From: an uncultured Prevotellaceae bacterium
GTDB taxonomy: Bacteria > Bacteroidota > Bacteroidia > Bacteroidales > Muribaculaceae
Reading direction: 5' to 3'
Assembly (NCBI GenBank): GCA_945645715.1
Contig: CALZFJ010000001.1
Location: 1 to 28,046 of the forward strand
DNA: 28,046 nt
Of the stretch, positions 1 to 28,046 are shown piece by piece (within the stretch, counting starts at the first letter, position 1; each line of letters begins with the position of its first letter). Below the pieces are notes generated by a model. The model was not told where the DNA came from. It was given only the letters and a program-made list of their open reading frames with translations, and ran no database searches. Made by a program: the position numbers and the translations under genes.

Positions 1-94
1 CATCACAGCCTATACCCCAAATGGTATCGGTAGGGTAAAGTATCACTCCCCCCTTACGCAACACCTCTACACATGCCTTTATATCTTCTTCCAT
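1..94 (-). CDS. tsaC: L-threonylcarbamoyladenylate synthase (Sua5/YrdC/TsaC family), 5' fragment running off the window edge
   Basis: Not in the ORF track. Manual translation from ATG at 94 gives MEEDIKACVEVLRKGGVILYPTDTIWGIGCD, the conserved YrdC/Sua5 N-terminal GGxxxxPTDTxxGxGC motif. Confidence 0.9.
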   Translation of the reverse strand, partial: MEEDIKACVEVLRKGGVILYPTDTIWGIGCD

Positions 95-188
95 CTTCAA
101 AAATTGCTATTTGTCAGTTGCTTTTGTCAACGCCTGCTCTCAGCGCATCAATGGCTGCGCAAACAGCGTTGGCTTCGGTTTAAACATT

Positions 189-196
189 CAAAGATA
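189..196 (-). promoter_or_regulatory. Bacteroidetes -7 promoter element for tsaC (TATCTTTG)
   Basis: Exact TAnnTTTG match on the minus strand in an AT-rich divergent intergenic region, ~95 nt upstream of the tsaC ATG. Confidence 0.6.
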
Positions 197-322
197 CAAC
201 AACTTTTTCAATTCACGAAATATTTTCACGTTTCTGTCATTTCCAATCCCATTTATCAGTGAAATATGGCTCAAATCACCTTTTTTTTCGTCAAAAATCG
301 CCCAAGTATGAAAGATTATAGC

Positions 323-330
323 TAAATTTG
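323..330 (+). promoter_or_regulatory. Bacteroidetes -7 promoter element for the patatin-GH13 operon (TAAATTTG)
   Basis: TAnnTTTG match ~20 nt upstream of the patatin start. Confidence 0.6.
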
Positions 331-352
331 TAGAGGTTTTCAAAAAGGCTTG

Positions 353-1159
353 ATGACACACCACATTCTCAATAGCAACCTCACCGGCACATTCGGCATC
401 GCGCTGAGTGGCGGAGGTGCACGCGGGTTTGCCCACGTGGGTGCACTAAAGGCTCTCGACGAATGTGGCATAAAGCCATCGGTTGTCGCCGGAGTGAGTG
501 CCGGCAGTGTCATCGCCAGCATGTATGCCGCCGGGCTGTCGGTTGATGATATGATGCGTGCCTTTGCCGACAAATCATTCAACGACCTTGCCGAGCTGAG
601 CGTCCCTAAAGACGGCTTTTTCCGCATGAACCGCTTTATTCGCCTCATGCGCAAGGCTATCCCATACACCAACATTGAAGACCTCCCAATCCCCACACTG
701 ATATGCGCAACCGACCTCAACCATTGCTCCCTCAAGGTGTTCGACTCAGGGGCAATCGCTGAGCGAATTGCAGCCTCATGCAGCATTCCCATCGTCTTCA
801 GCCCCATGAAAATCGATGGCACCTACTACGTAGATGGCGGCGTGCTCCACAATCTCCCCTCTGCCGTCATTCGCGACCGTTGCGACACGCTCATCGGCAT
901 CAACGTCAGCCCTTTCGTCCACGAAGAAAAATTCAAGCCCTCAATCCTCGAAGTGGCTCAGCGTAGCTACAAGATGATTTCGCGCAGCAACATGGATGCC
1001 GACAAAGCTCTCTGCGACATTGTGATAGAAATGGATAGCATCGCCCATCACAAGGTGTTCAGCATTAAGGCTATGTGGGAGATTGCCGACAAAGGATATA
1101 ATGAAACTATAAAAATATTAAAACAGAATAACTTATACAGAAACAATGGCAACGACTGA
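353..1159 (+). CDS. Patatin-like phospholipase family protein
   Basis: Glycine-rich loop SGGGARG, nucleophile elbow GVSAG and catalytic DGG (YVDGG). The track starts at TTG 350; the next codon, ATG 353, is used here. Confidence 0.93.
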   Translation: MTHHILNSNLTGTFGIALSGGGARGFAHVGALKALDECGIKPSVVAGVSAGSVIASMYAAGLSVDDMMRAFADKSFNDLAELSVPKDGFFRMNRFIRLMRKAIPYTNIEDLPIPTLICATDLNHCSLKVFDSGAIAERIAASCSIPIVFSPMKIDGTYYVDGGVLHNLPSAVIRDRCDTLIGINVSPFVHEEKFKPSILEVAQRSYKMISRSNMDADKALCDIVIEMDSIAHHKVFSIKAMWEIADKGYNETIKILKQNNLYRNNGND

Positions 1160-2885
1160 ACGTAAATCTATCAAGCCGGTCATTTACCAACTGTTCCCGC
1201 GCCTGTTCACCAACACTTGCGACAAGTGTGTTCCTTTTGGCACCATCGAGCAAAACGGCGTGGGCAAAATGAATGATATTACCGATTTTGTCCTCTCTAA
1301 AATAAAAGACCTCGGCATAACTCATGTGTGGTACACAGGTGTCATCGAGCACGCTCACACCACCGACTACTCAGCATATGGCATTCGCCCCGACAACCCT
1401 TACATCGTGAAGGGTAATGCCGGATCGCCATACGCCATTACCGACTACTACGACATCGACCCCGACATCGCAGTCGATGTGCCGCACCGCATGGACGAGT
1501 TTGAAGCCCTCGTGAAGCGCACACACTCTGCCGGAATGAAGGTAATCATCGACTTTGTACCCAATCACGTGGCACGCCAGTACCACTCCGACGCGAAGCC
1601 TGCCGGAATTGAGGACCTGGGCGAAAGCGACGACACAACTATGCAGTTCTCGCCTTCCAACAATTTCTACTACATATCACGTCAGCAATTCGCCCCACAC
1701 GACGTGTATCTCGGCGAAGGCGATGACCAATATCGCGAATTTCCTGCCAAAGCCACCGGAAACGACTGCTTCACCGCTTTCCCTGGACGCAACGACTGGT
1801 ACGAGACCGTTAAGCTCAACTATGGCATCGACTACGGCAACGGCTCCCGGCACTTCTCTCCCACTCCCGGCACATGGTTCAAGATGCTCAACATTCTCCG
1901 GTTCTGGTGCTCCAAAGGAATCGACGGTTTCCGCTGCGACATGGCTCACATGGTGCCCGTGGAGTTCTGGAAATGGGCCGTACCTCTTGTGAAGGAAAAA
2001 TACCCGCATGTGATATTCATCGCCGAAATCTACGACGTAGGCCTCTATCGCGACTACATCTATAACGGTGGATTTGACTATCTCTACGACAAAGTCAACC
2101 TCTACGATACTCTCCGCGGAATACAGTGCAACAACGTATCGGCAGCAAGCCTCACCAACTGCTGGCAGACCGTCGATGGCATTGCACGCCACATGCTCAA
2201 TTTCCTTGAGAACCACGACGAGCAGCGTTTTGCCTCTTGGCAATATGCCGGCGACGCTTCTCTCGTGCTGCCCTCTCTCGTGGTCAGCGCCACTTTTGCC
2301 ACCGGACCAATGATGATCTATCAAGGTCAGGAACTGGGTGAACGCGCAATCGACTCCGAAGGCTTCAGCGGGCGCGACGGACGCACCACAATCTTCGACT
2401 ACTGGAGCATTCCCACCGTACGCCGCTGGTACAACCATGGCAAATGCGACGACGAACACCTTTCACGATTCGAGCTTAACCTGCGACGAACCTACCAGAA
2501 AGTGCTCCTCATCTGCAACAACGAGCGAGCCATCGCCGAGGGTGCATTCTTCGACCTGATGTATGTGAACTATGGCAACCTCAATCCACATCGCCAGTTC
2601 ACATATCTGCGAAGCTACAAGAACGAGACTCTGCTCATCGCCGTCAACTTCGACAACGCACCTTGCAGCATCGACATCAACATTCCCATCCACGCCTTCG
2701 AGTGCCTCGGAATAAAGCAAGGCGAAGTCACTGCCGTAGATCTTCTCAGCGACCGCAGCACCACAGCCATGCTCGAAACCGGAACTCCATTCCACACCGA
2801 CATCGAAGCCCACGGCGCCGTCATCTGGAAACTAACCCCACTCCGCCGCACCTCCCGACCCCGCACATCTCGTCAGGCCAAGTGA
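1146..2885 (+). CDS. Alpha-amylase family glycoside hydrolase (GH13), no signal peptide so probably cytoplasmic
   Basis: GH13 regions DFVPNH, GFRCDMAH (nucleophile Asp), AEIY (acid/base Glu) and ENHDE. Overlaps the patatin stop by 14 nt, consistent with an operon. Confidence 0.93.
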   Translation: MATTERKSIKPVIYQLFPRLFTNTCDKCVPFGTIEQNGVGKMNDITDFVLSKIKDLGITHVWYTGVIEHAHTTDYSAYGIRPDNPYIVKGNAGSPYAITDYYDIDPDIAVDVPHRMDEFEALVKRTHSAGMKVIIDFVPNHVARQYHSDAKPAGIEDLGESDDTTMQFSPSNNFYYISRQQFAPHDVYLGEGDDQYREFPAKATGNDCFTAFPGRNDWYETVKLNYGIDYGNGSRHFSPTPGTWFKMLNILRFWCSKGIDGFRCDMAHMVPVEFWKWAVPLVKEKYPHVIFIAEIYDVGLYRDYIYNGGFDYLYDKVNLYDTLRGIQCNNVSAASLTNCWQTVDGIARHMLNFLENHDEQRFASWQYAGDASLVLPSLVVSATFATGPMMIYQGQELGERAIDSEGFSGRDGRTTIFDYWSIPTVRRWYNHGKCDDEHLSRFELNLRRTYQKVLLICNNERAIAEGAFFDLMYVNYGNLNPHRQFTYLRSYKNETLLIAVNFDNAPCSIDINIPIHAFECLGIKQGEVTAVDLLSDRSTTAMLETGTPFHTDIEAHGAVIWKLTPLRRTSRPRTSRQAK

Positions 2886-2932
2886 CTTGTATTTTTCTAA
2901 GCTAAATAGTTAGAAAGTTCCATAAAATTTCG

Positions 2933-2940
2933 TAACTTTG
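2933..2940 (+). promoter_or_regulatory. -7 promoter element for prs (TAACTTTG)
   Basis: TAACTTTGCA ~40 nt upstream of the prs ATG. Confidence 0.7.
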
Positions 2941-2978
2941 CAGAAAATTTCAAAACAGCCTATCTACATAAAAACATT

Positions 2979-3923
2979 ATGTGTGACTCTTTAACTCCGT
3001 TCAAGGTTTTCTCGGGCACTAAATCGCAATATTTAGCCGAGCAAATCTGCCAAGATCTTGGCGTAGAACTTGGCAAAATGAATATCCAGCGTTTTGCCGA
3101 TGGTGAATTTGAAGTATCATTCGAGGAATCTATCCGAGGATGTGAAGTTTATCTAATCCAATCGACTTTCCCCAACTGCGACAACCTCATGGAGCTTCTC
3201 CTTATGATTGATGCCGCTAAGCGTGCTTCGGCTAAGTCGATTATCGCCGTAATTCCATATTTCGGTTGGGCGCGTCAGGACCGCAAGGACAAGCCTCGCG
3301 TTTCTATCGCTGCAAAGCTCGTTGCCGACTTGCTCAGCACCGCAGGTATCGACCGCCTCATCACTATGGACTTGCACGCCGACCAAATTCAAGGTTTCTT
3401 CAACGTCCCTGTTGACCACCTCTATGCGTCTTCCTGCTTTATCCCCTACATCCAGTCGCTCAACCTCAAAGACCTGGTTATCGCTTCGCCCGACGTGGGT
3501 GGCGCAAAGCGTGCCAACTCTTATGCCAAGTATCTCAATACTCCTCTCGTGCTCTGCCACAAGCAGCGTGCCAAGGCCAACGTTGTTGAGAACATGACCA
3601 TCATTGGCGACGTCAAGGATAAGGATGTAATCCTCGTTGACGACATGGTTGATACAGCAGGAACCATCTGCAAGGCTGCCAACCTCATGATGGAGAATGG
3701 TGCCCGCTCGGTTCGCGCACTCGCTTCTCACGCTATCATGAGCGACCCCGCTTCGCAGCGTATCGATGACAGTGCTCTCACCGAGATGATTTTCTCCAAC
3801 AGCATTCCTCTCAACAAGGATTGCAAGAAGGTGACAATCCTCAGCATCGCAAGCCTCTTCGCCGACACAATCCGTCGCGTGCATGAGAACCGCTCTATCA
3901 GCTCGCAATATCTCATCAAGTAA
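2979..3923 (+). CDS. prs: Ribose-phosphate pyrophosphokinase (PRPP synthetase)
   Basis: RFADGE, PYFGWARQDRK, DLHADQIQGFF, SPDVGG and the PRPP-binding loop VDDMVDTAGT; 314 aa. Confidence 0.98.
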   Translation: MCDSLTPFKVFSGTKSQYLAEQICQDLGVELGKMNIQRFADGEFEVSFEESIRGCEVYLIQSTFPNCDNLMELLLMIDAAKRASAKSIIAVIPYFGWARQDRKDKPRVSIAAKLVADLLSTAGIDRLITMDLHADQIQGFFNVPVDHLYASSCFIPYIQSLNLKDLVIASPDVGGAKRANSYAKYLNTPLVLCHKQRAKANVVENMTIIGDVKDKDVILVDDMVDTAGTICKAANLMMENGARSVRALASHAIMSDPASQRIDDSALTEMIFSNSIPLNKDCKKVTILSIASLFADTIRRVHENRSISSQYLIK

Positions 3924-3951
3924 ATCAGGAAATATCCCCCAAAAAATAATC

Positions 3952-3987
3952 AGAGTCCCGGTTTAGCATCAGCTACACCGGGACTCT
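3952..3987. terminator. Probable bidirectional intrinsic terminator between convergent prs and the DUF5074 gene
   Basis: 10-bp stem AGAGTCCCGG (3952-3961)/CCGGGACTCT (3978-3987) plus an inner TAGC/GCTA stem; AT-rich flanks. Confidence 0.75.
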
Positions 3988-4028
3988 TGCTTATTAACTT
4001 ATTTATATATCACACTTTATTGTGCTAA

Positions 4029-5741
4029 TCACCTGATGACGATTTTTGTGGTCTCGCCTCCCACCTTCACAATATAGATTCCGGCTGTAGGCAATGTGAA
4101 CAGGGCACTTCCTGCCGATGCCTTGGCTGTTGCCACAAGTGTTCCCGATGCCGAATAGACCATCACGTCGCTTCCGGCAGCAGCTCCATTCACCGTCACT
4201 TCGTTGCCATACACTGCAACAAGCGATTTCCTTGCCACTTGTGTATCGAGGATGCCTGTGTTAGGATCAAATGTCACATTGATATACTTCTCGCATAGTT
4301 TACCATTGCTGTTAGCCTGAAGCAGAATCTTGCACGTTTCATAAGCCGAAGCCTTCACCGGCGTGATAAGCAGTTTCCCGTTTACCACTTCGGCACTTAT
4401 TTCACTGTTTGCTCCATTATCAACCGATTTCACGGTTTTCACAATCGAAGCCTGAATATTGTCATCATCGCTTACGATTTCATCAAGATTGAGCGTAGTA
4501 GGCTCACTCATGCCGATTGTAGCCTCAAAGTCGGCGATTTCAGGCTCTGCCACATCGGGGAATACGGGCAACGACGGGAACCAATAGTTTTCAATCATGC
4601 TGTGATCCTCAATCTTGTTGCCATCAGCATCATATTGGCGTAAAATGTAGGTCTTGTCACCCCACGAGTGGAACAATGATGTGTAAAGGTCGTCACTTTC
4701 AGGATCCACACGCATTGAGCAGCCATAAATCTGCCAGTTCTCACCATCGGCTTGGAGATCGACTATCTTTGTGAACGTGCCATTGTCGATGTCAAACTTG
4801 AATACCCTATATCCGCTGAACCAAGAGCTGTCGCCGCCGTTCCAATAGAGGACGTTGCTCTGTGTGCTGGCGCAGAAACCGTCGGGAGTCCACGCATACC
4901 ATGAATTGGCAGGACCATTGATACCGTCGGGCAATGCAATTACAGTGGTTTTGTGTGTTGCAGGGTCAAGCTTCATGATGCTTCTGTCGGCTGTCAAGCT
5001 GAGCCACAGATTGCCGTCTTTCGAGAGAACTACCGAACCAAACCCATTGCCGTCGGGTGCCTCAATCACTTCAACCACCTTATCGGTTGCCGGGTCAATC
5101 ACGAGCAAGCCCTTGTCCTGATGCACGGCATATACATATTCATTCACGCGCACCATCGTACCAATCTCTCCGCCATAGAGTTCATCATAGGCATTGTCGG
5201 CGCCATTGCCCGAGCCAGTGACTTTTCCTGTTATCGTAAAGTCGTCGAGATTCAATACGAAGATACCATCACTTGAGCCCACATAGCCCTTATGCTCATC
5301 TACGCCCACAAATCCACGTCCGTTGGCACCGCTTGTAGCTTCGGGATCGGTCGAAAGTATCCTTATCTGCTTGAGCAATTTCATGTCGGCAGCACTGCAC
5401 ACCGTAACACGGCCGCCTGCGATGCCGGCTCCCGGGTCTTGGTCCTGCTTTGAAATTACATAGAACCGATTGCCATAGATTGTTCCGAAATCGCTGGTGC
5501 AACCGACCTCCACACCCGGATTCTCCTGTTGCACAACGCGATATATCCACTTTCCATCGTCTTTCAGAAAGTTTACCGTTGAGTTCTGATGCCCAGTCCA
5601 GTCTTCATTCACCACAAATACGCCCTGTGTGTAATCTGCAAGCGGGGTGGTTTCTTCTTGTTGGCTTGCACCTTGTGCAGCCGATAGCGCTGAAACGCCT
5701 ATTAGCGGAAGTAGCGCAAAAAAGTAAAGTCTCTTTTTCAT
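4029..5741 (-). CDS. DUF5074-like (BtuG-related) beta-propeller surface protein with an Ig-like linker and a T9SS type-A-like C-terminal domain; putative cobalamin-binding protein
   Basis: N-terminal signal peptide without a lipobox Cys; GVFVVNEDWTGHQNSTVNFL...YVISKQ start typical of DUF5074; repeated VIDPAT/KLDPAT blade motifs; C-terminus ...VYSASGTLV...GIYIVKVGGETTKIVIR resembles the Por secretion tail; lies downstream of a cobalamin riboswitch. Confidence 0.8.
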   Translation of the reverse strand: MKKRLYFFALLPLIGVSALSAAQGASQQEETTPLADYTQGVFVVNEDWTGHQNSTVNFLKDDGKWIYRVVQQENPGVEVGCTSDFGTIYGNRFYVISKQDQDPGAGIAGGRVTVCSAADMKLLKQIRILSTDPEATSGANGRGFVGVDEHKGYVGSSDGIFVLNLDDFTITGKVTGSGNGADNAYDELYGGEIGTMVRVNEYVYAVHQDKGLLVIDPATDKVVEVIEAPDGNGFGSVVLSKDGNLWLSLTADRSIMKLDPATHKTTVIALPDGINGPANSWYAWTPDGFCASTQSNVLYWNGGDSSWFSGYRVFKFDIDNGTFTKIVDLQADGENWQIYGCSMRVDPESDDLYTSLFHSWGDKTYILRQYDADGNKIEDHSMIENYWFPSLPVFPDVAEPEIADFEATIGMSEPTTLNLDEIVSDDDNIQASIVKTVKSVDNGANSEISAEVVNGKLLITPVKASAYETCKILLQANSNGKLCEKYINVTFDPNTGILDTQVARKSLVAVYGNEVTVNGAAAGSDVMVYSASGTLVATAKASAGSALFTLPTAGIYIVKVGGETTKIVIR

Positions 5742-5804
5742 AATTGTTTTTTATTAGATTGAAAAAAAATATATGTCGAACGCTCTTTCCCCCAAGTCAT
5801 TGAT

Positions 5805-5963
5805 TTACGACCCCGAGAAATAGCATAGGCTATGCTTTGGCTGTTGAGCCTTGGCAGCCCTTCTCTGCCGAGTGTGTCGGGGGGCGGTGGCAAGTCCTGC
5901 AATGGCAGGTCTCGTCGGTCTTGAAAATCTAATGAGCCGTAGAAATGATTGGGTATAAGCCAT
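5805..5963 (-). CDS. Possible 52-aa basic leader ORF (MAYTQSFLRLIRFSRPTRPAIAGLATAPRHTRQRRAAKAQQPKHSLCYFSGS)
   Basis: ATG at 5963 follows an A-rich tract (AAAAAAGAAAAA) typical of Bacteroidetes initiation regions. No recognisable family, and it overlaps a hairpin-dense segment, so it may be non-coding. Confidence 0.25.
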   Translation of the reverse strand: MAYTQSFLRLIRFSRPTRPAIAGLATAPRHTRQRRAAKAQQPKHSLCYFSGS

Positions 5964-6056
5964 TTTTTCTTTTTTACTTGTTGATAAAAAATAGCTTACG
6001 GAGGCATCGACACTGCAAAGCACACCTCTGCATGGCGCGACAATGTGTCAATCTTT

Positions 6057-6064
6057 CAAATTTA
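6057..6064 (-). promoter_or_regulatory. Candidate internal -7 element (TAAATTTG) downstream of the riboswitch
   Basis: Exact TAnnTTTG match pointing toward the DUF5074 gene; only a T-run, not a clear TTTG, at the expected -33 position. Confidence 0.35.
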
Positions 6065-6164
6065 TGGGCAGAAACAATACGAAAAAAATGGATTATTTGC
6101 CACACAATGTAGTCGATAAATTGCTCTCCAATGCCTATTCCTCGTAAGCTATTGAAAATTTATT

Positions 6165-6355
6165 GAATGGCAGGTCTTCTGACTTATCGCCATCACCATG
6201 CTGTCTTCCCAAATCTATTGCTTTCGCGATTCAGTGACTTTGAATAGAGTGCCGGTGATGTGTTTTGCGACTTACAGCAGCGGGACTGTCCAGGATTCTC
6301 ACCTGATTCCCTATTAAGCTCGAGCCGGCAAAGTGTGCCGGCTTAGCACCAATTC
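6165..6355 (-). promoter_or_regulatory. Cobalamin (B12) riboswitch aptamer, long form with peripheral extension (AdoCbl/Cbl-I-like)
   Basis: Minus strand reads GGTGC...AATAGGGAATCAGGTGAGAATCCTGGACAGTCCCGCTGCTGTAA...GTCACTG...GGGAAG...AAGTCAGAAGACCTGCC, i.e. all canonical conserved blocks including the B12 box. Confidence 0.95.
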
Positions 6356-6359
6356 TGTG

Positions 6360-6393
6360 CAAATGTAGCAGAATTATTTTGTATTATAGCAAA
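6360..6393 (-). promoter_or_regulatory. Promoter of the riboswitch/DUF5074 transcript
   Basis: -7 TACATTTG (6367-6360) and -33 TTTG (6393-6390) with a 22-nt spacer, immediately upstream of the aptamer. Confidence 0.75.
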
Positions 6394-6431
6394 AATTAAC
6401 CCTCATTAACATTAAATGCGGAATATACATC

Positions 6432-6456
6432 TTGAATACCGTTATACATAATTCAA
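6432..6456. promoter_or_regulatory. Palindrome TTGAAT-N13-ATTCAA, candidate operator of the umuD-umuC promoter
   Basis: TTGAAT (6432-6437) and ATTCAA (6451-6456), ending 10 nt upstream of the -7 element and covering the expected -33 region. Confidence 0.45.
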
Positions 6457-6466
6457 AATTTTTCAT

Positions 6467-6474
6467 TATCTTTG
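6467..6474 (+). promoter_or_regulatory. -7 promoter element for umuD-umuC (TATCTTTG)
   Basis: TATCTTTGCA 34 nt upstream of the ATG at 6509. Confidence 0.75.
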
Positions 6475-6508
6475 CACACAGTATTGACACCGACAACCCA
6501 CACTCTAT

Positions 6509-7117
6509 ATGGACACAAAGAAATATTCACACGGCGGAAGCCGACCAGGTGCCGGACGTCCGCGCACCGACAGCCGCCTCTATGCCTTCCGCGCCGGAGG
6601 TGAAGTGGCTCATGCCATCGACGCAAGCCATAACAAGTCGGAATTTATCACCGACTGCATTTCCACAGCCCTCAAGATGCAGCCTCTCGGAAAGGTGTAT
6701 CACGCTGCCGAAGTAAAACCCCTCCACCTACCCTTCTTCGACATCAGCGTGGTTGCCGGATTCCCCATTCCGCTCGACAACGACGAGCTGGCACAGGACA
6801 TAGAGCTGCTGCGTATGCTTTGCCCCAACCCCGAGGCCTCCTACCTCATTCGCGTGGAAGGGAACTCAATGATTGATGCCGACATTCACTCCGGCGACAT
6901 TCTCATTGTGGACAAAAGCAACCGCAACCCATCGGAGCACGAGGTAGCCCTATGTGAGCTAAATGGAGAATACACCATAAAATACGTCAATTCGCGCAAC
7001 GGAAAGTGGTGGCTCGTTCCAGCCAACCCCGATTTCCCCGAGATAGAGATAGCTCCCGGCGACAACTTCAACGTGTGGGGCGTAGTAACCTACATAATCC
7101 ACCGCCCCCGCTCCTAA
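6509..7117 (+). CDS. umuD: UmuD/LexA-family S24 self-cleaving peptidase with a long N-terminal extension (UmuDAb-like)
   Basis: Ala-Gly cleavage site VAGFP, catalytic Ser in GNSM, catalytic Lys in YTIK, C-terminal VWGVVT; ~70 extra N-terminal residues starting HGGSRPGAGRP. Confidence 0.88.
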   Translation: MDTKKYSHGGSRPGAGRPRTDSRLYAFRAGGEVAHAIDASHNKSEFITDCISTALKMQPLGKVYHAAEVKPLHLPFFDISVVAGFPIPLDNDELAQDIELLRMLCPNPEASYLIRVEGNSMIDADIHSGDILIVDKSNRNPSEHEVALCELNGEYTIKYVNSRNGKWWLVPANPDFPEIEIAPGDNFNVWGVVTYIIHRPRS

Positions 7118-7119
7118 TC

Positions 7120-7154
7120 CCTCTCACCCTCTTACCTCTCACCTCTTACCTCTA
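7120..7154 (+). repeat. Heptamer tandem repeat CCTCT(C/T)A, about 5 units, in the umuD-umuC gap
   Basis: cctctca-c-cctctta-cctctca-cctctta-cctcta read directly from the sequence. Confidence 0.8.
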
Positions 7155-7161
7155 CAGAATC

Positions 7162-8430
7162 ATGATCGCCCTCGTAGATTGCAACAGCTTCTTCTGCTCG
7201 GTGGAAAAAGTGTTCCACCCCGGACTCAACGGCAAGCCGGTGTGCGTGCTGTCGAGCAACGACGGCTGCATCGTAGCGCTCACTCCCGAGGCTAAAGCCC
7301 TCGGGTTAAGCCGCGGAATGCCAGTCTTCAAGGTGCGCGACATCATCAATGCTCACAACGTACACATCTTCTCAGGAAATATGACCCTCTACGCCGCCAT
7401 GTCGCGACGCGTCACTGGCATTCTACGCAAAAGCATCGCCCACGTAGAAAACTACAGCATCGATGAGAGTTTCTGCTATCTCGATGGATACAACCGCATT
7501 GCTTCGCCCGAAAACTTCATGCGCGAGGTGGCGACACGAGTGCACCAATTCACCGACATTCCCGTGAGCGTAGGAATAGCACCATCGAAAACACTCGCAA
7601 AAATCGGCAGCAAATTCGCCAAAAAATATAAGGGCTACCGCTCCGTGTGCGTTATCGACACCGAAGCCAAGCGCCGCAAAGCACTCAGCTTGTCGAACCT
7701 CGACGACATCTGGGGCATCGGCCGCAGCACACGCGCCAAGCTCGCCTATCTCGGAGTGAACTCTCCGCTCGAATTTGCCGACAAACCCGAGGGCTGGGTG
7801 CGCACCCACTTCCATCTGCCCGGCATTCGCATGTGGCTGGAGCTAAACGGACACCCCTGCATCGACACTTCAGAGATTTTGCAGCGACAGACCATCTGCA
7901 CCAGCCGCAGCTTCGGCAATATGATTGGCGACATCAGCCACATGCGTGAATCGGTGGCGCACTTCGCCGCAAGCTGCGCCAACATTTTGCGCGGTCAAGG
8001 CTCTGTGGCAAGGCAAGTCACTGTGTTCATTCACAGCAACAGCTTCCGTGAAGACCTCAAGCAGCATGTGGGATTCGACACCATTCGGCTAAACGTCGCC
8101 ACTGCCGACACCATGGAGATTACTGCCGCTGCACTGAAAATCCTCGACAGCATATTCCATCAAGGAATTCTCTACAAAAAAGCCGGAGTGGAGCTGTCGG
8201 GAATCTCATCTGCCAACCCATGCCAGCTCCAGCTCTTCGACAGCGTGACAAACCGACGCGAACGAGCCTCGCTCATGAATACCATCGATGCTCTCAATCA
8301 CCGATATGGCATCAAAAGCCTTCATCTGGCAGCCGAGGGTGATGCCGCAAGCCCTTGGATGGTGAAGTGTGAGCATCGAAGCCGCAACTATCTCTCCGAC
8401 ATCAACGAAATCCTCACCGTGAAGATTTAA
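7162..8430 (+). CDS. umuC: Y-family translesion DNA polymerase, UmuC-like, with DUF4113-type C-terminal tail
   Basis: MIALVDCNSFFCS, VLSSNDGC, YSIDESF (catalytic Asp-Glu), SVGIAPSKTLAK, IWGIG and C-terminal PW..K..HRS..Y. Real start is taken as ATG 7162; the track's 7006 start overlaps umuD. Confidence 0.93.
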   Translation: MIALVDCNSFFCSVEKVFHPGLNGKPVCVLSSNDGCIVALTPEAKALGLSRGMPVFKVRDIINAHNVHIFSGNMTLYAAMSRRVTGILRKSIAHVENYSIDESFCYLDGYNRIASPENFMREVATRVHQFTDIPVSVGIAPSKTLAKIGSKFAKKYKGYRSVCVIDTEAKRRKALSLSNLDDIWGIGRSTRAKLAYLGVNSPLEFADKPEGWVRTHFHLPGIRMWLELNGHPCIDTSEILQRQTICTSRSFGNMIGDISHMRESVAHFAASCANILRGQGSVARQVTVFIHSNSFREDLKQHVGFDTIRLNVATADTMEITAAALKILDSIFHQGILYKKAGVELSGISSANPCQLQLFDSVTNRRERASLMNTIDALNHRYGIKSLHLAAEGDAASPWMVKCEHRSRNYLSDINEILTVKI

Positions 8431-8464
8431 TCATATTTAACTTTTACATCTCACACAAACGCCC

Positions 8465-8472
8465 TATCTTTG
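8465..8472 (+). promoter_or_regulatory. -7 promoter element for ssrA (TATCTTTG)
   Basis: TATCTTTGCA 25 nt upstream of the mature tmRNA 5' end. Confidence 0.75.
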
Positions 8473-8497
8473 CAATCCAATTCACACACAACAATAT

Positions 8498-8893
8498 GGG
8501 GGTGAATGGCTTTGACAGCGTGTAGAAGCGGTGTGTAAGCATGCAGAGCGATGATGGCTATGCTCTTTAATCTCAGACATCAAAAATTTAACTGGCGAAA
8601 ATAACTACGCTCTTGCTGCTTGATTGAAGTATAGTAGATCAGCTTAATCTCTGCCAAAGTGCGCAGAGACAAGACATCACCCGATTGCCCCGTTCCGAGA
8701 CGTTTCGATAAGGTGGTGCTAAGAAATTCGGAAATTGACCCGCATGCTCCTCGGTTGCGGGTTGAAATTTAGAGGATAAGTTTCAGGTTGGTAGTCGAGA
8801 TCCTGCCTGTTGCCGACAACCAAGTCACGACTAAGCATGTAGAAAGCCCATTGGTTCCGCGTTTGGACGAGGGTTCAAACCCCTCCACCTCCA
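8498..8893 (+). ncRNA. ssrA: Transfer-messenger RNA, tag peptide (A)GENNYALAA*
   Basis: 5' GGGGGTG pairs with CACCTCC (8886-8892) including the G3-U alanine determinant; T-arm GAGGGTTCAAACCCCTC; tag frame GGC GAA AAT AAC TAC GCT CTT GCT GCT TGA at 8594-8623; 396 nt. The discriminator A is followed by CAA, so CCA is not fully encoded. Confidence 0.96.
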
Positions 8894-8900
8894 CAACAAT

Positions 8901-8937
8901 AAAAGGAAGGAAATCACCACGATTCCCTTCCTTTTTT
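8901..8937. terminator. Bidirectional intrinsic terminator between ssrA and the LptF/G gene
   Basis: AAAAGGAAGG (8901-8910)/CCTTCCTTTT (8926-8935) plus an AATC/GATT inner stem; T-run on + and A-run on the other side. Confidence 0.85.
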
Positions 8938-9006
8938 ATATCTTCATGCTTAGCAACCTGAGAATCAGCGACTTAATTGCGACAACGGTGCGCCACAAGC
9001 GCCTCT

Positions 9007-10170
9007 TTATATCGAGGCCCGGCGGTATAGGTATATGGCAATAAAGGTGTAGATGAAATTCGGTATCCACATCGCCACAAATGGCGACGTATAGCCCGAC
9101 ACCGCAAACGACGACGTCACCGTAGAGAACAGAATGTAGGAGAAACTCAGCAGCAAGCCTATACCTATGTTAATTCCCATGCCACCCTTCACCTTGCGCG
9201 ACGAGAGCGACATGCCTATCACCGTGAGGATAAATGCCGCACCGGTCATGGCATAGCGTTTCTCAAGCTCTATCTCAAAGTTCTTGATATTTGCCACGCC
9301 ACGCTCCTTCTGGCGGTTGATATAGGTCTTCAGTTGCTCGTTGGTGAGCGTTTCTTGGTCGTTCTTCGAGATAAGGAAGTCGCGAGGCTCCATTTCAATG
9401 ATGGTATCCATCTGCGACCCGCGGCGTATCGACTCACGCAGCCCCTTGAAGTCACGTATCACATAATCCTTGATTGTCCACTTATAGAGTGTGTCGTAGG
9501 TAATCGACTGTGCAGTGAGGCGCGATTTCATCACCTTGTTCTCAAATTTTTCAAGCGAAAACTTATAGCCGTTTTTCGACACATTGTCGTAGCGCGACAT
9601 GTAGGCAATCACTCCCGGTGCCACCTGCAGCTGTATGTTAGTGCCATATTCCACCTTCTTGTTGCTCACCCACTTGTTGGTATATTCTATTCGCTTCACA
9701 TTGGCTGGCGGAATCACATAGGCTGCCAGCACGAACGAAAACGCCGCGATTATCGCTGCCGACACAAGATAAGGCACCATCAGTCGCCGGAAGCTGATTC
9801 CGCTCGACAGCATCGCGATAATCTCGGAGTTGTCGGCAAGTTTCGACGTGAAGAATATCACCGCAATAAAAGTGAACAGAGGGCTGAACTGATTGGCAAA
9901 GTACGGCAAGAAGTTCATGAAGTAGTCGAAAACCGTCTCCTTCAGCGGAGCCGAGAGCATTGCATCAAGCTTCTCGTTGATGTCAAACATCACCACAATG
10001 GCAAGAAGCAGCACGATTGAGAACACATACGACCCCAAGAACTTGCGTATGATGTAGAGGTCGAATGTCTTCACCAGCGGCTTACGCAGCTTCTTGGGCT
10101 GCACTGCCACATTCTCAGCGGTAGCGGCATTGCTATCGGCAGTATTCTTTTTCTTGAAGAATCTCATCAT
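9007..10170 (-). CDS. LptF/LptG (YjgP/YjgQ) family LPS export permease
   Basis: DLYIIRKFL N-terminus, TSKLADNSEIIAMLSSGIS motif, six TM helices around a periplasmic beta domain, C-terminal AMWIPN. Confidence 0.92.
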   Translation of the reverse strand: MMRFFKKKNTADSNAATAENVAVQPKKLRKPLVKTFDLYIIRKFLGSYVFSIVLLLAIVVMFDINEKLDAMLSAPLKETVFDYFMNFLPYFANQFSPLFTFIAVIFFTSKLADNSEIIAMLSSGISFRRLMVPYLVSAAIIAAFSFVLAAYVIPPANVKRIEYTNKWVSNKKVEYGTNIQLQVAPGVIAYMSRYDNVSKNGYKFSLEKFENKVMKSRLTAQSITYDTLYKWTIKDYVIRDFKGLRESIRRGSQMDTIIEMEPRDFLISKNDQETLTNEQLKTYINRQKERGVANIKNFEIELEKRYAMTGAAFILTVIGMSLSSRKVKGGMGINIGIGLLLSFSYILFSTVTSSFAVSGYTSPFVAMWIPNFIYTFIAIYLYRRASI

Positions 10171-10193
10171 TCTCGTTCTTAAAGTGTACTTTA

Positions 10194-11324
10194 CTATAGG
10201 CGGCGCGTCACATTCACCACCATCTCATCTTTCCATGCCTTGAAGTCGCCTGCAATGATGTGCCGACGAGCCTCCTTCACAAGCCACAGATAGAAGGCAA
10301 GATTGTGTATGCTCGCAATCTGCATAGCAAGCAGTTCCTGGCTCACAAAGAGGTGGCGCAAATAAGCCTTGCTATACACATGGTCCACCATCGACGGTCC
10401 ATCTTCCTGAATCGGAGAGAAATCATCAGCCCACTTCTTGTTACGCATGTTCATTATGCCGTGGCGAGTGAAAAGCATACCGTTGCGGCCGTTGCGCGTA
10501 GGCATCACGCAATCCATCATATCCACACCACGCTCAATGGCTTCAAGAATATTTGCAGGCGTACCCACGCCCATCAAGTATCGGGGTTTGTCGGTAGGTA
10601 GTATCTCATTCACCACCTCAATCATCTCATACATCTTCTCAGCCGGCTCGCCCACCGCAAGTCCGCCAATAGCATTGCCATCGGCACCAAGCGATGCCAC
10701 AAACTCCGCCGACTGGCGGCGAAGGTCGGGATAAACACACCCCTGAACAATCGGGAAATAAGCCTGTGAGTAGCCATACAGCCCCTCAGTCTCCTTGTAG
10801 CGCTTCCAGCCACGCTCAAGCCATCGATGCGTCAGCGCGAGCGACTTGCGAGCATACTCATAGTCGCTTTTCCCCGACGGACACTCGTCAAGTGCCATCA
10901 TTATGTCACTGCCAATGATGCGCTGAATATCCACCACACCCTCAGGTGTAAACAGGTGCTTAGAGCCATCGATATGGCTACGGAAGTAGGCACCCTCCTC
11001 CTTCAGTTTGCGGTTAGCCGACAGCGAAAACACCTGGAAACCGCCACTATCTGTGAGAATCGGGCGTTTCCAGCCATTGAACTTATGCAATCCACCGGCT
11101 TTCCCGATAATTTCCATACCGGGACGCAGATATAGGTGATATGTGTTACCCAAGATGATTTGGGCCTTTATGTCGTCTTCAAGCTCATGAAAATGCACAC
11201 CCTTCACTGAGCCTACAGTGCCCACAGGCATGAAAATCGGAGTCTCGATTTCGCCGTGAGCAGTAGTAATCAGTCCGGCACGTGCATTGCACGCCTTGTC
11301 AGTAGCTAATAGCTTGTAATCCAT
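10194..11324 (-). CDS. tgt: tRNA-guanine transglycosylase
   Basis: TPIFMPVGT, LGNTYHL, LTDSGGFQVFSL, LDEC, IVQG, GGLAVGE, YLMGVG, DCVMPTRNGRNG. Confidence 0.97.
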   Translation of the reverse strand: MDYKLLATDKACNARAGLITTAHGEIETPIFMPVGTVGSVKGVHFHELEDDIKAQIILGNTYHLYLRPGMEIIGKAGGLHKFNGWKRPILTDSGGFQVFSLSANRKLKEEGAYFRSHIDGSKHLFTPEGVVDIQRIIGSDIMMALDECPSGKSDYEYARKSLALTHRWLERGWKRYKETEGLYGYSQAYFPIVQGCVYPDLRRQSAEFVASLGADGNAIGGLAVGEPAEKMYEMIEVVNEILPTDKPRYLMGVGTPANILEAIERGVDMMDCVMPTRNGRNGMLFTRHGIMNMRNKKWADDFSPIQEDGPSMVDHVYSKAYLRHLFVSQELLAMQIASIHNLAFYLWLVKEARRHIIAGDFKAWKDEMVVNVTRRL

Positions 11325-11355
11325 CGAATGTCGCTTTCTAAGAATATATTTCTTG

Positions 11356-11394
11356 CAAAGTTACATAAAATCTCGCAGATTATATGTAAATTTG
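11356..11394. promoter_or_regulatory. Back-to-back -7 elements for tgt (minus, 11363-11356 TAACTTTG) and the esterase (plus, 11387-11394 TAAATTTG)
   Basis: Two exact TAnnTTTG matches on opposite strands, 23 bp apart. Confidence 0.7.
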
Positions 11395-11416
11395 CCCTCA
11401 TATAAAACAACAATTT

Positions 11417-12289
11417 ATGAAAACTTTTTTCCTACACCTTGCTATCGCGCTGGGAATGGCTTCTTTTTGCGCCACTTCACTCTCAGCTCAGAATGTGATT
11501 GATGATTCGGTGAAGATTGATGGCGCAATGCGTCACTTCAAGATGATTATGCCCGAAGGGCTGTCGGCCGGTGCGCCTCTTGTGATGGTATGCCACGGCT
11601 ATGGCAATCCCGGAAAAGCGAAAACTTGGATGAACCGCTCGGCTGTGAAGCACCGGTTTGCGGTGTGCGTTGCTCAAGGGCTGAAAGACTCTAAGGGAAA
11701 ACACAGCTGGAACGTGGGCTATCCCTCACAGTTGGGGTGGAAGGTCGATGACGTCAGTGCAGTGTGCAAACTCGCAAAGCATGTACAGAAGAAATATAGC
11801 CTCAGTGCCGACAACACATTCCTCACCGGAATGTCGAATGGCGGTGACCTTTGCTATCTCATGGCTCACTCAAAGCAAACCACATTCAAGGCTTTTGCGT
11901 CGCTTGCCGGCCAGCTGATGTATCCTTTCTATGAGAACATGAAGATAGAGCACCCCGTGCCATTCCTCGAAATCCACGGAACTGCCGATGTGCTTTCGCG
12001 CTGGACGGGCGATATGAAAAACGCAGACGGCTGGGGTATCTACGTCCCCGTACCTATTGCAGCCTCAAAAATCATCAGTGCCAACCACTGCACCGAAATA
12101 AAACTCGACACAATGGCTGTTGCCAACGCAGAGCTTAACAGCCGCGTAATAAAAATGAAATTCAGCAACCCCGACAACAAAACCGACATGTGGCTCTACA
12201 AAGTGGAAAACGCACCACACTGCTGGTTTGAAAAATACATGAACACCGGCGAAGAGGTCTGGTCGTTCTTCTCCCGCTACCTCCACTAA
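11417..12289 (+). CDS. Secreted alpha/beta-hydrolase, LpqC/PHB-depolymerase-like esterase
   Basis: Signal peptide ending SLSA-Q; CHGYG oxyanion region, nucleophile elbow GMSNGG, IHGTAD (Asp), APHCW (His). Substrate is not determinable from the sequence. Confidence 0.8.
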   Translation: MKTFFLHLAIALGMASFCATSLSAQNVIDDSVKIDGAMRHFKMIMPEGLSAGAPLVMVCHGYGNPGKAKTWMNRSAVKHRFAVCVAQGLKDSKGKHSWNVGYPSQLGWKVDDVSAVCKLAKHVQKKYSLSADNTFLTGMSNGGDLCYLMAHSKQTTFKAFASLAGQLMYPFYENMKIEHPVPFLEIHGTADVLSRWTGDMKNADGWGIYVPVPIAASKIISANHCTEIKLDTMAVANAELNSRVIKMKFSNPDNKTDMWLYKVENAPHCWFEKYMNTGEEVWSFFSRYLH

Positions 12290-12323
12290 AAAAGTAAACT
12301 CAAAAACTTTTCCAAAAACCTAA

Positions 12324-12366
12324 AAAAATAGGGTGCGCCACATTGATTGCGACGCACCCTATTTTT
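12324..12366. terminator. Bidirectional intrinsic terminator between the esterase and tkt
   Basis: 14-bp inverted repeat AAAAATAGGGTGCG (12324-12337)/CGCACCCTATTTTT (12353-12366). Confidence 0.9.
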
Positions 12367-12454
12367 ATATTCTTTTCTTACTCTGTAACTCGCGCCGGGT
12401 GCAATGCGGGCATTATTGCCCGAATACATTCACCTCAGCGGCAATATGCGATGT

Positions 12455-14485
12455 TTACTTGCCGATGAATTTCTTCACTTCGGCGGCGATGTTCGGAGCG
12501 TTGTAGCCGAATTTCTCATCAAGCACAGTGTAGGGGGCTGATGCTCCGAAGTGGTCGAGTCCGTAAACCTTGCCGTTTACGCCTACCACGGTGAAGAGCA
12601 CTGATGGAAGTCCGGCTGTGAGTCCGAAGATCGGCTTGTCGGCAGGAATTACCGATTTGCGATATTCCGCGCTCTGACGCTTGAAGAGTCCGATCGATGG
12701 CATCGAAACGATGCGACACTTGATGCCCTCCTCCTTCAGCAACTGCGATGCACCATAAAGCGTGCCTACTTCCGAGCCGTTACCAACAAGTACCACATCG
12801 GGGTTCTCGTCATCGAGCACCACATAGCCACCCTTCTCCATCTGGAGAGCTTCGGTGTAGCGGTCGCCGTTCATTGCAGGAATGTCGGTCACATTCTGGC
12901 GCGAGAGAATCAAGCCGGTTGGCGAGGTAGTGTTTTCCATCGCCATCTTCCATGCCACGGTAGTTTCGGCTGCGTCGGCGGGACGTAGCACAAGCATACT
13001 GTTCTGTCCGTTCTTGTTCTGGATTTCCTCAAGCAGACGAATCTGTGCTTCCTGCTCAACAGGCTCGTGTGTAGGTCCGTCCTCTCCCACGCGGAATGCG
13101 TCGTGCGTCCAGACGAACTTCACCGGCAAGCACATCAGTGCCGACATACGGATTACCGGCTTCATATAGTCGGAGAACACGAAGAATGTGCCGCAAGCCG
13201 CTTCCATTGCGCCATGGAGCACGATGCCATTCATAATAGCAGCCATCGTAAGCTCTGAAACTCCGGCGTGCAGGAATGCACCCTTGAAGTCGCGCGGAGC
13301 TAATGCACCGGTCTTCTTGAGGAACGCGTCGGTCTTGTCGCTGTTGGCAAGGTCGGCCGATGATACTATCATATTGCCCACTTTCTCTCCCAGCACCGAG
13401 AGTACGTCGGCTGAGTAGTTGCGTGTAGGCTGGTTTGCCTTGTGCGGAATTGCCGCATAGTCGATTGCCGGCACTTCTCCGTCGATGTAGCTCTTGAGCT
13501 GTGCCCACTTCTCGGGATTCTGCTTCTTCCACTCATCTTGTGCAGTCTTGCGCTCGGCTACTATCTTGCGAAGCTCCTCGTTGCGGCGGGCATAAAGTTC
13601 CTTCACGTCGTCCCACACAATCCAAGGATTCTCGGCGTTACCGCCAAGGTTCTCAATGGTCTTTTCGTAGCTGGCACCCGACTTGCTGAGCGGACAGCCG
13701 TGAGTGCTGCACTTGCCCTCGAAGTTCTCACCGTCAGCAGTCACGCAACCCTTGCCCATAATGGTCTTGCCGATGATGAGCGTGGGGCGCTTCTTCTCGG
13801 CGTGCGCCGAGTCGATTGCTGCGCAGATTGCAGCAGGGTCAGTGCCGTCGATCATCATCACCTTCCAGTTCCATGCGCGGTACTTTGTGGCAGTATCCTC
13901 AAGCGACACCTCGTTGCAGTCGGTCGAGAGCTGCACGTCGTTGCTGTCGTAGAACATGATGAGGTTGTTCAATCCCAAGAAGCCGGCAATACGTCCTGCA
14001 CCTTGCGAAATCTCCTCCTGGATGCCGCCGTCGGAGATAAAGGCATAGGTCTTGTGCGACCACACCTCACCAAAACGCTCGGCAAGGAAACGCTCGGCTA
14101 TTGCCGCTCCCACGCCAAACACATGGCCTTGGCCAAGCGGACCCGAAGTGTTCTCGATGCCACGCATCACGTCGCGCTCAGGGTGACCGGGAGTCACGCT
14201 GCCCCACTGGCGGAAATCCTTTAGCTCGTCGATAGTGTACTTGCCCGTAAGCGCAAGCACCGAATAGAGCATCGGCGACATGTGGCCCGGGTCGAGGAAG
14301 AAGCGATCGCGCGAAATCCACATCGGGTCATCGGGATCGGTAATCAGATATTTTGAATAAAGCACATTCACGAAGTCAGCTCCACCCATCGAGCCTCCGG
14401 GGTGACCCGACTTTGCTTTCTCCACCATTGCGGCAGTAAGAATTCTGACGTTGTCAGCAGCCTTATCAAAAATACTCTTTTGCAT
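12455..14485 (-). CDS. tkt: Transketolase
   Basis: SGHPGG, DRFFLDPGH, GHPE, SGPLGQG, TPP motif SDGGIQE..N, GEDGPTHEP. ATG at 14485 (MQKS) is preferred over the upstream TTG at 14509. Confidence 0.97.
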   Translation of the reverse strand: MQKSIFDKAADNVRILTAAMVEKAKSGHPGGSMGGADFVNVLYSKYLITDPDDPMWISRDRFFLDPGHMSPMLYSVLALTGKYTIDELKDFRQWGSVTPGHPERDVMRGIENTSGPLGQGHVFGVGAAIAERFLAERFGEVWSHKTYAFISDGGIQEEISQGAGRIAGFLGLNNLIMFYDSNDVQLSTDCNEVSLEDTATKYRAWNWKVMMIDGTDPAAICAAIDSAHAEKKRPTLIIGKTIMGKGCVTADGENFEGKCSTHGCPLSKSGASYEKTIENLGGNAENPWIVWDDVKELYARRNEELRKIVAERKTAQDEWKKQNPEKWAQLKSYIDGEVPAIDYAAIPHKANQPTRNYSADVLSVLGEKVGNMIVSSADLANSDKTDAFLKKTGALAPRDFKGAFLHAGVSELTMAAIMNGIVLHGAMEAACGTFFVFSDYMKPVIRMSALMCLPVKFVWTHDAFRVGEDGPTHEPVEQEAQIRLLEEIQNKNGQNSMLVLRPADAAETTVAWKMAMENTTSPTGLILSRQNVTDIPAMNGDRYTEALQMEKGGYVVLDDENPDVVLVGNGSEVGTLYGASQLLKEEGIKCRIVSMPSIGLFKRQSAEYRKSVIPADKPIFGLTAGLPSVLFTVVGVNGKVYGLDHFGASAPYTVLDEKFGYNAPNIAAEVKKFIGK

Positions 14486-14625
14486 AATTATGATTATTTT
14501 ATTCAACAAATCGATTTATTCCACGAAGATAGTGCAAAATTTCGGTTTTCACAAATCTATCGGAAATTTTCACCCATAATCACGGTTCATTCTTATAAAA
14601 TCACATGACTTTCATCTATCAAAGC

Positions 14626-14661
14626 ACAATGCCCCGGCACTCTCGGTGCAGGGGCATTGTG
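14626..14661 (-). terminator. Probable terminator hairpin downstream of the MFS gene
   Basis: CACAATGCCCC/GGGGCATTGTG 11-bp stem plus a GCAC/GTGC inner stem; the T-run is short (TTT on the minus strand). Confidence 0.6.
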
Positions 14662-14702
14662 TATTCTTATCTATTACCCGGCTAAATGCCGTGCATTTTC
14701 AT

Positions 14703-15953
14703 TCACTTCTTTGCAGGCTTAGATCCTATGAATGCGTAGAACATGATGTATGCTGCGCAAAGCAACGGAATGAAGTAGCTGGTGAGGTAGCTGCCGGTGA
14801 GATCGACAACGTAGGCCTGGATTGCTACCATCACTGCGCAACCAAATACCATGGTCATGAAGATACCCGATGCAGCTGCTGTGTATTTGCCAAGTCCTTC
14901 AACTGCCATGTTGAAGATACCTCCCCACATCACCGAAGTGCAAAGTCCCACAAGAATGAATGCAGCTACTCCTACAGGAACTTCCACCCAAATCATGCTC
15001 AAGTTTGCCCAATCCACGCCGGGAACATTCACTTTCAAAGTGTCGGGAGCAAACATTCCGAAGGCGATGAGTGCGATTGCTACGGCGGCTGTTGTTCCAA
15101 CCATTGCACGGCTCGATACCTTACCACCGATTGCTCCACCTACCGAACGACCGATGAACATTGCAAACCAGTAAACTGCAGCGATAAGTGTTGCCACACC
15201 GGCTGCAACTCCTGCATCTTGTGTAAGATACTTAATCATATAAGTAGGAGTACCAACCTCAACCGACATATAGAGGAAGATGGCAAGTGCTCCAAGTGCG
15301 AAATGACGATGCTTCAATGCACCTGTGATAAGCTCTGCCTTCACCGGCTCCTGCTTAGGCTCTTCCACCTTAGTGAAGAGAAGCACCACAAATGCAGCTG
15401 CAAAGATTGCAAGTGCAATATACATTGCCGGAGCAGCATCTACGATAGCAGTTTCCTTTGTAACCTCACCGATGAGAGCACCAAGAATGATATATACAGC
15501 TACTGCAGCTGCGCTATTGAATGCGCCACCAATCTGGATAAGCTGGTTTCCGCTGTTACCGCCACCACCAAGCACATTGAGGAGCGGATTAACTACGGTG
15601 TTGAGCATACACATGCAGAATCCGCTGATGAATGCACCTGCAAGATAAATCCACATGCTTTCCATTGTTCCCGAAAGCAGCTCAAGCACCATTCCTATAA
15701 TTCCCACGATGAGTGCAAGCAAAGCTGTCTTCTTATAGCCGAACTTCACGATAAGCATACCCGATGGGATTCCCATCACAAGATAAGCCACAAAGTTGGC
15801 ATAGTTACCGATTTGTGATTGAAGCTCCGAAGCTCCGAATTGGTTTTGTACGATCACTGCCATCGGTGAGCAAAGGTTGGTCACGAAGGCAATCATAGCG
15901 AATAGGGCAATCATCATGATTATCGCTGCCCACTGTTTCGATTTTTGTGCCAT
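14703..15953 (-). CDS. MFS sugar transporter, FucP/GluP-like
   Basis: 12 hydrophobic segments; GMLIVKFGYKKT loop motif; LNTVVNPLLNVLG...GNQLIQIGGAFNS and FLYMSVEVG resemble the fucose/glucose-galactose permease family. Confidence 0.88.
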   Translation of the reverse strand: MAQKSKQWAAIIMMIALFAMIAFVTNLCSPMAVIVQNQFGASELQSQIGNYANFVAYLVMGIPSGMLIVKFGYKKTALLALIVGIIGMVLELLSGTMESMWIYLAGAFISGFCMCMLNTVVNPLLNVLGGGGNSGNQLIQIGGAFNSAAAVAVYIILGALIGEVTKETAIVDAAPAMYIALAIFAAAFVVLLFTKVEEPKQEPVKAELITGALKHRHFALGALAIFLYMSVEVGTPTYMIKYLTQDAGVAAGVATLIAAVYWFAMFIGRSVGGAIGGKVSSRAMVGTTAAVAIALIAFGMFAPDTLKVNVPGVDWANLSMIWVEVPVGVAAFILVGLCTSVMWGGIFNMAVEGLGKYTAAASGIFMTMVFGCAVMVAIQAYVVDLTGSYLTSYFIPLLCAAYIMFYAFIGSKPAKK

Positions 15954-16150
15954 TAGTTTAAATTTTAGTTATAGTTTTGATATTTAGTTAATTTGTTTTC
16001 TATCAAAAATCCCTTTTGATGACAAACCGGCATTTCGTTCTCTTAGTGTCATCATCAAAAGTCAAGGCTTAATTCCGTAAGCATCGGTAAAGGTAGTAAT
16101 TATTTTTGAAAAAACGCGCACTTTTATTCCAAAATTTCTATATCACACTT

Positions 16151-16172
16151 TCGAAGCGGCATCGAAGCGGCA
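16151..16172 (+). repeat. Perfect 11-bp tandem duplication (TCGAAGCGGCA x2)
   Basis: Read directly at 16151-16161 and 16162-16172. Confidence 0.85.
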
Positions 16173-16229
16173 CACCACACGCCTCCCGAAGACCTCAGCG
16201 AGCATCGCAGTAACTCTACGGGTACTCTC

Positions 16230-17573
16230 CTAAGGCACTCCAAGACCGTAGAGGAAAATGAGGCTGATGCACAATGGTGCCACATAGCGTATGCAGAAGC
16301 GTATGGGGCGCATCAGCGTGATTTTCCTTGCGCCATAGTCGGTGAGCTGCTCCTCTACCACCTTCTTATCCACTATCCAACCCACAAACACACTCAGCAT
16401 CACTCCGCCTATCGGAAGCATGATATTCGACGACACATAGTCGAACAACTCAAACAGCGTCATGCCGAACACCTTGAAGTCGCTCAGCACGCCAAACGAC
16501 AGCGCGCACAGCGTGCCAAACGTCATTGCAATCACAGTGTTAAGCCCCGTGGCACGGCTACGGCTCATTTTGTGCGCCTCCACAAAATAGGTTATCGAAA
16601 TCTCGCTCATCGAAATGGTCGATGTTATCGACGCAAAGAATAGCAACAAGAAGAATGCTACCGACCACAGATATCCACCGGGTAACTGTTGGAATATCTC
16701 GGGAAGTATCTGGAACACCAGTTTCGGACCGGCAGCCGGCTCCATGTCGAATGAAAACACTGCCGGAAATATGATTATACCCGATAGTATCGCCACAAGC
16801 GTGTCGAGCAACGCCACCACTGTAGCACTGCGCACAAGTGGTGTCTTGTCGGAGAAATAAGATGCGTAGGTGAGCAGGCAAGTGAGTCCGAGGCTTAGCG
16901 AAAAGAATGCCTGACCAAGTGCTCCGAGCATAACCTTGGGCGTAATCTGCGAGAAATCAGGATTGAAAAGAAAATCGAGTCCCTTCTTCGCCTGTGGCAT
17001 AAACAGTGAATTCACACAGAACACAAGAAGCATCACAAAGAGCACAGGCATCATTATATTGGAGATGCGCTCTATGCCCTTTTCTATGCCGCGACGCAGC
17101 ACCATGAAGTTGGCAAGCAGGAATATCAGTGTCCACATCACCGACCGCCACGGATTCACCGTGAACGTGCTGAACAGCGTGGCATACTCCTCAGAGGTGT
17201 GACCGGATAGCCCGCCCGTGACAGCCTGATAAAGATATTCCATTATCCACCCTGCCACCACCGAGTAGAAGCTGAGAATCATGAGCGACGCCACAATACC
17301 TATATACGACACCTTGCTCAAGCTGCTGCCCGGCTTCAGTTTTTGTAACGCTGTGAGCGCATTGCTGTGAGTGGAGCGACCTATCACAAACTCAGCTATC
17401 ATCACCGGTATGCCTAAAAGAAACACACACAGCAGATACACTATAAGGAATGCACCTCCGCCATGCTGCCCTGCCTCATAAGGGAATCGCCAGATATTGC
17501 CAAGACCTACAGCCGACCCTACGGTGGCTGCAATTACTCCCATTTTCGTTACAAATTGTGCTCTATTGCTCAT
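16230..17573 (-). CDS. Sodium-dependent transporter, NSS/SNF (SLC6-like) family, copy 1
   Basis: GSAVGLGNIWRFPY, GGGAFL, GQAFFSLSLG, IIFPAVF, AGPKLVF. Confidence 0.95.
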   Translation of the reverse strand: MSNRAQFVTKMGVIAATVGSAVGLGNIWRFPYEAGQHGGGAFLIVYLLCVFLLGIPVMIAEFVIGRSTHSNALTALQKLKPGSSLSKVSYIGIVASLMILSFYSVVAGWIMEYLYQAVTGGLSGHTSEEYATLFSTFTVNPWRSVMWTLIFLLANFMVLRRGIEKGIERISNIMMPVLFVMLLVFCVNSLFMPQAKKGLDFLFNPDFSQITPKVMLGALGQAFFSLSLGLTCLLTYASYFSDKTPLVRSATVVALLDTLVAILSGIIIFPAVFSFDMEPAAGPKLVFQILPEIFQQLPGGYLWSVAFFLLLFFASITSTISMSEISITYFVEAHKMSRSRATGLNTVIAMTFGTLCALSFGVLSDFKVFGMTLFELFDYVSSNIMLPIGGVMLSVFVGWIVDKKVVEEQLTDYGARKITLMRPIRFCIRYVAPLCISLIFLYGLGVP

Positions 17574-17614
17574 TTTCCTGATTTTTTTCTTGATACGTTG
17601 TTTTAATAGATTTC

Positions 17615-17887
17615 TCAGAATTGCGGCACCACCCTGTTGTTGTTGTCGCCCTTCGATTGTTTTTTTGGCTTCGCTGTGCCTTTATGCTTGCGCACAGGCT
17701 TCAGGGTGTCAATATGCGCCGAGTCGATTTCTGCCATGAAACGCGCCATCTCCACCGAGTCGCAGTCGGGATATCCGGCACGGCAGCAGCCATCCACTGC
17801 CACCACAGCCGTCATCGCACCCACAAGCAGCAGCAACACGGCAAGCAGTGCCATTCGCTTGGCTCGGCTCATCTCCCACATTTTCAT
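17615..17887 (-). CDS. Small hypothetical single-TM or exported protein (90 aa)
   Basis: ATGA overlap with the stop of the upstream NSS gene (17884-17887); basic N-terminus, hydrophobic helix ALLAVLLLLVGAMTAVVAV and a Lys-rich tail; fills the gap between the NSS paralogues. Confidence 0.65.
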   Translation of the reverse strand: MKMWEMSRAKRMALLAVLLLLVGAMTAVVAVDGCCRAGYPDCDSVEMARFMAEIDSAHIDTLKPVRKHKGTAKPKKQSKGDNNNRVVPQF

Positions 17888-19278
17888 GCCTCAAGCAGAT
17901 TTATGATTTGCGACACTAATATAGCTGCTATCAGCCACGGGCAGACGTATTTCACCAGAAATTGCACCACCGGAGCCACGCGCGAGCGGAATGTACCATA
18001 ATTGGTAAGCTCATCTTTTATAAAGTCGCGATGCAGCACCCAACCCACATACACACACAGTCCTATTGCACTCACAGGCAGCAGGAAGTTGGTGGTGAGT
18101 GAGTCGAGGAAGTCAAACATGCTCAATCCAAGCACTTGAAGTTCGGGCACTGCCCCGAGCGACAGCGAGCAGATTGCCGATGTCACAAAGAGCGGAAGCA
18201 GAATCACAAGGCAGGCATTGGAGCGCTTCATGCCGAAGCGGTCGCGGAGGAATGCTATCGACACCTCGGCTATCGACACCGTAGAGGTTATCGTTGCCAC
18301 AAACAGCAGCAAGAAGAAGAGTATCGCCCACAGCTGCGAGCATGGCATCTGCGTGAAAATTCCGGGTAGAGTCACAAACACCAATGTGGTGCCTGCAAGT
18401 CCGCCGGGATTGTCGTTAAGCCCGAAGCTCATCACAGCCGGGAAGATTATCAAGCCCATGAGGAATGCCACACCGAAGTCGCTCAGCGACACCGTCACTG
18501 CGGTGCGTGTCATCATTGTGTCTTTCGGGAAATACGAAGCGTATGTCACAAGTATGCCCATGCCAAGGCTCAGCGAGAAGAATGCCTGCCCCAGTGCGCT
18601 TATCACCACACCGGGTGTAACCTTCGAGAAATCAGGCTTCAAGAAGAACTCCACGCCCTCTCCTGCTCCGGGTAGCGACAGCGATATTCCGCAGAACACC
18701 AGCAACAGCACAAAGAGCAGTGGCATAAGCACATTAGAGAGCTTTTCTATCCCTTTTTGCACACCTCGCAGCAATATCACAAGATTGAGAATTATCATCA
18801 CGTTGGTCCATATAACCGGCTGCGTGGGCGATGTGATAAAGTCGTTCATCTGCCTGGTAAACACTTCGCTGTTGCCTGCCGCATCGGCATCGAAGTTGAC
18901 GCCTTCAAACAGTCCTCCGGTTATCGACTGGTAGAGATACTCAGTTGACCACCCGGCTACCACCATATAGAATTGCAGAATCAAGTAGGACGACAGAAGC
19001 CCGAATACGCCGAGTATCCACCACTTCTTCCCCGGTGTTAGGTTCTTCATCACTCCCACTGCATCAGAGTGTCCTGCCCTGCCAAGTGAGAACTCGGCAA
19101 GCATCACGGGTATGCCCAGCAACAGCACACAACCCAGATACACCAGCAAGAATGCCGAGCCTCCATTGCTCTGCACCACACTGGGGAAGCGCCATATATT
19201 GCCCAATCCTACTGCCGACCCTACGGTGGCGGCTATCACTCCTATTTTTGAACCGAATCCGGCTTCGTTATGTTTCAT
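17884..19278 (-). CDS. Sodium-dependent transporter, NSS/SNF family, copy 2
   Basis: GSAVGLGNIWRFPS, GGSAFL, GQAFFSLSLG, IIFPAV, AGTTLVF. Confidence 0.95.
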   Translation of the reverse strand: MKHNEAGFGSKIGVIAATVGSAVGLGNIWRFPSVVQSNGGSAFLLVYLGCVLLLGIPVMLAEFSLGRAGHSDAVGVMKNLTPGKKWWILGVFGLLSSYLILQFYMVVAGWSTEYLYQSITGGLFEGVNFDADAAGNSEVFTRQMNDFITSPTQPVIWTNVMIILNLVILLRGVQKGIEKLSNVLMPLLFVLLLVFCGISLSLPGAGEGVEFFLKPDFSKVTPGVVISALGQAFFSLSLGMGILVTYASYFPKDTMMTRTAVTVSLSDFGVAFLMGLIIFPAVMSFGLNDNPGGLAGTTLVFVTLPGIFTQMPCSQLWAILFFLLLFVATITSTVSIAEVSIAFLRDRFGMKRSNACLVILLPLFVTSAICSLSLGAVPELQVLGLSMFDFLDSLTTNFLLPVSAIGLCVYVGWVLHRDFIKDELTNYGTFRSRVAPVVQFLVKYVCPWLIAAILVSQIINLLEA

Positions 19279-19338
19279 TTTATCTAAATTTACTCGCTTT
19301 TTCAGCTTGTTTTATCGTAATTTTGCCAATTTTGCTTG

Positions 19339-19346
19339 CAAATTTA
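19339..19346 (-). promoter_or_regulatory. -7 element for the NSS operon (TAAATTTG)
   Basis: Exact match ~60 nt upstream of the ATG at 19278. Confidence 0.65.
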
Positions 19347-19384
19347 CAAACTTTTCTCCGAATCGACTAATTACTTGCTAAAAT

Positions 19385-19415
19385 TTTGCCACTTACAATT
19401 TAATTATTAATTTTG
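19385..19415 (+). promoter_or_regulatory. Promoter of vanZ-tamB-tamL
   Basis: TTTG (19385-19388), 19-nt spacer, TAATTTTG (19408-19415). Confidence 0.6.
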
Positions 19416-19483
19416 TAGTTACATATTGTGCAATAAATTAAGCAACGTTACCTTATCAAACATTTTTAATTAACTGCCAGTTT

Positions 19484-19942
19484 ATGAGACGATTTATCAA
19501 AAATCTGCCGGTAGGCATCGCTTCAGGAATTGTCACCATTATTGCCATCTATCTCTCGCTTAGCTCTAATCCGCTGGGAGATACCGACATCATGCTTTTC
19601 GAGAATGCCGACAAATTTTTCCACGCTGTGATGTATTTTGGTGTTACGAGTGTTTATTATTTAGATTATGCCAAGTCGCGCCTGCCCCACCACACCAAGC
19701 TGAACGGCGAGGCTGCCGTCACTGTGGCTGCTATTGTGTTTAGCGGACTGATGGAAATCGGTCAGGGACTAATCGGGAACCGCACAATGGATCCGTGGGA
19801 CTTTGCCGCTAATGTGGCTGGAGCCTTGCTTGCTTTTGTCTTCGTGAAGTTCTACTTCATCACGGTGTTCCGTCACTATCTCTTGCGCCATCACCGCCAC
19901 CACCATTCGTCGCACCGCAAATCTAATGAAGCGAGTGAATAA
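19484..19942 (+). CDS. VanZ-like membrane protein with a His-rich C-terminal tail
   Basis: DKFFHAVMYFG, EIGQ and RTMDPWDFAANVAG match VanZ-family motifs; overlaps the tamB start by 17 nt. Confidence 0.85.
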   Translation: MRRFIKNLPVGIASGIVTIIAIYLSLSSNPLGDTDIMLFENADKFFHAVMYFGVTSVYYLDYAKSRLPHHTKLNGEAAVTVAAIVFSGLMEIGQGLIGNRTMDPWDFAANVAGALLAFVFVKFYFITVFRHYLLRHHRHHHSSHRKSNEASE

Positions 19943-22900
19943 AATATTACGTTGGGCTTTGCGCGTGGCAATATGCCTTCTGCTGATGGCTTTATTGTCG
20001 CCGGCATTGCTCTACGTGCCTTTTATTCAAGACGTCATCAAGAATTTTGCCATAAGCAAGGCTTCCGAAGCCACAGGTTGGAACATCTCGCTCAATCGAA
20101 TCTTGCTGAAATTCCCGCTCAATGTGAGCCTCGACAGCCTCGTGATTGCCACCTCGCCCACCGACACCATGATTGCTGCCGGTAACCTCACTGTGAGCGT
20201 AAAGCCGCTTCCATTGCTGCGAAAGGAGCTTGCCATCGAGGGGGCTCAGCTTTCGGGCGGCTCTTATCACCTACTCAGCGAGGACGAGTCGATCGACATT
20301 AAAGTTGCCGTCGATCGCTGCCGATTCGGCGTAACCCTCATCGACTTAAACAACAACGCAATCATTGCCACCGACGCTTCACTTTCAGGCGGACAGATCA
20401 CTTTACTCTCCTACCCAGAGAAATCGGTTGTAAAAGAAGACACTACCGCAGCAGCCCCCTGGCTCATCAAGGCTGCTTCTATCAAGCTCCACGATGTGTC
20501 TTATTCCATGCAGATGCTGCCCTACATTGAGTCGCTCGATGCTCATGTTGCCGATGCCGTACTCTCCGACGGAGTAGTCGATATGCAGCGATACGCAATC
20601 GATGCCCGGCATCTCGGCATCTCGGGCTTGGATTGCCGATACATCTACCCCGACACCGTAATTGCTCCTGCCGACTCTATCCCGGTCACCGACGGCACAG
20701 TGCCATGGACCGTTACCGGCAAATCAGTCAGCCTCACCGATGCGCACGCCGTCTATGCTCTTTCCGGTCATTCTCCACTCAATGGGCTGGATATGGAGTA
20801 CATCGAAGCCGACAGCATCAACATCGCAATCAACGAATTCTATAACCGTGGCACCACTCTGCGCGTGCCTATAACCGGCATTACCGCCCGCGAGCGTTGC
20901 GGATTTGCCATCAAGTCGGCTCACTGCATCTTCGAGATGGATAGCACTCGCCTTGCCGTTACCGACCTGAATATCGCCAATGAGCAATCCTATCTCATGG
21001 GCGCCATTGAGAGCAATGCCACCTTCGACCGCTTCAATGCCAACGTCAAGGCTTCGCTCTCCTCAGCCGATGCACGGCTCCTCTATCCCTCCCTCGCCTC
21101 TATGCTGCCGCAAGGCTACCCGCGCTCCTTTAATCTCACGCTTGCTGCAAGCGGCACCATGCAGCGGGTGAATCTCACCAAGTGCCTCCTCAATATGCCG
21201 GGTGTGGCGCACCTCACAGCAAAGGGCTTTGCCACCAATATCAATGACCCCAAGCGTCTTGGCTGCAACATCACGTTCAACGGAAACACCGGCAATCTCA
21301 ACCCGATTAAAAGCTATCTCTTTGCCGATGCCGAAATGCGGCGAAGCGTAAATCTTCCGCCTCTCAGCATCTCGGGCAATGCTACCGTTGCCGGCAACGA
21401 CTACAAGGGTAATCTCGCTCTTGCCATGCAATCGGGCGACGTGCTTCTCGATGCCGCCTGGAATGGCTCACGCAATGCCTACAGCCTGCATTTCGATGCT
21501 GCATCGCTTCCGCTCAATGCTATTCTTCCCACTTCCAAGCTCCACCTTCTCACTGCTCGTGGCTCGGTGGAGGGCGAAGGACTCGACTTCTTCAAGAAAT
21601 CTACCCGACTGAATGTAGATCTCACTATCGACACGCTTTTCTATAACACCAACCGCTACTATGACATAGTGTTGCGCGGTGCTCTCGCCAATGGTGACTT
21701 TGACATCAACCTCGATTCCGACAACCCCAACTGCCACTTCAGCACCACCGCTAATGGCAAGATTGAGTCTAACCGCTTCATTTTCTCCCTCGACTCCGAT
21801 ATCTCCGACCTCAACCTCACTGCGCTCCGCCTGATGGACGTCACTTCAGCCGGTAGCTGCCGAATGAGCGTTTTCGGCGACATCGACATCGCTCAAAGCG
21901 ACTATGATGTGACTGCAAGCATCGCCAACCTACGCTGGACTTTCGACGACAATTTCTATTACACCGACCTCATCGATGCCGGCTTCGTTGCCGACAGCTC
22001 TCACATCGATGCCCAGCTCTCCAACAACGATTTTTCCATCGATTTCGACTCGGAGTGCTCACTCGACACTCTCACAGCCAAACTCGATGATATTTCCCGT
22101 GTCGTAACCAAGCAAATAAGCGAAAAATATCTCAATTCCGACTCACTGCGCGGACGACTGCCGGCAATGTCGTGTGAAATCGAACTCGGCACACATAATC
22201 TCGTGCAGCAATACCTCCTCCACACGGGCATCTCCTACAACAGGGGAAACATAATGCTTGCCAACGACTCTACTTTCTATCTGCGCGGCATCTTCGACCG
22301 CCTGAAAGTGAGCGACACTCAAATCGACACCCTGCGATTCGGTGCCGTGGAACTTAATCATCGCATCAACTGGAAGATTCACGCCGGAAACGCACGCGAA
22401 CACATTCCCGGTCTTGCTCGTGCCGACCTGAAGGGCTTCATCAATGGCTCTACACTACAGGCTCAATTCTCTCAGCAAAACTTCGACAACCGCACCGGCG
22501 TGAATGTGGGAGTTTCTGCCCATCTCACCGACTCTACCGTGCGTGCCAACATCTTCCCCGACGAAATCACTATCGGCTACAAGCCTTGGACCGTGAACGA
22601 GGGCAATTTCATTGCCTTCAACTATGCATCCAAGCACTTCGATGCCAATCTGCGCCTCACTCAAGGCAACAGCCTCGTGTCGCTCACTACCGAGCACTCC
22701 GATGACGGTTCTGAGAATGAAGACGTCCACCTCGTCATCAACAATCTGCAAATTGCCGACTGGCTCTCTATTTCGCCATTCGCTCCTCCGGTAAAGGGCT
22801 TGCTCGGTGCCGACTTCTCAGTGAAATACAACACCTCCAACATCTGGGGAAATGGAATGATTGGCATCACCGACCTGTATTACGGCAAGCAGCGTGTAGG

Positions 22901-24737
22901 CTCGCTGCAAATGAACTCTCTAATCGACCTCAACCCCACCTCGGGTGGAACTATGGCTACAGCCAACGTCGAAGTCGATGGCAAGCAATGCGCTGTGATT
23001 TTCGGCGCTCTCAACGACACAGTCCCCGACAATCGCATGACTCTGTCGCTTGAGCTTCACAAATTCCCTCTCCGCATCGCAAATCCTTTTCTCCCTCCCG
23101 GCATGATGAGCGTAAAAGGCTACCTTAACGGCATGATGACCGTTGACGGCACTTTTGAACGCCCCAACATCAATGGCTATCTACAGTGCGACTCCACTTC
23201 GATAGCTATGCCGGTGTTTGGCTCAAGCATCACATTGCCCCATGACAGCATTCCCGTTGACTCAAGTGTAATACACTTCAATGACTACCGCATCTATGCC
23301 CTCAACGAGAATCCTATCACCACTACCGGCAGAATAGATATGCGCAACATATTCTCACCAGGCATGGAGCTGCGGCTCAGTGGCAAAAACGTGCAATTTG
23401 TCGATAGCAAGCAGACCCGCAAATCTCAGATATTCGGCAAGGGCTTCCTCAACCTCGACGCTACTGCCCGCGGAAACCTCGACAATATCCACCTCAACGC
23501 CCGTCTGGCTCTGCTCTCAGGCACAAATCTCACCTATGTACTCCAAGAGGACGTGAACTCTATTGCTGCCCGGCAAGAGCAGCAACTGGTGAAATTCGTG
23601 CAGTTCAACGACAGCTCCTACGTAGTCACCGAGGAAAAAGAACGCACCACTATGGGTAACATCACACTGACTGCCGACATTCAAGTGCAGCAAGGCACTT
23701 CTTTCACGGTATTCCTATCCGACAATGGAAAAGACCGCGCTGAGATTGTCGGCAACGGCGACCTGCGACTTGCAATGAACCAACTTGGTGACAAGACTAT
23801 GACCGGACGCTTCAACATCGACGATGGCTTCGTGCGCTACTCCCCTCCTCTCATATCTCAGGTTGACTTCAAGTTTAATAGCGGCAGCTACATCCTCTGG
23901 ACCGGCAACCTCATGAACCCTACACTCAACCTATCGGCAACCGAGTCGCGCAAAGCCAACTACACCGGCTCCGACGACAACTCCCGTATCGTCAATTTCC
24001 AGATAGGGCTCTCTGTGACCAATTCTCTTGCCAATATGGACGTGCAATTCGACCTTGATGCCCCCGACAACCTCACGCTTCACAACGAGCTTCAATCCAT
24101 GTCGCCGGCACAGCGCTCGAGTCAGGCAGTCAATCTGCTTCTCTACAACACCTACACCGGACTCGACTCCAAGGCAAGCGGCAACCTCTCGGGAAATCCG
24201 CTGTTCTCTTTCGTCACCTCGCGCATCAATAGTTGGGCTGCAAGTGCCATGAAGGGCATTAACGTGTCGTTCGGTCTCGACAACTACACCGAAACTCACG
24301 ACGGTGTATCGTCGCGTGCAATCAAATACAGCTACCAGGTGTCGAAGTCGCTTTTCAACAACCGCTTCAAGATTGTGGTGGGCGGCGACTACACCCAGGG
24401 AACAACGTCGTCGGAAGATATTGCCCAAAACCTCTTCAACGACGTGTCGCTCGAATATATGCTAAACAAGAGCGGAAACATGATTCTCCGCCTTTTCAAC
24501 CACAAGGGCTACATCAATGTGCTCGAAGGTGAAGTGACCGAAACCGGTGTGGCTTTCGTGTATAAGCGCAAACTCTCAAATCTGCGCTACCTATTCAGCT
24601 TCCTCAATCCATTCGCGCCAAAGCCTCCAAAGGACACCGCCAAGCCCGCCTCATCCGCCCCATTAGTCCCATTAGACTCATTAGACTCATTAGACTCATC
24701 CCACTCATCTGACAATCCCACCACCACTCAAGAATAG
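19926..24737 (+). CDS. tamB: Translocation and assembly module TamB (DUF490 C-terminus)
   Basis: 1603 aa, N-terminal TM anchor, beta-rich repeats, DUF490-like C-terminus (ILWTGNLMNPTLN, QAVNLLL, SKSLFNNRF, DVSLEYML); immediately upstream of an Omp85 gene. Confidence 0.9.
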   Translation: MKRVNKILRWALRVAICLLLMALLSPALLYVPFIQDVIKNFAISKASEATGWNISLNRILLKFPLNVSLDSLVIATSPTDTMIAAGNLTVSVKPLPLLRKELAIEGAQLSGGSYHLLSEDESIDIKVAVDRCRFGVTLIDLNNNAIIATDASLSGGQITLLSYPEKSVVKEDTTAAAPWLIKAASIKLHDVSYSMQMLPYIESLDAHVADAVLSDGVVDMQRYAIDARHLGISGLDCRYIYPDTVIAPADSIPVTDGTVPWTVTGKSVSLTDAHAVYALSGHSPLNGLDMEYIEADSINIAINEFYNRGTTLRVPITGITARERCGFAIKSAHCIFEMDSTRLAVTDLNIANEQSYLMGAIESNATFDRFNANVKASLSSADARLLYPSLASMLPQGYPRSFNLTLAASGTMQRVNLTKCLLNMPGVAHLTAKGFATNINDPKRLGCNITFNGNTGNLNPIKSYLFADAEMRRSVNLPPLSISGNATVAGNDYKGNLALAMQSGDVLLDAAWNGSRNAYSLHFDAASLPLNAILPTSKLHLLTARGSVEGEGLDFFKKSTRLNVDLTIDTLFYNTNRYYDIVLRGALANGDFDINLDSDNPNCHFSTTANGKIESNRFIFSLDSDISDLNLTALRLMDVTSAGSCRMSVFGDIDIAQSDYDVTASIANLRWTFDDNFYYTDLIDAGFVADSSHIDAQLSNNDFSIDFDSECSLDTLTAKLDDISRVVTKQISEKYLNSDSLRGRLPAMSCEIELGTHNLVQQYLLHTGISYNRGNIMLANDSTFYLRGIFDRLKVSDTQIDTLRFGAVELNHRINWKIHAGNAREHIPGLARADLKGFINGSTLQAQFSQQNFDNRTGVNVGVSAHLTDSTVRANIFPDEITIGYKPWTVNEGNFIAFNYASKHFDANLRLTQGNSLVSLTTEHSDDGSENEDVHLVINNLQIADWLSISPFAPPVKGLLGADFSVKYNTSNIWGNGMIGITDLYYGKQRVGSLQMNSLIDLNPTSGGTMATANVEVDGKQCAVIFGALNDTVPDNRMTLSLELHKFPLRIANPFLPPGMMSVKGYLNGMMTVDGTFERPNINGYLQCDSTSIAMPVFGSSITLPHDSIPVDSSVIHFNDYRIYALNENPITTTGRIDMRNIFSPGMELRLSGKNVQFVDSKQTRKSQIFGKGFLNLDATARGNLDNIHLNARLALLSGTNLTYVLQEDVNSIAARQEQQLVKFVQFNDSSYVVTEEKERTTMGNITLTADIQVQQGTSFTVFLSDNGKDRAEIVGNGDLRLAMNQLGDKTMTGRFNIDDGFVRYSPPLISQVDFKFNSGSYILWTGNLMNPTLNLSATESRKANYTGSDDNSRIVNFQIGLSVTNSLANMDVQFDLDAPDNLTLHNELQSMSPAQRSSQAVNLLLYNTYTGLDSKASGNLSGNPLFSFVTSRINSWAASAMKGINVSFGLDNYTETHDGVSSRAIKYSYQVSKSLFNNRFKIVVGGDYTQGTTSSEDIAQNLFNDVSLEYMLNKSGNMILRLFNHKGYINVLEGEVTETGVAFVYKRKLSNLRYLFSFLNPFAPKPPKDTAKPASSAPLVPLDSLDSLDSSHSSDNPTTTQE
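24651..24713 (+). repeat. In-frame degenerate 9-nt tandem repeat (7 units) in the tamB C-terminal tail
   Basis: tcatccgcc ccattagtc ccattagac tcattagac tcattagac tcatcccac tcatctgac, encoding SSA-PLV-PLD-SLD-SLD-SSH-SSD. Confidence 0.8.
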
Positions 24738-24739
24738 CT

Positions 24740-27043
24740 ATGCCCAACAAGCCTTTGCAACATATTATCCACTTCTTGCTCCTCACCGCCTGCCTTGCAG
24801 TGGTGAGCTGCTCTACCACCCGACGCATCGACCCCGATGAGGTGCTCTACATTGGTGTTGACGGCATGAAAATCACCACTGCCGATAGTCAGCGCGTTGA
24901 TGATGGCGTCAAGACGAGCCTCGACGATGCCATAAATGTGAGTCCTAATGGCGCAATCATATCTCCATGGCTGCGTTCTCCGCTGCAATTCGGCTTGTGG
25001 ATATATAATTGGGGCGACTCCACCTCCACCGGACTGAAGCGGTGGATAGTTGACCATCTCGGTCGTACACCGGTGCTAATCAGCGACGTCAAGCCCGACT
25101 TGCGCCTCGAAATGATGCGCGACGTGCTCAACAACAATGGCTACTTCGGCTCTTCGGCTTCCTATGAACTTCTCTACAGCAAAGACCGCCGACAAGCCGA
25201 AATTCTCTATCGCGTGAACCTCACAAAGCCTTACACCTTCAGCAACATCGAGTTCTTCCACCCAACAACCCGGCTCGAGAACTACATCGACTCGGTGGCT
25301 CAGCGGCAGAACTATCTCTCTGCCGGAAACCGCTACTGCACCGACTCGCTCGACATGGTGCGTAACCGCATCACCGACATCGTGCGCAACAACGGATATT
25401 ATTTCTTCAAGCCTCAATATATCGAATATCTTGCCGACACCACGCAGCTTCACCGCCAAATGGCTCTAAAGCTCGTGCTTGCCGACAACATTCCGGCTAC
25501 TGCGCTCAAGAAATACTACATAGGCAACGTCACCACCAATATCTACAACTACTATGGCGTAGATGACAACCCCGACACCATTGCCACCCCACGCTGCACG
25601 CTCATCAAGTACAATCCCGTGCGTGTGCGACAGAATGCCATTTCCTCAGCCATCTCAATGCGGCACGGCAGGGCTTTCTCGGTGAGATCAATCGAACGCA
25701 CCCAAAGCAACCTTTCGCGGCTGGGCATCTTCAGCAGCGTGGATATCAGCACCACTCCTATGGATTCTATCACGAGCGACACGCTCGACGTAACTATCGA
25801 CTGCCGCCTCGACCTTCCGCTCGAAACCAAATTTGAGATTCAAGCTGCCTCCAAATCAAATAGCTACATCGGTCCGTCGGCGGTGCTCGGACTGACCAAC
25901 AAGAACCTCTTCGGCGGCGGCGAGCAACTCTCTACCGAACTGAAATTCTCCTATGAATGGCAGACCGGCAAGAACGTGGGAAACAAGCTCAACTCCTACG
26001 AGGTGGGCGCCAACGTGAACCTAATGTTTCCTCGACTGCTTGCACCAAGCTTCGTCGATCGCTCACGTCGCTACATCAACCGCACAAATATATCGCTCAG
26101 CGCAAGCCTAATCAATCGCCCCAAATACTTCAAAATGCTCGATGCAAGCATAGGCATGAAGTGGGAATGGCACGCCACACGATTCTCGCTCAACGAGTTC
26201 TCCCCTCTCACACTGAAGTATTCCAAGCTGCTCAACTATAGCGACGATTTCTCGAAAATGGCTTTGGACAACCCAATAATCGCCAACAGCTTCGACGACA
26301 AGTTCCTGCCTATGATGACCTACTCCTACACCTACGACCGGCGGTTCGATAGCTGTAACTCTCTCAACTGGAACTTCTCGGTAGCTGAGTCGGGCAATGT
26401 GATATGCGGCATCTGGGCTCTCACCGGCTCTCATGGCGGCAAGGACTCAAAATCACTATTCGGGACACCGATATCGCAGTTTGTGAAGGCTTCTACCCAG
26501 CTCGTCTATTCACACCAGTTCCTGCCCGGACACTGGCTCGTGGGACGCACCTACCTTGGCATTGCACACGCCTACGGTAATTCCTCCGAAGTTCCTTTCT
26601 CCGAGCAATTCTATGTGGGCGGCTCCAATTCACTGCGTGCCTTCACAGCCCGCTCTATCGGCCCCGGACGCTATCACGAGAATAACAATTACTTTGAATT
26701 CTTCGACCAATCGGGTACCTTCAAGTTTGAGTTGAATCTCGAATACCGTTTCCCGATTATCAGCCAGCTCCACGGAGCACTCTTCATCGATGCCGGCAAT
26801 GTGTGGATTCTAAAGGAAGATGAACTGCGCCCCGGAGCAATGCTCTCGGCAAAGCACTTCTTCGACGACCTCGCTCTGGGCACCGGTGCCGGACTGCGTT
26901 TCGATGCCGGATTCATTGTGGTTCGCGCCGACCTCGGCATAGGCATTCACTACCCCTATGAAACCTCAAAATCGGGCTACTACAACATGGAGTCGTTCAA
27001 GAACTCCCTCTGCCTCCATTTCGCAATCGGCTACCCCTTCTGA
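24740..27043 (+). CDS. tamL: Omp85 family lipoprotein, TamL/TamA-like
   Basis: Lipobox VVSC after a hydrophobic segment, POTRA-like region, Omp85 loop FYVGGSNSLRAF, FIDAGNVW and C-terminal FAIGYPF; starts 2 nt after the tamB stop. Confidence 0.88.
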   Translation: MPNKPLQHIIHFLLLTACLAVVSCSTTRRIDPDEVLYIGVDGMKITTADSQRVDDGVKTSLDDAINVSPNGAIISPWLRSPLQFGLWIYNWGDSTSTGLKRWIVDHLGRTPVLISDVKPDLRLEMMRDVLNNNGYFGSSASYELLYSKDRRQAEILYRVNLTKPYTFSNIEFFHPTTRLENYIDSVAQRQNYLSAGNRYCTDSLDMVRNRITDIVRNNGYYFFKPQYIEYLADTTQLHRQMALKLVLADNIPATALKKYYIGNVTTNIYNYYGVDDNPDTIATPRCTLIKYNPVRVRQNAISSAISMRHGRAFSVRSIERTQSNLSRLGIFSSVDISTTPMDSITSDTLDVTIDCRLDLPLETKFEIQAASKSNSYIGPSAVLGLTNKNLFGGGEQLSTELKFSYEWQTGKNVGNKLNSYEVGANVNLMFPRLLAPSFVDRSRRYINRTNISLSASLINRPKYFKMLDASIGMKWEWHATRFSLNEFSPLTLKYSKLLNYSDDFSKMALDNPIIANSFDDKFLPMMTYSYTYDRRFDSCNSLNWNFSVAESGNVICGIWALTGSHGGKDSKSLFGTPISQFVKASTQLVYSHQFLPGHWLVGRTYLGIAHAYGNSSEVPFSEQFYVGGSNSLRAFTARSIGPGRYHENNNYFEFFDQSGTFKFELNLEYRFPIISQLHGALFIDAGNVWILKEDELRPGAMLSAKHFFDDLALGTGAGLRFDAGFIVVRADLGIGIHYPYETSKSGYYNMESFKNSLCLHFAIGYPF

Positions 27044-27070
27044 GCACCACTATGCACCGCCCGAAAACAA

Positions 27071-27100
27071 AAAAGGAGCCTCCACTATGGGGCTCTTTTT
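27071..27100. terminator. Bidirectional intrinsic terminator between tamL and the thioredoxin-fold gene
   Basis: AAAAGGAGCCTC...GGGGCTCTTTTT stem with an A-run and a T-run. Confidence 0.8.
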
Positions 27101-27122
27101 GATGAATAGGGGTATCGGCAAC

Positions 27123-27605
27123 TTAGCCGATAAAATTCTCAATCGTTTCTGCCGAAGGATTCACTGCCACTATCTTGCCCTCGGGCGAGATGAGCATTGC
27201 ACAATATCCATTCTCCAGGTTATAAGCCTTGAAAATGCCCGATGCGCTTCCTTCTGCATCGCGGAACTGCGACTCTGCGGCAAGAGCGTCGTTTTTCACA
27301 ATCTCATTATAGACTGCCGCCGACGGGTCATAGTTCACAGCAACAAACTCCATTTCTGCATGATTGCGGGCAAGCCGGTCGTAGGCTATCGTAGCTATTC
27401 GCGACTCTGCATCGGTCGAGGACCAAAACGATACGAGCACATAGGCTCCTCTCAACTTCTGCAATTCCACCTTGTTGCCATCTTTCTCAACGCTGAACCC
27501 CGGTGCCGTGTAACCAATGCGGCTGTCGGCCGGCGTTTCATAGCGCGCTGATGTGAAGATGAAGATGAATGCTGCAATCACAATCAATAATAACTGTTTC
27601 TTCAT
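27123..27605 (-). CDS. Exported TlpA/AhpC-TSA-like thioredoxin-fold protein lacking CXXC
   Basis: N-terminal hydrophobic anchor; GYTAPGF...LRGAYVLVSFW pattern and MLISPEGKIVA end are TlpA-like; the active-site position reads WSSTDAESR. Confidence 0.8.
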   Translation of the reverse strand: MKKQLLLIVIAAFIFIFTSARYETPADSRIGYTAPGFSVEKDGNKVELQKLRGAYVLVSFWSSTDAESRIATIAYDRLARNHAEMEFVAVNYDPSAAVYNEIVKNDALAAESQFRDAEGSASGIFKAYNLENGYCAMLISPEGKIVAVNPSAETIENFIG

Positions 27606-27741
27606 CTAATTCAATTAAAAGTTGATACTAAAGGTCCTGTGTGGCTGCCTTCGGGCTGCCAAGCACCGCGAGAACATCTCGTGGGTGCGACCCCTGCCGA
27701 TTTTCGGCTCTTAATCAATACATAGATTACCTAAAACGCTG

Positions 27742-27773
27742 CAAAGTTAAACAAAAAAATCGATTCTGCCAAA
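27742..27773 (-). promoter_or_regulatory. Promoter of the thioredoxin-fold gene
   Basis: TTTG (27773-27770), 20-nt spacer, TAACTTTG (27749-27742); implies a ~130-nt 5' leader. Confidence 0.8.
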
Positions 27774-28046
27774 TTTTTAACTCACCGGATCCTGAGCTAC
27801 CATTGATTATCAACTACTTATCCTACACTAAAATGCCAGTTTAGTTAATTCCCTAAAATAATTTAACTTAATTCTGTTAAATAAGCTTGAAAACGCATCA
27901 TCAAGGCTTTATTCCTCACTTTTATAGCCTCTAAGTCATAGAATATTTTTGCATAGCACTCAATTTTGCATATTTTCTGCATACATTGCCGATGAGTTTA
28001 ACCTAAAATCCGCAACTATCATCCAATACACGATTAAGGGTAGATT

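What the first reader, a model, noticed from the sequence alone, without database searches (positions are those of the whole stretch)
5990..6153. 11-bp inverted repeat enclosing a promoter-like element between the riboswitch and its gene: invertible switch or large-loop terminator
Seen: AATAGCTTACG (5990-6000) and CGTAAGCTATT (6143-6153) are perfect reverse complements with 142 bp between them. An inner AGGCAT/ATGCCT pairing can extend the helix, the downstream arm ends in a T6 run on the mRNA strand, and a TAAATTTG -7 match (6064-6057) lies inside, facing the gene. Established: Bacteroidales phase-vary surface proteins with IR-flanked invertible promoters, sometimes flipped by recombinases acting in trans. 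Inference A: an inverton whose current orientation bypasses the riboswitch and whose flipped state would fire antisense into it, layering phase variation on B12 sensing. Inference B: a long-range terminator-like helix of the riboswitch expression platform. No recombinase is in the window.
Basis: partly seen in the sequence, partly recalled or inferred. Interest (0 to 1): 0.68.

Follow-up and report, generated by a model that had tools for sequence, protein, structure and literature searches.

The report
Riboswitch RNA helix, not DNA switch
The 11-base inverted repeat is a conserved RNA helix in the output stage of a vitamin B12 riboswitch, most likely keeping the start codon of the downstream gene open when B12 is scarce; it is not a flippable DNA promoter, so it is an ordinary, if unusually long-range, piece of a known kind of switch.

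Summary
The repeat is real: 5990-6000 and 6143-6153, 11/11 bases, 142 nt apart. Its meaning comes from relatives, not statistics.

It lies on the minus strand just 3' of a cobalamin riboswitch aptamer (6368..6152). The same two arms sit at the same place and in the same orientation in more than 20 related Bacteroidota genomes. The arms co-vary (for example AAUAGC/GCUAUU, AAAAGC/GCUUUU, UCGAAAGC/GCUUUCGA).

- **5' arm:** it is also the 5' half and loop of a local hairpin, P13, with the invariant loop ACGAGGWAU.
- **3' arm:** with its U-run it is also complementary to the A-rich start-codon region (5968..5955), again with covariation.

Best reading is a three-way translational switch. B12 stabilises P13, which frees the 3' arm to mask the start codon. 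Without B12 the two arms pair (anti-sequestor) and the start codon is open.

- **Inverton:** not supported. There are no inverted joints in contigs of four pig-gut runs, the inner promoter motif is not conserved, and no recombinase is present.
- **Terminator:** unlikely. Relatives keep only about two U after the helix.

In this genome the controlled btuB is deleted to a 52-codon remnant.

The scan has noted long structured B12-btuB spacers on other DNA before; those notes are unchecked.

The parts
6360..6393 (-). Promoter-like elements of the riboswitch transcript: TTTG (6393..6390), a 22-nt spacer, TACATTTG (6367..6360)
   Evidence: Match to the Bacteroidia-type TAnnTTTG -7 motif directly 5' of the aptamer. 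This is an inference; no TSS data exist.
6152..6368 (-). Cobalamin riboswitch aptamer (RF00174); L5 reads UCCCG
   Evidence: cmscan 86.9 bits, gathering score 31.5, E 2e-20, full-length model match.
6129..6154 (-). P13 candidate hairpin CAAU(A)GCUU[ACGAGGAAU]AGGCAUUG; the loop 6145..6137 is the candidate L13 kissing-loop partner of L5
   Evidence: RNAalifold predicts it in 14 and in 11 related leaders, with only pair-preserving changes: UA/UG, GC/GU, and RRGC variants AGGC, AAGC, GAGC. Local fold is -5.2 kcal/mol. In G112 (L041) this hairpin is followed directly by the btuB AUG. The kissing-loop role is inferred.
6143..6153 (-). S1: 5' arm of the inverted repeat (AAUAGCUUACG on the RNA); it overlaps the 5' strand and loop of P13
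6001..6142 (-). Interior domain. In this genome its two halves pair with each other, so the repeat closes a 165-nt rod-like hairpin. It holds TAAATTTG at 6064..6057.
   Evidence: MFE -56.6 kcal/mol, z = -5.3 against 200 shuffles. The 5' half is conserved in G001, while the structure is not conserved across genera.
5986..6000 (-). S2: 3' arm of the inverted repeat (CGUAAGCUAUU, 6000..5990) plus the U-run; the strand that switches partner between S1 and S3
   Evidence: Pairs with S1. Pairs with S3 as a 14-bp hairpin of -11.5 kcal/mol (pair I7, 24, 26, 56).
5955..5968 (-). S3: AAAAAAUGGCUUAU, the A-rich initiation region and start codon (AUG 5963..5961) of the former btuB
   Evidence: Aligns with the btuB start in G001 and G012. 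Compensatory changes against S2 occur in relatives.
5805..5963 (-). Remnant of btuB: a 52-codon ORF with internal frameshifts relative to the G001 BtuB plug domain
   Evidence: Translation. Nucleotide alignment to G001 btuB. Top tblastn hit of G001 BtuB residues 54-72 at 5875..5819 in another frame, 12/19 identical, E 0.4, weak on its own.
4029..5741 (-). DUF5074 beta-propeller gene with a weak DUF6383 tail; it is the only intact gene left behind the riboswitch
   Evidence: Pfam PF16819, E 1e-116. Its ortholog (63% identity) is the fifth gene of the riboswitch-btuB operon in G001.

Best explanation
The inverted repeat is the closing helix (S1:S2) of the ligand-free conformer of a cobalamin riboswitch expression platform, read on the minus strand. 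Three segments compete. S1 (6153..6143) lies just 3' of the aptamer. S2 (6000..5986) lies 142 nt downstream. S3 (5968..5955) holds the A-rich initiation region and the AUG. S1 is also the 5' strand and loop of the local hairpin P13, whose invariant loop ACGAGGWAU is the likely L13 partner of aptamer loop L5 (UCCCG). With B12 bound, the L5-L13 kissing loop should lock P13 and withdraw S1. S2 then folds back on S3 and buries the start codon in a 14-bp hairpin, so translation is off. Without B12, P13 is weak (-5 kcal/mol). S2 captures S1, the whole interior zips into a long hairpin, S3 stays single-stranded and translation is on. Shown here: the two arms and both alternative pairings are conserved and co-vary, and the two conformers are near-isoenergetic. 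Inferred: the kissing loop, the direction of the switch, and a translational read-out. In this genome the gene whose start codon is gated (btuB) has been reduced to a 52-codon remnant. Any control of the downstream DUF5074 gene would therefore be indirect, or may be lost.
For: (1) Position: the repeat starts one base after the aptamer match ends. (2) Conservation: the congener G001 keeps both arms at the same site, with the 3' arm reading UGUAAGCUAUU, which gives a G:U pair. The next genus, G012, keeps a 9-bp core. 23 riboswitch-linked leaders from several genera, plus one from another family, have the same layout. (3) S1:S2 covariation: double changes at four positions, for example UA 9 / AU 6 / CG 3 / UG 2 at one pair and AU 13 / GC 3 / UA 1 at another. 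On a MAFFT alignment not fitted to the structure, all but 2 of the 112 cells of the 8 core pairs form standard pairs. Cognate S1/S2 duplexes average -15.7 against -11.9 kcal/mol for non-cognate ones, permutation p = 5e-5 over 9 S1 classes. (4) Alternative conformer: RNAalifold on 14 and on 11 leaders predicts P13 plus the S2:S3 hairpin, with 3 pairs changed on both sides. Cognate S2/S3 duplexes average -8.9 against -5.9 kcal/mol, p = 5e-5. Examples are UUUUUU/AAAAAA here, UUUUAA/UUAAAA in G012, and UUUUGAC/GUCAAAA in L047. (5) Energetics in the window: forcing S1:S2 gives -57.3 and forcing S2:S3 gives -55.2 kcal/mol. Across relatives the MFE picks one or the other conformer. (6) G112 has P13 directly before the btuB AUG, with no interior and no S2. 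This is a minimal platform showing that P13 is the regulatory hairpin. (7) Literature: the kissing loop stabilises P13, and an alternative helix competes with P13 in repressing corrinoid riboswitches (PMC10327014). Bacteroidetes mRNAs lack Shine-Dalgarno sequences and initiation is tuned by mRNA structure (PMC6847099 abstract). The window's TGT protein matches Bacteroidota clusters.
Against: There are no experimental data: no probing, no reporter, no TSS or 3'-end mapping. The L5-L13 pairing CCCG with CG(A)GG needs a bulged A, and it shows no covariation because both loops are invariant in the sample, which was itself collected with the CGAGG motif. Duplex energies on the sense and antisense strands are the same on average (-15.0 against -15.2), so strand-specific wobble pairs do not prove an RNA rather than a DNA repeat. 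In G012 the extended helix is actually better on the antisense strand. The relatives are kin, so the permutation p-values overstate independence. S2:S3 pairing is weak or absent in some leaders (L036, L049, L091-L093). In the window itself the helix plus UUUUAU could still cause some termination.
Confidence: 0.7

Rival explanations
1. Terminator. The S1:S2 helix, stacked on the folded interior, followed by the U-run acts as an intrinsic terminator of the riboswitch transcript.
For: In the window the repeat closes a stable 165-nt hairpin (-56.6 kcal/mol, z -5.3), followed by UUUUAU beyond the paired bases, which is T6 counting two paired U. G001 has the same tail. Some Gram-negative cobalamin riboswitches do act on transcription (PMC12121620).
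Against: The helix excludes P13/L13, so it should form without B12. A terminator in that state would switch the gene off in both states. The consensus scan finds no terminator-like site in 5650-6520. In most relatives only about two U follow the helix (GCUAUU|UUAACUG, |UUGAUUAA, and none in L036, L039, L090, L093). The bases after the arm co-vary with the bases 5' of the AUG, which explains the U-run.
Confidence: 0.12
2. Relic. The structure is a genuine riboswitch platform, but in this genome it no longer regulates anything useful because btuB and three further genes were deleted. It is a decaying leftover in front of DUF5074.
For: About 7.6 kb present in G001 between the btuB start and the DUF5074 ortholog is missing here, and the gated AUG now opens a 52-codon frameshifted remnant. 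Pig-gut strains vary in the length of the S3 A-run.
Against: The aptamer still scores 86.9 bits, and S1, S2 and S3 are all intact and 100% complementary. No other promoter motif lies between the leader and DUF5074, so that gene is probably still transcribed through the switch. This rival concerns present use, not what the repeat is, and it is compatible with the best explanation.
Confidence: 0.12
3. Inverton. The repeats are recombinase sites and the 164-bp segment flips, carrying a promoter.
For: The size (164 bp) and an inner TAAATTTG facing the gene resemble Bacteroidales invertible promoters. An 11-bp perfect repeat is present.
Against: Contigs from three DNA runs and one RNA-library run cross the repeat region collinear with the window (one run's contigs break only at a strain variant near 5963-5970, outside the repeat arms), and no strand-changing joint is reported. 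All related genomes show the same orientation. The inner motif is not conserved. The DNA repeat shrinks to 8-9 bp with mismatches in other genera, while RNA pairing is kept. There are no other copies of the stretch in the genome and no recombinase in the window. Both arms have independent RNA partners.
Confidence: 0.02
4. Chance repeat, or a small mobile element with terminal inverted repeats inserted in the leader.
For: About 1.6 such 11-mer inverted pairs are expected per window by chance.
Against: The repeat is conserved at the orthologous site across genera with compensatory changes. It is single-copy in the genome, and no target-site duplication is visible.
Confidence: 0.01

Closest known systems
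Repressing corrinoid riboswitch expression platform with P13, antiterminator and terminator (Priestia megaterium metE; PMC10327014)
   Same: The aptamer is followed by a P13 hairpin whose loop L13 kisses L5. A weak P13 competes with a more stable alternative helix. Three mutually exclusive helices convert ligand binding into OFF.
   Different: There the 3' side of P13 pairs with the 5' side of a terminator, the read-out is transcription termination, and the spacers reported for 38 riboswitches are 0-82 nt. Here the 5' side and loop of P13 pair with a strand 100-142 nt downstream, across a folded insert, and the read-out is most likely start-codon masking.
Translational cobalamin riboswitches of E. 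coli btuB and env8HyCbl (as summarised in PMC10327014)
   Same: Kissing-loop formation stabilises P13 and promotes a hairpin that hides the translation initiation region of a B12 transporter gene.
   Different: Those hide a Shine-Dalgarno sequence close to P13. Here there is no Shine-Dalgarno sequence (Bacteroidota), and what is hidden is an A-run plus the AUG, by a U-rich strand placed far from P13.
Bacteroidales invertible promoters (invertons)
   Same: Short inverted repeats about 150-200 bp apart in front of a surface-protein gene, with a TAnnTTTG-like motif inside.
   Different: No second orientation was seen in any data, the motif is not conserved, there is no recombinase, the repeat is only 8-11 bp, and both arms are accounted for by RNA pairings.
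Rho-independent terminator
   Same: A stable stem followed by U residues on the mRNA strand.
   Different: The stem closes a 142-nt domain rather than a short loop. The U-tract is short and not conserved, and it pairs with the initiation region.

Membership tests
Cobalamin riboswitch (RF00174) with a kissing-loop expression platform | Aptamer matching the covariance model above its gathering score | tested here: met
   86.9 bits against 31.5, full-length match, 6368..6152 on the minus strand.
Cobalamin riboswitch (RF00174) with a kissing-loop expression platform | P13 hairpin 3' of P1 whose loop is complementary to L5 | tested here: inconclusive
   The hairpin is predicted by RNAalifold with only pair-preserving changes. 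Loop CG(A)GG against L5 CCCG gives 4 pairs with a bulged A. Both loops are invariant, so there is no covariation, and there is no probing.
Cobalamin riboswitch (RF00174) with a kissing-loop expression platform | Mutually exclusive alternative helices linking P13 to the initiation region or a terminator | tested here: met
   S1:S2 and S2:S3 both co-vary, and the two conformers differ by about 2 kcal/mol.
Cobalamin riboswitch (RF00174) with a kissing-loop expression platform | Corrinoid-dependent repression of the downstream gene | not testable with these tools
   Needs a reporter assay or probing.
Bacteroidales inverton (invertible promoter) | Both orientations present in sequence data | tested here: not met
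   Collinear contigs in 4 runs and no strand-change joints, and one orientation in more than 20 related genomes. Caveat: contigs drop rare variants and raw reads were not available.
Bacteroidales inverton (invertible promoter) | Functional promoter inside the invertible segment | tested here: not met
   TAAATTTG has no TTTG at -33. It is TAAAATTG in G001 and absent in other genera. No TSS data exist.
Bacteroidales inverton (invertible promoter) | Site-specific recombinase nearby, or the repeat motif shared with other invertons of the genome | tested here: not met
   No recombinase domain in the window's ORFs and no second copy of the stretch in the 80%-complete genome. A recombinase acting in trans cannot be excluded.
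Rho-independent terminator | Compact G+C-rich hairpin followed at once by a conserved U-tract | tested here: not met
   0 terminator-like sites in the scan. The stem encloses 142 nt, and the post-helix U count is about 4 here and about 2 or 0 in relatives.
Miniature inverted-repeat transposable element | Multiple copies and a target-site duplication | tested here: not met
   Single copy in the genome, and the flanks AUUUUC / UUUUAU are not a duplication.

The most novel reading that the evidence does not exclude
The 100-140-nt insert between P13 and the switching strand may not be a passive spacer. It could be a co-transcriptional delay line or a second input. It would give the aptamer the time of about 140 nt of transcription to bind B12 before S2 appears and can invade P13, or it would bind a protein or sRNA. 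That would make this family-wide platform a kinetically timed or two-input translational riboswitch adapted to ribosomes that ignore Shine-Dalgarno sequences. After the operon truncation, the platform (or the inner TAAATTTG) may have been re-used to control the orphan BtuG-like DUF5074 gene through the 52-codon remnant ORF.
Probability: 0.12. Interest if true: 0.5.

Novelty: new variant of a known kind. Interest (0 to 1): 0.28.

Why it matters
It removes a false lead. An inverted repeat with a promoter-like motif between a riboswitch and a surface-protein gene looks like a phase-variation switch, but here it is RNA structure. This is a useful caution for inverton searches in Bacteroidales.

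It also gives a concrete model, supported by covariation, of how a cobalamin riboswitch can gate translation in a phylum whose ribosomes do not use Shine-Dalgarno sequences. A U-rich strand is handed between the kissing-loop hairpin and the A-rich start region, over more than 100 nt. The model can be tested directly with three sets of compensatory mutations.

The locus further shows a B12-uptake operon of a pig-gut commensal cut down to a single BtuG-like gene behind an intact switch.

Tried and rejected
- **Rfam at a permissive threshold, 5600-6500:** nothing but the aptamer, so no second, tandem riboswitch despite the repeated AGACCTGCCATT.
- **Self-search of the genome with 5960-6180:** no other copy, so a repeat-family or mobile-element reading was dropped.
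- **Loose pattern GACCNGCC-N(12-40)-CGAGGWAT:** mostly chance hits, with controls equally frequent. Only hits with a riboswitch-like flank were used.
- **Sense against antisense duplex energies:** no difference on average, so the wobble argument is not used as proof of an RNA rather than a DNA repeat.
- **Reads:** all runs holding the locus are kept only as contigs. Rare inversions, transcription start sites and RNA 3' ends could not be assessed. The RNA-library contig spans the whole stretch and may be DNA carry-over.
- **tblastn of G001 and G012 BtuB on the window:** only a weak top hit (E 0.4). The remnant claim rests on this hit together with collinearity and the nucleotide alignment.
- **Alignment of the window's DUF5074 upstream region with that of G001:** no clear deletion junction.
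- **Review by Lennon and Batey 2022:** not held in the library.
- **The count of structure pairs:** not used, to avoid typing long dot-bracket strings. The same counts were made in Python on alignment A2.

Full report
**Observation.** The repeat is exactly as described. AATAGCTTACG (5990-6000) and CGTAAGCTATT (6143-6153) are perfect complements, 142 nt apart (pair I13). The inner AGGCAT/ATGCCT pair, the T6 run on the mRNA strand and TAAATTTG at 6064..6057 are all present. Taken alone the repeat is not statistically striking. About 1.6 perfect 11-mer inverted pairs within 200 nt are expected per window of this composition, and about six such loci occur.

**Context.**
- A cobalamin riboswitch aptamer lies at 6368..6152 on the minus strand (86.9 bits, cut-off 31.5). 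It is preceded by TTTG-22 nt-TACATTTG.
- The 5' arm of the repeat begins one base after the aptamer match ends.
- The next intact gene on that strand is a DUF5074 propeller (5741..4029).
- No second aptamer is hidden in the leader.
- The organism is a pig-gut member of the Bacteroidota, represented by an 80%-complete metagenome-assembled genome.

**Relatives.**
- In the congener G001 the same aptamer is followed by the same two arms. The 5' arm is identical and the 3' arm reads UGUAAGCUAUU, which gives a G:U pair. The start codon of a 670-aa TonB-dependent receptor, btuB, follows directly.
- A different genus, G012, keeps a 9-bp core.
- Pattern searches in 300-400 genomes of the family gave 23 riboswitch-linked leaders with nine different versions of the 5' arm.
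- A search of 250 genomes from 148 families of the order found one more, and it has the same architecture.
- In every case the element has the same orientation relative to the aptamer.

**The two arms co-vary.**
- RNAduplex of the 5' arm against the rest of each leader finds its partner just upstream of the start codon.
- Pair types change on both sides at four positions. Examples are UA 9 / AU 6 / CG 3 / UG 2, and AU 13 / GC 3 / UA 1.
- Concrete cases are AAUAGC/GCUAUU (window), AAAAGC/GCUUUU (L057, L088), UCGAAAGC/GCUUUCGA (L039, L040), CUUGCGAG/CUCGCAAG (L042), CAACAG/CUGUUG (L089) and GCUUUC/GAAAGC (L093).
- Cognate arm pairs are 3.8 kcal/mol more stable than non-cognate ones, permutation p = 5e-5 over nine classes. 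These classes are kin, so the p-value overstates independence.
- On a plain MAFFT alignment of 14 leaders the eight core pairs are kept in all but two of 112 cells, whereas sliding the partner by 1-3 columns loses most pairs.

**Each arm has a second partner.**
- RNAalifold on the same alignments does not return the long-range helix. It returns the other conformer.
- The first element is a local hairpin directly after the aptamer, UUCAA.GCUUA[CGAGGWA]URRGC.UUGRA, called P13 here.
- The second is a hairpin between the 3' arm with its tail and the start-codon region. Three of its pairs changed on both sides.
- In the window this second hairpin is UAAGCUAUUUUUU (5998..5986) with AAAAAAUGGCUUA (5968..5956), -11.5 kcal/mol, and the AUG sits in the stem (pair I7, 24).
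- The tail co-varies with the bases 5' of the AUG: UUUUUU/AAAAAA here, UUUUAA/UUAAAA in G012, UUUUG/CAAAA and UUUUGAC/GUCAAAA elsewhere. Cognate duplexes average -8.9 against -5.9 kcal/mol for non-cognate ones, p = 5e-5.
- Forcing either conformer in the window gives -57.3 (arms paired) against -55.2 kcal/mol (start codon masked). Among relatives the MFE falls on either side.
- With the arms paired, the window's interior zips into a 165-nt rod (z = -5.3). This would offset the cost of closing a 142-nt loop.

**Mechanism (inferred).**
- Work on corrinoid riboswitches shows that ligand binding stabilises P13 through an L5-L13 kissing loop. In repressing switches an alternative helix competes with P13 (PMC10327014).
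- Here the invariant P13 loop contains CG(A)GG and L5 is UCCCG.
- G112 has P13 immediately before the btuB AUG, with no insert. This marks P13 as the regulatory hairpin.
- The 5' arm of the repeat is the 5' strand and loop of P13. The long-range helix therefore cannot coexist with a kissing loop and should be the ligand-free state.
- In that state the start region is free. With B12, the 3' arm is released and masks the AUG.
- Bacteroidetes mRNAs lack Shine-Dalgarno sequences and their initiation is tuned by mRNA structure (PMC6847099). This fits a sequestor aimed at an A-run plus the AUG.
- I put 0.7 on this model, and more than 0.9 on the weaker statement that the repeat is an RNA helix of the expression platform.

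**Inverton.**
- Contigs from three DNA runs and one RNA-library run of pig-gut samples cross the repeat region collinear with the window. One run breaks only at a strain variant near 5963-5970, outside the repeat arms.
- The only joints reported lie in the conserved aptamer and come from other organisms' riboswitches.
- Contigs cannot exclude rare variants.
- The inner TAAATTTG lacks a -33 TTTG. It is TAAAATTG in G001 and absent in other genera.
- There is no recombinase in the window and no second copy of the stretch in the genome.

**Terminator.**
- The scan finds none.
- Beyond the paired bases the window has UUUUAU, but most relatives have two U or none.
- A terminator that forms without B12 would leave the gene off in both states.
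- Some termination in this lineage cannot be excluded.

**What the switch now controls.**
- In G001 the operon is riboswitch, btuB, DUF5074 (385 aa), BspA-type LRR protein (1103 aa), unknown (407 aa), DUF5074 (575 aa, 63% identical to the window's gene) and a DUF6383 protein.
- In the window about 7.6 kb of this is missing.
- The gated AUG opens a 52-codon ORF (5963..5805). Its sequence aligns with the btuB plug region but in shifted frames.
- The pig-gut contigs have the same arrangement, so it is not an assembly error.

**Comparison and novelty.** The logic of kissing loop, P13, competing helix and occluding helix is known. The differences are:
- it is the 5' side and loop of P13 that is captured;
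- the capture spans 100-142 nt, longer than the 0-82 nt reported for 38 riboswitches;
- the target is a start region without a Shine-Dalgarno sequence.

This is a new variant of a known kind, and of modest interest. Earlier first-reader notes of this scan mention long structured spacers between B12 riboswitches and btuB in other Bacteroidota windows. I did not test them.

Noticed in passing
window 5742-5963 (minus strand); L099 (G001:C109) 564-8324: The riboswitch's own target, btuB, survives only as a frameshifted 52-codon remnant. About 7.6 kb present in the congener G001 is missing: btuB, a 385-aa DUF5074 protein, a 1103-aa BspA-type LRR protein and a 407-aa unknown. The riboswitch therefore now sits directly before the orphan DUF5074 gene.
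   Followed up: yes
window 6166-6177 and 5901-5912: Exact 12-nt direct repeat AATGGCAGGTCT (AGACCTGCCATT on the RNA strand). One copy is the 3' end of the aptamer core and the other lies inside the btuB remnant. In the second copy CCTGC CATT GCAGG can form a small hairpin. Chance is roughly 0.02 for this region. It is unexplained.
   Followed up: partly
L045-L057, L088, L094 (alignment A4 columns 36-68): In sister genera the interior holds a conserved hairpin AAGAC...GUCUU followed by CUUUUU right after P13. This is a weak terminator-like element. It is absent from the window and from G001.
   Followed up: partly
L041 (G112:C131, about 30073-30150): A minimal version of the platform: the P13 hairpin is followed after 12 nt by the btuB AUG, with no insert and no second arm.
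   Followed up: partly
G000:C163:3583-3766 (L100 1501-1684): Second cobalamin riboswitch of the same genome (87.5 bits) with an unrelated, roughly 270-nt leader. Its likely L13 reads UCGGGA, and it precedes a different signal-peptide protein.
   Followed up: no
window 5963-5970 and 6260: Strain variation in pig-gut metagenomes: one A fewer in the A-run just before the AUG (three runs), T>C at 5970, and a C inserted after 6260 in the aptamer.
   Followed up: no
window 8498-8896 (+): tmRNA gene (RF00023, 139.5 bits).
   Followed up: no
window 6509-8430 (+): Divergently transcribed S24 peptidase (UmuD/LexA-like) and Y-family polymerase (umuC-like) pair that shares the intergenic region with the riboswitch promoter.
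   Followed up: no
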